From Acidobacteriota bacterium (GTDB taxonomy: Bacteria; Acidobacteriota; UBA890; WLXD01), in contig CAXWPH010000003.1 of assembly GCA_963666055.2 (NCBI GenBank), positions 128,678 to 192,677 on the forward strand: a DNA stretch of 64,000 bases. The letters run 5' to 3'. The first letter of the stretch is position 1; every line of letters starts with the position of its first letter. Shown here piece by piece: positions 1 to 64,000 of the stretch. A program made the position numbers and the translations under genes. The notes beneath the pieces are model-generated. The model worked only from the letters and a program-made list of their open reading frames with translations. It was not told the origin of the DNA and did not search any database.

Positions 1-1
1 G

Positions 2-310
2 CGGCTCGAAACGCTACGCCGAGCCGACCATCTGGTGATGGAGGCCTTGCGGCGCCACCACCTGTACGACAGCGTATGGCAATGTCCGACAGTGCTCGTT
101 CCGCTTCAGCTGGACTATGGAGACGAGCGCACAGGCGAGCTTGTCGTCGTGCGGCCGGTGCACTCGCAGCGCGCCATGACGGCGCGGCCCGTGGAGCTCG
201 GCGCCGCCGTCCTCGATGATCTCCGCCGTGACGTGTTGGCCATTCCCGGTGTATCCGGCCTGGCGCTCGACACGACGTCGAAGCCGCCTGGCACGATCGA
301 GTGGGAGTAA
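2..310 (+). CDS. guaA: GMP synthase, C-terminal part (runs off the window start)
   Basis: Ends ...DTTSKPPGTIEWE, the characteristic GMP synthase C-terminus (KPPxTIEWE); also RPVxSxxAMTA. Confidence 0.88.
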   Translation, partial: RLETLRRADHLVMEALRRHHLYDSVWQCPTVLVPLQLDYGDERTGELVVVRPVHSQRAMTARPVELGAAVLDDLRRDVLAIPGVSGLALDTTSKPPGTIEWE

Positions 311-333
311 AGCCTGTGCCGAGCAGGTCGGCG

Positions 334-501
334 CTAGTCGCGCTCTTTCAGTAGACCCTTGTAGACGAGCGCCGCAAGCACGCCGCCAACCGGCGGGGCC
401 ACCATATACAGCCACAGATCCGCCGTCTGGCCGCTGAGGATCGCAGGGCCGAGGGAGCGTGCCGGGTTCAGCGACGCGCCGGTCAGTGGGCCGCCCATCA
501 T
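334..501 (-). pseudogene. Aquaporin/MIP channel C-terminal remnant
   Basis: [22 protein letters not shown]...[18 protein letters not shown] is the second NPA motif plus last helix only. The upstream space is occupied by the S9 peptidase gene. Confidence 0.8.
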
Positions 502-573
502 CCGGGAGGGCTGCCATTCTGTATGCTGGATCCCACGACCGATCGAATCGACTGGAATCATGGGAGCACCTCG

Positions 574-2799
574 ATGCGCCGAATTCTGTCCCGTACTTGT
601 CTTGTCAGCCTCGTAGTGATCGCCTCGGGCAGCGTGGCAACCTCGCAGCTGCGTGCCGCTCCGGCACAGAGCGGCCGGATCACGCTCGAGTCGCTGTATA
701 GCCCCGACTCGAGCGAGCGGGTGAGCTACTCGGGCTCGCTGCCTGCGCTCACCTGGGTCGACGACACGAGCTATGTCGAGCGCGGCGAAAGCGGTGAATG
801 GAGGAAGGTCGCCGCCGCTACCGGGGCGGCCACCGCGGCTGTGGACATGGATGCCATGCGCGCCTCTCTCGCCGACCTGGCGGGGCTGACCGACGAGGAC
901 GTGGCCACGCTGACCGAGCGTGCTGCCCCCGACATCGCACGTGGACGAGACGCCGTCTTGCTGAACCACGCCAACGATCTGTTCGTGGTGTTTGCCAGCG
1001 GCGCTGCCAAGAGGTTGACGTTCAACGCCGAGCCGGAAGTGGGCGAGGAGCTCTCGCCCGACGGTCGGTTCGTGTCGTTCGTCCGCGACTACAACCTTCA
1101 CCTTATCGAGGTGGGCTCCGGCCGCGAGCGGGCGCTGACTACCGACGGGTCCGATGAGCTGTTTTACGGGCGTCTCGATTGGGTCTATCAGGAGGAAATC
1201 TACGGTCGTGGGAACTTCAAGGGGTACTGGTGGAGCCCCGACTCGAGCGCCCTCGCTTTCCTCAAGCTCGATGAGTCGCCGGTAAGCGAGTTCACCGTCG
1301 TCGACCATATTCCCTCGACGCTCAATACCGAGATCACCAACTATCCGAAGGCCGGAGATCCGAACCCTAAAGTGTGGCTCGGCGTAGTCAAGGCGGTTGG
1401 TGGCGAGGCCACGTGGATCGATACCAAGAAGTACGAGCCCATCGAGCACCTGATTGTCGGCGTTGGCTGGCATCCGAGTGGCGACCGTGTCGTGTATCAG
1501 GTCCAGGATCGTGAGCAGACCTGGCTCGATCTCAATACCGCCGATCCGGCTACCGGCGCCAGTACGACGCTGATCCGCGAGACCACCGAGGCGTTCGTTC
1601 AGGAGATGGGCGGACCGAGTTGGCTCCCGGACGGCAGCTTCCTTTGGTTCTCCGAGCGCACCGGCTTCAAGCACCTATATCACTATGCGTTTGACGGCTT
1701 CGACATCCCGGTCCTCAGACACCAGGTGACCGAGGGCGAGTGGGAGGCGCGGACGCTCCACGGGGTCGATGCTCAGGGCTGGGTGTACTTTTCGGGTACC
1801 CGGTACAGCCCCATTGCCAACCACGTGTATCGGGTCCGTGTCGACGGCTCAGAGCTCGAGCGCCTGTCGTCTGTCGAGGGCGACCACGCGGCGCGCTTCA
1901 ACCCCGGGCTCACCCACTATCTGGACACCTGGAGCGACGCCACCACGCCACCGCAGATTCGGCTCCACACCGACACGGGCTCCGAGGTGCGGGTCATCGC
2001 CGAGAATCGAGTGGCGGTGCTGGAAGATATCGATCTCGGTACCGTGGAGTTCCTCCAGGTGCCAACGCGCGACGGCTTCCTGATGGAGGCGATGGTCATC
2101 AAGCCGCCCGATTTCGATCCCGGCAAGCGCTACCCAGTGCTGCAATATAACTACGGGGGGCCCCATTCCCCCGTGGTTCGCAACCGCTGGGGTGGAACGC
2201 GCTACATGTGGCACCAGATGCTTGCGCAGCGCGGCTACATTATCTGGATGTGCGACAACCGCTCGGCCTCCGGCAAGGGCATCAAGCCCACCTGGTATGC
2301 CTACCAACAGTTGGGTGTGGTGGAGCTGCGCGATATCGAGGATGGCCTCGACTGGCTCAAACAGCAGTCGTGGGTCGACGGCGACCGTCTCGGAATCTGG
2401 GGTTGGAGCTACGGGGGCTTCATGGCTTCTTTTGCGCTTACCCACTCGAAGTCGTTCAAGGCAGCGATCGCCGGAGCGCCAGTGACCGACTGGCGCCTGT
2501 ACGACACCATCTACACCGAGCGCTACATGCGCATGCCGCAGAATAATCCCGAGGGTTATGATTCCACCTCGGTGGTGAAGGCGGCGGGCAACCTGCATGG
2601 CAAGCTGCTCATCCTGCATGGGACCATGGACGACAACGTGCACTTCCAGAACTCTGTGCAGCTGGTCTACGAGCTACAGAAGGCGGGTAAGGACTTCGAG
2701 TTCATGATGTACCCGCGCTCGCGCCATGGCGTGCGGCAACGCGAGCTCGTCTGGCACCTGCAGCGGACGATGACCGACTTCGTGCTGGAGAACCTCTAG
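574..2799 (+). CDS. Dipeptidyl-peptidase IV (S9B family), secreted
   Basis: Signal peptide; DWVYQEE, YPKAG, GWSYGG nucleophile, DDNVH and C-terminal His motifs. Confidence 0.95.
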
Positions 2800-2861
2800 C
2801 GAGCCCACCGGAGTCCAATACGGTTGTCCGACCACCCCCTTGTAGACGACGCGGACGGAAC

Positions 2862-3547
2862 ATGGCACGAACCTATTTCAGCTCTAGTACCTTCAAGTTT
2901 CTGCGTGACCTGAACCGCAACAACGACCGAGATTGGTTCAAGGCCCGCCAGGATCGTTACGAGCGCACTGTGCGTGAGCCAGCGCTCGATTTCATCGCCG
3001 ACTTCGAAGCGCCGCTTCACAAGATCAGCCCCCACTTCGTCGCCCTCGCGAAGAAGTCGGGTGGCTCGCTGTTTCGTATTCACCGCGATGTCCGGTTCTC
3101 GAGAGACAAGAGCCCCTACAAGCCCTACACCGGGGTGCAGTTCCGTCACGAACAGGGTAAGGATGCTCACTGCCCGGGGTACTACCTTCACCTCCAGCCC
3201 AAGAGCGTGTTCGTCGCAGCCGGGATCTGGCGGCCCGATGGGCCGACGCTTCAGAAGATCCGCGAGCTCATCGCTGCCGATCCCGCCGGCTGGAAGAAGG
3301 CGGTCGGGGGCAAGCCCTTCAAAGATGCTTCGTGCTGGAGGGCGACTCCTTGAAGCGGCCGCCGAGGGGCTTTGACGCCGACCACCCTTCGATTGCGGAT
3401 CTGAAGCGCAAGGACTTCTTTGCCGTGGCGCGGGTCAGCGAGCAGTACGTAACCGGCGACAGCCTCATGAAGGACATCAGTGCCTTATGGCGGAAGGCGA
3501 CGCCGCTGATGCGGTTTCTCTGCGACGCGATCGACGTACCGTTCTAG
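2862..3547 (+). CDS. DUF2461 (TIGR02453) family protein, frameshifted near 3329
   Basis: NNDRDWF, FRIHRDVRFSRDKSPYK in the first frame; LEGDSLKRPPRGFDADHP..DLKRKDF in the second. One extra T (GCT TTC) would restore the frame. Confidence 0.85.
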
Positions 3548-3867
3548 TACGGGAGGCGGCCGCGGCGGCGACCATCGTAGTTACCTGCAGACGTGTCCGC
3601 CTCCCGAACTATGGCAGGGGCGCACAGAGAGTCACGCTCGTATCCTCGAGCAGCCTTGGCTGCGGATCCACGGCCGATCAGGCACCCGCGTTAGCCGCGA
3701 GTCCCAGCGGCTATTCCTCTCGGACGCGCAACCCGTTCCGCGGCGCCGGGCCGCGCCAAGTGCAATCTGGTCCCATTGCGTTGGCTGCATGCGTCGGCAA
3801 GTATGAATGCCCGACAACGCAATCGAATACAAGTTATGCGGCAGCGATCGATCCTTGGAGCCGAGCA

Positions 3868-4227
3868 TTGGTTACCTGCTACGTCCGATACGTTCTAAAG
3901 CTCGATGAAATCGGAGCATTCAAAGAGTACGCGCAACTCTGGATTCGCCTCATCAACCGGCTAGGAGGAACGCATCACGGCTACTTTCTTCCCGCCGACG
4001 ATGAGAAGGCGAAGAACCACGGTAGATTCAGCTTTCCCGGACTGGGATCTGAAGGGCCGCCTGATGTGGCGGTAGCCGTGTTCAGTTTTCCCGATTGGGA
4101 GACCTACGAGTTTTATCGGCGAGAAGCCGAGAAGCATCATGAGTGCAAAGCAGCAACAAAGATTGTAGAAGACACGAAGTGCTTCATCAGTTATGAGCGT
4201 AGTTTCATGATGCCGGTGTTCGAGTAG
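3868..4227 (+). CDS. NIPSNAP family protein carried on an integron cassette
   Basis: TCYVRY..F.EYA..W...I...GGTHHGYFLP...FSFP...YE.YR..ERSF pattern; lower GC than neighbours; TTG start after GGAG. Confidence 0.8.
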   Translation: MVTCYVRYVLKLDEIGAFKEYAQLWIRLINRLGGTHHGYFLPADDEKAKNHGRFSFPGLGSEGPPDVAVAVFSFPDWETYEFYRREAEKHHECKAATKIVEDTKCFISYERSFMMPVFE

Positions 4228-4264
4228 CCCAATCGCCCCAGCCGGAACTCAATACGTAGCAGCC

Positions 4265-4402
4265 GCATAACAAGCCGTTGCAGCGGACCATCAACAGCTC
4301 GGCCCAATTTTAACCTTGGTTGCCGTCTGGCGGCATACTGTGTCGGCTGGGTCGGGTCCGGTCAGCGCCTGTTGCTGGCCGCTGAACGCCGATCCGTTAG
4401 CC
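4265..4402 (+). mobile_element. attC recombination site
   Basis: R'' GCATAAC (4265-4271) and R' GTTAGCC (4396-4402). Arms CGTT(G)CAGCGG(A)CCA..CAACAG / CTGTTG..TGGCCGCTGAACG pair with extrahelical bases. Confidence 0.85.
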
Positions 4403-4406
4403 AGAC

Positions 4407-4637
4407 ATGAGCGAGATGAAGGAGTTGCTCAGAACCGCTACGCGTTCGGTTCGCAGCGTGAGCGGGCCGTCGGCGGCTGCGAATGCCAGAGTCCTGAAAG
4501 CGCGAGGGGAAACCGTAGCGGTCCTACAGATCCGTGACGCGACCGAGGCAGACATACGCGCGCTTGCGGCGCTTCACGTGACGACCCGGAATGACATGCA
4601 CGGACGCCGGCGGAACGCGTCGACCCGGCCCCGTTAG
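4407..4637 (+). pseudogene. Truncated GNAT acetyltransferase (second cassette remnant)
   Basis: Starts right after the attC R' box; IRDATEADIRALAALHV is a GNAT N-terminal motif; ends early near another GTTAGCG (4633-4639). Confidence 0.55.
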
Positions 4638-4668
4638 CGGCGTGGGGACAATCGGGCGTGGCTCATGG

Positions 4669-5055
4669 TCAAAGCACCGCGTGGACTAGGATCATGATCG
4701 CCACCATGGCGGCGACGAAGCCAGTCTCCGTGGCGATGGCGTAACGGCTCTTTCGTGAGAACAGACCGCCGGCCCCCATGAGCGCCATGATCGTGAGCGC
4801 GACGAGGATGATCGTAAGCAGCGCGTCTGCCGCCGCAGTTACGCCGACGATCCACGCCAGCAAGAACGTGGCGAGGAATTGAGCAAGGAGCGCTGGCACC
4901 GGTTGGCCGCTGCCTGCTTCCTCCGATATCCCGACGCCTTTCATCCACTTCGCGCCGAACAGCTTGGGGGAGTACCAAAGTCCGCCCAGCATGAATGCGA
5001 GGACCGTTCCTACCCCGACCGCCAGCCAGTTGACGTTCGCTGTGATCTCCGCCAT
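4669..5055 (-). CDS. DUF1761 family membrane protein
   Basis: NWLAV...AFMLGGLWYSPKLFGAKWM signature; four hydrophobic segments. Confidence 0.85.
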   Translation of the reverse strand: MAEITANVNWLAVGVGTVLAFMLGGLWYSPKLFGAKWMKGVGISEEAGSGQPVPALLAQFLATFLLAWIVGVTAAADALLTIILVALTIMALMGAGGLFSRKSRYAIATETGFVAAMVAIMILVHAVL

Positions 5056-5217
5056 TGAGCGTCGACTCCTTCCCAGTCTGGGGACATCGGTTGGAAGCGT
5101 GCAGCTTCTCACGGCGAGGCGCCCAAGGTCGTGGGGCTGGCTCGAAGGGGTGCGTGTGCCCCTCCGCTCTCTCCGTGTCGTCGGCTGCCGCCAAGCCTCA
5201 ATCTGCGCCGTGCTCTC

Positions 5218-5805
5218 CTACGGATAGAGCATCCCACTCCGCCAGCCGCCGTCGTCGGTGCGCTCGAACACCGTGCGGTCGTGCAATCGTCCCAGCCGCG
5301 ATTCCCAGAATTCGATTCGCGAAGGATTCAGCAGATACCCTCCCCAGAATGCCGGGCGGGGGATCCTCTGTCCGAGCCGTCGCGCCTTTTCGGTGACGTA
5401 GGCGATGATCAGCTCTCGACGGCCCTGTAACGGTTCGCTTTGCCGCGACGCCCAGGCGCCGAGCTGGCTCTGGCGCGCCCGAGTGGCGAAGTAGGCGTCG
5501 GCTTCCGCCTCCGAGACCCGCGTAACGGTGCCCTCGACGCGGATCTGCTTGGCGAGGGTGGGCCAGTAGAAAACCAGCGCGGCGCGGGGGTTGGCGTCGA
5601 GCTCGCTGGCTTTGCGGCTGCCGTAGTTCGTGTAGAAGACAAAGCCGTGCTCGTCGGCGCACTTCAGCAGCACCATCCGCGCCGACGGCTGTCCTTCTGC
5701 CGTGGTGGTCGCCAGGGTCATGGCCGTGGCGCGCTGCGGCTCGCCGTTGCGTTCGGCCTGCCGCTGCAACTGCAGGAAGCGAGCGATGGGATCGTGGACG
5801 TGCAT
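5218..5805 (-). CDS. pdxH: Pyridoxamine 5'-phosphate oxidase
   Basis: AMTLAT, RMVLLK, FYTNYGSRK, SQLGAWAS.QS, WGGY, EFW..RLHDR motifs. Confidence 0.96.
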   Translation of the reverse strand: MHVHDPIARFLQLQRQAERNGEPQRATAMTLATTTAEGQPSARMVLLKCADEHGFVFYTNYGSRKASELDANPRAALVFYWPTLAKQIRVEGTVTRVSEAEADAYFATRARQSQLGAWASRQSEPLQGRRELIIAYVTEKARRLGQRIPRPAFWGGYLLNPSRIEFWESRLGRLHDRTVFERTDDGGWRSGMLYP

Positions 5806-6041
5806 GAGGTGATTATCGCCCGGACGGTGGTGCGGTGTGGCGCCGGGCGCCCGGATGAGGGGCCGTCGACCGCAGGCATGCCTGGCGCTCCGAGATTTCG
5901 GTGTTCACCAACCGGTAACGTGAGTCCGGCGAGACTCTCAAGTAATTGAAATAACTGATCTTAGAGATTTTTTCTGCGCCGGCTCAAGAAAAACGCGCGC
6001 CGCGCTTGCCGGAATGAAGCGTCCGTAGTTTGATCACTCGG

Positions 6042-6504
6042 GTCCGGATGATTGCCCCGGCCAAACGGGAGATTCGGAACCTGTTGAGGTCGCGAAACGA
6101 CCTCGAGTAGAGAACGGCTCGACGAGCCTGGAAGCGGACCCGCAAGGGGAAGCGAAAGGGCTCGGGGGATAAACGGGAGCTCGAGAGGGAGCCCGGGACG
6201 CCCGGGGAGGCGCTGGAAGCCCGCAAGGGTGGAAGGCGACTGCCTGAACGAGGTGGACCAGACGTTCGCAAGGACGAGTGGGAAGTTTCGACGGGGCTGG
6301 AAGGCGAACCCGCGAGGGGGAGCCGGAGAGCAACGGAGCCAACGGCACGTTCGTCAGAGTGATGCCGATGGCAGGGTCGACGGAAAGGCTCGCAAGAGTC
6401 GGGAAGTCGAGCCATAGAGGCGAAGGAAGCTCGAGGAAACGATCGCGATGGAGGGTTTCGGACCCCACGGGAGGCCGTCGCGGTAATCATCCGGGCATTT
6501 TTTT
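6042..6504 (+). ncRNA. Putative large structured ncRNA (~455 nt), family not recognised
   Basis: Closing helix 6042-6056/6482-6496 (15 bp incl. 2 G-U) followed by T7 (6498-6504); six GNRA-capped arms with symmetric purine internal loops; no credible ORF. Confidence 0.8.
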
Positions 6505-6641
6505 GGTACCCGGAATGGCCCGAGGGGATGCGGGGCGAACCTAGCGGAACAGCTGGTGTTCGCCTCGCTGGGGCGCCGTCAGCTGGGTGCTTTGCGGTGT
6601 CGGCTTACTAGCGGGTTGCTTTCCGTTCGTTCACCCGGGCG

Positions 6642-7445
6642 TCACCCATCGTCGAATGGCAACGGCTTGACGATCAGGTTGCGCCAGATACAGGCGGGAG
6701 CGACCGGTATGCGGACCTTCCACAGGGCGGTGCCGTCGATCTGGGGAGCCTCTAGCTGCACGTCGTAGAGACCCACTGCCAGGTCGTTGATCTCGAACCA
6801 GCCGTCGCTGTCGCTCAGATAAGTGCGGTTGTCGCCTTCCGCCACCTCCAAGCTGATTCTCACACCGGGGACCGGACCGCCAGGATCGAGGCGGAAGCCG
6901 CTAGGCCGCTCCGCGCCGAGAGGCAGTTGCTGACGCTCCCGGTAGACCATGCCATACAGCGACACGACCTTCTCGGCTGTCTCGAGGCCGCGCAGGTAGG
7001 CCAGATCCGTCTCGGCGTCTCTGGCTAGCCGGGTGCGCGAACAGATTCCGGTCTCATACCGGCCGGTACGAGCCGACTGGTTGGCGTAAACGAGGTAAGT
7101 GCGGTTCGTGGCGAACTGGAAGCCGCAGTCTCCGCCGCCGGCGCCGGTTGCCACGATCACCTCGCGCTTACCCTCGGCGCCACGCCACCGTTCTAGCACA
7201 CGCAAGGTTGCCAGGATCCTGATTTGCACCTCGCCGTCCGTTTCCTCGGTAACCGTGTCCAGGCGGGTCACCCGTCCGACAAAGATCGCGGCAGTCTGCC
7301 ACCACACCTCGCAGGCGGGGCGCTTCGGTGACATGCAGGAGCAACAGGCCGTGGCCGCTCCGTCAGTGCCGGGTGTCTCCAGTCCCAGAGTCGCGGGCGC
7401 CAGGCCCAGGATGACTGCCGCCAGCAGCGGCCGCAGGGGTTTCAT
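6642..7445 (-). CDS. Secreted TIMP-like protein (CSC...CG..F....YLVYA...C.RT) with C-terminal beta-sandwich domain
   Basis: Signal peptide; CSC, AIFVGRV, GDCGFQF, YLVYA, ICSRT; C-terminal SDSDGWFEINDLAVGLYDV resembles a carboxypeptidase-regulatory-like domain. Confidence 0.7.
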   Translation of the reverse strand: MKPLRPLLAAVILGLAPATLGLETPGTDGAATACCSCMSPKRPACEVWWQTAAIFVGRVTRLDTVTEETDGEVQIRILATLRVLERWRGAEGKREVIVATGAGGGDCGFQFATNRTYLVYANQSARTGRYETGICSRTRLARDAETDLAYLRGLETAEKVVSLYGMVYRERQQLPLGAERPSGFRLDPGGPVPGVRISLEVAEGDNRTYLSDSDGWFEINDLAVGLYDVQLEAPQIDGTALWKVRIPVAPACIWRNLIVKPLPFDDG

Positions 7446-7647
7446 TGTGGGATCCTCAAGGCGACGGAGATTGACACTACAAGCATACACAAACCGGGCG
7501 AACAGCGGTCCACGTCGGCTCAGTGTCAGGCGCGGCCGCTGTCGATCAGCTAACCTTCTCTAACGACGGGTTCGAGTTTCGAGGGGCGACGAATCGGGGT
7601 GTTCCCGCGTCCTGCGTTCCGAGGACACTTCTATTGGGAGAGCTTTC

Positions 7648-8208
7648 ATGAAGATTCGCAATGTCCTGTTACAAACGGTTTCCCTGACGATCGCGGTCAT
7701 CATCGGCGCGGCGTTGCCGTTGAATGCGCAGAACGCCCCGGTCGGACGCGTGGTCGTTGTCGACGGTGAGCGGGTGACCGCCGAAACGCAGGTCGGGCAG
7801 GAAGTACGGAGGCAGGTGGAGGCTGCCGCCACCAACTGGCAGCTACAGTCAGACCAGTTGGAGACCGAGCTGCAGGGCCTGGCGACTAGTCGCCAGCAGC
7901 AGACGTTGACGCTCAGCGCTCAGGCGATGGCCGATCTCAACTCTCAGATCGAAGTGAAGCAGATAGCCATCCAGCGGTTGCAAGACGATGCTCGTCGTCA
8001 GCTCGATCGCATCCAGGCTGACGGTCAGCAGCGCATCAACCAGGTGCTCGTCCCGGTGCTGGAGAGACTCGCAGCGGAGCGGGGCTGGGATTTGGTATTC
8101 GATGCACGACTCGTGCAGACGGGCAGCCTGCTCCACTACGCCACCAATCTCGACGTCACCGACGAGTTCATCGCGGGCGTCAACGCCACCTCGGGGAGCT
8201 CTGATTAG
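7648..8208 (+). CDS. OmpH/Skp family periplasmic chaperone
   Basis: Signal peptide, VVVVD, long Gln-rich coiled coil, A.ERGWDLVFD, DVTDE.I C-terminus. Confidence 0.85.
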   Translation: MKIRNVLLQTVSLTIAVIIGAALPLNAQNAPVGRVVVVDGERVTAETQVGQEVRRQVEAAATNWQLQSDQLETELQGLATSRQQQTLTLSAQAMADLNSQIEVKQIAIQRLQDDARRQLDRIQADGQQRINQVLVPVLERLAAERGWDLVFDARLVQTGSLLHYATNLDVTDEFIAGVNATSGSSD

Positions 8209-8283
8209 CGGGCCGATCACCTGACGCAGATGGCCCCATATCGACCCAGCAATACGCAATGAGTCTCTGATATATACAGGCCA

Positions 8284-8837
8284 CTAGCAGGCCGTGGTGA
8301 AAGTGTGATGGGTCTGGCGACAGGGTCTTGCGAAGTGGAGGCAAGGAGAGAGGAGGAGGCGATGGTTACCCCATCGTTGACGAGGAACGACGCAGGATAC
8401 GCGCGCCACCCCCTGTCGCCCGAAGGGTTACGTCGATTTGGGGCCATCTGCGGTGTTGGCCTTCCTCGACGATGGCTAGCAGGCCGTGGTGGAAGTGTGA
8501 CGGGCCTGGCGACAGGGTCTTGCGAAGTGGAGGCAAGGAGAGAGGAGGAGGCGATGGTTACCCCATCGTTGATGAGGAACGACGCAGGATACGCGCGCAA
8601 CCCCCTGTCGCCCGAAGGGTTACGGTGATTTGGGGCCATCTGCAGCGTTGGCCTTCCTCGACGATGGCTAGGGCATCGCCAGTGTCAGGCCGCCTTCCAT
8701 CTGGCCCCAACTCGCCGCAACCAGGCCCGCCACACTTCCACCACGGCCTGCTAGGGCATCGCCTGTGTCAGGCCGCCTTGCATCTGGCCCCAACTCGCCG
8801 TAACCAGACCCACCACACTTTCACCACGGCCTGCTAG
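8284..8837. mobile_element. Nested MITEs: one 275-bp copy inserted in the internal CTAG of another
   Basis: CTAG at 8284, 8476, 8668, 8751 and 8834 gives units of 192, 192, 83 and 83 bp. The 30-bp TIR variants pair outer-with-outer and inner-with-inner. Confidence 0.88.
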
Positions 8838-10351
8838 GGCGCAATCAGCTCTCTGAGGCGCTGGATGGGTACGCCCAGGTTGGATCCGCCGAACTCGGGC
8901 AACACCGCAGCGTTGAGAGCCACCACGGCTCCGTCGAGCGTCAGTACCGGGCCACCGGAGCCTCCGTGTGTTGTCTCGGCGTCGTAGACGATGGCTCCGG
9001 CAGTGATTTGGCCAATGCTGCCCACCGTGGCGAGCGGGGCCACATAACCACCGCGCGCCAGGTGTCCGGCAAGGTCCCAGAAGTCCACCGGGCCCTGGCC
9101 CAGGAGTCCCGAGACGAAGGTGGGATCAGCTCGGGCCAGAAGCGCCCGGATCCCGGTCGGGTAGCCCAGTACCAAGACCTCGTCGCCGATTTCCGGTACA
9201 GCCTCCGAGAGTCGGAGACCGGCGACGCGTTCGCCCAGGCCGGTGCTTCCTAGTATTGCCACGTCGGCCTGCGTATGGCCGGCCTGCACCGCCAGGTCGA
9301 ACGGCTCATCGACGCCCGGGAGGTAGCCGACGAGCCGTTGCATCGTCGGCGTGAAACCCTGCTCGATGAGGCGTTGCGCGGCGGCGTCGAACTCCCAGGG
9401 CATCGCGACGTGCCGATTCGTGGCGACGATATCGAGCTCGGCGAGCACGAACCCCGTGCCTGTGTAGCGGAGCTCCAGCGGTTCGCCCTGGCCATGCACC
9501 CCGAATACCGTCGGAGCGTTGCCGTTGGCCGCTCCTGCGGATCGCAAGACGCGCCCACTGCGCGGCTCCACGAACCCGTAGGATCCCTGTACGAAGACCA
9601 CGGCGGCCGATGCTGCCGAGATCACTCGTCCGCGCGCCGTAGCTCTGTTCTCGAGTGCTTCGATCCGGGCCAGGGTTTCGTTGATGCGAAAATCAAGCTG
9701 CGCTCGCACGTCGTTGAAGTCGTCGATCGTGAACGCGGCGCGCTCGGACGCCGCCAGCAGCTCGGTCAGCCCTTCGACGCGCTCTAGTTGGAGGCTGAGC
9801 TCGCGTTCCAGCCGGGCGTTGTGCGTCCAGAGCATGCCCAGTCCGGCGACGAGAGCAACGGATCCCAGCAAGAACGCCGCTCGAACAACCGGCCGCACCT
9901 GGGTGGCGAGCTCGCGGACCGGCCCCCAGATCAGGATGCCGATGCGGTCGAGCGTCCCGTGGCCACCGAGCTTGGCGCAGCTTTGGCAGTCGTCGAAGGC
10001 CTCGCGCACGCTCTTGTATGCGGCGCCGGCCACGCGTGGGCGGAAGCGCAAAAGCATGCCATGATCACCGATCTCGATGAGGTCGCCGGCGTGCAACGAT
10101 CGATTTCCGGCGCGCGCACCGTTCACCCACGCCTCGGTATCACCGTAGACGTCGAGATGCCAACCGTTGGTGTCGGCGACCAACGCGGCGATGGGCGGCT
10201 CGCCAACCCGCGGCTGCCCGTAGACGAGCTTGAGTCGGCCACCCTCTAGCGGTACGAGATGGGTGGTCCCGAAAACGCGTCGAGTACGGCCGCGCTCGGG
10301 TCCTGAGAGATGAACGAGCTGTGCCGCGGCGGCCGAAACGCTCTGTGTCAT
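8834..10351 (-). CDS. FHA-domain, membrane-anchored, coiled-coil trypsin-like serine protease
   Basis: N-terminal FHA-like WVNG...L.AGDLIEIG, TM helix, coiled coil, catalytic ATNRHV / DVAIL / GGSGGP. Confidence 0.8.
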   Translation of the reverse strand: MTQSVSAAAAQLVHLSGPERGRTRRVFGTTHLVPLEGGRLKLVYGQPRVGEPPIAALVADTNGWHLDVYGDTEAWVNGARAGNRSLHAGDLIEIGDHGMLLRFRPRVAGAAYKSVREAFDDCQSCAKLGGHGTLDRIGILIWGPVRELATQVRPVVRAAFLLGSVALVAGLGMLWTHNARLERELSLQLERVEGLTELLAASERAAFTIDDFNDVRAQLDFRINETLARIEALENRATARGRVISAASAAVVFVQGSYGFVEPRSGRVLRSAGAANGNAPTVFGVHGQGEPLELRYTGTGFVLAELDIVATNRHVAMPWEFDAAAQRLIEQGFTPTMQRLVGYLPGVDEPFDLAVQAGHTQADVAILGSTGLGERVAGLRLSEAVPEIGDEVLVLGYPTGIRALLARADPTFVSGLLGQGPVDFWDLAGHLARGGYVAPLATVGSIGQITAGAIVYDAETTHGGSGGPVLTLDGAVVALNAAVLPEFGGSNLGVPIQRLRELIAP

Positions 10352-10383
10352 CGTCGCCCGGCCTCCTGATAGCCAGAACCCTG

Positions 10384-10809
10384 CTAGAGCGTCAGATGAG
10401 GCTTCAGCGTCAGCCAGTCGTCGCTCGAATAGATGCTCGGCGCGACCTCGATCAGACGTGGGAGCATCTGGAACACTGAGGTCTGGTTCCATGTGCCGCC
10501 AGGGCGTGTCCGGAAGCCGGCCTCGTTCAGCTCTGCGGCGATCTGACCGAAACCCTTGTCGTCGACGATCATCTTGAGCATGTGGATCATCACCTTGATC
10601 TCGTCGACCGCAGGTTCGAGCGTCATGCAATCGGCCGCCACCCGTAAACCGTACGGCACGGCCTCGGTGGAGCTGTCTTCCTCTTCTCCTTCGACAGTTC
10701 GTTCCCACACGACCGCCAGGGCGCGCCAGCCCTCCTTTGCCTTGGATCGCAGCAGCTCCTCGGTCAGCGGTCCGTCGACGACCTCATGCTTGCGCTCGAT
10801 CTTTGCCAT
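10384..10809 (-). CDS. Small protein with a stand-alone serine-recombinase DNA-binding ('Recombinase') domain
   Basis: VPYG.R...E...I......IAAELNEAGFRTRPGGTW..TSV; no catalytic resolvase domain. Confidence 0.65.
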   Translation of the reverse strand: MAKIERKHEVVDGPLTEELLRSKAKEGWRALAVVWERTVEGEEEDSSTEAVPYGLRVAADCMTLEPAVDEIKVMIHMLKMIVDDKGFGQIAAELNEAGFRTRPGGTWNQTSVFQMLPRLIEVAPSIYSSDDWLTLKPHLTL

Positions 10810-10952
10810 GGTTTCCTCCGTGGCTTGTTTGGCGTCTGTTGCCGCCATGGCACAGATCACCCCACGGACGTCGTGGAGGGAAGCTTGGGGAATTATCAAA
10901 GCAGCGACGGTGAAATGGAAGGTGCCGTCCCGGAAGCGAACAACGGTGACGG

Positions 10953-12527
10953 CTAGGCGCCGTCGCTCTCCAACGGCCGGTGCTGCTGCCACCAGTCGCG
11001 CGCATGTGCCGGTAGCCAGCGAGCACCGACGCTGCACTTGGCCAGCTCGTCGGCGAGCTGCTCGGCGCTCTGGGGCCTGGTGGCTGGGTCCTTCTGAAGG
11101 CATTGCATGATCAACGCCTCGAGGTCGGCTGGCACGGCGATCTCGGTGCGGCGCGACAATGGCATCGGCGCGGCCTTGACGTGCGCGACCGCCATCGCCA
11201 GCGGGCGGTCGATGTCGAATACGGTGTGGCCGCTGAGCAGCCAGTAACCGACGCAGCCGAGCGCGTAGATGTCGGCACGCTCGTCGATCGAGGTGTCGGC
11301 AAGCACCTGCTCGGGCGCCATATACGCCGGCGTGCCGGCGAGGCCTTCCGTGCCCTCGAGACGCAGGTCGCGTGTCTTCTCGCTGCCGGCTCGCGTCACC
11401 AATCCAAAGTCGAGCACCTTCAGCACGTCGTAAGTGCGTCCGACCTTGCAGATGAACAGGTTCGACGGCTTCACGTCACGGTGCACCTGACCGAGCGCGT
11501 GCGCCTCGGCAAGCGAGTCGCACGCCTGGGTCATGAAGTGGATCGCACGCTCCGGCGATACGGGCCCGTAGCGTTCGACCAGAAGCTCGACATCGAGCCC
11601 CTTCAGTAGCTCCATGGCGTAGTAGAATTCGCCGCCTTCCGTGCGGCCGAAGTCGTAGACGCGAACCGTGTGCAACGACTCCAGGCGAGCCGTGGTCTGA
11701 GCCTCCTTCTCGAAGCGTTCCAATACCTTCGTGGCTGCGTCGCTGCCGAGAGGGCTGATCTTGTCAGGATGGATCACCTTGATCGCCGCGGGACGGGCCA
11801 GGAACCGGTGGCTGGCGCGCCAGATCTCCCCCATGCCGCCGGTCGCGATCCGCTCTTGCAGCTGATACTGACCCAGATCGCGCGCCGCCAGCGCGGCGCG
11901 GCGTAGCGAGTAGATGACCTGTGTGCCCGTCGCTCCCCCCAGGACCGACGCGACCAGCGCCAGGCCGAGATCGGTAATCGTCTCGAGGCTCAGAACCGAC
12001 TGGATCGTGGCTACCGTGCCGGGCTCACGGCTCAACATTACCGCCAGCATTGCCAAGGGGATCGAGGCCATGGGGATGGTCAAGGCGAGCGTCGATCTCC
12101 AGGTCTTGGGCAGCAGCATGCCGTGCACCACGATCAAGGCGCTTGTAGCGATAACCAGGTTGTAGAGCTGCGCCTGTACGAGCAGCTCGTTGCCGACGAG
12201 GGCGCGGTCACGTATCAGCAGGTAGGTGTGGGTGGCGATTCCGCCCATGGTGAGAAGAAAGACCGAGCCCTCGGCGACCAGAAGCCACCGCGGCCTGACT
12301 GAAGCCCGCGACCACAGCAGCGCGGTGACGGTGGCGAGAGCGCCAATAGTCGCCAGTTGCACGCCCACGTAAGCGTGCCCGGCGATCAACAGTCCCCGTG
12401 CTAGCCACAGTGCCAGTGCCGCGAGGATCAGCAGGGCGACAGTTCGCAGCCGCGTGCGCAGGAGGCTGGGAGCACGCGCAGACGCCGTTCCGGTGCCGGC
12501 CTGGACGAGGGTTACGCGCGTTTTCAT
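10953..12527 (-). CDS. Membrane Ser/Thr protein kinase (Hanks type)
   Basis: About five N-terminal TM segments; GGMGEI, AAIK, HRDVKPSN, DFGL, GTPAYMAPE, DIYALG. Confidence 0.95.
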   Translation of the reverse strand: MKTRVTLVQAGTGTASARAPSLLRTRLRTVALLILAALALWLARGLLIAGHAYVGVQLATIGALATVTALLWSRASVRPRWLLVAEGSVFLLTMGGIATHTYLLIRDRALVGNELLVQAQLYNLVIATSALIVVHGMLLPKTWRSTLALTIPMASIPLAMLAVMLSREPGTVATIQSVLSLETITDLGLALVASVLGGATGTQVIYSLRRAALAARDLGQYQLQERIATGGMGEIWRASHRFLARPAAIKVIHPDKISPLGSDAATKVLERFEKEAQTTARLESLHTVRVYDFGRTEGGEFYYAMELLKGLDVELLVERYGPVSPERAIHFMTQACDSLAEAHALGQVHRDVKPSNLFICKVGRTYDVLKVLDFGLVTRAGSEKTRDLRLEGTEGLAGTPAYMAPEQVLADTSIDERADIYALGCVGYWLLSGHTVFDIDRPLAMAVAHVKAAPMPLSRRTEIAVPADLEALIMQCLQKDPATRPQSAEQLADELAKCSVGARWLPAHARDWWQQHRPLESDGA

Positions 12528-12733
12528 CTTCCGTTCATCCAGTCGCGCCGGACGTTCCGTCCCATGCCCGCAAGAGTATCTGCGAGTCGCCGACGCGCAT
12601 AGGGTCGGGCAGGTTGCTGGCGGCCTGCAGGCGGGCACATGGGTGTCATCCCGTTTTCCCGACACGCTGCTGCCACCTCGGCTACCCTACGTGCTCTCGA
12701 CGGTCAGACGCAGCGAGGGGGGTGGCGATCGTA

Positions 12734-14101
12734 GTGAGCAAGCCCGATCCAGCCAGCCAAGGGCTGGTGCGCAATCTCGGTGTGGTGGCGGCCGGTGCCT
12801 TTGTGGTGACCAACATGGTGGGCACCGGGATCTTTACGTTGCCGGCGATCGTTCGAGTCGCGGCAGGGAGTGCGTCGGCGGCGTTGGCTGTGTGGGCCGC
12901 AGCGGGGCTGCTGGGCCTCTGTGGCGCGCTGTGCTACGCGGAGCTGGCAACCCGCATGCCGGGCGCCGGCGGAGAGTATCGCTACCTGACGCGAGTCTTC
13001 GGTCCGCTGTGGGGCTTCCTCAGCGGATGGACCTCCTTCATCGTCGGGTTCTCGGCCGCTGTGGCCGCGTCGGCGCTCGGAATGACTGCCTATATGGCCG
13101 CGTTGATTCCGGGTTGGGAGACTGACGCTCCCTTGATCGCCGGCCTGGCCGTGACCCAGGGCGCTGCGGCTGCTGCGATCATCGTGCTCGTGTTGACGCT
13201 CGTGCACAGTGTGGGCGTACGTTCGAGTGGTCGGTTCCAGGCAATCCTGGCGTCGATGGTGGTCGCTGCTATTGTGCTCTTCGTGCTGGTGGGCTCCGCT
13301 AGTGGTCGGGGGGACTGGGGCGGCCTGCGTGCCGCTGGAGTTGCTCAGGGTAGTTGGTGGGCAGCGCTATTGCCGGTCAGCTACGCCTACGCGGGATGGA
13401 ACGCTGCCGCATACATGGCCGGCGAAGTGCGGCGGCCGGGGCGAAACCTGCCCCGGGCGATCATCGGTGGAGCGCTTGCCGTAACGGCCCTGTACCTGGC
13501 GGTCAACGCGCTCTTCTTCTACGCCATTCCCGAGGCCGACTGGGAACCGGTGATCGCCGTTGGTCAGCTGGCCGCATCGCGCCTGCTGGGTGATACCGGA
13601 GCGCTCATGGTCAGCGCCATCATCGCCGTGGCGATGTTCGGCTCGGTCAGCGCCATGACCGCGGTCGGACCACGCATTTACTTCGCGATGGCGCGCGATG
13701 GCCTGGCCCCGCAACCCCTGGGTCGATTGTCGACCTCGGGACGGGTCCCGGTAGTGGCCATTGTGGCGCAAGGTGTGCTGGCGGCGTTGCTGGCGCTGAC
13801 CGGAGCGTTCGAGGCCCTCTTGATCTATATCGGGTCGTCGTTGCTGCTGTTCAATGCCTTGACCATCTCGACGTTGTTCGTGATTCGCCATCGGGGCGAA
13901 GTGGCCCCACCGGGAGCTTTCGTTACTCCAGGGCACCCGGTTCCGGGGCTCATCTTTATTGCGATGACTATTGCCGCATGGGGACAGGGTCTGATCTCGA
14001 CGCCCATTCCCACGACTGCCGCCCTGGCCACGCTCTTTGCCGGCGGCCTCGTGTACGCGCTTGCCCGCCGCAAGGGGTGGCTTGCGGACGCGACCACCTG
14101 A
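12734..14101 (+). CDS. APC-family amino acid permease
   Basis: MVGTGIF, YAELATRMPGAGGEY, YAYAGW..A...AGEV..P.RNLP; many TM segments. Confidence 0.93.
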   Translation: MSKPDPASQGLVRNLGVVAAGAFVVTNMVGTGIFTLPAIVRVAAGSASAALAVWAAAGLLGLCGALCYAELATRMPGAGGEYRYLTRVFGPLWGFLSGWTSFIVGFSAAVAASALGMTAYMAALIPGWETDAPLIAGLAVTQGAAAAAIIVLVLTLVHSVGVRSSGRFQAILASMVVAAIVLFVLVGSASGRGDWGGLRAAGVAQGSWWAALLPVSYAYAGWNAAAYMAGEVRRPGRNLPRAIIGGALAVTALYLAVNALFFYAIPEADWEPVIAVGQLAASRLLGDTGALMVSAIIAVAMFGSVSAMTAVGPRIYFAMARDGLAPQPLGRLSTSGRVPVVAIVAQGVLAALLALTGAFEALLIYIGSSLLLFNALTISTLFVIRHRGEVAPPGAFVTPGHPVPGLIFIAMTIAAWGQGLISTPIPTTAALATLFAGGLVYALARRKGWLADATT

Positions 14102-14105
14102 TTCG

Positions 14106-15077
14106 CTATTCGAGCAGCTTGGTCTCAGGGTTGCTCAGGCTCCACGTATACCAGAACGTATCGAAACCGCCGAGTCGCGTGATCTCGCCGTCGAACTCCA
14201 TGCGCTGCGGATCGAAGCTCTCGCCGGTCACGTGGCGCCAAACACCATCGTCGTTGACGAAACCGTCGCCGGAAAAAGCTGCAGTGGAGGCGAACAGTGC
14301 CGCGTCGGGCTGCCGAAACAGGAAGAGTGCCCGCCCGCTCGACAGCGCGAACGCCGCGCCTCCTTTGATGCGATCGTGGGTAACGGCGTAGCGTCCCCCA
14401 TCGGCTTCGAACGCGTAAATCGGCGTCTTGGTGTCGAGGCGTGGGTCGTCGGCGAGTTGGCCCCCGAATCCGTCCTCACGCGCCCAGTAGTCGGTGTATA
14501 CGTCGCGTGTGTACTGCTGTCCTTGAATCGACAGGACGAGCGTGTCGGGGTGCTGTTGCCTCCAGTCCTGCCAACTGACCTTGGAGCCGGTGGGCAACTC
14601 TACGAGCTTGGTGCCGAGGTAGGCGCCGCCTACGGACTCACCGCGCATGATTGCCCAGTACGAGTCGGTTTGCTTGTCCTGCATGACCAGCGAGCTGTTC
14701 ATGAGACCACCAGACGCTTCGAACTGCAGCTCCTCGCCACCGTACTCTCGGCTGTACACGACAGCCGTATTCGCCAGCGGTCACCAGACCGCCGCATAGG
14801 CGGTATCGCCGATCTTGTCGTTGACGATCTCGTAGGCGTTGAGCAAGTTGATACTGAACGCGCGCGCCTGCCCTTCGATGACGATCCCCAGCATCCAGGC
14901 TTCGTCCGGGACATCCGCAGCGCCGGCTTCGACCCATTCCGGCTGATCGATCGACGGGATCTGGCCACGTGGCAAAACCTGCTTGAACCCGGGTGGTTGC
15001 TGCGTTGCGCATGCGGCCAGCGTCATCACCGGGGCCACCAAGATCCGTGCGAGCTTTCGGGAGGAATCGGTTTCCAT
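14106..15077 (-). CDS. DUF3179 family lipoprotein, probable selenoprotein (UGA at 14783-14781)
   Basis: Lipobox LAAC; IPSIDQP, EIVND, then in-frame W-UGA-P-L-A at the family's CPL Cys position; SGGL.NS.LVM.D.QT.S.W downstream; SECIS-like hairpin. Confidence 0.85.
14749..14767 (-). promoter_or_regulatory. Putative bacterial SECIS hairpin (DUF3179 gene)
   Basis: CGGCTGT-CGTGT-ACAGCCG, perfect 7-bp stem starting 13 nt after UGA. Confidence 0.7.
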
Positions 15078-15085
15078 GTGCACCC

Positions 15086-15258
15086 CTAGCAGGCTGTTGT
15101 GGAAGGGTTTCGTAACCCTTCGGGCGACAGGGGGTGGCACGCGTATGCTGCGTCGTTCGTCGTCAACGATGGGGCGGCCATCGCTCCTCCCTTCTTCTTG
15201 CTTTGGCCTCGCAAGACCCTGTGGCCAGGCCCGCCACACTTCCACCACCGTCTGCCAG
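15086..15258 (-). mobile_element. MITE family 1, short copy
   Basis: Reverse complement of the 8284 element's left ~150 bp; ends CTAGCAGGCTGTTGTGGAAG and CTTCCACCACCGTCTGCCAG. Confidence 0.8.
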
Positions 15259-15376
15259 TGTCGTGACTCAAGACACTAGATTCTCCTACCCACGGTACGG
15301 CGGGCCAAGGATCGACGCGGGTGCAGAAGCAGGGCAGTGTGGCGTGCCTTACAAAGGCTTGCCCGACAAGGTGTCT

Positions 15377-17554
15377 TCAGGCGGCGGCGCTGTCGCGCGC
15401 CGTGACGATGCTCAGCGCGTCGTTCAAGGTGGCGAGGCCAGCGGTGCGATCGACGCACGAGACGCCAAAGCTCTGCTGTAGCTCGATCATGCCGGGGGTC
15501 ATGCCACCATTGGTGTAGAGCAAGACTCGCCCGGCCATGTCGGCATCCTTGTCTCGTATGGCGGTGAGGAATTCGGGTAGGTCGCCGGCGCCGACCGCCG
15601 CGTCGATCACCAGCCCACGATAAGCGCGCTGGGTTCCGAGCATGACCTCGGCTTCATCGAGACTGGCCACGACATCGACGTGCAGGCCGGCTCCCTGCAA
15701 GGCGCGTAGCATCACGTCGCGAACCAGGTCGTTGGCCTCGACCAACAAGACGCGCTGGCCGCCCGCCGCGGCCGTTGCTTCATCAGCGGCGGCCAGCTCT
15801 GTTTGCATTCGCGGGGTTATCGACGAAGCCGGGAGGATCAGGCAGAAACGACTGCCCAAGCCCTCTTGGCTCTCGGCAGTGAGCATACCGCCGTGACGCT
15901 GTGCGACCGATCGAGCGGTCGATAGTCCGAGTCCTGTTCCGCCTCTCCCCTTGGTGGTGAACAGCGGGTCGAAGATGCGCTCCAGGGTCTCCTCGGACAT
16001 TCCGGTGCCGGTGTCCTCGACGCTGAAGACCACCTTGTCGGCGACTTCCTTGAGACCCAGCGTCATGGTGCCACCCTTCGGCATGGCGTCGACGGCATTG
16101 ATGATCAGGTTCAGCAGTGTCTCACGCAGCTCGGGCGGGTTCCCCTCGACGGCGCGAGTCTGCTCCATGTTGAGCTGTAGCTTGAGCCCACGTGTGGCCT
16201 CATGCCGTGCCCAGAGTGGGCGAGCATACTTCCAAGCCTCTTCGAGCACGCCGCGGGCGTCGACCGCCACGGTGCCGGTTTCTCGTACGTTCTCACCGTC
16301 TAGATGGGTCCACGCCGCGAGGCGCTCGACGATCGTCAGACCCTCCTTGACACACACCTCGATAGTATCAAACCGCGCCATGGAATCGTCATCGAAGGGA
16401 CCATCGGCACCGCCGCTGGACTCGGCATGGCGAGTGGCTTGCTTGCGTATCGATTCGGCGGCGAGCAGCACCTTCGACAGGATGTCGTTGAAGCTGTGAG
16501 ACACACTGATGGCAATCTGCGACACCATCTCCATCTTCTCGGAGCGCTCCATCGCCTCGCGCAGCTTCGCCTGCCGGAAAATGGCGCCAATTGCCTCGGC
16601 TACGTGTTGCGTCGTTTTGACGAGGCTGGGGCTGAAGGTGCCCGCGCGCGCCACCCGCAGCACCACGTGGCCGATCGTCGGATCCTCCAGGTTGACCGGA
16701 CACAGAAGCAAAGCGTTGAACGGCAGATCGGCAACCAATTCACGTACAGATTCGGTCAGCGGATCGGTGCGAATATCGTCGATGACGATCGTCTCATGGG
16801 CCTCCACCGCCTTCTTTAGCTCGGGATAGCGCCCGGTCGACAGCTGCAGCTCCAGTACCTTCTCGTCGTCGCTCGAGGAGATCACCTGCATGCTGTTGTC
16901 GCCTAGCTGCACCAGCGATGCGCGGACGTTTCCGGGATAAAGATTCTGAATGTCGACGAGGACGTGGCGGATCACATCGGTTGCTTTGAAGTCGTCCGAG
17001 AACGCGGCGCGGATCTTGCCCACCCAGCGGAGCAGCTGGCTCTGCAGGAACGTCTCACGCATTCCTGCGCGGCTCGCCTCGATCAGTCCGCCGTAGCCGA
17101 CGCCAATGCTGAACAGGAAACCGAGCCGTCCGATGACGGCCGGCGTTTGTAGCAGCACCATGCCGTGCTCGAGGCCCAGGATCGTGCCGTACCCGGCTAC
17201 GGCAAGGGTCGTGCCAGCCAGCGCCCACCGTAGGCTGCCCGCCATTCCGACGATCGCCAGGATGACGAAATATGCGAAGAAGAAGTCGCGCGCGAACCCC
17301 GGCCCCGAGACTATCGCTCCCAGCAGAACGCTTATGTCCACCGCTGCGACGACCGGCAGCAGCGCCGGTTGTTCCCAGGTAGCCAGGCGCAGCCGCGATA
17401 GCGCGACATTCGACAGAGCCACTACGCCCAGAAGCCCCGCCCGAAGGGCGACGGTGCCTCCTCCGCTCGCCCACACGAGGTACGCGAGGGCGATGAACAT
17501 CACCCAACGCAACAGCATGACGATACGGCGACGGTCCTGGAGAGTGGAATCCAT
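15377..17554 (-). CDS. Hybrid sensor histidine kinase (TM, GAF, HisKA, HATPase, receiver-like)
   Basis: SHSFND H-box, NLIINAVDAM, DTGTGM, FDPLFTTK, GTGLGL, C-terminal RVLLVE receiver-like domain. Confidence 0.92.
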   Translation of the reverse strand: MDSTLQDRRRIVMLLRWVMFIALAYLVWASGGGTVALRAGLLGVVALSNVALSRLRLATWEQPALLPVVAAVDISVLLGAIVSGPGFARDFFFAYFVILAIVGMAGSLRWALAGTTLAVAGYGTILGLEHGMVLLQTPAVIGRLGFLFSIGVGYGGLIEASRAGMRETFLQSQLLRWVGKIRAAFSDDFKATDVIRHVLVDIQNLYPGNVRASLVQLGDNSMQVISSSDDEKVLELQLSTGRYPELKKAVEAHETIVIDDIRTDPLTESVRELVADLPFNALLLCPVNLEDPTIGHVVLRVARAGTFSPSLVKTTQHVAEAIGAIFRQAKLREAMERSEKMEMVSQIAISVSHSFNDILSKVLLAAESIRKQATRHAESSGGADGPFDDDSMARFDTIEVCVKEGLTIVERLAAWTHLDGENVRETGTVAVDARGVLEEAWKYARPLWARHEATRGLKLQLNMEQTRAVEGNPPELRETLLNLIINAVDAMPKGGTMTLGLKEVADKVVFSVEDTGTGMSEETLERIFDPLFTTKGRGGTGLGLSTARSVAQRHGGMLTAESQEGLGSRFCLILPASSITPRMQTELAAADEATAAAGGQRVLLVEANDLVRDVMLRALQGAGLHVDVVASLDEAEVMLGTQRAYRGLVIDAAVGAGDLPEFLTAIRDKDADMAGRVLLYTNGGMTPGMIELQQSFGVSCVDRTAGLATLNDALSIVTARDSAAA

Positions 17555-17588
17555 TGTGGCGTGTTCCTCAATAGCCAAGGATAGAAAA

Positions 17589-17628
17589 AGTATATAAACG
17601 GCTATTTACAGACCGAAGAACAAAAAAA
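17589..17628 (-). promoter_or_regulatory. Sigma70-like promoter for the histidine kinase
   Basis: Minus strand TTCGGT-17 nt-TATACT with an upstream T-tract, in an AT-rich gap. Confidence 0.5.
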
Positions 17629-17697
17629 CACACCCTCGAAGTAACCAAAGGACATGATTGACTGGTTTTGGCCAGTTCCAATCGGAGCGAGAACGCT

Positions 17698-18777
17698 CTA
17701 CAACTGAACCCCGAGCCCGGGCCCCAGCCCCGGGGTAATCATGCCTTCGCGCACGTTGACCGCTGACGCAGTGGGATCGTCAAGCAGGTCGAGGTGGCCA
17801 TCAAGATCGATCCAGCGGATGGTCTTGGCGGCGAGCGCGAAGTGCAGAGCGGCCGCGATACCGAGCGCGGCTTCGTCCATACAGCTCAACATGCAGGGGA
17901 GTCCAGCGGTCGCCGCTACCTGATCGATCGCCCGCGCCGCGCTGATACCGCCGGCCTTCATGAGCTTCACCGTGAAGCCGTCAACCACGCCGCCGGCGAC
18001 CAACTCGAGAGCGTCGGCAACACTAAGCAGGCTTTCGTCGGCCAGCACGGGAGGGATGCCTGGCTGCTCCCTTCGCAGGATGCCCAAGCTGGCGGTGAGC
18101 TCGGCTAGGCCCTGGCTGTCGTTTGCCGGCGTAGGCTGCTCGAAGGCAACCACGCTGGCGTCGGCCACTCCGCGGGCAAAACGTATCGCCTCGTCGACGT
18201 CGTAGCCTTGGTTGGCGTCGAAACGCAGGTCGACGCCCGGTCCCAGCTCCTGGCGGAGTCCGCAGACCCGCGCGATGTCGGCGTCCACATCCGTGCCGCC
18301 CTTGACCTTCAGTGCTCGGAACCCCTGCGCAATCTGATCACGCCCACGCTTCAGCGTCGCCTCGAGCGATTCGATGCCGAGCGTTACGGACGTGATCAGG
18401 CTGCCAGGGGCTCCTCCGAGCATGACGCAGAGAGGCACGTTGGAGGCGCGAGCTCGGAGGTCCAGGAGGGCCATGTCCACAGCCGCTGCCGCTGCCGGTG
18501 CACCGGTCGCCGCGGGCCCGAGGTCAGGCCCGCGCCCCAACCTCGGGTGGACACCGATCGCCTCGGCCGACAGCGTCTCCAGGGCTTCTTGGCAATCCGT
18601 GATCGATTCGCCGGTTACTTCCGGCGCCGGTGCGGCGCAGCCGTAGCCGCGTAGCCCGGTGTCGGTCTCCAGTCGAACGAAGAGGTTGGTGGCGCTGTCA
18701 TACGTCTCGTAGGCGATCGTGTAGGGCTCGCGCAGCTTGAAATCGATTCGCCAGGTCTCCGAGTTGATGATGCGCAT
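17698..18777 (-). CDS. Dipeptide epimerase (L-Ala-D/L-Glu epimerase, enolase superfamily)
   Basis: KVK, DANQG, EQP, DES, KLMKAGG and DLD motifs. Confidence 0.9.
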   Translation of the reverse strand: MRIINSETWRIDFKLREPYTIAYETYDSATNLFVRLETDTGLRGYGCAAPAPEVTGESITDCQEALETLSAEAIGVHPRLGRGPDLGPAATGAPAAAAAVDMALLDLRARASNVPLCVMLGGAPGSLITSVTLGIESLEATLKRGRDQIAQGFRALKVKGGTDVDADIARVCGLRQELGPGVDLRFDANQGYDVDEAIRFARGVADASVVAFEQPTPANDSQGLAELTASLGILRREQPGIPPVLADESLLSVADALELVAGGVVDGFTVKLMKAGGISAARAIDQVAATAGLPCMLSCMDEAALGIAAALHFALAAKTIRWIDLDGHLDLLDDPTASAVNVREGMITPGLGPGLGVQL

Positions 18778-18815
18778 GGGGCAGATCATAGTCCGAGGCG
18801 AGTAGTCTTGGTTCC

Positions 18816-19241
18816 ATGCTGAAGATCAACGAACAACTGACCATTCCGGCGGATGAGATGCAATTCGTCGCGTCGCGGGCCGGAGGCCCCGGCGGTCAGC
18901 ATGTCAACAAGGTGTCGTCTCGAGTCACCTTGCGCTTCGACGTGGCTGGTTCGCGCCGCCTCGAAGAGCGAGATCGAGATCGCCTGTTGTCGGTGCTGGC
19001 GACGCGCATCTCCAACGACGGTCTGCTGCAAGTCTCAGCGCATGCTTCACGCTCGCAGGCAGCCAACAAGGCCGAAGTGATCGAGCGCTTTCGCCAGCTT
19101 GTGGCCGACGCATTGCGGCCTCCAAAAGAACGCAAGGCGACGCGGCCGAGCCGTGGCGAACGGCGCCGTCGGCTTGAAGGCAAGCGTCACCGAGCCAAGG
19201 TGAAGCGCACCCGGGGCAAGGTTCGCAACCTCGACGAATAA
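18816..19241 (+). CDS. arfB: Alternative ribosome rescue peptidyl-tRNA hydrolase
   Basis: GGPGGQHVNK, RSQ..N, basic C-terminal tail. Confidence 0.95.
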   Translation: MLKINEQLTIPADEMQFVASRAGGPGGQHVNKVSSRVTLRFDVAGSRRLEERDRDRLLSVLATRISNDGLLQVSAHASRSQAANKAEVIERFRQLVADALRPPKERKATRPSRGERRRRLEGKRHRAKVKRTRGKVRNLDE

Positions 19242-19303
19242 CGTGCGACACTCGCCCCCGGCCCCGCTCATGTGGCCATTGCCCCCGTCTCCAGGAGAGC
19301 GAC

Positions 19304-19573
19304 ATGCGTCGTAGTCCCAGGTTTTTCTCGCGTCGTCTGACCGCCCGCGAGCGGCTCGTCTACGGAGCTGCGACCTTCTGGTTCCTGACCGTGTCGGCGG
19401 CCCTGGTGTGGCCGCTGTATACACCTTTTGCTCGTGTGCGGCCGTTTGTCCTCGGCGTGCCGTTTGCGTTGGCCTTCCTTGCCGGAGTGCTCATCGCCTC
19501 ATTCGCTGCCGGCGTGGCGTTGTACCGATGGGAGTCGCGCCGGGGATTTCTCGACCGGGACGTCTCCGACTGA
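19304..19573 (+). CDS. Small 2-TM partner of a sodium:solute symporter (DUF3311-like)
   Basis: WP.Y...RPFVLGVPF; stop overlaps the SSS start codon. Confidence 0.65.
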   Translation: MRRSPRFFSRRLTARERLVYGAATFWFLTVSAALVWPLYTPFARVRPFVLGVPFALAFLAGVLIASFAAGVALYRWESRRGFLDRDVSD

Positions 19574-21039
19574 TGCCCGCCTGGGTGGTGGCGTTCGGGG
19601 TGACCCTCGGTTACCTGCTGGTGTCGCTGGTCGTGGGCCTACTTTCCGGGCGACGGGCGAGCTCCGGACCCGAGGGTTATATCGCCGGCGATCGCTCGCT
19701 CGGCTTCGTGCTGATGTACTTCATCATGGGCGCGTCGATCTTCTCGGCGTTCTCCTTTCTTGGCGGGCCGGGCTGGGCCTACTCGCGCGGCGCTGCGGCC
19801 TTCTACATCCTGTCCTACGCTACCGTCGGACTGATTCCCTGGTACGCGTACGGACCGCGTGTCGCCAGGCTCGGACGGCGGTTCGGCTACGTCACCCAGG
19901 CCGAGCTCTTCGCGCACCGATTCGACAGCCGATGGTTGTCGGCAGCGCTGGCGATCATCAGCCTGGTGGCCTTCGTTCCGTACTTGGTGCTGCAGATGCA
20001 GGGGGCCGGCTACGTCTTCAACGTCGTCACCGAGGGACGGGTGCCGCACTGGCTGGGTGCGGCGATTGCCTACGGTGTGGTGTTGACTTACGTGCTCGCC
20101 AGCGGCGTGATGGGTGTCGGGTGGACCAACACGTTCCAGGGCGTATTCATGATGGTGCTCGCCTGGGGTCTTGGGCTCTATCTGCCTTATCGGCTGTACG
20201 GCGGCGTTGGGCCGATGTTCCAGGAGCTCGCCGCAGCTGTGCCGGAGATGCTCGCGCCGCCTGGTCTGGATGGTGCCGGCGACCGCTGGAGTTGGGGCGG
20301 ATACTCGAGCGCCATAGCGGTGTCGGCGATTGGCTTCAGCCTGTGGCCGCATTACTTCATGAAGATCTACACGGCGAGCAGCGAGCGCGTACTCAAGAAG
20401 ACGATCATCTTCTACCCGACCTTCCAGGTGTTCTTGATTCCGATTATCTTCATTGGCTTCTCGGGGATTCTCCGCTACCGTGATGTGGTTCCGGCCGACG
20501 CCATTCTGCCGACGATCCTGATGTCGATGCAGCTGCCGCCGTTCGTCGTGGGGCTGTTCTGCGCCGGTGCCCTGGCGGCCTCCATGTCGACGGGCGACGC
20601 CCTGTTGCACGCCGCGGGATCGATCATGGTGCGCGATTTCGTCTGCGTGCTCTCACCTCGGGCGCTCAGCGACGGCGAGCAGACACGGTTGATCCGTGTG
20701 CTTGTGCTGGTGATCTCGGCCTTCGCCTACTACTTCGCGGTTGTTTCCGAGCTCTCTCTGGTTGCTCTGTTGCTGCTTGCGTACGGCTTTCTAGTGCAGA
20801 TCGCGCCAGTCCTCGTGGCAACGTTCTACTGGCCGCGCGCCACACCGCAGGGCGTGCTTTCGGGGCTCGCAGTTGGCTGCAGTGTGGTCATCCTCTTCTA
20901 CTACGTGCCCGTCCTCCAGTGGCAGCAGGTCCAGCCTGGGATCTTCGGCCTGGTGGCCAACCTCATCACCCTGGTGGCAGTGTCACTGCTGACCGAACCG
21001 ATGGACGAAGCACACGTCGAGCAGTTCGTCGTGAGCTAG
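19573..21039 (+). CDS. Sodium:solute symporter
   Basis: FSAFSFLGGPG.AY, ALAASMST, many TM segments. Confidence 0.93.
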   Translation: MPAWVVAFGVTLGYLLVSLVVGLLSGRRASSGPEGYIAGDRSLGFVLMYFIMGASIFSAFSFLGGPGWAYSRGAAAFYILSYATVGLIPWYAYGPRVARLGRRFGYVTQAELFAHRFDSRWLSAALAIISLVAFVPYLVLQMQGAGYVFNVVTEGRVPHWLGAAIAYGVVLTYVLASGVMGVGWTNTFQGVFMMVLAWGLGLYLPYRLYGGVGPMFQELAAAVPEMLAPPGLDGAGDRWSWGGYSSAIAVSAIGFSLWPHYFMKIYTASSERVLKKTIIFYPTFQVFLIPIIFIGFSGILRYRDVVPADAILPTILMSMQLPPFVVGLFCAGALAASMSTGDALLHAAGSIMVRDFVCVLSPRALSDGEQTRLIRVLVLVISAFAYYFAVVSELSLVALLLLAYGFLVQIAPVLVATFYWPRATPQGVLSGLAVGCSVVILFYYVPVLQWQQVQPGIFGLVANLITLVAVSLLTEPMDEAHVEQFVVS

Positions 21040-21104
21040 TGGCCGGTAACAGACTCGGTGGCGCGCGCCACAATATGCAACGAACCTCTGTTACAGGACA
21101 CTAG
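21036..21104. mobile_element. MITE family 2 (69 bp) between convergent genes
   Basis: CTAGTGGCCGGTAACAGA ... TCTGTTACAGGACACTAG, 16/18 inverted match. Both CTAGs contain the stop codons of the flanking genes. Confidence 0.7.
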
Positions 21105-21331
21105 CCCCCAAGCGCCGCGGGTGGGCCGTTCCCGGATGGTGGGTCCGCGCGGCGTTCCTTACTGCGCGTTGCCAGCACCATCGTCGTCAGCCCCAGCAGA
21201 AGCTCATCGGCGAACGGCAGCATGTCGGGCACCAGCAGGTCGAGCACGAACAGCCCCGCGGTGAGCGCAAACAGCCACGGGTAGCGCAGTTGCGAGAAAT
21301 AACGCAACAGGATGGTCGGCAGCGCATTCAT
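21101..21331 (-). CDS. DUF6116-like small membrane protein
   Basis: LRYPWLF.LT..LF.LDLLVPD.LPF.DE.LL pattern. Confidence 0.7.
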   Translation of the reverse strand: MNALPTILLRYFSQLRYPWLFALTAGLFVLDLLVPDMLPFADELLLGLTTMVLATRSKERRADPPSGNGPPAALGG

Positions 21332-22548
21332 GACGACGATGCGGCGGGCGTATTCGCGGCAGCTGCTTTCGTCAGCTCCGCCGCTTTCGGCGCCCATCCG
21401 AGCGCTAGCGCCTCGTTGGCGTCCAGGGCGAGGCGCAAGGCATCGATCTCGATGTGCTCGTTCACCGTGTGCGCCAGTAGCTCGTCGCCGGGTCCGAAGC
21501 CGATGCACGCCACGCCGGCTTGCGAGAAATGGCCGCCGTCGGTGGCGAAGCGCCACGTTCCGACCGAGTCGACGGGACCCAGCACTCCCTCGAGTGTCTG
21601 GCGGGCGGCGCGTACGACAGGATGATCCTCCCCGAGGATATATGCCGGGTGCTCACCCCCCAGAACCATCTCGACGCCCGTGTGTGCCACCTGGGTGTGT
21701 TGCGGGATCGTGACGTCGGCTGTAGTGCCCTCGATCAAGCAGTTGGCGACCAGCTGTTCGAGCTTGGTGCGCGCCGAGTCGGCGGTTTCACCGGGTATCA
21801 GCCGCCAGTCGCAGGTGAGCCAGATCTCGGCGGGGATCACGTTACTGCTGATCTGATCTGTACGGATCAACGTTGGCGCCACCGTGCTGCGGCCGAGATC
21901 TGGCTGCACGGCCATGTCCAGTGATCCAAGCCCGGCGATGAAAGGCGCCAGCACCTCTAGGGGGTTGGCGCCCTCATGCGGCACGCTGGCGTGCGCCGAG
22001 TGTCCGGTGATGTGGACGATGAGCTCGCAGCGGCCGCGATGGCCTCGCCGTAGCGTATTGCCGCTCGGCTCGCCGATCACTGCCAGCGGTGGCGTCAAGT
22101 AAGTGTTCAGATGGCGTGCGCCGAGGCCTCCGACCTCCTCCTGCACGACCGCGGTCACCCAGATGTGGCCGGCCGGTGTCGTCCCCGACTCGAGCAGCCG
22201 CCCGACACCGTATACCTGTGCTGCCAGGGGACCCTTGATGTCGACAGCGCCGCGCCCCCAGATCCTGTCATCGTGGATCTCGGCGCCGAACGGAGAATGC
22301 GGCCAGCGTTCTGCCTCTCCGACATCGACGTGATCCAGGTGCGTATTGAACATGACGGTCGGATCGGCGCTCGATCCGGGCACCCGCCCTACGACGTTGC
22401 CAACCTCGTCCAGCTCGACGTCAGCGTAGCCCAGGGCTCGCATTTCGGTTGCGACCAGCTCGGCGATAGCGCTCTCCTCGCCAGGCAGGCTCGGAGTACG
22501 AATCAATCGCTGGGTGAAGTCGACACAGCGCTGCAGGTCCGAGCTCAT
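21328..22548 (-). CDS. M20 family metallopeptidase/deacylase
   Basis: HLDHV, GRGAVDIKG, QEE, IGEP, GFGPG...AH..NE. Confidence 0.92.
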   Translation of the reverse strand: MSSDLQRCVDFTQRLIRTPSLPGEESAIAELVATEMRALGYADVELDEVGNVVGRVPGSSADPTVMFNTHLDHVDVGEAERWPHSPFGAEIHDDRIWGRGAVDIKGPLAAQVYGVGRLLESGTTPAGHIWVTAVVQEEVGGLGARHLNTYLTPPLAVIGEPSGNTLRRGHRGRCELIVHITGHSAHASVPHEGANPLEVLAPFIAGLGSLDMAVQPDLGRSTVAPTLIRTDQISSNVIPAEIWLTCDWRLIPGETADSARTKLEQLVANCLIEGTTADVTIPQHTQVAHTGVEMVLGGEHPAYILGEDHPVVRAARQTLEGVLGPVDSVGTWRFATDGGHFSQAGVACIGFGPGDELLAHTVNEHIEIDALRLALDANEALALGWAPKAAELTKAAAANTPAASSS

Positions 22549-22582
22549 GGCGATTTCCCGGCGCCGCGCGCCGCGTCGATGC

Positions 22583-23347
22583 TCACCGGTCGCGGCTCAG
22601 CCGCTCGATCGATCGCAGCGTATCGGTGCCGACCAGCTCGTCATTGTCGTTTCGATACCAGGAGCGCACTTTCGGAAGACGCATTCCATCGCCCTCGGTG
22701 ATGCGATCCAGGATGATGTACTCGCCGTCGTTGGCGGATTCGTCGTGGTAGAAGCGGTAGCCAACGAGCGCGAACGACCAAGGGTCGATGTAGAAGTACC
22801 AGGTATCGGTGCCGATCTCGGGGTCGTAGGTTACCCGCACCTGCCACACGTCTCGTCCCTGGAACTCGATTCGGATGGCCTCCGGATCGACGATCGCCCC
22901 GCGGTCGCGGAGTTTCATCGGCAACCCGTAGAGGAAGGTGTGGTAGTCGCGTTGTCCGCGCATTTGCTCGCAGCTCAAGCGGTATCGCTCCGCTTGCTCC
23001 GGGCTGAATTCCGACGAGCCGTCGAGCTTGGTCCAGCATTCGTCTCCGCTGACCGCGGTCTCGATGAGCAGGCCGAAGCGGTCGCGTGCCATGGTGAATC
23101 GCCCGGCGGCGTTGTCGATGACGATCTCGGTCAGGGTCGGCCCGGCGATCGGACGCGTGCCGGCGAGCTGCAGCCGGAAGGCGTTCCAAGACCACAGACC
23201 CTGGGGATCGTGATAGTCGATGCTGTGCTGCAGGATGTCCACCGCTGGCGGCATCTGGGCGTTCGCGGGTCCTGCAAGTCCGGCGACGAGCAGGACAATC
23301 GCGGACGATGCGCGGCGGCTCAAGGTCGGTGTTTGCGGGGTGCTCAT
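22583..23347 (-). CDS. DUF6503-like secreted protein
   Basis: Signal peptide; SIDYHDP, YGLPMKL.D, TWYFY.DP, NDGEYI.L, PK.RSWY. Confidence 0.7.
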   Translation of the reverse strand: MSTPQTPTLSRRASSAIVLLVAGLAGPANAQMPPAVDILQHSIDYHDPQGLWSWNAFRLQLAGTRPIAGPTLTEIVIDNAAGRFTMARDRFGLLIETAVSGDECWTKLDGSSEFSPEQAERYRLSCEQMRGQRDYHTFLYGLPMKLRDRGAIVDPEAIRIEFQGRDVWQVRVTYDPEIGTDTWYFYIDPWSFALVGYRFYHDESANDGEYIILDRITEGDGMRLPKVRSWYRNDNDELVGTDTLRSIERLSRDR

Positions 23348-23767
23348 GATGTTGCCCTCGAGCTGTCGGGAGCGACCGTGACGAGTGACGAACTCCCGTC
23401 ACCCTAAGCTGTTGACGATGCCGCGGCTCCCCGAAAGTTAACAGAGACCAGTAAATACGGTCTGTTTTCGGGGGTCTATACCCACGAAAAGCGACAGTTC
23501 TGGCCACCAACTCAGCCGCAACGTGCCCACCCGGGAGTAAGCTCCCGCGCATTAAGCTCACTCCGGCCACCCAGATAGCCCACCTCGACGGCATCTGGAT
23601 CGAGACCTCCTTCAGCCCCATTCACGCCCTCGTGCCTTCCTCTGATCGCAACCCACCGTGAAGCAAGGCCTGCTCGGCGCAGGGCGGCCCGCTGCGGCGG
23701 CGGTGTGCGTTCTTGTGGCCGGCGTCAACGCGGACTACCTTGGCAGCATCTGCCAATTATCCGTGAG

Positions 23768-24454
23768 ATGACGATGAGCGAACATGACTTCTTGCGCCGC
23801 GCGTTCGAGGAACGCGCCACCGCGATTCTGCGCACCGATGATCAACAGACGGCTGCCCTTGCCATGGAGGCTGCAGTCCGTGGTGGCTTCCGCATCATCG
23901 AATTCACCCTCGGCTGTCCGGGGGCCTATGAGCTCATCGAGGACTTCGCGCGCCGCGATGACTTGCTCGTCGGTGTGGGCACGGTTCTCGAGCCTGAGCA
24001 GGCTCGCCGCGCTGTCGAGGCGGGCGCCTCGTTCGTGGTGTCGCCGGCAACCGACGAAGCAGTGATCCGCACCGCGCTCGAGCTCGGTGCGGTGGCCATG
24101 CCCGGCGCCTATACCGCCACCGAGATGGTTCTGGCGCAGCGCGCCGGAGCGCAGCTTCAGAAGCTGTTTCCGGCGCCGGTGAACGGTCCGGAATACGCGC
24201 GCATGTTGCTCGGTCCGCTGCCCGGGCTCCGCCTGGTGCCGACGAGCGGCGTAACGCCCGACAATGTAGGGGAGTGGTTCGCTGCCGGGGTCTTCGGGGT
24301 CGGGTGGGTCGCTAGCCTGTTCGACGCAGAGGACCTGCGAGCCGGGCGCTTCGATCGCATCGAAGAACGCGCCAGGCAATGCCTCGCGGCAACCCGCGCG
24401 GCGACGCGGCCGCAACGCGATTGGGGCCTGGCGACCGCCGCGGCGATGGTCTGA
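23768..24454 (+). CDS. eda: KDPG/KHG aldolase
   Basis: AILR, IEFT, GVGTVL, FVVSP, PGAYT.TE, KLFPA, PT.GV. Confidence 0.9.
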   Translation: MTMSEHDFLRRAFEERATAILRTDDQQTAALAMEAAVRGGFRIIEFTLGCPGAYELIEDFARRDDLLVGVGTVLEPEQARRAVEAGASFVVSPATDEAVIRTALELGAVAMPGAYTATEMVLAQRAGAQLQKLFPAPVNGPEYARMLLGPLPGLRLVPTSGVTPDNVGEWFAAGVFGVGWVASLFDAEDLRAGRFDRIEERARQCLAATRAATRPQRDWGLATAAAMV

Positions 24455-25365
24455 TGACGAGCGCTCGATCTGTCATGCTCGTTGCCAGCCTGGTGCTGGC
24501 GGCGTGCGGAACAGGATCGGTCGAAGATCTGCCGTATGACGCCGACGCGCATCGCGAAGCGGTGGAGTCGTGGCGACAATGGCGCCACGATCAGCTGACG
24601 CGACCCGACGGCTGGTTATCGCTTGTCGGCCTCTACTGGCTGGAGCCCGGCGACAACTGGCTCGGCTCCGCCGACGACAACAGGCTGGTTTACAGCCGCG
24701 CCGGCGTTCCGCAACGTCTCGGTGTGTTCCGCGTCGAGGGCGATTCGGTGATGTTCATCGCCGCTGAGGGTGTCTCACCCACCGTCGACGATGAGCCGGT
24801 GGAGTCGGTCCTGGCCCACGACGGCGGTGAGGGCTCCGGGCCGGTGATCGCCTGGGACACGCTGCGCTGGAACGTGATGGTCCGCCAAGGCCAGTTCGCG
24901 GTACGGCTGAAGGACGCAAGCAGCGTTGTGCTGACCAGCTTCGAGTCGATCGACAACTTCCAGCTTGCTGCCGAGTGGCATCGATCGGGCCGTTACGTGG
25001 GCTACGACCCAGCGAAGATCATCAAGGTTCCGAACGTGCTCGGTACCGTTGCCGACGTCGAGTCGCCGGGTGCGGCCGTCTTTGAAATCGACGGTAAGAC
25101 GTACCGGCTCGACCTCTGGAAGGACTCGGACGACTCGGTGAATTTTTTCACCGCTTTCGGCGACCTGAGCAACAACGATTCGACCTATGGAGCCGGTCGG
25201 TTCCTTTGGATCGATGCGCCAGACGACCAGGGCCGTGTGGTGGTTGACTTCAACCGCTCCTACAACCCGCCCTGTGCGTTCACCGCCTTCGCCACCTGCC
25301 CCTTACCACCGCAGCAGAATCGCCTGCCACTGCGCATCGAAGCCGGCGAAAAAACCTTCAAGTAG
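24454..25365 (+). CDS. DUF1684 family lipoprotein
   Basis: Lipobox LAAC; GWLSLVGL.WL, TYGAGRFL, DFNRSYNPPCAFT.FATCPLPP.QN. Confidence 0.92.
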   Translation: MTSARSVMLVASLVLAACGTGSVEDLPYDADAHREAVESWRQWRHDQLTRPDGWLSLVGLYWLEPGDNWLGSADDNRLVYSRAGVPQRLGVFRVEGDSVMFIAAEGVSPTVDDEPVESVLAHDGGEGSGPVIAWDTLRWNVMVRQGQFAVRLKDASSVVLTSFESIDNFQLAAEWHRSGRYVGYDPAKIIKVPNVLGTVADVESPGAAVFEIDGKTYRLDLWKDSDDSVNFFTAFGDLSNNDSTYGAGRFLWIDAPDDQGRVVVDFNRSYNPPCAFTAFATCPLPPQQNRLPLRIEAGEKTFK

Positions 25366-26422
25366 CTGGTACGTGGGCCGGTTCGGTGGTGTCTGCGCGT
25401 TCGGAATCGAGCGTCTCCGCGATTCTGTAGGGCCTCTGGCCGACCGCCTCGTAGTAGGTGCGCATCGCCATCTCTGCCAGCAGGCCGGTACTGATGATCT
25501 GGATGCCGATGAGCACCAGCCCGAAGGCGACGATAAGCAGGGGACGGTTAGCGATGGGTTCGAACACCACGAAGCGCACGTACGCGAGGTAGGTCAGCAG
25601 CGCTGTGCCGGCGAGTGTCAGGCTGCCACCCAAGGCACCGAAGAACAGGAACGGGCGCGTCGCATAGCCGAGCAAGAAACGCACCAGCAGGATGTCGAGC
25701 ACCACCTTGAACACGCGAAGCAGCCCATATTTCGTGGTTCCGGCGACGCGCTCCCGGTCGTTGACGGGGATCTCGGTGATGCGCGTTCCTTGCCAGCTGG
25801 CGATCGCCGGGATGAAGCGGTGCAGCTCTCCATAGAGCTTGACGTTGCGCAGGATCTCGCGCCGATAGCCTTTCAGCGAGCAGCCGTAGTCGTGCAACGA
25901 CACCCCGGTCGTCCGAGAGATGATGCGATTGGCGATCATCGAGGGCAGACGTCGGGTCAGGAATGGCTCCTTACGCTTCAGCCGCCAGCCGCTGACGATA
26001 TCGAAGCCCTCATCGATCTTGGCCAGCACCATCGGGATGTCGGCCGGGTCGTTCTGTAAATCGCCGTCCATCGTCACCACGACATCACCGCGAGCCGCCT
26101 CAAAGCCGGCCGAGAAGCCCGCCGTCTGGCCGAAGTTCCTCCGTAGCCGGATGATGCGCCAGCGATCATCGCGTCGATGCACGTCGCGTAGCTTCTCGAA
26201 CGTGCCGTCGCTGCTGCCGTCGTCGACGATTACTACCTCGTAGGGACGCCCCAGATGCTCCAGTGCGCTGGTAATCTGTTCGTAGAGAGGTTCGACATTG
26301 TCTGCCTCGTTGAACATCGGGACCACTACCGAGAGGTCAACGGCAGGGCGCGATCCGGGTCGCGTCTCGGTGGCAAGGACTGCGGAGGAGCCGGAGGCGG
26401 CCGGTTCAGATACTCCGGTCAC
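25358..26422 (-). CDS. Glycosyltransferase family 2 (ArnC/DPM-like)
   Basis: VVVPMFNE, VDDGSSD, RNFGQ, DGDLQNDP, HRFIP; two C-terminal TM helices. Confidence 0.93.
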   Translation of the reverse strand: MTGVSEPAASGSSAVLATETRPGSRPAVDLSVVVPMFNEADNVEPLYEQITSALEHLGRPYEVVIVDDGSSDGTFEKLRDVHRRDDRWRIIRLRRNFGQTAGFSAGFEAARGDVVVTMDGDLQNDPADIPMVLAKIDEGFDIVSGWRLKRKEPFLTRRLPSMIANRIISRTTGVSLHDYGCSLKGYRREILRNVKLYGELHRFIPAIASWQGTRITEIPVNDRERVAGTTKYGLLRVFKVVLDILLVRFLLGYATRPFLFFGALGGSLTLAGTALLTYLAYVRFVVFEPIANRPLLIVAFGLVLIGIQIISTGLLAEMAMRTYYEAVGQRPYRIAETLDSERADTTEPAHVPAT

Positions 26423-26631
26423 AGCCGCTCTCCGCGGCGGAGCTTTTCGAGCGCTTTGTCGAGCCGCCGCTGACGCGTATCTTCGCGCTTGGCATCGGCG
26501 ATCCAGCGGGCGTACTCCAGCACCCTTACCTGGCCGCGGGTCCCGTATGTCTCTTGTACCGAGAACGGAATCTCTACGAGGGCGCCGCCGCCGCGGCCCT
26601 CTGTGATGACGGCGTCGAACTCGTGGGTCAC
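26419..26631 (-). pseudogene. DUF1905/YdeI(OmdA)-type protein with in-frame internal deletion
   Basis: N-terminus GGA.VEIPF...YGTRGQVRV joined directly to C-terminus EYARWI..AKREDTR.RR; only 70 aa. Confidence 0.65.
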
Positions 26632-27881
26632 TCGACCTTCCAGATGGCAATGCCGCCGGCCTGTTTGCCGATGTCGATGTTGCCGACGCGCTGCGCCGTG
26701 TGCAGATCGTAGGCTTCGACCGACCCCGGCTCGCCGCCGATACCCTCGATGGTCACGAACGCGTAACGGCCGTCGGGCGAACAAACAACGCCGTGTGGGA
26801 GTGGCCGCAGGGTGTCGATCCTGGCCACCTCCTCACCGAGCTCGAGATTCCAGATGCCAACCGACTTGCTGCTCTTGTAGGTGACCACGAGCAACTTGCC
26901 GTCTGGCGTAACGTCGAGGTTGTAGGGTCCGGCAGCGGTGCTGAACGTGCGCTCGACCTTCCAGTCCTCGATGTCCACCTCGAGCAGGCGAGCCGACCCG
27001 TTGCCGGCGACATATACCTTCCCCTGAGGGGTGACGGGCGACACCCAGGTGGGCTTGACGAGGGGAGGCTTCATCGCCATGTCCTCGTCGCGGCTCATGT
27101 CGCTCATGCTCTCTGCGCCCCCGGGCTCCTCTGCGAGACCGTTGCCGGTCCGCTGATAACGCTCCCAGGACGGGGCGTTCTCCGACAGCGGAAGGATGCG
27201 GCGATTGCGCAGCTGGTAGGCGTCGATCTCGCGCAGCTCATCGTTCATCATCGAGACGCTGTATTGACGACTGCCGGCCGCGTTCATGCGCGAGCCATGC
27301 GGCATGACGCCGGTGGGAATCTGCGCCACCTCGGTCATCGACTCGGTCTCGACCACCGAGACTGTGCTGGGCACGTGGTCGCCGTGGAGGTTGAAATTCA
27401 CGGCGAACAACAGTCCGGTGCTCGGCGAGATCACCGCCGAAGCAGGGAACAGCCCCAGGGTCACGTCGCCGACGTACTCGTCGGTCTCGGTGTCGTACTT
27501 GAACAGGATCCCGAACGGGTTGCCGTGGGCGACGGTGACGTACCAATAGCGGCCGTCGGGCGAGATCGTCATGCCATGTGGGCCTTCGGTCTCCGTAGGC
27601 CATATACCCACCGGAATGCTGCGGATGAGTCGGAAACCCTCCGGGCCGAAGGCGATCTTCTCGACGATGTCGTCAGATTCGGCGGCGACGTATAGGTAGT
27701 AGGTGTCTTCGGGTGCGGCGGCGCCAGGGGCCGGGTTCAGCACCGTGAGCGCCGTCACCAGCAATAGCGTCAGGATCCCGAACCCTGCCACCGGGACTCC
27801 TAGCCGAGGCAGGTGCCGCACCGCTCGCCGTGCTCTCGGCCGGGATCCCGCCTGCTTCATCCTGCGTCGCTCATCTGCCAC
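26628..27881 (-). CDS. YncE-like beta-propeller secreted protein
   Basis: Repeated PHG...SPDGR, PYNL.VTPDGK blades. Confidence 0.8.
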   Translation of the reverse strand: MADERRRMKQAGSRPRARRAVRHLPRLGVPVAGFGILTLLLVTALTVLNPAPGAAAPEDTYYLYVAAESDDIVEKIAFGPEGFRLIRSIPVGIWPTETEGPHGMTISPDGRYWYVTVAHGNPFGILFKYDTETDEYVGDVTLGLFPASAVISPSTGLLFAVNFNLHGDHVPSTVSVVETESMTEVAQIPTGVMPHGSRMNAAGSRQYSVSMMNDELREIDAYQLRNRRILPLSENAPSWERYQRTGNGLAEEPGGAESMSDMSRDEDMAMKPPLVKPTWVSPVTPQGKVYVAGNGSARLLEVDIEDWKVERTFSTAAGPYNLDVTPDGKLLVVTYKSSKSVGIWNLELGEEVARIDTLRPLPHGVVCSPDGRYAFVTIEGIGGEPGSVEAYDLHTAQRVGNIDIGKQAGGIAIWKVE

Positions 27882-29973
27882 CGGTATTCGCTTCCTCGTC
27901 GTCGCGTGGCTTCAGTCGCACCGCCCAAAGACCGGAGTTGTAGTCGGAGAAGAAGATATTGCCCTTGTAGGGTTGCGGCGCCCATGTGAACGGCGCGTTG
28001 GGCACATGGCCCTCCGGGTCGAACGGCAAGAAGTAGGCGATCTCGCGCCCCTGCCGGTAGAGATCGCCGAGTAGCTCGCCCGATATGTCGACAACGCGGA
28101 GCCCGCCCTGATAGTAAGCCACGTAAAGGATCTCGTTGTCCTCATCCACCCAGAGGTTGTGGGCGCCAGCCTCGGGTACCTCGTAACGGGCAACCTCCTC
28201 AGGCTTGTCCCAGTCGTCCCACTCGAAGATGTGGATCCAACCCTGCATCCGCTGAGGCTCACCTGCATAGCCCGGTGTGCCTCCGCGCAGGCCGGCCTCG
28301 TCGCCGCCGATCATGTAGAAGCTGCCCGTGGACTTGGAGCGGAACGGGAACGCAGCGTGGTTCCAGCCGCTCGGATAGGGCGTGTTGCCAAGAAACACCG
28401 GGTTGTTCGGTGAGCCACCCTTGCCGCCACCGCCTACATCGACCGCTACCACACCGTCGATCCAGTTTGACGAGTAGGCGATGCCGTCGGTCACCCAGAC
28501 GTCATGGATCGAGTGTCCAGGTGTGTCCATTTCGAAGGAGCTCACCCGGTGTGGCTTGGTGGGGTCCTCGATGCTGATGATGTCGTAGCGTTGGCCGGCG
28601 CTCAGCGCGTACACGTGTTCTTCGTAGACGAAGACGTTGTGCACGCCCCCGGTCAACTGCTCGTCGTAGCGAGACAGCACCTGCGCGCCCTGATCGTACA
28701 GGTCCGATACGTCGAGGATGAGCAGGCCGTTGCGGCGGTTCGAGGCTCCCTCGCGGCTGATTACCGCGATGCGGCCGTCTTCCGACACCTTGACGTCGTT
28801 GACCGTGCGCGCATCGACCTTGATGGTGTCGATGAGCTGCATGTTGGCGGGCTCGGTAACGTCCCAAAAGTACGCATGTCCATCGGCGCTATGGGTGCCG
28901 GTTACGGCGTAGTCACGCCCGTCCGGCCCCTCCCAGACCCAGAGGTCGGAGGTGGCCCGGTCGCTGACGCGCCCTTGCCCGAGGACCTCGATCTCGCGCC
29001 TGATGTCGCGCGGCCTGATGGCGACCGTGACCGAGGCGGTGTGCGTGCCGCTGGCCGCGACGATGGTGTACTCGCCCGGCAGATCAGCCACGAAACGGCC
29101 GTCCTGCGTGACCAGGCCGGAGCCCGGGTCGCCGATGCCGTACTCGACGTTTCGGGACTGGAAAGCGTACTGGACGGGCAACCCGGGGATGTCGTTTCCG
29201 GCGCTGTCGCGCGGTAGCGCGGTGAAGTGAATTACATCGCCAGTACGCGCATCCAGCAGGCTTGCCTGCAGCTGCAACGATGCGGTGTTGTTCTCGTTCA
29301 CCCGTGCCGCGAGGTCGGCGCTGACGTTGTCGGCGGTGACCGTAAAGGTCACGCTGCCCGGTGTCTTGAGCGTGACCGTACCCAGCGCGTTGATCTCGGC
29401 GATGCTCGGATCGCTGCTCGTGAAACGAAGTGCGACGTCGCTACGCTCGGCTCCGGAGGCGTCGGTAAGGCGCGTTTCCAGGCGTAACCGCGTCTCTGCG
29501 TAGAAGTTCTCCGGTGGCTCGACGAACTCCACCGTCGCAAGCGGTGGATTGGGAATCGTCACCCGAATCGTGGCGCGCACCGTGTCGGAGAGGTTTCGAC
29601 GGCTGAATGCCACGCCCGGCTTCGGTACCAGGGCGACGACATCGAAGGTCCCCGGGCGGTAGGCCTCGAGCTCCCCGGTTCCACTCACGCCAAGGTTGCG
29701 GCGTGCCCTGGAGAAGTAGATGACCGGCGCTTCGATGACGTTTCCAGCCGCGTCTGTCACCGTCGCCGAAAGCTGCAGCTTCTGTCCCACCTCGAGGGTG
29801 AGGGACGATGGCTCGACGGCGATCTCGGCGGCCTCTGCCGGCTCCTCTGCCGGCTCCTGTGCCGGAAGGTCGGCGGGGAGGACGGCGGTGAGCGCCAGGA
29901 CCAACAAGCTCATAGGGATCCATCGCTGCATTGCTAACCTCGAGTTTGACGCGAACACATCGCGGAACCGCAT
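27871..29973 (-). CDS. Ig-like (BIG2) plus LVIVD-repeat secreted protein
   Basis: Signal peptide, F.SSDPSIA Ig repeats, NDVKVS.DG, HNVF, HDVW, YYQGGLRVVD. Confidence 0.8.
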   Translation of the reverse strand: MRFRDVFASNSRLAMQRWIPMSLLVLALTAVLPADLPAQEPAEEPAEAAEIAVEPSSLTLEVGQKLQLSATVTDAAGNVIEAPVIYFSRARRNLGVSGTGELEAYRPGTFDVVALVPKPGVAFSRRNLSDTVRATIRVTIPNPPLATVEFVEPPENFYAETRLRLETRLTDASGAERSDVALRFTSSDPSIAEINALGTVTLKTPGSVTFTVTADNVSADLAARVNENNTASLQLQASLLDARTGDVIHFTALPRDSAGNDIPGLPVQYAFQSRNVEYGIGDPGSGLVTQDGRFVADLPGEYTIVAASGTHTASVTVAIRPRDIRREIEVLGQGRVSDRATSDLWVWEGPDGRDYAVTGTHSADGHAYFWDVTEPANMQLIDTIKVDARTVNDVKVSEDGRIAVISREGASNRRNGLLILDVSDLYDQGAQVLSRYDEQLTGGVHNVFVYEEHVYALSAGQRYDIISIEDPTKPHRVSSFEMDTPGHSIHDVWVTDGIAYSSNWIDGVVAVDVGGGGKGGSPNNPVFLGNTPYPSGWNHAAFPFRSKSTGSFYMIGGDEAGLRGGTPGYAGEPQRMQGWIHIFEWDDWDKPEEVARYEVPEAGAHNLWVDEDNEILYVAYYQGGLRVVDISGELLGDLYRQGREIAYFLPFDPEGHVPNAPFTWAPQPYKGNIFFSDYNSGLWAVRLKPRDDEEANTGGR

Positions 29974-30297
29974 GGGCGCATCGCCCGAAGGCGGCACCGT
30001 GAAAGGGCAGTATGGAATCCTAAGCTTGCCACCGGCGGTGGGCGGGCTCAAATGGCCGGCGGCCCGCTGACAACTTGGGGGGAAACGTATGAACAGGAAT
30101 ACGGCTTGTTCTTCCGAATTTGGGCGCCTCGAGAGGAGCGTGGATGGCTCCCTGTCGAGGGTCGCTGAGGGAGCCATGAGACATGGTAGCGTGAGACGCG
30201 ACCGGTTCAGGCTAGGATCGCGCCTGCGATGCAACGGGCCGTCCTGCCGTTACGATTGCTAGACAAGACCTGTCACAGGCGACTTCACGGAGATCTG

Positions 30298-30663
30298 ATG
30301 CCGACGCACATCATGGCGCCCAGCCGCCCGCCGGCGGCAGGGAACCTTCCGAAGCTAATCGAGGAGTACGTTGGGCGCGTGAACACGGGCTCGGAGCAGG
30401 TGAGTCTTGCCCACATGCACAGCCCTGGCGGCTGGCAGGAGCCGGGTCAGACGCCAGAGTTCGACGAGTACACGCTCGTGCTGGCGGGGACGTTGCACGT
30501 CGAGCATGCTGACGGCAGCTTCGACGTCGCCGTCGGCCAAGCGGTGCACGCACGGAAGGGAGAATGGGTGCGCTACAGTACGCTCGGCGCTGACGGGGCA
30601 GAGTATGTGGCGATATGCACGCCGGCCTTCTCGCCGCATACCGTGCATCGGGACGATGCCTAG
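30298..30663 (+). CDS. Cupin domain protein
   Basis: KLIEEYVGRVN, W.EPGQTPEFDEY..VL.G, EWVRYST, C.PAFSP. Confidence 0.85.
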   Translation: MPTHIMAPSRPPAAGNLPKLIEEYVGRVNTGSEQVSLAHMHSPGGWQEPGQTPEFDEYTLVLAGTLHVEHADGSFDVAVGQAVHARKGEWVRYSTLGADGAEYVAICTPAFSPHTVHRDDA

Positions 30664-30862
30664 CAGGCCGTGGTGGAAGGGTAGCGGGCCTGGCGACAGG
30701 GTCTTGGGAGGCGGAGGCATGGAGAAGGCGATGGTTACCCTATCTTTGACGAGGAACGACACAGCATACGTGCGCCACCCGCTTTTCGCCCGGAGGGCTG
30801 CCTTGCACCTGACGCCAACTCGCTGTAACCAGGCCCACCGCACTTCCACCACGGCTTGCTAG
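30660..30862 (+). mobile_element. MITE family 1, complete ~200-bp copy
   Basis: CTAG-CAGGCCGTGGTGGAAG ... CTTCCACCACGGCTTG-CTAG. The left CTAG holds the cupin stop codon; the internal hairpin segment of the 275-bp form is missing. Confidence 0.85.
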
Positions 30863-31215
30863 TGACTCCAGCAGCGATCAAGCCAAGTATTTCCCATGCT
30901 GACTTCGAGAAGCTGGACGTGCGCGTCGGAACCATCCTGAAGGTCGAGGAGATTTCGGGGGCCGACAAGCTCATGAAGCTCACCGTTGACCTTGGCGACA
31001 TGACACGCACCGTGCTGGCCGGGATCAAGGGCGAGCGTGATGATCCGCTGCAGATCGAGGGCAAGCAGGCGCTCTTCGTAGTCAACTTGGAGCCGCGGCG
31101 CATGATGGGGCAGGTTTCCGAGGGCATGCTGTTCGACCTCGGCTACGCCGACGGAATCGCCGCGTGTTTGGCAATCCCGGAACATCCGGTTCCGAATGGA
31201 ACGAGGGCTGGATGA
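30862..31215 (+). CDS. tRNA-binding protein (CsaA/Trbp111 OB-fold)
   Basis: DFEKLDVRVGTI, DKL.KL.VDLG, FVVNL.PR.M.G..SEGML. Confidence 0.88.
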   Translation: MTPAAIKPSISHADFEKLDVRVGTILKVEEISGADKLMKLTVDLGDMTRTVLAGIKGERDDPLQIEGKQALFVVNLEPRRMMGQVSEGMLFDLGYADGIAACLAIPEHPVPNGTRAG

Positions 31216-32423
31216 TGCGGCGAGATAGGTCCTACGGAGCGTTCTGGCGCACTCTGCCGGTGGCGCTGACGGTCTTGGTAGCGGGGTTGGTGGGGTCTGC
31301 CTGCATGGAAGACGACATGCTCGATCCCGAGCTCCTGGAGGATCCCGACGAAGCGGTCATCTACTTTCCGGATCGCGGCAACGTCTGGGAGCGTCGCGAG
31401 CCGGCCGAGGCCGGCTTTGACCCCATTTTGCTGGAGGAAGCCATCGACTACGCCGTAATGAACGAGACCGACATTCCCACCGATCTGCGGGCCTATCTCG
31501 AGAGTCGTTCCGAGGGGCGCGATGATCAGGAGATCACCGGTTCGGTGAAGGATCGTGGCTCGATGAACGGCCTCGTGTTGCATCGCGGCTACGTCGTCGC
31601 GGAGTGGGGCGACACGAGCCGCGTTGACATGGCGTTCAGCATCACCAAGAGCTTCTTGTCGACGGTCGTCGGGTTGGCCGTCGACCGCGGTCTGATTCCT
31701 GCCCTGGAGGATCGTGTCGCGGGCACGGTCGACGATGGCGGCTACGACTCGGAGCAGAACGCACCGATCACCTGGCTCCACTCGTTGCGTCAGACAAGCG
31801 AGTGGGAGGGTGAGCTGTGGGGCAAGGCCGATACGGCGGACCGACGCGAGGGCGTTGATCGCGAGCTGCAGATACCCGGTACGTTCTGGGAATACAACGA
31901 CGTGCGAGTGAATCGTACGGCGCTGTCGGCAGCCCGCGTTTGGGAACGGTCGCTGGCCGCCGTGCTCGACCGCGAGATCATGACGCCGATAGGCGCCAGC
32001 CGATCTTGGCGCTGGCACGGTTATCGCCACTCGATGGTCGAGATCGGAGGCGGGGAGGTCGAGTCGGTAAGCGGCGGTGGCCACTGGGGTGGCGGCCTGT
32101 GGATCTCCAGTCGCGATCTGGCGCGGTTCGGGCTTCTTTATCTGCGCCGCGGCGTGTGGCGAGAGGAGCAGCTGCTGTCGGAGGAGTGGATTGATGCCGC
32201 CACCACCCCCGGCGAGTTGAACCCGACATACGGCTACATGTGGTGGCTCAATACCGATGGCGAGCTATGGCCAAGTGCGGCGGAGGATTCGTTCGGAGCT
32301 CGAGGTGGCGGCGCCAACCTGCTGTGGATCGACCCCGCGCTCGATCTCGTGGTGGTCGTTCGATGGATCCAGCCAGGTGCGGAGGACGGCTTCCTCGAGA
32401 AGATAATCGCAGCGGCGGATTGA
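31212..32423 (+). CDS. Serine hydrolase, beta-lactamase family, probable lipoprotein
   Basis: SITK nucleophile, WEYND, GGHWGGG, DLARFG, YGYMWW. Confidence 0.9.
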   Translation: MMRRDRSYGAFWRTLPVALTVLVAGLVGSACMEDDMLDPELLEDPDEAVIYFPDRGNVWERREPAEAGFDPILLEEAIDYAVMNETDIPTDLRAYLESRSEGRDDQEITGSVKDRGSMNGLVLHRGYVVAEWGDTSRVDMAFSITKSFLSTVVGLAVDRGLIPALEDRVAGTVDDGGYDSEQNAPITWLHSLRQTSEWEGELWGKADTADRREGVDRELQIPGTFWEYNDVRVNRTALSAARVWERSLAAVLDREIMTPIGASRSWRWHGYRHSMVEIGGGEVESVSGGGHWGGGLWISSRDLARFGLLYLRRGVWREEQLLSEEWIDAATTPGELNPTYGYMWWLNTDGELWPSAAEDSFGARGGGANLLWIDPALDLVVVVRWIQPGAEDGFLEKIIAAAD

Positions 32424-32446
32424 TCTTGTCTGAGACGCGCGGGGCG

Positions 32447-33148
32447 ATGGTCGTACTGCGCGATCTGGTAAAGGACTATCACGAAGCCGACGTCGTACGC
32501 CGGATTCTCGATGGCGTCAACGCCAGCATCGGGCGCGGTGAGTTCGTCGTAGTACTGGGACGCAGCGGCTCGGGAAAGTCGACGCTGCTGAATCTGATCG
32601 CCGGAATGGACCAGCCGACTGGCGGCGAGGTGCATGTCGGCGAGGCTCGCATCGATACGCTCAGCGAGCGTGACCGCACCCTGTTTCGCCGTCGCTGCAT
32701 CGGTTTCGTGTTTCAGTTCTTCAACCTGCTGCCGACGCTGACGGTCGAGGAGAACGTTCTCTTGCCGCTCGAGCTATGCGGCACACTGAACACTCGCACA
32801 GGTGCGGCCGCGAACCAGTTGCTCGCCGAAGTCGGGCTAGCTGACCGTAGGAACAGCTTCCCTGACCGGCTATCCGGCGGCGAGCAGCAGCGACTTGCGA
32901 TTGTTCGGGCGCTGGTGCACGAGCCCGAGCTGCTGCTGGCGGATGAGCCCACCGGTAACCTCGACATTGAAACCGGAGAGGAGGTTCTCAGCCTCCTCGA
33001 CCGACTCGTGCGGCAGCGGGGTCGCACGCTGATCATGGCTACGCACAGTCACGAGATCGCGGCGACCGCCGATCGCGTGCTGCAGATCCGCGACGGCCAG
33101 TTGCAAGAGTCGGTAGCTCGGCGCCCGGGGGAGTCGCTGAGAGGATGA
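32447..33148 (+). CDS. ABC transporter ATP-binding protein (LolD/AttE-like)
   Basis: GRSGSGKS, LSGGEQQR, LLADEPTGNLD. Confidence 0.95.
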   Translation: MVVLRDLVKDYHEADVVRRILDGVNASIGRGEFVVVLGRSGSGKSTLLNLIAGMDQPTGGEVHVGEARIDTLSERDRTLFRRRCIGFVFQFFNLLPTLTVEENVLLPLELCGTLNTRTGAAANQLLAEVGLADRRNSFPDRLSGGEQQRLAIVRALVHEPELLLADEPTGNLDIETGEEVLSLLDRLVRQRGRTLIMATHSHEIAATADRVLQIRDGQLQESVARRPGESLRG

Positions 33149-35718
33149 CGGGGTCGGCTCGCTTGCTGCGACGCAGCAGCTATCGCTACCTTCAGAGACA
33201 CCGCTGGCAGCTGGTGCTTTCGGTGCTCGGTGTCGCGCTGGGCGTCGCGGTTACGGTCTCCGTCGACCTCGCTACGGGGTCGGCGCAACGCGCCTTCGAG
33301 CTGTCGACAGAGGCTCTGACCGGCACTACAACGCACCAAGTGGTTGCCGGTAGCGGCGGGCTCGACGAGGCTACGTACCGGCGCCTACGCGTCGACCTAG
33401 ACATCCGGACTGCCGCACCCATCGTCACGGGCTACGTCGCTCTGGCAAGCGACCCCACTCGGGTAGTGCGCGTGCTGGGAATCGATCCGCTGGCCGAGGG
33501 TGCGGTGCGCACCTACCTTGCCGCGAGTCTGGCAGATGCGCGGGCACCTGATCAGGCCACCTCCTTGCCCCTGGGGGAGCTGATTGTCAGGCCGGGTGCA
33601 ACGGCAGTTACGGCGGAAACAGCGGAAGCTCTTGGCTTGGTACCCGGTGCACGGCTCGAGGTACTCGTGGACGGCCGTACAGAGCAGCTGTCGGTGGTGA
33701 CGGTAATCAGTGCCGACCGCACCGCGAACCATGCTGGTCTACGCGACGTGCTTGTGGTCGACATTTCTACCGCCCAGGAGGTTCTGGGCATGACGGGTCG
33801 GCTGACACACATTGATCTACGGCTCGAGGGCGAGGGTGTCGCGGCAGCGCTCGAGCGCGTCGAGACGGTGCTTCCGCCGAGGGCGCAGATTATCGTCGCT
33901 GGCGCTCGCACCGAGACTACGCTGCAGATGACACGCGCGTTTCGCACCAATCTGCGCGCCATGAGCCTGCTGGCGATGGTCTGCGGCATGTTCCTCATCT
34001 ACAACACCATGACCTTCTCCGTGGTGCAGCGGCGGTCGCTCATCGGCACCCTGCGCTCCCTCGGCGTGACGCGTGCCGAGATTTTCCGCCTGGTGATCGG
34101 CGAGGCCATGGCCGTTGGCGTGTTGGGTACCCTGGTGGGGTTGGCCGCGGGCGTCGGTCTGGGAGGTGTTCTCGTGGACCTGGTGACGCGTACGGTCAAC
34201 GATCTCTACTTCGCAGTGACGGTCCGCGAGCTAGCGGTGTCCCCGGCGACCATCGCAGTGGGGTCGCTGCTGGGTCTCGGCACGACGTTCGTCGCAGCGC
34301 TTGTGCCGGCCCATGAGGCGACCCGAACGGCACCTCGTAAAGCCCTGGCGCGCTCGGAGATCGAGATTCGAACCCGCGCGCTGACTCCTAGACTGGCAGC
34401 AGTGGCGGTGTTGCTGGGGGTGCTGGGGGCGGCCGCCATCGCCTTTCCGTCGGCCAGCCTGGCGGCCCCGTTCGCCGGACTGTTCGCTTTTCTCCTCGGC
34501 GCCGCGTTGCTGACCCCGTTGGCCACGCGCGCCATGTCCGACCTGTTGCGTCGACTAGTGCTCCGCCGCTGCGGACCGGTCGGCACATTGTCGTCGCGTG
34601 GCGTTGCAGCAGGGCTCAGCCGCACGGCCGTCGCGGTGGCGGCGTTGATGGTCGCCGTGTCCGTAGTCATCGGCGTCGGAGTGATGGTGGCGAGCTTCCG
34701 GCTCACGTTGGTTCGCTGGCTCGACTACACACTGCAGGCGGATCTTTATGTGTCGTCGGTTTCAGCGCGTCGCTCAGCGCCGGATCTGGTGTTGGACGAG
34801 TCGGCGCGAGCGACGCTCGAAGCGCACCCCGCGATCGTCAGGCTCGGCACCATCCGCATGGTGACGCTGCCCGCTGGGAACGACGAGATCGCGCTGATCG
34901 CCATCGAGGATGGGGTCGACGATGGGTCGGCATATCGACTGAAGGTGGGCGATTCGGACGCTTGGCAATCGTTCGTCGATGGAGATGTGCTCGTTTCCGA
35001 ACCCTATGCTTCTCGTCGCGGCACCGAAGTAGGCGACGAGTTGGTCTTACGCACCGAGCGAGGCGAACGCGCTTTCCACGTCGCCGGCATCTACTACAGC
35101 TACGCGAGCGACCGGGGCGCCGTGTTGATGCATCGCGGTACCTACGATCGGTGGTGGTCCGATCGCGGCATCAGCGGGCTATCCATAACCGCGCAGCCGG
35201 GAGCGGCGCTCGACGCGCTGGCGGTAGATGTTCGCGACGCATTTCCGCGGCAGCGGGTTGTTGTCACGACGAATCGGTTGCTGCGTCAACGCTCGTTGCG
35301 CATATTCGATCGCACGTTCCTGATCACCGGCGTGCTGCGGACATTGGTGATGCTCGTCGCGTTCATCGGCGTGCTCAGTGCCCTCATGGCGATCCAACTC
35401 GAGAACACGCGTGAGTACGGCGTTCTGCGGGCTACCGGCCTCACGACGGGGCAGCTATGGGCGATGATCACGTCGCAGACGAGTCTGCTCGGCTTCATTG
35501 CGGGTGCCCTGGCGGTGCCGCTGGGCCTCGGCCTCGCCTGGGTCATGATCCACGTCATCAACAAGCGCTCGTTCGGCTGGACGCTACAGATGCATGTGCC
35601 AATGGACATTCTGTTGCAGGCGATCGCACTGGCGATGATCGCGGCGCTGCTGGCCGGGCTGTATCCAGCAGCACGGATCGCGCGATTGTCGCCGGCCGCA
35701 GCGTTGCGCGAGCAATGA
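33145..35718 (+). CDS. FtsX-like ABC permease (AttF/G-like)
   Basis: Duplicated MacB/FtsX architecture; FLIYN, IN.RSFGW. Confidence 0.9.
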   Translation: MTGSARLLRRSSYRYLQRHRWQLVLSVLGVALGVAVTVSVDLATGSAQRAFELSTEALTGTTTHQVVAGSGGLDEATYRRLRVDLDIRTAAPIVTGYVALASDPTRVVRVLGIDPLAEGAVRTYLAASLADARAPDQATSLPLGELIVRPGATAVTAETAEALGLVPGARLEVLVDGRTEQLSVVTVISADRTANHAGLRDVLVVDISTAQEVLGMTGRLTHIDLRLEGEGVAAALERVETVLPPRAQIIVAGARTETTLQMTRAFRTNLRAMSLLAMVCGMFLIYNTMTFSVVQRRSLIGTLRSLGVTRAEIFRLVIGEAMAVGVLGTLVGLAAGVGLGGVLVDLVTRTVNDLYFAVTVRELAVSPATIAVGSLLGLGTTFVAALVPAHEATRTAPRKALARSEIEIRTRALTPRLAAVAVLLGVLGAAAIAFPSASLAAPFAGLFAFLLGAALLTPLATRAMSDLLRRLVLRRCGPVGTLSSRGVAAGLSRTAVAVAALMVAVSVVIGVGVMVASFRLTLVRWLDYTLQADLYVSSVSARRSAPDLVLDESARATLEAHPAIVRLGTIRMVTLPAGNDEIALIAIEDGVDDGSAYRLKVGDSDAWQSFVDGDVLVSEPYASRRGTEVGDELVLRTERGERAFHVAGIYYSYASDRGAVLMHRGTYDRWWSDRGISGLSITAQPGAALDALAVDVRDAFPRQRVVVTTNRLLRQRSLRIFDRTFLITGVLRTLVMLVAFIGVLSALMAIQLENTREYGVLRATGLTTGQLWAMITSQTSLLGFIAGALAVPLGLGLAWVMIHVINKRSFGWTLQMHVPMDILLQAIALAMIAALLAGLYPAARIARLSPAAALREQ

Positions 35719-36881
35719 TCGTACGCTGCCATTCCACGCGAGCCCTTGCGTACGCCCTCTTGATGCTGACGATCGGCTGTGCTCGAGGCTCAGCACCGTC
35801 GCCACCGCGTGCCGGACTCTCGCTGACGTCGGTGCTAGGTGGCGAGACGCTGGGCTTCGCTCGGGCCGAAACACCCAGAGCGTTCGTCTTTCCACAGGAT
35901 CACGCAGAGCACTCTGACTTCCGCAACGAGTGGTGGTACCTCACCGGCCATCTCACCGACCGTGACGGCGACGATTTCGGCTACCAGCTGACCTTCTTCC
36001 GCACCGCGCTGGCGGCCGCAGCACCGCAACGAGGGTCGGCATGGGCGGCCCAGAACCTGTACATGGGGCACTTCGCGCTGAGCGACGTGGCAGCCCAGGA
36101 GTTTCATTTGGCCGAGCGGTTCGCGCGTGGTGCCCTCGGGCTTGCCGGTACGACCGTCGACCCGTTGTCGGTTTGGCTCGAAGGCTGGCGCCTGGATGCT
36201 GTGCCTGCGGAGCCGGGCTCGACCCCTGGGGATCTCCCGGAGCTCCGGCTGCTGGCCGCTGAAGACAGCTTCGCTCTGGATCTGCGCCTGCAGCCGCGGA
36301 AGCCGGTCGTTGCGCAAGGCGACAACGGCCTCAGCCGCAAGGGAGCGACCCCGGGAAACGCTTCGCACTACTACAGCGTCACCCGGCTGCAGACAACCGG
36401 CGTGGTCCGCGTGGGTGGAGTGATTCACGAGGTCACGGGGTCGAGCTGGTTCGACCGTGAGTGGAGCACCAGTGCCCTCGAGCCCGACCAGGTCGGCTGG
36501 GACTGGTTCTCTCTTCAGCTGTCAGATGGTCGCGACCTGATGCTGTACCTGATGCGTCGCGCCGACCTCAGCAACGATCCGGTAAGCAGCGGCACGGTGA
36601 TCGAGTCCGACGGCTCCTCGATCCACCTGCGGAAAGCCGACTTCGATGTGCGGGTACTTGATCGGTGGCGAAGCCGTGAGGGTGTGGTGTATCCGTCGCG
36701 ATGGCGGATTCAGGTGCCGAGCATCGAGCTCGATCTCGAGGTGGAGCCGATGCTTGCCGATCAGGAGTTCGCGGCCACGTTTCGCTACTGGGAGGGTATG
36801 GTGCGCGCCCAGGGCAGAGCAGCCGACGGACCCATCAGCGCCCGAGGCTTCGTCGAGCTCACCGGCTACACGGTCAGCTGA
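35715..36881 (+). CDS. AttH/CrtC-like lipocalin-fold protein
   Basis: FPQDH..H..FR.EWWY.TG, W.DREWS, GWDWFSLQL, YWEG, GFVELTGY. Confidence 0.9.
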   Translation: MIVRCHSTRALAYALLMLTIGCARGSAPSPPRAGLSLTSVLGGETLGFARAETPRAFVFPQDHAEHSDFRNEWWYLTGHLTDRDGDDFGYQLTFFRTALAAAAPQRGSAWAAQNLYMGHFALSDVAAQEFHLAERFARGALGLAGTTVDPLSVWLEGWRLDAVPAEPGSTPGDLPELRLLAAEDSFALDLRLQPRKPVVAQGDNGLSRKGATPGNASHYYSVTRLQTTGVVRVGGVIHEVTGSSWFDREWSTSALEPDQVGWDWFSLQLSDGRDLMLYLMRRADLSNDPVSSGTVIESDGSSIHLRKADFDVRVLDRWRSREGVVYPSRWRIQVPSIELDLEVEPMLADQEFAATFRYWEGMVRAQGRAADGPISARGFVELTGYTVS

Positions 36882-36896
36882 CGCCGAACAAGCAGC

Positions 36897-37256
36897 TCAG
36901 CCAGCCTGGAGGATCTCGATGTCGTAGCCGTCGGGATCCTTGACGAAGATATAGCGTCCAGGATCGGGCTGGGAGCGGCGGTGCCACCAGCCTCGCGCCT
37001 CCACATCGCGAACCACCGCCTCCAGGTCGTCGGCGGTGAACGCCAGATGACCGAACTGGTTGCCGGGTTCATAGTCGCGCCCGTCATGGTTGTAGGTGAG
37101 CTCGATGTAGTGGTGTTCCTCTGCGTCGGCCAGGAACACCAGCGTGGCGTCGTCGAGCTCGGACCGCCGCACCTCGCGTAGGCCGAGGAAGCCGCTGTAG
37201 AACTCGATCGACGCCTCCACGTCCCGGACCCGAATCATGGTGTGCGCGAGCTGCAT
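36897..37256 (-). CDS. VOC/glyoxalase (lactoylglutathione lyase-like)
   Basis: HTMIRV.D...S..FY, IELTYN, FGHLAF, F..DPDGY.IE. Confidence 0.9.
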   Translation of the reverse strand: MQLAHTMIRVRDVEASIEFYSGFLGLREVRRSELDDATLVFLADAEEHHYIELTYNHDGRDYEPGNQFGHLAFTADDLEAVVRDVEARGWWHRRSQPDPGRYIFVKDPDGYDIEILQAG

Positions 37257-37333
37257 GCCTTCTCCTTTCTCCATGCCTCCGCCTCGCAAGATCCTGTCGC
37301 CAGGCCCGCTACACTCCCACAGCGGTCTGCTAG
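37254..37333 (-). mobile_element. MITE family 1 left-end fragment fused to the VOC gene start
   Basis: Minus strand CTAGCAGACCGCTGTGGGAGTGTAGCGGGCCTGGCGACAGGATCTTGCGAGGCGGAGGCATGGAGA...GGAGAAGGCATG. Confidence 0.75.
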
Positions 37334-37382
37334 GGCTTCTGGGGGCGGTCCGCCATTCGCTGTCCTCATCTATGATGCCGCG

Positions 37383-38600
37383 ATGGCGGAGCGGTGGCGA
37401 GTCTTGTGGTGGCTTTCGCTGGCAGAGCTGCTGGCGATATCGCTATGGATGTCGGCGTCAGCCGTGGTACCGGCGCTCACCACCGAGTGGGGTCTCGATG
37501 CGGGCGAGCGGGCATGGCTGACCATCAGCGTACAGCTCGGGTTCGTGGTCGGTGCTTTGGCGCTGGCGATTACCAACGCGGCCGACCGCATCGCCGCTCA
37601 TCGCTTATTCCAGCTCGGCGCCGTGCTTGGCGCGTTGCTGAATGCGGCCATCCCTCTGATCGAGCCGGGGCTGCTGGCCGTGTTGATATTGCGGGGCGCC
37701 ACCGGCGCCTGCCTCGCCGGGGTATACCCGCCGGCGATGAAGCTCATGGCGAGCTGGTTCGAGCGCGGGCGCGGCCTGGCGATCGGCACTCTGGTGGGCG
37801 CCACGACCATCGGCACCGCGCTGCCGCACCTGTTCAGTGTGTTGCCGCGTGCGGCATCACCCGACGGGTTGCTTCCGTGGCGGGTGGTCATGCTCTCGGC
37901 GTCGGCGTCGGCGTTGGTTTCGGTTGTGGTGATCGGCTGGACGGTACGCCCGGGGCCACACCTGCCGGCGGCGGTTTGCTTCAGGTGGCGGCAAGCAGCG
38001 CACAGCCTGCGCGACCGGGCGAGCCGGTGCGCCAACTTCGGGTACCTCGGCCACATGTGGGAGCTGTATGCGATGTGGGCTTGGGCACCCATCCTGCTGC
38101 TCGAAAGCTACCGCGCCGCCGGCTATGGCGAGTCCGCGGCACATATGGCCGGTTTCGCCACCATCGCTGTCGGCGGCGTGGGATCGTTGGTTGCCGGGGC
38201 GCTCGCCGACCGTTTCGGCCGCACCGCCATTACCAGTATCGCGATGGGGGTGTCGGGGGTCTGCGCCCTGCTGGCGGGCTGGCTCGGACCATGGCCACTG
38301 CTGCTGACTGTTGTGTGCCTGATATGGGGGCTTGTGGTCGTCGCCGACAGTGCCCAGTTCAGCGCCGCGGTCAGCGAGTTGAGCGACCCGGCCTACGTCG
38401 GCACGGCGCTCACGATGCAAACTGCTATGGGGTTCCTGCTCACCACGGTCACCGTCCGCCTGGTGCCGTCGATGGTCGACTCGTTCGGGTGGGGTGCGGC
38501 GTTCGGAGTTCTGGCGGTCGGTCCGATCTTCGGCATTGCCAACATGGTGGCACTGCGGAGAATGCCGGAGGCGCGGCGACTCGCCGGCGGGAAGAGGTAG
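37383..38600 (+). CDS. MFS transporter
   Basis: W.SASAV, VQLGFV.G, VYPPAMK, YLGHMWELYAMW, ADRFGR, ADSAQFS. Confidence 0.92.
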   Translation: MAERWRVLWWLSLAELLAISLWMSASAVVPALTTEWGLDAGERAWLTISVQLGFVVGALALAITNAADRIAAHRLFQLGAVLGALLNAAIPLIEPGLLAVLILRGATGACLAGVYPPAMKLMASWFERGRGLAIGTLVGATTIGTALPHLFSVLPRAASPDGLLPWRVVMLSASASALVSVVVIGWTVRPGPHLPAAVCFRWRQAAHSLRDRASRCANFGYLGHMWELYAMWAWAPILLLESYRAAGYGESAAHMAGFATIAVGGVGSLVAGALADRFGRTAITSIAMGVSGVCALLAGWLGPWPLLLTVVCLIWGLVVVADSAQFSAAVSELSDPAYVGTALTMQTAMGFLLTTVTVRLVPSMVDSFGWGAAFGVLAVGPIFGIANMVALRRMPEARRLAGGKR

Positions 38601-38639
38601 CGTCGCGGAGTCGTCACGCCGGTTTGACTATCGACGTGA

Positions 38640-38805
38640 TTTAGAAGGTAAACGTGATCACCGTAGGCCATCTGCGGCCAAGACTTATTATGTTTAGCTA
38701 AGTTTTTGTTCTTTTTACTTATCTTTGATATGAAATAGTGATTAAATAAGGGCAATAACATGAATTTTATAGTTTAAATGATTAATACTGTCTATTGGAT
38801 TCGTC
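38640..38805 (+). promoter_or_regulatory. Extremely AT-rich upstream regulatory region
   Basis: About 110 nt (38686-38798) dominated by A/T tracts in a high-GC context, directly before the REC-GGDEF-EAL gene. Confidence 0.5.
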
Positions 38806-40614
38806 ATGACCGACTCCGATTGCCGCTGTCCGACAGTGCTGCTGGTCGTCGTCGACGCGCCGATGCGCGCGCTCGCGGCGGCGGCTGCGGCGCCGATAGC
38901 TCGCGTGATCGAGGTGTCGTCGGCGGAGCAGGCCCTTGCCGAGCTCGACAAGGGTTTGCCGGACCTGATCCTCATCGATCCCTGCATGCCGGGAATGGAC
39001 GGTCTCGAGCTCTGCCGCCGTCTGCGCGCCAACGACTCGACGTGCGATCTGCCGGTGTTGATGCTGATCGAGAAGAGCGGCGAGCAGGCGCTGGATCGGG
39101 CATATCAGGCGGGCGTCACCGATTTCGTGGACACGCCGGTCGCCGTTGAGACTCTCCGCCAACGTGTGCGCTACCTGCTGCGCGCCGCCGCCGCCCTCCG
39201 AGAGCTTCGCGACGGTCACACCAGCCTGGCGACGGCGCAACGCCTGGCGTATCGTGACACCCTCACCGGCCTGCCGAACCGACGCCTGTTCGCCGACCGG
39301 CTCGAGCGCGCCTTGGAGGATGCCCGGCAAACGCAGCGGCGCGTCGCTGTGCTGCATCTCGATATCGACCGTTTCAAGACCATCAAAGAGGGTTTCGGAA
39401 ACGACTTCGGCAACCAGCTCCTGCAGCAGGCCGCCGAGCGACTCGCCAGCTGTCTGCGCGTCGACGACACGTTGGCGCGAGGCGCAGACGAGGCAGACCC
39501 GACACTCTCGCGTCTGGCCGGCGACGAGTTCATGGTGGTGCTCTCGGGGCTCGGAGACGGATCCGACCCTGGGCAGATCGCCGGCCGGTTGCTGGAAACC
39601 CTGGCCCGGCCCTTCCGAGTTGACCAGGCCGAGCTGTTGGCCACCGGGAGCATTGGGGTAGCGATCTTTCCCGATGACGGCGAGTGCTGCGACCGGCTGA
39701 TTGAGCGCGCCGGTACGGCGCTCGCGCATGCCAAGGCGCAGGGTGGCAATTGCCATCTCTTCTACAGCGATCGGATGAACAGCGGTGCTGCTTCCAGGCT
39801 CGAGCTTGCCAGTCGCCTGCGCAAGGCGCTCGCCGAGCAGGCGTTCGAGCTTACCTACCAACCGATCTGCAATACCGCATCGGGGCGCGTCGCCAGTGTG
39901 GAAGCTCTACTTCGCTGGGACGATCCGACACACGGCCCGGTATCGCGGTCACGGTTCGTTCAGGTGGCCGAGCAGACGGGGCTCATCCTGCCGTTGGGCG
40001 AGTTGGTGATCGAGCGTGCCTGCAAACAGTGGCGCCACTGGCTCGACGCCGGGGTCGGGCGCGTCGTGATAGCGATCGACCTGTCGGCCCGGCAGTTCCG
40101 GCACGCAGGTTTCGTCGACCGCGTACGGTCAATCGTCGACAAGCATGGTGTCGATCCGAGGTTCCTCCGCTTCGAGATCACCGACGGAGTGCTCATGCGT
40201 TCGACCCCGGGGACAGTCGCCAACACCGAGGCGCTCCGCACCATGGGAATCGGCCTGTCGGTCGACGATTTCGGCATCGGGTACTCGTCGCTCCGCTACC
40301 TGCGACGCTTTCCAGCCGACGTGTTGAAGATCGATCGGTCGTTCTTAGAAGGGGTGCCCGAGAACCAAGAAAACTGCTCCTTGGTGTCGGCGATCATCGC
40401 CATGGCGCACAAGCTCCGCCTGGGAGTGGTCGCCGAGGGTATCGAGAACGAGGCTCAACTACGCTTCGTAGGCGCTCTGGACTGTGAATCGGTGCAGGGC
40501 CCTCTGCTTGGAAAGGCAATGCTCGCGGATGAGATCGAGCCGCTGCTGCGGAGCAAGCTGGAGTTTTCGAGCGGCTCCTCGGTAGTGCCTTTCCGCCGTC
40601 GCGCGGCATCCTAG
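38806..40614 (+). CDS. Response regulator with GGDEF and EAL domains
   Basis: PDLILID..MPGMDG, D.LTGLPNR, AGDEF, VEALLRW, DDFG.GYSSL, LKIDRSF, VAEGIE. Confidence 0.93.
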   Translation: MTDSDCRCPTVLLVVVDAPMRALAAAAAAPIARVIEVSSAEQALAELDKGLPDLILIDPCMPGMDGLELCRRLRANDSTCDLPVLMLIEKSGEQALDRAYQAGVTDFVDTPVAVETLRQRVRYLLRAAAALRELRDGHTSLATAQRLAYRDTLTGLPNRRLFADRLERALEDARQTQRRVAVLHLDIDRFKTIKEGFGNDFGNQLLQQAAERLASCLRVDDTLARGADEADPTLSRLAGDEFMVVLSGLGDGSDPGQIAGRLLETLARPFRVDQAELLATGSIGVAIFPDDGECCDRLIERAGTALAHAKAQGGNCHLFYSDRMNSGAASRLELASRLRKALAEQAFELTYQPICNTASGRVASVEALLRWDDPTHGPVSRSRFVQVAEQTGLILPLGELVIERACKQWRHWLDAGVGRVVIAIDLSARQFRHAGFVDRVRSIVDKHGVDPRFLRFEITDGVLMRSTPGTVANTEALRTMGIGLSVDDFGIGYSSLRYLRRFPADVLKIDRSFLEGVPENQENCSLVSAIIAMAHKLRLGVVAEGIENEAQLRFVGALDCESVQGPLLGKAMLADEIEPLLRSKLEFSSGSSVVPFRRRAAS

Positions 40615-40634
40615 TGTCCTGACTCAGACACTAG
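40611..40634. repeat. Minimal MITE family 2 palindrome
   Basis: CTAGTGTC-CTGACTCA-GACACTAG, similar to 15255-15279; followed by the CAGGCC family-1 end. Confidence 0.6.
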
Positions 40635-40717
40635 CAGGCCCTGGTACCTGCGCCGCGCCATCGGGTTCTGTCCGCCGCGGGGCCGTTCGGCTATGATCCT
40701 GCCGCCGCGCTCGTGCG

Positions 40718-40918
40718 TCAGGCGCGGTTTGGGCCTTGTAGCACACGCGCGGGCAACAGCAACAGGGCGTGCAGCGTCTCGAAGATCGCCGAGACCCCGA
40801 AGCCGATGAGTCTGAACGGCAGCGTCAGTAGCCACACGAACGGGTAGACGATCAGGGCGAGCAGCGCCACCGGCCAGCAGATTACCAGCAGGATCAGCCA
40901 TAAGAAAAACGTCCACAT
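40718..40918 (-). CDS. Small hydrophobic membrane protein
   Basis: 66 aa, CWP.ALLAL..YP.VWLL.LPFRL; AGGAAGG-like RBS upstream. Confidence 0.65.
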   Translation of the reverse strand: MWTFFLWLILLVICWPVALLALIVYPFVWLLTLPFRLIGFGVSAIFETLHALLLLPARVLQGPNRA

Positions 40919-41058
40919 ACTGACCTTCCTCCGCTCCGCCGGCCGCGCAGTGTTCTGCGGCCAGCCCGTTGCCTACCTATGTTAGACGCAGCGTTGGCGG
41001 CGGAGTTTCAACAACGCGGAGACCGCCGTGTATCGACGACTCGGAGCCCTTGCCTGTG

Positions 41059-41949
41059 TCCCGCGCCGACGGGCTATCGCACAGTAGCTACATCCATCTG
41101 GTCGAGACGCTCGGTGAGCCCTATGCGGGAAGGCTGGTGTCGGCCGAGAAGCTGATCTCCGATTTCCGCTCCCGGCGTGTTGCCAGCGAGATCATCGCCT
41201 TTGCGGAGGCCGGCGAGATTTCGCGTGAGATCGCCGAACGAGCGCTGTCGAACGAGGTCATCACGCCGGGCGTAACGGCGTTGGAGGATGTCGCCTGGTG
41301 GATCATGGACGAGCTTCTGGACCGCGGCCTGGAGACCTCGTTCGACTTTCCGTCCGTCTACATCACCGGCCCCGAGGGGATTGTCGCGACCTCCAACGAG
41401 CGCATCATCCAGCGTGGCGATCTGCTGATGATCGACTGGGGCGTCGGCTTCCTGAACATGTACACGGACATGAAGCGCATCGCCTATGTGCTTGGCGACG
41501 GGGAGGTGGCGGTACCGGCGGGCATCCAGAACGCCTTCGATCGTGCCCGTGAGGTGCGGGAGATCATTCGTCGCACCATCAAGCCCGGCCCGACCGCGGC
41601 CGACATGCTCGAACGCCTCCACGACGAGATCACCGCCGGCGGGTTCGAGATGATGAAGGAGTTCAATGTCACCTCGGGGAGCGACCAGACCGAGGTAATC
41701 GTTGGCTGTCACTCGGTGGGCAACCTCGGCCATGGCGTCGGACCGTCGATCGCCTGGTTCAACCCGTTGCGGCTGAGCTTCGAAATCCAGCCGACGAACC
41801 TTTTTTCCATCGAGCTATTCGCGTACACGGCGGCTCCCGAATGGGGAGGTGCGAAGGTCAGAATCCCGCTGGAGGACGATGCCATCGTCACCGAGCGCGG
41901 CGTGGAGTGGCTGTATCCGGCCAACGACCGTATTCTGCTGGTGCGCTGA
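41059..41949 (+). pseudogene. M24 (Xaa-Pro) metallopeptidase, apparently 5'-truncated
   Basis: D.G...YTD, H..G..GHG.G, FSIE, LEDD metal ligands present; no good start or N-terminal domain before ADGLSH. Confidence 0.65.
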
Positions 41950-42099
41950 CGCCGGGCGGCAACCGTACCCCGGACAATCAGCGCCGTCCCATCCAGTGGC
42001 CTCGGCGGATCCCAATCGCGACGAAAAGCATCGGCGATGGGGCCTGCCCGGCGGGTGTAGACTCCGCCGGTCGCTCGACCCGCAGCAGAGGTACCGATC

Positions 42100-42633
42100 T
42101 TGGGCTTCGTTCGTCTAGTCGACGCGCTCAACGAGAGGATCGGCCGCGCCGTATCCTGGCTCGTTCTCGCCATGGTGGTGATTGGGGCCTACAACGCGCT
42201 GGCGCGATACGCGGGTCGCTGGATCGGCATCAACCTGAGCTCGAACTCGTACCTGGAAATGCAGTGGTACTTGTTCAGCCTGGTTTTCTTGCTCGGTGCT
42301 GCCTACGCGCTCAAGCACGACGACCACGTTCGCGTCGACGTGCTGTACACACGTTTGTCGAAACGCGCCAAGCTGTGGGTTGACCTCGTCGGTACGATTG
42401 TCCTGATGTTGCCGTTTGCGATCTTCTGTATCTGGGCGAGCATACCCACGGTGCTCAACTCCTGGTCGATTCGCGAGGCCTCACCCGATCCCGGGGGGTT
42501 ACCACGCTACCCCATCAAGATGATGATTCTGGTGGCGTTCGGGCTGCTGCTCCTGCAGGGGATGGCGGAAGTGATCCGCAAGGCCACGCTGCTACGTGGC
42601 GGGTCGGATTCTGAGCGCGAGGAAGACCAGTGA
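42100..42633 (+). CDS. TRAP transporter small permease (DctQ)
   Basis: E.QWYLF, HVRVD, S.DPGGLP. Confidence 0.92.
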   Translation: MGFVRLVDALNERIGRAVSWLVLAMVVIGAYNALARYAGRWIGINLSSNSYLEMQWYLFSLVFLLGAAYALKHDDHVRVDVLYTRLSKRAKLWVDLVGTIVLMLPFAIFCIWASIPTVLNSWSIREASPDPGGLPRYPIKMMILVAFGLLLLQGMAEVIRKATLLRGGSDSEREEDQ

Positions 42634-43952
42634 CGGGTGACTCGCTCCCCATCCTGATGTTCGTCGTTCTGTTGCTGATGATCTTCACAGGCTTCCCGGT
42701 GGCATTCGCGATCGGCGGTACAGCCGTGATCTTCGCGTTCGTCGGAGTTGCAGCAGGATATTTCGACTGGCCGCTCCTGCTGGCCATGCCGGAGCGCATC
42801 TTCGGCATCATGTCCAACTTCGTGCTGCTGGCCGTGCCGTTCTTTATCTTCATGGGAACGGTGCTGGAAAAGTCCGGGCTCGCCGAGGACCTGCTCAAGA
42901 CCATCGGCAAGCTGTTCGGCCCACTGCGCGGCGGGCTGGCCCTGGCATCGGTCTTCGTCGGTGCGCTGCTGGCGGCTGCGGTCGGGGTGGTAGGCGCATC
43001 AGTAGTGATGATGGGTCTGATATCGCTGCCCGTCATGTTGCACTATCGATACTCACCGGAGCTGTCGGCCGGGGTGATCGCGGCGTCCGGAACGCTCGGC
43101 CAGATCATCCCGCCCAGCATCGTGCTCATCGTCCTCGCTGACCAGATGGGAATTTCCGTCGGGTCGCTATTTATCGGCGCTCTGCTGCCTGGCCTGTTGT
43201 TGGCGGGAATGTACGCGGCGTATGTTGTCGGCGTCGCCATCTTCAATCCGGCCGCCGTGCCTGCTTTGCCGCCCGAGGACCGCGAGCGGCTGGGCTGGCC
43301 GCTGTTGCGCAAAGTGGGCCTGGTATTGTTGCCGCCGTTGGCGCTCATTCTGGTGGTTCTGGGAAGCGTGTTCGCAGGCGTCGCCACCCCCACAGAGGCC
43401 GGTGCTTTGGGCGCGGTGGGTGCAATGATGCTCGCCTGGCTCAACGGGCGCCTGTCGATTTCGGCAGTGCGACAAGCGCTTGACCACACCACCCGCCTGA
43501 CGTCCATGGTGCTGTTCCTGCTCATCGGATCAACGGCGTTCACACTGGTTTTTCGTGGTGTCTACGGCGATATCTGGATCGAGGAGCTGCTGACCAATCT
43601 TCCGGGTGGCCCCATCGGGTTTCTCGTCGCCGCCAACCTGACCGTCTTCGTCCTCGGTTTCTTTATCGACTTCTTCGAGATCACCTTCATCATCGTGCCG
43701 TTGCTGGTCCCGGCTGCTGCTCTCCTGGGCTTCGATCTCGTGTGGTTCGCGGTGATGATCGCGGTCAACATGCAGACGTCGTTTCTGACGCCGCCGTTCG
43801 GGTTCGCGCTCTTTTATCTGCGCGGTGTTGCTCCGCCAGAGGTGCGGACGACCCAGATCTATCGCGGCGTGGTGCCCTTCATCATCATCCAGCTCATCGG
43901 ACTGCTGCTGATCATCATCTACCCCGGCATCGTCACCGTGCTGCTGGACTGA
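42630..43952 (+). CDS. TRAP transporter large permease (DctM)
   Basis: AVPFFIFMG, GTLGQIIPPS, TPTEA, FLTPPFG. Confidence 0.95.
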   Translation: MTGDSLPILMFVVLLLMIFTGFPVAFAIGGTAVIFAFVGVAAGYFDWPLLLAMPERIFGIMSNFVLLAVPFFIFMGTVLEKSGLAEDLLKTIGKLFGPLRGGLALASVFVGALLAAAVGVVGASVVMMGLISLPVMLHYRYSPELSAGVIAASGTLGQIIPPSIVLIVLADQMGISVGSLFIGALLPGLLLAGMYAAYVVGVAIFNPAAVPALPPEDRERLGWPLLRKVGLVLLPPLALILVVLGSVFAGVATPTEAGALGAVGAMMLAWLNGRLSISAVRQALDHTTRLTSMVLFLLIGSTAFTLVFRGVYGDIWIEELLTNLPGGPIGFLVAANLTVFVLGFFIDFFEITFIIVPLLVPAAALLGFDLVWFAVMIAVNMQTSFLTPPFGFALFYLRGVAPPEVRTTQIYRGVVPFIIIQLIGLLLIIIYPGIVTVLLD

Positions 43953-43988
43953 CGGCAGGCGGCGCGGCGAGGACGTCGAGGATGCGGG

Positions 43989-45178
43989 TCAGTTCGCCCG
44001 AATGACGAAGAGGCCGCGCTGGACATCCGATACGATGAGGTTGCCGCTCGGGAAGCCTGCGTAGACCCCCCAGGCGCCGTTGAACGTGGCGTTCTCGCCC
44101 TCCGGATACGTATCGAAGTAGCCGCGCGCCTTGAGCTTGCGTGGGTTCTCGACATCGATCACCCGCAAGCCGCCTTCGTAGGCGGAAACGTACATACGGT
44201 CGCCCTGAATCATCGAGTTGTGATCGATAACGGGAGATCCCAGGCGATAGTGTCGGTAAGTACCGGACGCTCCAGGTCGCCAACGCGCACGACGTAGGTG
44301 GTCATACGATCGACTTTCGGATTGGTGCGTTCGTCGAGCTCATCGTTGACGTACAGAAAGCGGCCGTTGGCGCTGAGCGATCCGCTATGGCCGTACGTGG
44401 CGTTCTCATACTTCAGATGGGCGAGCGTGGTGGGGTTGGTTTTGTCGGTGACGTCGATGATGTGCAGGCCGAGCCGGCCCGTGAAAGCGAAGGCGATCTC
44501 GCGACCCTTGTTCCTACCTTTCTTGTAGGTGGTGACATAAGCGTCGTGGACGTATGCGACTTCCCAGTTGCTACGCTCCAGTCGCGGGTTCGCCGGGTCG
44601 CTTAGGTCTACCGCGAGCAGGCCGCCCCGGGCGATGTTGGAGCCCAAGACGTAGGCGTATCCGCTGTCCTCGTTGACGAAGATGTTGTGGGCATGGAAGA
44701 GGCCCGCGTCGGTCACCGTTCGTAGCAGCGAAACGGTGCCGTCCTCGATCCGCGACAGGTCGATCACCTGAATGCCGTCGCCGCTTTCGTTGATCGAATA
44801 GGCGTAGCTCTGGTACACCGCCATATCGCGCCAGTCGGAGGTCGCGCCTCCGATGACGCCCACGACTCGCGGGTTGGCCGGATCTGTGATCTCGACAAAG
44901 ACGGTGCCGGTCTGCAGGCCGATGATGGCGAACTCGCGACCGCTGGGCGACGTATAGCCCCAGATGTCGCTGGTGTTTGTCGGCACACCGATCATGTCGG
45001 TGCTCGACATCGACGACAGCATGACGGCGCCCTGCGAGGCGAATACGGGGTCAACGGATCTCGAGTCGACGCGCGCCGAGCGGCCGGCGCCGGGGGGCTG
45101 TTGTGTGGCATACGGGGCGGTGACCGATGCTGCGCTGAGCAGCACCGCCGCGGCGGCCAGGAAGCGGCCTCTATACAT
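43989..45178 (-). CDS. Choice-of-anchor B / LVIVD family protein, frameshifted near 44232
   Basis: DIWGY, AHNI..NE.SG.AY, YVHD, NDELDE; continues IDHN...Y..GLRV.D..YFDTYP..GAWGVY..FPSGN in another frame (one base missing). Confidence 0.8.
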
Positions 45179-45226
45179 GAACCGAGTCTCGACTTTCGCA
45201 GGGGCTACAGCCAGTGTAGCAGGCGC

Positions 45227-46357
45227 TCAGTCGCCGTACTCGAAGGCGAAGCTGGTGAACTCGGTCTCGACCGTCTTGAACCACCGATAGGAGCTGGTGC
45301 GGAACTGTCGCCACTGCTCGTAGATCGTCCGATACGCCGCGTCGGCCGAGGCCTGTTCCTCGTACAGATCGAACGAGGCTCGATAGGCGGCTTCCATGAC
45401 GTCGCGCGGGAAGGTGCGGAGCTGTATGCCGGCCGCGATCAATCGTTCGAGGGCCGGTGGGTTGAGCCGGTCGTAGCGGGCGGTCATCGTCATCGCCGCG
45501 TCCATCATCGCGCCGCGGAGTATTTCCTGATACGTCGTCGGAAGTGTCTCCCAGGCATCGCGGTTCACATAGAACGAGATGCTCGGTCCCGGTTCCCACC
45601 AGCCCGGCGAGTAGTAATTGTTGGCTACCTGATGTAGGCCCAACCTCTCGTCATCGTGTGGACCGACCCACTCAGTGGCGTCAATGGCGCCGCGCTCCAA
45701 CGCTTGATAGATCTCGCCGCCGGCGAGCACCTGTACGGCCACGCCCAACCGGCTCATGACCTCGCCGCCCAGTCCCGGAATGCGCATCTTGAGCCCGCCG
45801 AGATCCGAGAGTTGGGTAATCTGGCGGCGAAACCAGCCGCCCATCTGGGCGCCGGTGGAACCGGCCGGAAAATTGATGATGTTGAAATCGGCGAACAGCT
45901 CACGTGTGAGCTCGAGCCCGCCGCCCTCGTACAACCAAGCGAACTGTTGTCTCGTGGTGAGGCCGAACGGGACGCCCGTGTCGAACGCCAGCGCCGGGTT
46001 CTTGCCCGTGTAGTAGTAGCTCGTTGTCTCGCCGAGTTGCACGGTGCCCTGCTGAACCGCGTCGAGCACTTGCAGCGCCGGAACGATCTCGCCGGCGGGG
46101 TATGGACGAATCGTGAAGCGGCCGTCCGACATCAGGCTGACTCGCTCGGCCAGGTAGTCGTTGATTCCGTACAGCGTATCGAGGCTGCGCGGGAAGCTGG
46201 ATGCCAGACGCCAGCGCACGTTGGGTTGAGTGTGAACGGCCGGTCCGCCGGCGTCGTCGCCGGCGCCAGCGCAGGCACCGAGTGCCGCGGCTCCGGCCAC
46301 CGCGCCGGTCGCCCGGGTAACGAAGCTCCGTCGATCGATGCGGTTCTGCTTGCTCAT
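45227..46357 (-). CDS. TRAP solute-binding protein (DctP/TakP type), Tat-exported
   Basis: RRSF Tat motif, WRLASSFP, QMGGWFR, KMRIPG, EWVGP.DD, PGWWEP. Confidence 0.93.
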   Translation of the reverse strand: MSKQNRIDRRSFVTRATGAVAGAAALGACAGAGDDAGGPAVHTQPNVRWRLASSFPRSLDTLYGINDYLAERVSLMSDGRFTIRPYPAGEIVPALQVLDAVQQGTVQLGETTSYYYTGKNPALAFDTGVPFGLTTRQQFAWLYEGGGLELTRELFADFNIINFPAGSTGAQMGGWFRRQITQLSDLGGLKMRIPGLGGEVMSRLGVAVQVLAGGEIYQALERGAIDATEWVGPHDDERLGLHQVANNYYSPGWWEPGPSISFYVNRDAWETLPTTYQEILRGAMMDAAMTMTARYDRLNPPALERLIAAGIQLRTFPRDVMEAAYRASFDLYEEQASADAAYRTIYEQWRQFRTSSYRWFKTVETEFTSFAFEYGD

Positions 46358-46468
46358 GTGGACTCGGTCAGGGGGGGAGTTCAGAAGGAGGGAGGCTCAG
46401 GTTATCACTCGCTGAAACGATCGACGCCGCCGCGCCAGGGATCCACGGTGACGTCCAAGAGCGTCAAC

Positions 46469-47272
46469 GGTACTGTCAGGTTAACCGGCAGCCTGGCACA
46501 GTCCGGCGATGAGCAACGACCGGCAACGCTACCATCGACATCGCTTTCCGCCAGAAATCATCAGCCACGCCGTGTGGCTATATCACCGCTTCTGCCTGAG
46601 CCTCCGCGACGTCGAGGATCTCTTGGCGAAGCGAGGTGTGACGGTCTCGCACGAGGCAATCCGGTGCTGGTGCGTCAAGTTCGGGCCCAAGTATGCGGCT
46701 AGGCTACGGCGTCGGCAGGGCCGGCTGGGTGACACGTGGTTTCTGGACGAGGTGTTCGTCACGATCCGCGGGGAACGCCACTATCTGTGGCGTGCAGTCG
46801 ATCAAGACGGCGACGTGATCGACATCTTGGTCCAACGACGTCGCAACGCTTACGCTGCCAAGCGTTTCTTTCGGAAGCTGTTGAAGGGGCAGGGGAGCGA
46901 ACCTCGATGGTTGATCACCGACAAGCTCGGAAGCTACGGGGCGGCGCACAGGAGTGTGATGCCTTCGGTGGAGCATGTCACAGCGTGCTACGCGAACAAC
47001 CGAGCAGAGGTCTCGCATCAGCCGACCCGGCAAAGAGAGAGGCAGATGCGCGGGTTTAAATCCGCTGCTCAAGCTCAGCGGTTTCTGTCCGTGCACGGCG
47101 CTATCCGGAACCTCTTCAGCCTGAGCCGGCATCGATTACGATCAGTGAACTATCGGATGCTTCGAGGGCGGTCCTTTGGGACCTGGGGCGAGGTAGTCAC
47201 CGCCTGAGGCAAGGCGGCTCTAGGCCGCAGCTCGCCCGGAGCCGAGCGTCGCGTCCTTAACTTGACAGTGCC
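46469..47272 (+). mobile_element. IS6 family insertion sequence
   Basis: IRL GGTACTGTCAGGTTAA (46469-46484) and IRR TTAACTTGACAGTGCC (47257-47272), 14/16 match; no target duplication. Confidence 0.93.
46509..47207 (+). CDS. IS6 family DDE transposase
   Basis: HRFP.EII..AVWLY.RF.LSLRDVE, W.LDEV, YLWRAVD, ITDK, NNRAE.SH, FKS...AQRFL. Confidence 0.96.
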   Translation: MSNDRQRYHRHRFPPEIISHAVWLYHRFCLSLRDVEDLLAKRGVTVSHEAIRCWCVKFGPKYAARLRRRQGRLGDTWFLDEVFVTIRGERHYLWRAVDQDGDVIDILVQRRRNAYAAKRFFRKLLKGQGSEPRWLITDKLGSYGAAHRSVMPSVEHVTACYANNRAEVSHQPTRQRERQMRGFKSAAQAQRFLSVHGAIRNLFSLSRHRLRSVNYRMLRGRSFGTWGEVVTA

Positions 47273-47522
47273 CCTCGCCTCGCTGAAGCTTTCGGGACTC
47301 GATGGCTGGAACCCGGCGCCGTTCCGCAGCGCGCCCCTGCGAGGCGAGCTGCGTCTCAAATCGGGGCACATCCGCGGCGTCAATACGCTCAGCGGTTTGG
47401 TTCACACAGATAGCGGCAAGACGCTGGTGTTCTGCGCCATGATCAACGACCATCGTGCCCAGCAGTGGGAAGTCGACCAACGCATGGCAGAAATCGCCAC
47501 CGTTCTGATACGCACATACTAG
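47273..47522 (+). pseudogene. dacB: D-Ala-D-Ala carboxypeptidase (PBP4/DacB) C-terminal fragment
   Basis: SL..SG.DG...KSG.I.GV.TLSG.V....G..LVF..MIN (KTG-type motif); begins at the IS6 right end. Confidence 0.7.
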
Positions 47523-47636
47523 CGACCTATAACAGATGATCGTTGCGTATCGTGGGTCCTGACTAACAGGACACCGGCAGGCCGTGGTGGAAATGTCGTG
47601 GGCCTGGCAACAGGGTCTTGCGAGGCGGAGGCAAGG
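47519..47636 (+). mobile_element. Degenerate MITE family 2 copy plus family 1 left-end fragment
   Basis: CTAGCGACCTATAACAGA...AACAGGACACCGG, then CAGGCCGTGGTGGAAATG..GGGCCTGGCAACAGGGTCTTGCGAGGCGGAGGCAAGG. Confidence 0.7.
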
Positions 47637-48242
47637 TTGCACGTCGAGGTTCCCGAGCACACCGTCGCGGAGACAGTTTCTGTTGACCCGGCTCGTACCG
47701 GGTTAGTCATCGTCGACATGCAGAACGACTTCGTGCGCCCGGACGGCAAGCTGCCCGTGCCAGGCGCCGAGGAGACGATTCCCGCCATACGAGCACTGTT
47801 GGATTTCGCTCGCCAGCACGGCCTCCATGTCATCTATACGCAGGACTCACACGAAGCGGAGGACCCCGAGTTCGAGATATGGGGCGAGCACGCTCTGGTG
47901 GGCTCGCCAGGCTGGGAGATCGTCGATGAGCTCGAGCCCCAACCGGCCGCCGGCGACAAGGTGTTCCCCAAGGACCGCTACGACGGCTTTTTTCGAACAA
48001 AGCTCGAGACCACACTCGAGCAGTTGGGCATCGACACGCTGATCATCTGCGGCACAGTGGCCAACATTTGCGTGTTGTCTACCGCCGCCAGCGCCGCCAT
48101 CCGTTGGTTCCATGTGATCCTGCCGGTCGACGCAGTATCGGCAATCACCGAATTCGATATGCAGCTCACGATCAGGCAGGTCGCATTCCTGTTCCAGGGG
48201 ACGATCACCACAGCCGCCGCGCTGCAGACGGCAACAGGCTAG
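47637..48242 (+). CDS. Cysteine hydrolase (isochorismatase family)
   Basis: VDMQNDF, K.RYDGF..T, G.VANICV catalytic Cys; start uncertain (TTG at 47637). Confidence 0.88.
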   Translation: MHVEVPEHTVAETVSVDPARTGLVIVDMQNDFVRPDGKLPVPGAEETIPAIRALLDFARQHGLHVIYTQDSHEAEDPEFEIWGEHALVGSPGWEIVDELEPQPAAGDKVFPKDRYDGFFRTKLETTLEQLGIDTLIICGTVANICVLSTAASAAIRWFHVILPVDAVSAITEFDMQLTIRQVAFLFQGTITTAAALQTATG

Positions 48243-48353
48243 CGCCGATCGCACGACGAGCCGGGGCCGCTCCGGGATAGCTGCGTGGACTGCGCGGATG
48301 GAATCGACGAGCGGATCGGCGGCGCGCTCGCCGGGCCGGTTGGCGACTCGCTG

Positions 48354-49157
48354 TCAGATGAGCCGATCCGCACGCGTGTAAGCGACCATACGTGTCCCGC
48401 GGACAAAGCCGATTAGCGTCATCGATTTATCCCTGGCCAGCTCGATCGCCAGGCTCGAGGCAGCGGAAACACCGGCAACAACCGGCACGCGAGCCACAAT
48501 GGCCTTTTGAACGATCTCGAACGACTGTCGACCCGACACAATAAGCATGTGGCCGGTCAGCGGAAGCAGATCGTGCAGGTAAGCGTAGCCGATCACTTTG
48601 TCGACGGCGTTGTGGCGTCCCACATCCTCGCGCGCCACAATCAGCTCGCCGTCCCGCGAGAACAACCCTGCGGCATGCAAGCCGCCCGTCGCCGAGAACA
48701 CCTCCTGCCGATCGCGGAGCGCCGGCACTGCCGCCGTAATGTGTTCGCGTCGGAAGGTCGTAGAATCCTCCAGCACCGGCGCTATGACGTAGATCGCATC
48801 AATACTCGCCTTGCCGCACACCCCGCACGACGACGAGGCGTAGAAGTTGCGGTCCCAGTCGCCGGCCGGCTCCACCCCCGGCACCAGACGCACCTCGACG
48901 ATATTCTCTGGGTTCAACACGTCAGGGTCGGCACAGGCGCTGATAGAGCCTATGTCCCCGGCGTTTACGATTCCCTCGCTGTAGAGGAATCCCGCAGCGA
49001 GCTCGCGATCGTGACCCGGCGTCCGCATGACCACCGCCACCGGCTCACGGCCGAGCCTGATCTCGCAGGGCTCCTCCACGGCCACGTGGTCATCCACCTG
49101 TTCGACGACATCCCCGTCGCAACGCTCCACCGGTACGATGACACTGGACTCTTCCAT
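48354..49157 (-). CDS. fdhD: Formate dehydrogenase accessory sulfurtransferase
   Basis: MRTPG.D.ELA.GFL.SEG, SSCGVCG, TGGLHAA, EDVGRHNAVDK. Confidence 0.96.
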   Translation of the reverse strand: MEESSVIVPVERCDGDVVEQVDDHVAVEEPCEIRLGREPVAVVMRTPGHDRELAAGFLYSEGIVNAGDIGSISACADPDVLNPENIVEVRLVPGVEPAGDWDRNFYASSSCGVCGKASIDAIYVIAPVLEDSTTFRREHITAAVPALRDRQEVFSATGGLHAAGLFSRDGELIVAREDVGRHNAVDKVIGYAYLHDLLPLTGHMLIVSGRQSFEIVQKAIVARVPVVAGVSAASSLAIELARDKSMTLIGFVRGTRMVAYTRADRLI

Positions 49158-49163
49158 AACGCC

Positions 49164-50025
49164 TCAGAGATCCGAGATGGGTGGTGCCTGGACTGCCTCG
49201 TCGGCGCCGGCGCCGCTGTCCTGCTCGAGCACGGCAAGCAAGTCTTCCGGGCCCCATTCGTTGCCGACAAAGACCCTCACCACGGCTCCTTCCGGGTCGA
49301 CCAGAACGGTGCGTAACGAGTGCACCAGCTGACCGGCGTCAGGCATGAAGCGTAATCCGGTGAACTCTCCGAGTTCCTTGAGCGCTGCTGGCGTCGCGCT
49401 AGCGAACTGCCAACGCTCGAACCCCGCCGGGGCGGCAGCCTCCAGGTAGCGCTCACCGTACAGCCGTAGCACTTCAGCGGTATCGAACTGTGGATCGATG
49501 CTCAGCGACAGTAGCTGGAGATCGAGGAAGCGCTCGGAATCGCCCTCGACGGCAGCGAACAGCGACCGAAAAGTCTCCGACATCTGCGGACAGAAATCCG
49601 GCAATGGGCAGCGCGTATAAATGAACGTAAACGCGAAGTAACGGCCTCGATATGACCGGAACCGGCTCGCCGCGCTGCGCGGTTCGAATCACGGCCTCCG
49701 CGGCAGCACCACGGGTCGCCGGACTGGTAATGACGACGTTCTCGAGCCAGCTCTTGGCACCCTGAACGACCAGCGTTGCACGAACCGCTGCTCCCGGCTC
49801 GGCGACGTCGAAGACCCACGCGTCGGGAACGTTGAGCGGCATGGTCATCGCCGTCATGTAGTCCGCAACCGTCTCATGCTCGATAGTGAGGGTCTGGCGT
49901 TTCGCGTCCTCGCTAACCACGATTCCGACGAGATCGTAGCGCTGCGCTACTTCCAACTCCGAGTCGGCCCCGCAAGCGCATAGCAACAAGGCGGCAAGGA
50001 CGCAAAGACACGGTCGTCGGATCAT
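49164..50025 (-). pseudogene. CusF-like copper-binding domain plus SCO protein, frameshifted near 49655
   Basis: Lipobox; H....YM.AMTMP copper motif; FIYTRCPLPDFCP, SIDP.FDT and HSLRT in a second frame; the usual linker after GEPVP is missing. Confidence 0.8.
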
Positions 50026-50048
50026 ACGCGAGGCTCCCTCCCGGAGCT

Positions 50049-52238
50049 TTATAGAGATTCGAGCTTGTGGGGCCAGGCTTCAGAATAGAATGGCTCGTCG
50101 CTCTCGAGTGCGCCAGTCGGTGCGAACCGAGCGCCGAGTCGTTCCGCCAGGTCCTGCATGCGCGACCGCGTCGCGGCGCGACCACGAGCGTCGGCGTGAC
50201 GAAAGATCCCACCGCGAAACGGCGCAAAACCAGCCCCGAACACCAATGCCAAATCAGCAGCCTGCGGGGAGGTGACAATCCCCTCTTGGAGCGCCCGCGC
50301 TGATTCAGCCAGCATGGTCAGCATACACCGATCGACAATCGTTTCGGCCGTTTCGGTGTTGTCGCCCTGCCGAACGAGGCGCTCGATCTCGGGGTCCGGC
50401 TGCGGGTGCCCACCGCGCCCGTATCGATAGAAACCAGCCCCACCCTTCCGTCCGCGTCGCCCCGTCTCGTAGACGCGTATCGCCGCATCCGACCGGCGCC
50501 CCCGATCACCGAGTACCGGCGCGAGCTGCGCGGCGACCTTGGCGGCCACATCGAGACCAATCTCGTCGAGCAGGCGCAGCGGCCCCATCGGCATCCCGAA
50601 CTCCTCCAGGGCCCCGTCGATCTGGCCGATGGTTGCCCCTTCTTCGAGCAACAGCAGAGCTTCGTTCAGGAACGGCGTCAACACGCGGTTCACGAAGAAC
50701 CCCGGCGAGTCCGCCACCACCAACGGCACCTTGCCCATCGCCACCGCGAACGCCACTGCCGTAGCGATCGCCACGTCTGACGAGTCCGGCCCGCGGACCA
50801 CCTCCACCAACGGCATCCGGTGCACCGGGTTGAAGAAATGCAGCCCGACGAGGCGTGACGGATCGGTGAGCGCCGTAGCCATGGCTGCCACGGTGAGCGA
50901 CGAAGTGTTGGTCGCCAGGACGGTGTGTGACGACGATGCCTGCTCGGCCGCGGCCAGCACCTCATGCTTGACGTCGATGTTCTCGACCACCGCTTCGATG
51001 ATCAGGTCTGCGTGTCGAAATCCGTCGTTGTGCAGCGTCGGTGAGATCAAGCCCATTCCGCGGCGCACCTGCCGGCGGCTCATCTTGCGGCGCCGGCGGC
51101 GATCCTCGAAGCGCTCGAATGCCACCCCCATCGCGAGCCTCAGTGAGTCCATCGAGATGTCCTTCATACGCACCGAAACCCCACGGTACGCCGCCAGCTG
51201 CGCGATTCCGCCACCCATCACCCCGGCGCCAAGCACTCCCAACCGTTGTACTGATCGGGGATCCCCGGCCACGGCATCGAACCGGTCGCGCCGCGCCGCC
51301 TGCCGGAGAAAGAAGATCCCCACCAGGTTGCGGGTCACCTCGTGCACTACCAGCTCTCCGATTGCCTCGGCCTCCAGCCTGAGGCCCTGCTCGAGGGAGC
51401 CACGGAGGCCCCGCCGTACTGCCGCCACGGCCGCGGTCGGCGCCGGGTAGTGCCCTTTCGTCCGCCGGGCAACGCTGGCTACCGCCTGCCGGAACACCAG
51501 CGCCCGTCCGACCGGATTACCCTCGACGACCCAGCGCCGCAGGCGACGAACCAGAGGCTTGTCCTCCAGTGCTACCCGCCACGGGCGCGCGTACGGATGC
51601 TCCAAAGCCCATCGAATAGCCGTGGCGCGCAGCAGCGGCGCCGGCACGACCGCGTCAACCAGACCGATGCGGCGGGCACGCTTGGCGTCGGCGGAGCGCC
51701 CGGTAAGGATCATCGGCAGCGCTCGCTCCAACGACAACAACCGCGGCAGCCGCTGTGTTCCGCCGAAGCCCGGAATGATACCGAGGTTCACCTCCGGAAA
51801 CCCGATCTCGACGGTCGGATCGTCGGCGGCGATTCGATAGTGGCACGCTAACGCGAGCTCAGCGCCTCCGCCCAGGCAGGTGCCGTTGATCGCCGCCACG
51901 GTGGTGAGCGGCAGCTCGGCGAGCGCCTGGAAGGCGAGCTGCCCCTGACGGGCACCCGCTGCGCCAGCGGCCGCACTGCGTACCCCGCCGATCACACCCA
52001 CATCGAGACCGGCGATAAACGAGCCCCGCTTGCCGGAGGCGACTAAGAGACCGCGCAGTCGCCCCTGCTCGGCGAGGTCGCGTACCTCGGCCACCAGCGA
52101 AACGAATCGCTCGATGAGCTCGGGCGTGAACCGGTTGTGCTGGCTGTCGGGTTGATCGAACTCGAGTACAGCGATCCCGTCGGCATCAACGTCGAGGCTG
52201 AGTCCGGCCCCGACAACAGCGTCGTGCTTGCCGCTCAC
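50049..52238 (-). CDS. fadJ: Fatty-acid oxidation complex alpha subunit (enoyl-CoA hydratase / 3-hydroxyacyl-CoA dehydrogenase)
   Basis: CLGGG.ELALAC, PEV.LG..PG.GGTQRLPR, GAGVMG.GIA, NTSSL, HFFNP, PMGP. Confidence 0.9.
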   Translation of the reverse strand: MSGKHDAVVGAGLSLDVDADGIAVLEFDQPDSQHNRFTPELIERFVSLVAEVRDLAEQGRLRGLLVASGKRGSFIAGLDVGVIGGVRSAAAGAAGARQGQLAFQALAELPLTTVAAINGTCLGGGAELALACHYRIAADDPTVEIGFPEVNLGIIPGFGGTQRLPRLLSLERALPMILTGRSADAKRARRIGLVDAVVPAPLLRATAIRWALEHPYARPWRVALEDKPLVRRLRRWVVEGNPVGRALVFRQAVASVARRTKGHYPAPTAAVAAVRRGLRGSLEQGLRLEAEAIGELVVHEVTRNLVGIFFLRQAARRDRFDAVAGDPRSVQRLGVLGAGVMGGGIAQLAAYRGVSVRMKDISMDSLRLAMGVAFERFEDRRRRRKMSRRQVRRGMGLISPTLHNDGFRHADLIIEAVVENIDVKHEVLAAAEQASSSHTVLATNTSSLTVAAMATALTDPSRLVGLHFFNPVHRMPLVEVVRGPDSSDVAIATAVAFAVAMGKVPLVVADSPGFFVNRVLTPFLNEALLLLEEGATIGQIDGALEEFGMPMGPLRLLDEIGLDVAAKVAAQLAPVLGDRGRRSDAAIRVYETGRRGRKGGAGFYRYGRGGHPQPDPEIERLVRQGDNTETAETIVDRCMLTMLAESARALQEGIVTSPQAADLALVFGAGFAPFRGGIFRHADARGRAATRSRMQDLAERLGARFAPTGALESDEPFYSEAWPHKLESL

Positions 52239-52289
52239 CGCCAGTTTCCTCGGCTTCTGTCTCGTTGCATCGCGCCGAGTCGGGCACCG

Positions 52290-52369
52290 GTATCACCTCG
52301 TCGTCGCTTCTTGCCCGCGCCCGCAAGTCCCACTTGCCAGACCCACCACATCTTCGCCACAGCCTGTTA
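52290..52369 (-). repeat. Diverged relative of MITE family 1 between thiolase and fadJ
   Basis: Minus strand TAACAGGCTGTGGCGAAGATGTGGTGGGTCTGGCAAGTGGGACTTGCG..GGCAAG, starting at the thiolase stop codon. Confidence 0.55.
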
Positions 52370-53653
52370 ACGCTCCAGGACGATGGCGCCGCCCTGGCCG
52401 CCGCCGATACACATCGTGGCCAACCCTCGACCTACTCGGCGGCGCGCCATTTCAAGCAGCAGCGTAAGCACCAATCGGGCGCCTGTGGTTCCAACCGGGT
52501 GGCCAAGGGCAATCGCACCACCGTTGACGTTCAACCGCTCCATGGGGATATCTCCAATAGCCTTGTCGCGCCCCAACTCCTGGCGTGCGAACACACCCGA
52601 CCGGAAGCACAACAGGCACGCAAGGACCTGCGCTGCAAAGGCCTCGTTGAGCTCGACGAGGTCGATCTGATCGAGGTTGACGCCGGCGTCGTCGAGCGCC
52701 CGAGGCGTGGCGAAACACGGTCCGAGACCCATGCGACGTGGCGAAAGCCCGCCCCAGCCGTATCCCGCAATGCGGCCCAGCGGTTCGTAACCGAGGTCCG
52801 CGGCCAACCTGGCCCCCATGACCAGCGTCACCGCCGCCCCATCGGTAACCATGCAGGAGTTGCCCGGGGTTACCGTGCCATGGCGTCGATCGAATGCCGG
52901 CCGTAGCTTCGCCAGCGCCTCCACGCTCTGATTCGCGCGTGGCCCGACATCGGTATCGATCGTAGTGTCGTAGCGAGGCGGTTCGTAGATTGAGATGCGC
53001 TCGTCCTCGAAACGCCCTTCGGCCTCGGCTGCCACCGCCAGTTGGTGGCTGCGCAAGGCGAACTCGTCCTGCTGTTCACGAGTGATGCCGAACTCCTTGG
53101 CCAGCACCTCCGCGGTCTCGCCCATGTTGAGGCCACATACCGGGTCGGTCAGGCCAGTAGCCAATGCGATCTCGGGCCGGAAATGGCGCAACCGGAAGCC
53201 GGACAGCGCCGCCAGACGCGCCATCGGCGAGCGCGCCCGATAGACGCCCTCGAAGACGCGAGTGGCGGCTCGGGAATACAGCAGCGGATAACCGCTCATC
53301 GACTCCACACCACCAGCCACGATCACCTGGGCGCGACCGCTCCGAACGCGCTCCGCGGCCGTCGTTATCGCCTCCAAGCCAGAACCGCAATTGCGCTGCA
53401 CGGTCACCGCCGGGATCTGCCGCGGAAGGTTGGCTCTCAGAGCGACCACGCGCGCGATGTTGGCGGCGTCGATCGGGTTACCGGCACAACCGAGGATCAC
53501 CTCGTCGATACGGTCTGGCTCAATATCGGCGCGAGCGACGAGCTCACCGACCGCCTGGCGGCCCAGCTCGACCGCGGGTATCCGGCGCAGCGCCGTGCTG
53601 GCCTTGGCAAACACTGTCCGCAGCCCGTGGGTGACGACCACCTCAGTGGACAT
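52367..53653 (-). CDS. fadI: Acetyl-CoA C-acyltransferase (thiolase)
   Basis: [31 protein letters not shown]. Confidence 0.9.
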
Positions 53654-55385
53654 ACATCTCCTCGATCAGGGCAGCGAAATCCTCCTCTACCGTGTGGCGC
53701 ACAAGCTTCATGGTCGGGGTCAGATGGCCATCCGCCACCGTGAACGGACGATCGACCAGGCGGAAAGCGCGGGCGCGCTCGTATCGCGCCAGGTTGACCT
53801 GCAACCGCTCGAGCTCGCCTGCAAACAGTTCGCGCACCTCGTCGGACACGCAAAGCGCCGCGCTATCTCCACCGAGGCCGCGCTCAGCGGCCCAGCGCTC
53901 GAGGCGCGAGAACGCTGGCACAATCAACGCCGCGACGAACCGGCGGTTGTTGCCGACGGTGATCACCTGCTCGACCCATGGGCTCGCCGAGATCGCTGTC
54001 TCGACGGTTTGGGGTGCCACATTCTTGCCGGTCGAGGTCACCAGAATGGCCTTTTTTCGATCGGTGATCCGCAGGTAACCGCCGGGCTCGATCGTGCCCA
54101 CGTCGCCAGTGAACAACCAGCCGTCGCGCAGCGCCTCGGCGGTCGCCTCCGGGTCGTCGAGATACCCCTTCATGACGCTGGGGGCTCGCACCACGATCTC
54201 GTTGTCTGCGGCGAGCCGCACCTCTACGTTCTCTAGCGGCCTCCCCACCGTTCCGATGCGATTGTCGCCCGGGGAGTTGGTCGAGATGACCGGCGCACTC
54301 TCGGTGAGGCCATAGCCCTGAATCAACTCCCAGCCCATCGCCGCGTACCACCAGTTGAGCTCCGGATCGAGAGCAGCGCCGCCGGCAGACATCACCCGCA
54401 TCCGCCCACCGGTCGCTTCACGGATCTTGCGGAGGACGAGCTTTTCGACGACAGGATGGAGGAGTTGGTTCAGCAATCCTTCCGGCTCACCTGCGTACAA
54501 CGCACGCGCCCGCCCCATTCCCACCTGCAGCGCCAACGCATAGATGCGCGACCCATCGGCGCGATCCTCAATCGCTTGCCGCACCTTCTCGTACAGTCGC
54601 GGCACTCCGGCCATCATCGTGGGACGCACGAGCCCCATGTCGGTGCTCAGCTCAGACGGGTCGCTGTAGGCGATACGCGCCCCGGCCGCGAGATAGCAGT
54701 AGTCGATCATACGCTCGTAGACGTGACACAGGGGAAGCAGACAAAGCGCCACATCTGTCGCTTCGACCGGCGAGCATTCGATCACCCCCTCGACGTTGGC
54801 GACGAGGTTGCGGTGCGTCAACATCACACCTTTGGGTGGACCGCTTGTACCGGACGTGAAGATGATGGTCGCCACCGAATCGGCACTTTCCGGTCCGTCG
54901 AAGTCGCCACCGCTGTCATCGGGCAGGAAATCGTCCCATTCCACCATCGGCACATCGATCTGTTGGTCGGCTGGGTGATCGAGCACCACCAACGTCGTGA
55001 GCTCTGGCAGGCGGCCCGCCCCCGACGCGACCTTCGCCACCTGCTCGGGCGAGTCGACCACCACGACGCGGCACTTGCTGCGGCGGAAACAGTCCTCCAC
55101 CTGTGCTGCGGCAAGGGTTGGGAAAAGCGGCACCAGGACCGCCCCCAGTCGATGGCAGGCAAAATCGACCACGTGCCATTCTGGTCGATTGCCGCTGACC
55201 AGCCCGACCCGACCCCCGCGACCGACGCCCAGATCGCGCAACGCACTGGCGCACCGATCCACCTGCTCGAGCAGGTCTGCCGCACTCCACGCGTCGAAAG
55301 AGGCGGCGCCCACCCGGCGCACGTACAGAAGCTCGCTGCGCCCGTCGGCCGCAACCCGATCGAGGATGTCACAGAGCGTCTTCAT
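53643..55385 (-). CDS. Long-chain fatty acid-CoA ligase
   Basis: FTSGTSGPPKG, QGYGLTES, TGDVG, DRKK...GKN.AP. Confidence 0.95.
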   Translation of the reverse strand: MKTLCDILDRVAADGRSELLYVRRVGAASFDAWSAADLLEQVDRCASALRDLGVGRGGRVGLVSGNRPEWHVVDFACHRLGAVLVPLFPTLAAAQVEDCFRRSKCRVVVVDSPEQVAKVASGAGRLPELTTLVVLDHPADQQIDVPMVEWDDFLPDDSGGDFDGPESADSVATIIFTSGTSGPPKGVMLTHRNLVANVEGVIECSPVEATDVALCLLPLCHVYERMIDYCYLAAGARIAYSDPSELSTDMGLVRPTMMAGVPRLYEKVRQAIEDRADGSRIYALALQVGMGRARALYAGEPEGLLNQLLHPVVEKLVLRKIREATGGRMRVMSAGGAALDPELNWWYAAMGWELIQGYGLTESAPVISTNSPGDNRIGTVGRPLENVEVRLAADNEIVVRAPSVMKGYLDDPEATAEALRDGWLFTGDVGTIEPGGYLRITDRKKAILVTSTGKNVAPQTVETAISASPWVEQVITVGNNRRFVAALIVPAFSRLERWAAERGLGGDSAALCVSDEVRELFAGELERLQVNLARYERARAFRLVDRPFTVADGHLTPTMKLVRHTVEEDFAALIEEMYVH

Positions 55386-55549
55386 CGTCGGGCGCAAGCG
55401 GCGCCGCTCCTGTTTTTCCCGTGCAAGACAGAACCTTACCCCATCCTGGCGCGAGTGGGTCGCGGGTGCGAAGCACGTATGCGATCGTGGAGGCGTTGTC
55501 TCGATCCGACCGCCGTTCGCCGACCAGCAGCTCGCTCCAAGGCCCGCAG

Positions 55550-56731
55550 ATGTTCAGCCCTGGCCAGCCCTTCTTCGCGCCCATCCTCCTGCCCTCGGAC
55601 CGCGAAGCGCTCGCCGACTCGCCGCGTCAGCATGCCGCAGTGCTGTCGATCAACTACGCCATGAACCCACGCAACGCCACCTTGTTCGAATTGGCAAGGG
55701 CCCGGGTTGAGCGACTCCTGGTAGACCCGCGAACGGCCTCGTTCCAGTTCGAGGGCTACTTGAGCATGGAGGACTATCGCAAGGTCCCATACAGCCCCGG
55801 CAAGCTCACCCTGGGCACTCTGTGGGAGCCGCGTGACTTCGCGACACGCCAGCAACGAGCTCGCCTGATCGAACCCGTGTGTACGGCGCAGGCCACCGTG
55901 GGCGCCAGCGTCCTGATCGCACCATACGTACTCGTGCCGGATGTGGCGCACCCCTGGCTATCGATCGCCGTCGACCTGGCTAGCGAGACCCTGTCGGGTA
56001 ACCGCCGCCACCCGATGGCGGTGGCAGTCTGCGTGGATATCGACGCGGTGCTCACGGCGGCGCAACGCGCCGTCCTGTGCGACGGCTTTGGTCAGCTCGA
56101 ACCCGAGTTGTTCCTGCTGACAGTGGTCAACTTCGACGAGGTCGAGGCGAGCCCCGAGGAGGCTCTAGCGGTCATCGATCTCATCAAGCGCCTTGGCTCC
56201 GGCGGCGCCCCGGTAGTGCTGATGTACGCTGGCCGGGCTGGTCTCTCGACGATCGCCGCCGGTGCGGCCGGGTATGCGGGCGGTGGATTGGAGCTGGAAT
56301 CACACCCGAAGCGCTACTTCCGCGAGGGACTCGTGAACCTGCACGCCAACAGCTACTACCTGCCGGGTTGCATGCTGCGGCTACCGGTGCGACTCGCAGA
56401 CGCCATCGCGCGCCGCGTACCGGAGGCGCTGGGGACCGACGAGGGTCTCCCCGCAGCCAAGGTGTATCGCCGGCGGCTGACCGCCGCGCTGGCGGCGAAG
56501 CACGCCGAGGTGCGGGCGCTTGCTGAGCTCGAGGACACGGCGCGAATCAGCTGGTTGCGGGCCCGGATAGACAGCGCCCTCGAGGTTTGTGAACGCGCCC
56601 GTACAGCGCTCGACGATGACGCTAGCTCTGGCACGCCACAGCTGTCGGGTGGGACCTTTCACTACCTCGAGGTGCTACGCGAGGTCGCCGGCGGCCCCGC
56701 GGCTCGACGTCCCGAGCACCCCGACTTCTGA
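55550..56731 (+). CDS. Hypothetical alpha/beta (TIM-barrel-like) protein
   Basis: 393-aa ORF filling the gap; alternating beta/alpha pattern, LLVDP..., Q...GA.VLIAPY; no confident family. Confidence 0.6.
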   Translation: MFSPGQPFFAPILLPSDREALADSPRQHAAVLSINYAMNPRNATLFELARARVERLLVDPRTASFQFEGYLSMEDYRKVPYSPGKLTLGTLWEPRDFATRQQRARLIEPVCTAQATVGASVLIAPYVLVPDVAHPWLSIAVDLASETLSGNRRHPMAVAVCVDIDAVLTAAQRAVLCDGFGQLEPELFLLTVVNFDEVEASPEEALAVIDLIKRLGSGGAPVVLMYAGRAGLSTIAAGAAGYAGGGLELESHPKRYFREGLVNLHANSYYLPGCMLRLPVRLADAIARRVPEALGTDEGLPAAKVYRRRLTAALAAKHAEVRALAELEDTARISWLRARIDSALEVCERARTALDDDASSGTPQLSGGTFHYLEVLREVAGGPAARRPEHPDF

Positions 56732-56732
56732 C

Positions 56733-57293
56733 TCAGGTCGCCGCAAGGTCGGCGAGCGGACCGACAGAGTCGAACCGCAAGTCGCACGCTTGGCGTTTCC
56801 CCGTGTCGGCGCAGTACACGCCGCAGCTATCAAAGGGATGCGAGTACACGTGCAGGCTCACGGCAGGTTCTTGCCACTCGGCCAGGTTGCCGATGCGATG
56901 CACGCACGCACAGCGGTCCAGGTAGAGGTCATCACCGTCGCCCCCGACGATCGCGTCATGCAACAGCCGAGGTGGACCCTCTCCCTCCTTCCACTGGTAG
57001 TCGATGATCTGCAGTCGGCCCTGCTCGACAACCATCCAGCAGCGCTGCCCCGCATGGTCATGGATCGGGCTCACCTGGCCAATTCCCCAACCCAGGAGAA
57101 TCACCTGGAAACGGTGATCGTTGTACACCAGATGCCGGGTATAGTGCTCTTCGTTCCAGACCGCTGAGCCAGCCAGCTCGGCAGGCTCGATGCGACATTC
57201 TCGTAGCGCCACCATCATGTCGGGGTCGCAGGGATCCCCGTCTGGAAGCGATCTGAGCGCCTCGACGAACGCCGCGAAACCCACGTAGGCCAC
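56733..57293 (-). CDS. Cysteine dioxygenase type I family
   Basis: YTR.L, SPIHDH...C, VHR..N, AVSLHVY; GGAGGAGG RBS. Confidence 0.88.
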   Translation of the reverse strand: MAYVGFAAFVEALRSLPDGDPCDPDMMVALRECRIEPAELAGSAVWNEEHYTRHLVYNDHRFQVILLGWGIGQVSPIHDHAGQRCWMVVEQGRLQIIDYQWKEGEGPPRLLHDAIVGGDGDDLYLDRCACVHRIGNLAEWQEPAVSLHVYSHPFDSCGVYCADTGKRQACDLRFDSVGPLADLAAT

Positions 57294-57444
57294 CGTCCTC
57301 CCTCCCACCAATCGAGCACCCGTGGGGGGGGCGGCGCACGGCGCGGAGTCTAGCAGCCGTCATCGTTTGCTGCGCTGAGCGGCTGCCGGGCGACCGGTTG
57401 TGCGATCATCTGCCGGGTCGTACGAGCGCAAGAAGGAGGTTGTG

Positions 57445-57993
57445 GTGGCGTTTATCAGTGTCATCGGTGAGGAGGAAGCCACCGGTCTGCTGCGGCGCGA
57501 GTACGACGCCGCAATGAAACGAGCGGGGAAGCTCTTCAACGTTGTCAAGATCCAGGGCGTGCGACCGCGCGTGCTCCGTTCCGGTATCGCCCTGTACTCC
57601 CAGATCATGCACGGTGAGTCCGAGCTGACGCGCGCCGAGCGTGAAATGATCGCTGTGATCGTCTCACAGGCGAACGACTGCCACTACTGAGTGCGCTCCC
57701 ACGCTGACGACCTCCGTGCCGAGGTCGACGATCCAGGGCTCGTCGAGGCGATCGAGCGCGATTGGCAGAGCGCGCCGCTGCAACGTATCTCGGAACGGGC
57801 CGTCGCCCTGTGCGCGCACGCCGTCAAGCTCACCCGCGAACCGGCGAGCATCGGCGAGCCGGACATGAGCCGCCTGCGGGAGGCCGGTTGTACCGACGGC
57901 GCGATCCACGACCTGACCCAGGTCGTGGGGTTCTTCGCTTACTACAACCGTCTCGCCGACGGCCTGGGTATCGATCCCGAGCCCGACTGGTAG
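57445..57993 (+). CDS. AhpD-like / peroxidase-related enzyme, probable selenoprotein (CxxU, UGA 57688-57690)
   Basis: L.R.EREMIAV.VS..N.CHY-UGA-VRSH continues in frame to A.KLT..P, L...G..D..I.D...V.G.F.Y.NR.ADGLG; AAGGAGG RBS. Confidence 0.9.
57708..57727 (+). promoter_or_regulatory. Putative bacterial SECIS hairpin (AhpD-like gene)
   Basis: CGACCTC-CGTGCC-GAGGTCG, perfect 7-bp stem starting 17 nt after UGA. Confidence 0.7.
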
Positions 57994-58009
57994 TCAACTC
58001 CGTCGACGC

Positions 58010-59412
58010 CTACCGGACGTTGACCGCCACCTCGAACAGGATGCGGCGACCGATGATGTCGCCATAGACGTGCTGCAGCACCTCGACGCCGGTGAGATTC
58101 GTGGCCCTGACCGACGCCTCGGCAGTGCCGTCGAGGAACATGTGCCCGAGCGATGCATCGAGCGTCGTGTAGGAATCGGTAAAGCCGAAGAACCGCGAGT
58201 CCAGCACGTCGGTCCAGTACGCCTCGCCGACGTGATTGACGGAGGCACCGTAGTACATCTTGCCGGCCCAACCGCTCCAGGCAACGTTGAAGCGATGCTG
58301 GGGCGGGATCCCGACGTCTTCCGCCGGCACGCCTGTGACCTCAGGCTCAGCCTGATAGGAGTAGTTGACGATCAAGGTGTTTCGCGACACCGGCAGAACC
58401 CTGAGACCCACCTCGAAGCCCTTGTTCACGGTCTCGGCGATGTTGCGGTACGAGAACCTTGCCGGCAGCACTACGGGCCCGAAGGACGGCAACAGGAACG
58501 TCGGCAGCGACCAGCCTGGAGGCGGGTTGAACGCCGTATATACCTCACTGGTGTAGAAATCGATGCTGTTCGTGGTTTCGGTGCGGTAGGCGCTGATGTC
58601 CCAGGAGAACTTGCCGTTCGCTACCGAGCCGCGGTAGCCGATCTCGAACTGATCGAGGCGCTCCACCACCAGGTCGGGGTTGCCGACAACAATCGACGGG
58701 AAAATGATCTGCCCGATCGGCGGGCCCACGTCGACGGCGTTGAAGATCTCGACCTCGAGGTAATTGTTGACCAGCGAGGGAGCACGGAACCCACGCCCGA
58801 ACCCGGCGCGGATCACGTGGTTCGATGATCGGGTAGGGTGCAACAACACTGCCCCGCGCGGCGACGTCACCGCGCCGTCGACCACGTCGAAGTAGTCGAC
58901 GCGGACCCCAGCGTGGATCGTCACGTAGTCATTGATGTCGACGTCGAAGTTGGTAAATCCGCCCCCCTCTGTGCGATTGAAAAGTCCAGATACACGGTTC
59001 GCCCGTCGATCAGCACGAGCTGCGACGCATCGAGCGTATTGGTGGACGAGCGCGCCGACATGCTGACGTCGCGCGCGCTGGTTTGGATCACGTTGAGGCC
59101 GGGCACTCCGCGCAATAGATCGGCGTAGTTCTGTGCCGGGCTCAGCGCGATATCGTCGGCGCCGATGACGGTTATCGCCGTGGGTGCTTCGAGCAGCAGT
59201 TCCTCGACGCGTGAGGCCGTGACCACAACGACCTCCTCGATGCTCGGCGGTTGTTGCTCCTGCTCCTGCGGTTGCTGCTCCTGGTTTTGCTGATCCTGCT
59301 GCTCGGCTGGATCCTGCATCGGCGCCGCCAGCACCGTCTGCGTAGCCACCGGCATCAGCATCGCCGCAAGTAACAACACCACCACCAATGGACGCAGGGT
59401 CGGCGAGGTCAT
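58010..59412 (-). pseudogene. TonB-dependent receptor with large internal deletion and frameshift near 58980
   Basis: Signal peptide, EEVVVVTASR TonB box and plug (LR.VPG, VLIDGR) in one frame; C-terminal barrel (SPR, FRAPS, E.GY, NL) in another; total length too short. Confidence 0.85.
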
Positions 59413-59506
59413 TGCAGCCTCCCCACACGAGCGAGGATACGGCGCTCGAACCACGGTGGCGCGACCACGCCATACGTTGCCCCGCGACCGAATGATTGGG
59501 AAGTCG

Positions 59507-60037
59507 TCAGCTGGACTCGAGCGCATTGATCACCGCCCGCAGCAAGTCGCCAAAGGCGTCGATATCCTCCTGCGAGACTTCCTCGGCACGAGTGAAGACT
59601 CCGCCGACATCCTTGAAGACCATGTCGTTCACCTCGGCGCCGGAATTGGTGACAAAGGCATTGCCGAGGCCGTTCCAACCGTAGTCGGTCACACGCAACG
59701 TCATGATCGCGTGGGTGTTGAATGCTCGCTCTGCTGCGGCCATGTCCCCGGAGTTGAGCGCCTGGTAGAACTCATCGATCGCGCTGCCACGAATCGAGCC
59801 GCGTGACAAGAACAGAAACAGCGACACGGAAGTATCGACGACAATGATCGTGCTGCGCGATCCGGGGGCCGGCATGACAAAGACTGCTTCGCCCGTCGCT
59901 CCGACCAATTCTCGAACGCGTTCGACCAGCGCTACCTGATCTTCCTGTGCATCCGCGGCGGCGCTGGGGCCGAGCCCAACGGTAGCCAACACGGCGACGG
60001 CGACGCCGCCGCGCCACAAGCGTGATTCGAACCTCAA
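59507..60037 (-). CDS. Hypothetical secreted protein
   Basis: Signal peptide ending ADA; GGAG RBS before a TTG start. Confidence 0.55.
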   Translation of the reverse strand: MRFESRLWRGGVAVAVLATVGLGPSAAADAQEDQVALVERVRELVGATGEAVFVMPAPGSRSTIIVVDTSVSLFLFLSRGSIRGSAIDEFYQALNSGDMAAAERAFNTHAIMTLRVTDYGWNGLGNAFVTNSGAEVNDMVFKDVGGVFTRAEEVSQEDIDAFGDLLRAVINALESS

Positions 60038-60209
60038 GGTACCTGTCTCCCCGGGGGGTCCCCCCCATAGATCGATACACGGTAGCAAAGCCGAGTAGGC
60101 TGCTCAACAGAGTCGCTGCAAGTACCGTCCATGGCCGCTCGTGCGCGATACCGTCCGAGCGATTCCAATTAGAATGTCGAGCATACTCGCCGCCAACGAC
60201 AGAGGCGAC

Positions 60210-61598
60210 ATGACCGAAACAAACGACATCCCTGAGTTCGTCGCAGCGCGGCGCGAGGAGTGGCTCGAGGAGCTCAGCGAGTTTCTCCGTATCCCGAGCG
60301 TGTCCACGGACCGCGAGCACGATGGCGACGTTCGCGCCGCCGCCGACTGGCTCGCCGGGCGCCTTACCAATGCCGGAGCGACCGAGGTAGAAGTCTGGGA
60401 CACCGCCGGCCACCCGGTGGTGTACGGAGCCTGGCGCGGCGCCGCAGGAGCTCCCACCTTGCTGGTGTACGGCCACTACGACGTACAGCCAGCCGATCCC
60501 ATCGAGGAGTGGACCAGCCCACCGTTCGAGCCCGTCGTGCGCGGCAACAAGATCGTCGGCCGCGGCACCGCCGACGACAAGGGCCAGCTCTACGTCCACA
60601 TCAAGTCGCTGCAGGCCTGGCTCGAGACCCACGGAACCTGCCCGGTGAACATCGTCTATTTGATCGAGGGCGAGGAGGAGGTCGGATCACCGAACGTCGA
60701 CACGGTGGTGCGCGAACGCCTCGAGCAGCTCCGCTGCGACGCCGTCATGGTCTCGGATACGACGATGTTCGCCCCCGGTCTCCCTACCCTTTGCAATGGA
60801 CTGCGCGGGCTCGCCTACCTACAAATCGACCTGCGGGGCCCGAATCGTGACCTGCATTCGGGCATGTTCGGGGGAGCGGTCATCAATCCCGCCGAGACTC
60901 TGGCGCAGATGCTGGCCGCCTGCCGCGACGAGCGCGGTCGCGTGACCATACCCGGCTTCTATGACGATGTCGCCGAGGTCCCGGCCGACGAGCGCCACGA
61001 CTGGGCAAAACTACCTTTCAACCACGACGCCTACGTTTCCGGGTTGGAAGTCGACGCGTTGCTCGACACCGGCGGGTTCAGCATCCTGGAGTCTTTGTGG
61101 GCACGGCCGAGCTTCGACGTCAACGGCCTGCTATCCGGGTTCACCGGCGAAGGCAGCAAGACGGTGCTCCCGGCGACCGCCATGGCCAAGGTGTCGATGC
61201 GGCTGGTCGCCGATCAGGATCCCGACAAGATCGCCGACGCGTTCGAGGCGTACATGCGCGAGATCGTCCCTCCGGGCGTGACGATACGGATGACGCGCAT
61301 GCACGGTGGCAAGCCCTGGTCGGCGCCGCGCGAGCATCCGATCCTGCAAGCCGCGGCACGGGCGCTGCAGCGCGGGTTCGGAGCCGAGACCGTGTTTGTG
61401 CGGGAGGGCGGGTCGATTCCCTTGATCTCGACACTCGAGGAGCTCTTTCAGGTGCCCACCGTCATGATGGGACTCGGGCTGCCGGACGAGAACGCACATG
61501 GTCCCGATGAGAACCTCGATTTGGACAATTTCTTCTCCGGGATCATCAGCTCGGCGTATTTCTTCGAGGAGTTCGCCCGGTGCGAGCCTGAAAGGTAG
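60210..61598 (+). CDS. M20 dipeptidase (CNDP/DUG1-like)
   Basis: IPSVS, YGHYDVQP, GRG.ADDKG, EGEEE.GS, DLHSG..GG, GGSIP, AH.PDE. Confidence 0.95.
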   Translation: MTETNDIPEFVAARREEWLEELSEFLRIPSVSTDREHDGDVRAAADWLAGRLTNAGATEVEVWDTAGHPVVYGAWRGAAGAPTLLVYGHYDVQPADPIEEWTSPPFEPVVRGNKIVGRGTADDKGQLYVHIKSLQAWLETHGTCPVNIVYLIEGEEEVGSPNVDTVVRERLEQLRCDAVMVSDTTMFAPGLPTLCNGLRGLAYLQIDLRGPNRDLHSGMFGGAVINPAETLAQMLAACRDERGRVTIPGFYDDVAEVPADERHDWAKLPFNHDAYVSGLEVDALLDTGGFSILESLWARPSFDVNGLLSGFTGEGSKTVLPATAMAKVSMRLVADQDPDKIADAFEAYMREIVPPGVTIRMTRMHGGKPWSAPREHPILQAAARALQRGFGAETVFVREGGSIPLISTLEELFQVPTVMMGLGLPDENAHGPDENLDLDNFFSGIISSAYFFEEFARCEPER

Positions 61599-61607
61599 GC
61601 GGCTCGA

Positions 61608-61967
61608 ATGAAGCGCAAGGATTTCCTGCAGCGCATGCGCAACCGTCGTCGACGCGACGAGCTCGAGCTGCGAGAGCCGGAACGGCGACGGGCGATCGAC
61701 TGGCGAACGCTCCGTGTCGAGCTGCCGAGCGACGCCGATTGCAGCGGCCAGCAAACGCTTTCGATTGGCACCCTCGACCTGCTACCGGCTGGCATCCGGT
61801 TGCATGCGACCGAGACGTGCTGGGTTCGCGGGTACCGCGTGTGGCGTGACGACGAGGGCCAGGGACGGGCCGAGTTCCAGTACCGTCCGGTGGCCGCCGA
61901 CAGTGAGCCACCGCCCGGCGCCAAGGCGTTGAGCGCCAACGAGGAGTGGGCACCCGCGCCTCGCTAG
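61608..61967 (+). CDS. Hypothetical protein
   Basis: ATG 10 nt after the dipeptidase stop; 119 aa; ends at a CTAG. Confidence 0.5.
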   Translation: MKRKDFLQRMRNRRRRDELELREPERRRAIDWRTLRVELPSDADCSGQQTLSIGTLDLLPAGIRLHATETCWVRGYRVWRDDEGQGRAEFQYRPVAADSEPPPGAKALSANEEWAPAPR

Positions 61968-62019
61968 CAGCAGGCCGTGGCGAGGAATTCCAGCTGGGTA
62001 GGCCGGCGCAACATCGGCT

Positions 62020-62733
62020 CTACGGCTTGCGATACAGCCGCATGTGGAAGCGACGTGTCCAGCGCTCCTGCGCGGCTTCGTCGACGAAGTCGAAGCGGCT
62101 CGCCGCCGCCAGGCGCAAGGCCGTACCAAAGACCGCGTCGAGCTCCCTCCCCCGGAACAACTGGTTGCGAATGCCGGTGTTGGGGTCCTCGACCACACCC
62201 GTCATCGGCCACGGGGAAGCGTCGAGAAACCGCCGATAGTAGCCATCGTCGAGATCAAAAGTCACCACCGCGAGCAGCCCGCCAGGCCGGAGCACGCGTG
62301 CGACCTCGGCACCGTAGCGGCGCTGCGCCTCCGGTTGCACGAGGTTGTCGATGGCGGTGATATCGAGCACCGTACCCACCAACTCGTCGGCCAGCGGCAA
62401 GGGCTCTCGCAAGTCGTGGCGAATCGAGACGATGCGATCGGCTACCGCCTCGGCGCGCGCCCGGGCGCGAAATTGCGACAGCGCTGCCGCGGCATGATCG
62501 AGGCCAATGACCCGATATCCGGCCTGTGCCAGTGGGATCGCGTTGCGCCCTCTTCCACAGGCACACTCGAGCACCGGTCCCGAGACCCCCCCGCTGGCTG
62601 CGGCGAATCCGAGCAGGAACTCGACCCCACGGTCGAGCTCGTCACGATACGACGTGGTGTAGGCACGAACCTCGGCGTACTCGCGCTCCCAGGCCGAGCG
62701 CGCGTCACCCGGCTCAGGCGTTGAGGAAGACAC
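62020..62733 (-). CDS. Class I SAM-dependent methyltransferase
   Basis: VLECACGRGRN, GLD, LPL.D, RVLRPGG. Confidence 0.88.
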   Translation of the reverse strand: MSSSTPEPGDARSAWEREYAEVRAYTTSYRDELDRGVEFLLGFAAASGGVSGPVLECACGRGRNAIPLAQAGYRVIGLDHAAAALSQFRARARAEAVADRIVSIRHDLREPLPLADELVGTVLDITAIDNLVQPEAQRRYGAEVARVLRPGGLLAVVTFDLDDGYYRRFLDASPWPMTGVVEDPNTGIRNQLFRGRELDAVFGTALRLAAASRFDFVDEAAQERWTRRFHMRLYRKP

Positions 62734-63745
62734 CGCTGGGATCCTGATCCGGTGCCAGGTTCCCTGCGGGTCGACTGTAATGGAACGTCGCCGCAAGAGC
62801 ATCGCGCTCGCTCGGAGCGGCGCGACCGGCGGGATTCAGGATCGATTCCGTCGAGGGCGAGACGACATAGCCGCCGAGCGAGTGCGCGAACATCCGGTTG
62901 AAGAACTCGATCGTGGAGCCCGCGCCGCAGGCGATGATCGCCTTGCTGATATCGGAACCGTTGCTCACCGAGCCAATGTGCTCACTGCTGAAACGCATGT
63001 CCGCCCGCTGAACGATCACGAGCCGGCCGCGCGGTACCCGCGACAACCTCGTGGGGGCCGAGCCCGAGCGTATTTCGATTTGCGGCAGCCCCAGCCCATT
63101 GCCGGTCAGGGTACCGAATAGCGCCAGGATCGAGCCTCGCATGGCGTCGTTGCGAACCTCGGTGACGACCTCCTTGTCGGAACCGACGAGCCCGCGGTAA
63201 ATCTGCACTACCGGGGTCGTAGCCCAGCGGTTGGTCGCGCCGGGCGTGCGCGGCGCGATGCCCTCCTTGTCCGGACCGGCGCCGCGGGCGTACTGGTTGA
63301 TGAAGTTCAGCGGTAACCCGGCACCTTCCTCCAGCAAGGTCGGGTTAACGGCGACGTTCCCCCGCACGCGGAAACGCCCCACACGCTTATGGTGCCCCGC
63401 CCCTTTGATCTCGACGTAGTAGTCGCCAGTCTGCTCCAGCCGGATCTCGAAGTTGCCTCGAGCATCAGCCTGGATGGGCTTGAATCCGGCGAGCTTGATA
63501 ACGCCGTCGACGACCACGCCACCGTTCAGCAGGCCGGTCAGCTGCCCGCTGATGGTGCCCCCCTGCTGCAGTATCTGCGGGCTGGTGCTCAGCTCGACCA
63601 GGTCGTCTGCAGGCCGCTGCTTGCAGCCCACCAGGCCGATCCCGACGGCCCCGGCCCCCATCATCCCGGCCCGCCGGATCAAGTCACGGCGGGTCATTGC
63701 CTCCTGCCTACGCCGGAGATCATCGTTCGTGATGCGCTCGGTCAT
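62714..63745 (-). CDS. Tat-exported lipoprotein, unknown function
   Basis: TRRDLI Tat motif, lipobox LVGC, N-terminal beta-sandwich (DARGNF..G.Y). Confidence 0.65.
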   Translation of the reverse strand: MTERITNDDLRRRQEAMTRRDLIRRAGMMGAGAVGIGLVGCKQRPADDLVELSTSPQILQQGGTISGQLTGLLNGGVVVDGVIKLAGFKPIQADARGNFEIRLEQTGDYYVEIKGAGHHKRVGRFRVRGNVAVNPTLLEEGAGLPLNFINQYARGAGPDKEGIAPRTPGATNRWATTPVVQIYRGLVGSDKEVVTEVRNDAMRGSILALFGTLTGNGLGLPQIEIRSGSAPTRLSRVPRGRLVIVQRADMRFSSEHIGSVSNGSDISKAIIACGAGSTIEFFNRMFAHSLGGYVVSPSTESILNPAGRAAPSERDALAATFHYSRPAGNLAPDQDPSGVFLNA

Positions 63746-64000
63746 GGATTGTGCATCGCCTTACGGATCCGATGACCCCTCTTGGGGAGGCTGAGCTCGG
63801 AATTACGAAAACGGCCGAACCCCTCGTTGTACAGGGGCTTGTAGCGACGAATCTCGTCCTCGGCCGCCGTTTCTGCCGCGGCTGCACCGTCGGCCAGCGA
63901 GTACTCGAGCCGCGAGATTCCAGCGATCGGGGCGGCTCCGCAAAGCTCGCGCACAGCTTCGCGCAACCCCTGTCCTCCCGCGTGTCCGATATACATCACT
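63742..64000 (-). CDS. GIY-YIG-like domain protein (partial, runs off the window end)
   Basis: YIG...LR, E...I..YKP.YN. Confidence 0.6.
   Translation of the reverse strand, partial: VMYIGHAGGQGLREAVRELCGAAPIAGISRLEYSLADGAAAAETAAEDEIRRYKPLYNEGFGRFRNSELSLPKRGHRIRKAMHNP

Follow-up and report, generated by a model that had tools for sequence, protein, structure and literature searches.

What lies in the gap between pdxH and the next gene downstream, at positions 6042-6504 (+) of the window (the whole 64,000-nt stretch of an Acidobacteriota contig, CAXWPH010000003.1, analysed here), and what might its product do? The original prediction placed here an undescribed large non-coding RNA (ncRNA) selected for its structure. 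This is borne out by the lack of any Rfam match, by covariation and by discrete transcript cover: the region is a free-standing ncRNA gene, conserved and transcribed, which runs for 455 nt to the end of its closing stem and is followed by U7 (Table 1). The closing helix (6042-56/6482-96), its extension CGGCC/GGCCG (6058-62/6473-77) and the U7 tract are all present as quoted. The plus strand folds as one closed unit, as proposed: the minimum free energy predicted for 6030-6510 is -224.7 kcal/mol (z -6.46, 0/100 shuffles as good), and the minus strand of the same interval has a z of -1.58, with 7/100 shuffles as good. Even at loose thresholds, Rfam returned nothing for the window, as had been expected, or for related loci (11, 13, 6, 1 and 6 of them). 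The RNA is not RNase P, SRP or tmRNA, copies of each of which were found elsewhere in the host genome (G000).

Table 1. Features of the ncRNA locus and its neighbours (window positions).
Feature	Position	Strand	Basis or remark
ncRNA gene, long form of type I	6042..6504	+	fold, homologs, RNA contigs
Predicted -35 hexamer TTGCCG	6006..6011	+	pattern kept in long forms
Predicted -10 hexamer TTTGAT, without the usual A at second position	6029..6034	+	pattern kept in long forms
Basal module, 5' strand, common to all four paralog types	6042..6062	+	
Basal module, 3' strand, family signature GGGAGGCC-(N)-UCG-Y-GR	6467..6496	+	
Kink-turn, bulged strand (GUU bulge, GA, G)	6083..6088	+	strict kink-turn rule
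Kink-turn, non-bulged strand (G at 3n, GA)	6450..6452	+	
5' strand of the upper rod, with 6417-6449 as its partner; local hairpin as an alternative for 6088-6102	6089..6120	+	
Arm 1, GCAA loop	6123..6165	+	
Arm 2, GAGA loop	6166..6203	+	
Arm 3, GCAA loop; 20-nt stretch found three times in the 502-nt form (G007)	6204..6245	+	
Arm 4, GCAA loop	6250..6289	+	
Arm 5, GCGA loop; 20/21 nt identical to a stretch of G000's own 16S rRNA	6292..6335	+	
Arm 6, GUCA loop, as predicted for the 343- and 502-nt forms too	6338..6372	+	
Arm 7, GCAA loop	6374..6413	+	
Likely terminator: U tract following the basal stem	6498..6504	+	T run after the stem in homologs too
pdxH, divergent neighbour, outside the element	5218..5805	-	upstream neighbour at 8 long-form loci
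Convergent downstream gene, 282 aa, weak CarboxypepD_reg match	6642..7490	-	Pfam

The predicted fold is a long rod (~80 nt per strand) with a kink-turn at nt ~45, a motif absent from the original prediction, and a seven-armed apex. The six arms that had been listed are all where they were placed, and a seventh (6338-6372, with its GUCA loop) had been overlooked; this arm occupies UGGC at 6369-72, so arm 7 is better drawn as in Table 1, both pairings being possible. A supposed UUCG hairpin at 6453-65 is instead the 3' strand of the long rod, paired with 6066-82, and 4/6 close homologs have UUCC in place of UUCG at this site. A second small hairpin, at 6086-6104, competes with the rod helix beside the kink-turn and costs 9.6 kcal/mol in a single-sequence fold; five of its pairs are nevertheless kept in 11/11 long homologs, and it may represent a second conformation.

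A conserved protein-coding signal was looked for and is absent: single-base gaps occur at several columns among six close homologs, no Pfam match was found for the overlapping ORFs (2/3 ORFs tested), and the lengths of the family sequences differ modulo 3, which also counts against coding. A DNA repeat or mobile element was rejected, as the element is single copy in G000 and has no viral matches (0 for the type I 3' pattern, described below, among viral contigs).

Parts of 5700-6900 are present in 12 RNA-labelled records, of which four runs from three studies were examined (two labelled sponge metagenome, and one RNA only by guess). Each of the four contains one exact contig inside 6047-6473 and has no cover of the flanks at 5500-6009 or 6520-7000. 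Contigs thus cover the element and not its surroundings, as a discrete transcript should appear; they give neither its strand nor its true ends, and the strand is taken from the promoter, the U tract and the G-U pairs. Depths of the exact-match contigs are 55.5, 32, 2050 and 7. The depth of 55.5 for the window RNA in run X1 compares with 2.9 for the exact contig of tmRNA; by this rough measure, the window RNA is abundant. DNA carry-over is argued against by a 14-kb control around tmRNA, in which no long exact mRNA contig was found among the pieces listed (84 further pieces exist). Sediment runs X9-X14 contain small shares of the region only. The contig of depth 2050 (run X4) joins 6466 to 6065, giving a 402-nt circle across the 7-nt direct repeat ACGGGAG. 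Template switching at the stem is likelier here than a circular RNA, because the other runs hold linear sequence from 6047/6053 (two stop at 6473).

Homologs with compensatory changes were found in related genomes, as the original prediction had anticipated. Both ends of the RNA recur in these relatives, with widely differing distances between them: pattern and model searches yielded 51 distinct full-length sequences, of which 38 measure 167-171 nt and 13 measure 343-502 nt. At eight loci, no 5' end could be detected by regex: five are 3'-half remnants, and the rest are a chance match, a further complete short form and a long form cut off by its contig. The host class comprises 26 genomes in two families, f1 (11) and f2 (15). 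The 3' motif is found in 24/26 of them versus 0/375 other Acidobacteriota (including the unpublished G047, counted only as a negative), a reversed-pattern control gives 0, and 25/26 class genomes have either this motif or the type III RNA described below. Several apparent outliers were rejected: L068 is a chance match with no 5' partner, and a search of 151 genomes with model R3 gave only three weak, coding-like matches outside the class (G044, G061 and G146, 22-28 bits). The 21-nt matches at query 305-325 are rRNA-type (shown for G000), other short matches outside the class being uncounted.

The family falls into four paralog types, all of which have the basal stem with GGGAGGC on its 3' strand, a promoter of the -35/-10 type and a T run. 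Short forms include type I (orthologs of the window RNA) and its paralog type II; type I, counting long forms, is present in 18/26 class genomes. The 3' half of type II stands alone, fused to upstream sequence, in some small genomes (L137, L138, L103, L107, L117) and is a decaying copy. Type III (93 nt), found with a model of types I and II, is present in 15/15 f2 genomes (one weak match) and 0/11 f1 genomes. It lies upstream of, and on the same strand as, a homoserine dehydrogenase gene (L181, L192 and related f2 loci) and could double as a leader; it is retained in 5/5 of the smallest genomes (1.2-3.4 Mb). Type IV (~290 nt) is the second member in G000 (L197:2950-3248; G000:C15 about 499453-499747, +), where it was found by motif scan, head-to-head with carD and with a near-consensus promoter. 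DNA search recovered type IV in 8/61 genomes, all f1 and all beside carD (8/8 loci). Among five further genomes inspected, it was found in two (G005, and by eye G011 of f2) and is missing beside carD in three (G008, G012 and G014). Type IV has no Rfam match, and its conserved GCCCC loop could form a pseudoknot with a downstream GGGGC. In G000, just two members match a profile of the 3' strand, the window RNA and type IV; genomes carry two to four paralogs with similar promoters, and up to four occur in one genome (G011).

Could the window RNA be a 5' leader? This was rejected because both flanking genes are on the minus strand, and because neighbours vary by type: citrate synthase or DegP-like genes (f2 type I), an SNF transporter (type II) and homoserine dehydrogenase (type III). 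The downstream gene had been described as TIMP-like, which we were unable to confirm, as NCBIfam gave nothing beside the weak Pfam match in Table 1. Upstream, the arrangement TTG-N3, 17 nt, TT(T/G)(G/C)AT is kept in 13/13 long forms; this promoter went uncalled when the window was scanned for sigma-70 promoters. Short-form promoters of f2 differ, with TTGAC(A/G) and a -10 of the TA...T type. In family f1, the type I -10 has the form TT(T/G)nAT/TTTATT in 14/14 cases, lacking the usual A at the second position, which may reflect dependence on an activator or alternative sigma factor. The exact G000 promoter arrangement occurs once in that genome.

Other features were observed in passing. Window positions 8217-8840 and 14983-15279 contain near-identical ~165-nt repeats (two in tandem near 8280-8630, and a related one near 15000-15280) that yield repetitive pseudo-ORFs and look like a dispersed repeat family. 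ARAGORN predicts two tRNA-Sec genes and one CUA-anticodon tRNA labelled Pyl in G000 (C5, C6, C13); these are predictions only.

Selection on the fold is seen in type II, in which 96.5% of cells are paired (32-51% in slid controls) and 13/48 pairs have changes on both sides, a score that 0/500 shuffles reached. In the long forms (n=11, two genera), 88% of cells are paired and 34/143 pairs have both-side changes, these relatives not being independent of one another; a measure of further pair types in the same 11 sequences is not above shuffles. The same seven arms occur in the same order in both genera of long forms. A strict kink-turn rule (C-stem, 3-nt bulge, tandem G.A/A.G, NC stem, G at 3n) is satisfied at nt 44-52 by 44/51 family sequences versus 0/23 phylum 6S RNAs and 25/10200 shuffles (0.25%).

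Rod length is alike in long and short forms (~80 nt per strand), and change is confined to the apex. In a tree of RNase Y from 13 genomes of the class plus 15 outgroups, f2 (short forms) is sister to f1, within which G005 (168 nt) branches first; the nine genomes with long forms make up one clade (95/89). The apex has therefore expanded once, within one family, from one arm to 4-7 arms (four in the 343-nt form and seven in most; 343-502 nt overall). The apical arm of the short forms consists of a short stem, a purine loop, 3 bp and a GNRA or UUCG loop. Because this is the architecture of the long-form arms as well, the latter are best read as copies of the ancestral apical arm. Under any functional reading, the expansion may have been largely neutral.

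A possible clue to function is the apparent loss of 6S RNA from this class. The Rfam 6S model (RF00013) matches 0/26 class genomes versus 24/35 outside the class, and a second model (R2), made from the 6S RNAs of this phylum (n=22), has no credible match in those 26; its two weak matches there (G010 and G020) are partial, that of G010 lying in coding-like sequence. In the phylum, zapA is upstream of 6S at 22/24 loci. The zapA-rny gap persists at 13/13 class loci with zapA (about 170-265 nt, poorly conserved), none of which contains 6S; this gap, at L155:3252-3450 in G000 (G000:C1 92251-92449) and at L158-L170, is possibly a 6S vestige serving as the rny leader.

We consider it possible, at a probability of roughly 40%, that the family is a non-homologous RNA polymerase (RNAP)-binding RNA acting in place of the lost 6S, by analogy with Ms1 or CoRP, with a multivalent apex in its long forms. 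This proposal comes from the finding of a class-wide, class-restricted rod of 6S size where 6S is undetected: a 6S-like rod of ~160-200 nt with paired ends is present in 38/38 short forms (the window form being 455 nt), and the 6S length given in PMC11077062 is ~180 nt. The kinked rod would be offered to RNAP, as core or holoenzyme (as for Ms1/CoRP), as a bent nucleic-acid decoy, and polymerase bound to it would be stored or buffered. The kink-turn should fold in Mg2+ without protein. The basal module common to the 93-, 168- and ~290-nt paralogs would be the shared putative binding site, and the core function would not reside in the arms. As rigid helices with purine-purine pairs and GNRA loops to close them, these would make the RNA more stable and offer further docking sites.

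Several observations support the RNAP-binding reading. One paralog adjoins the gene for the RNAP factor CarD, and the window RNA is abundant as judged by contig depth. Unrelated RNAs bind RNAP in Actinobacteria without 6S (PMC11077062; PMC9130861): the former describes Ms1 (~300 nt), CoRP (516 nt) and scr0792 (~85 nt) as RNAP-bound in lineages without 6S, and its authors suggest that each species has one RNA of this kind. Other common partners are also undetected: CsrA (PF02599; control matched in 3/14), L7Ae, TROVE/Ro60 (PF05731), Hfq and ProQ were each found in 0/5 class genomes, the five for each search being drawn from G000, G005, G007, G011, G012 and G016.

Other observations weaken it. 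Homology to 6S and an open central bubble are both absent. All ten outside genomes that were re-searched lack both a detectable 6S and this family (10/10), showing that loss of 6S does not call for this family; these genomes (G028, G030, G031, G038, G043, G047, G049, G050, G059 and G060; 91-100% complete, with no 6S by Rfam or R2) are candidates for further RNAP-binding RNAs. Adjacency to carD is limited to type IV and fails in the three inspected genomes named above. Finally, up to four paralogs per genome recall sponges: sets of several paralogs are commoner among protein sponges than among RNAP-binding RNAs.

A sponge or scaffold for an RNA-binding protein yet to be named is the strongest competitor, though a somewhat unlikely one: the basal module, and each arm of the long forms, would bind a small regulator, and paralogs and arm multiplication would raise capacity as in Csr/Rsm RNAs. 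CsrB/RsmZ-type sponges are purine-rich, with many GGA motifs in hairpin loops, several paralogs and modular repeats. The family shares their purine richness, modularity and paralogs (two to four per genome, with similar promoters and one common motif), the arms resemble copies of the ancestral apical module (with the thrice-repeated arm stretch of G007), and the 455-nt form contains 27 GGA triplets. However, these triplets are located in internal loops predicted to be closed by purine pairs, not in open hairpin loops, the arms are GNRA-capped, most members have a single arm, and the usual partners are those undetected above. This lineage is rich in abundant ncRNAs in genomes where the usual RNA chaperones were undetected (0/5 each). 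Multivalency, whether as sponge or by self-assembly, had been suggested as the function of the window RNA; we do not favour it as the main one because what is conserved and ancestral is a 168-nt rod with one arm, the multiplication of arms having come later in one lineage, and it can explain the derived apex only.

Returning to the RNAP-binding reading, its fullest version strikes us as rather unlikely: a fourth, independently evolved class of RNAP-sequestering RNA in which a kink-turn replaces the open-promoter bubble, paralogs of 93-502 nt are built on one basal module, and the seven-armed GNRA apex of one lineage would be a multivalent particle clustering polymerase or other proteins.

An RNA-only architecture appears improbable. 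Here GNRA loops would dock into helices, either within one copy or between copies, and the product would be a particle, compact or oligomeric, of the OLE, ROOL or GOLLD kind. Six GNRA loops are predicted on rigid arms around one junction in the 455-nt form, a G at 3n permits kink-turn folding in metal ions alone (PMC4382518), and ROOL and GOLLD cages are built by A-minor and kissing contacts (PMC12286853). Against this, the ancestral form is single-armed, neither the number of arms nor the length is constant (343-502 nt), kissing loops are impossible for tetraloops, no pseudoknot is seen in type I, and the gene is chromosomal, with its 3' pattern absent from viral contigs.

Still less probable is a true but extremely diverged 6S RNA that has moved from zapA-rny and still templates pRNA from a bulge at nt 42-47. 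Membership in 6S was our first idea, as the short forms are 6S-sized, and was rejected: there is no homology in either direction and no model score. RF00013 and R2 (filters off, seven family loci) gave no match, no phylum 6S motif is present in the family, and its loci do not share the zapA-6S-rny synteny. The bulge does lie at the position of the 6S pRNA start (nt 40 in B. subtilis 6S-1; PMC8876501), and the competing hairpin beside it is the one kept in all long forms. In simulations of a pRNA block, a 3' hairpin forms in 34/51 family RNAs and 20/22 6S RNAs, counts with no null set that do not discriminate between the two. Within nt 31-75, an unpaired run of 10 is attained by 1/51 family sequences but by only 3/22 true 6S RNAs; this test being weak, our verdict that there is no open bubble rests on base composition (loops are short, and unpaired bases are 12-18% pyrimidine versus 45% in phylum 6S) and on the conserved kink-turn.

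Least probable of all is a ribosome-linked RNA whose arms mimic rRNA helix tips, binding ribosomal proteins or assembly factors, or whose GGGAGG engages the anti-Shine-Dalgarno end: the arm 5 match to 16S rRNA has an E of 1.5e-4 in 6.5 kb, other arms match a second 16S stretch over 12-15 nt and GGGAGG is invariant, but sharing of 10- and 12-mers with the rRNA operon is within the range of random genome stretches for 13/13 long forms (so that overall rRNA mimicry was rejected as not above background), the 16S match amounts to a single generic module (a 3x3 purine loop, then 3 bp and GNRA), and the GG of GGGAGG is paired in a helix.

Comparison with known systems places the family apart from each. 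Like 6S (RF00013), it is free-standing and abundant with paired 5' and 3' ends, an ancestral rod of similar length and the possibility of paralogs; unlike 6S, it has no sequence or model similarity, has a kink-turn for an open bubble, is not at zapA-rny and can carry a seven-arm junction at its apex. Bacterial Y RNAs vary in their apical domain while the basal stem is conserved, and usually have an adjacent Ro60/Rsr gene; the family follows the same basal/apical logic, but no TROVE/Ro60 gene or Rfam match was found. CoRP and Ms1 of Actinobacteria are also large, lineage-restricted, intergenic and of fitting size in groups without 6S (PMC11077062 and PMC9130861). They belong to another phylum, no Rfam match links the family to them, and RNAP binding is shown for them and predicted here. 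OLE, ROOL and GOLLD are likewise large multi-stem bacterial ncRNAs, but those RNAs use kissing loops and pseudoknots, and ROOL and GOLLD are often phage-linked (PMC12286853). The window RNA instead has a single large junction, is a chromosomal gene and derives from a 168-nt rod, and no Rfam model of the OLE, ROOL, GOLLD or raiA type matches it. The RNAs manA and EGFOA and an engineered kink-turn RNA are treated in 10.64898/2026.07.01.735769. We found no published description of the family, a member of which could still be listed in motif-survey supplements or subscription papers.

The family is a real RNA class, and a new one, whose derived form is striking; its novelty concerns the RNA class, and in function it may converge with something already known. 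It is rare for a new class of large bacterial ncRNA to be both abundant and conserved. The size series of 93, 168, 290, 343, 455 and 502 nt on a resolved tree presents an ornate RNA that appears to have grown from a rod by arm copying. The proposal that bacteria without 6S carry unrelated RNAP-binding RNAs missed by sequence search (PMC11077062) becomes directly testable here: in vitro transcripts of the 168-nt and 455-nt forms could be tried on purified RNAP, for which culture of the host is unnecessary.
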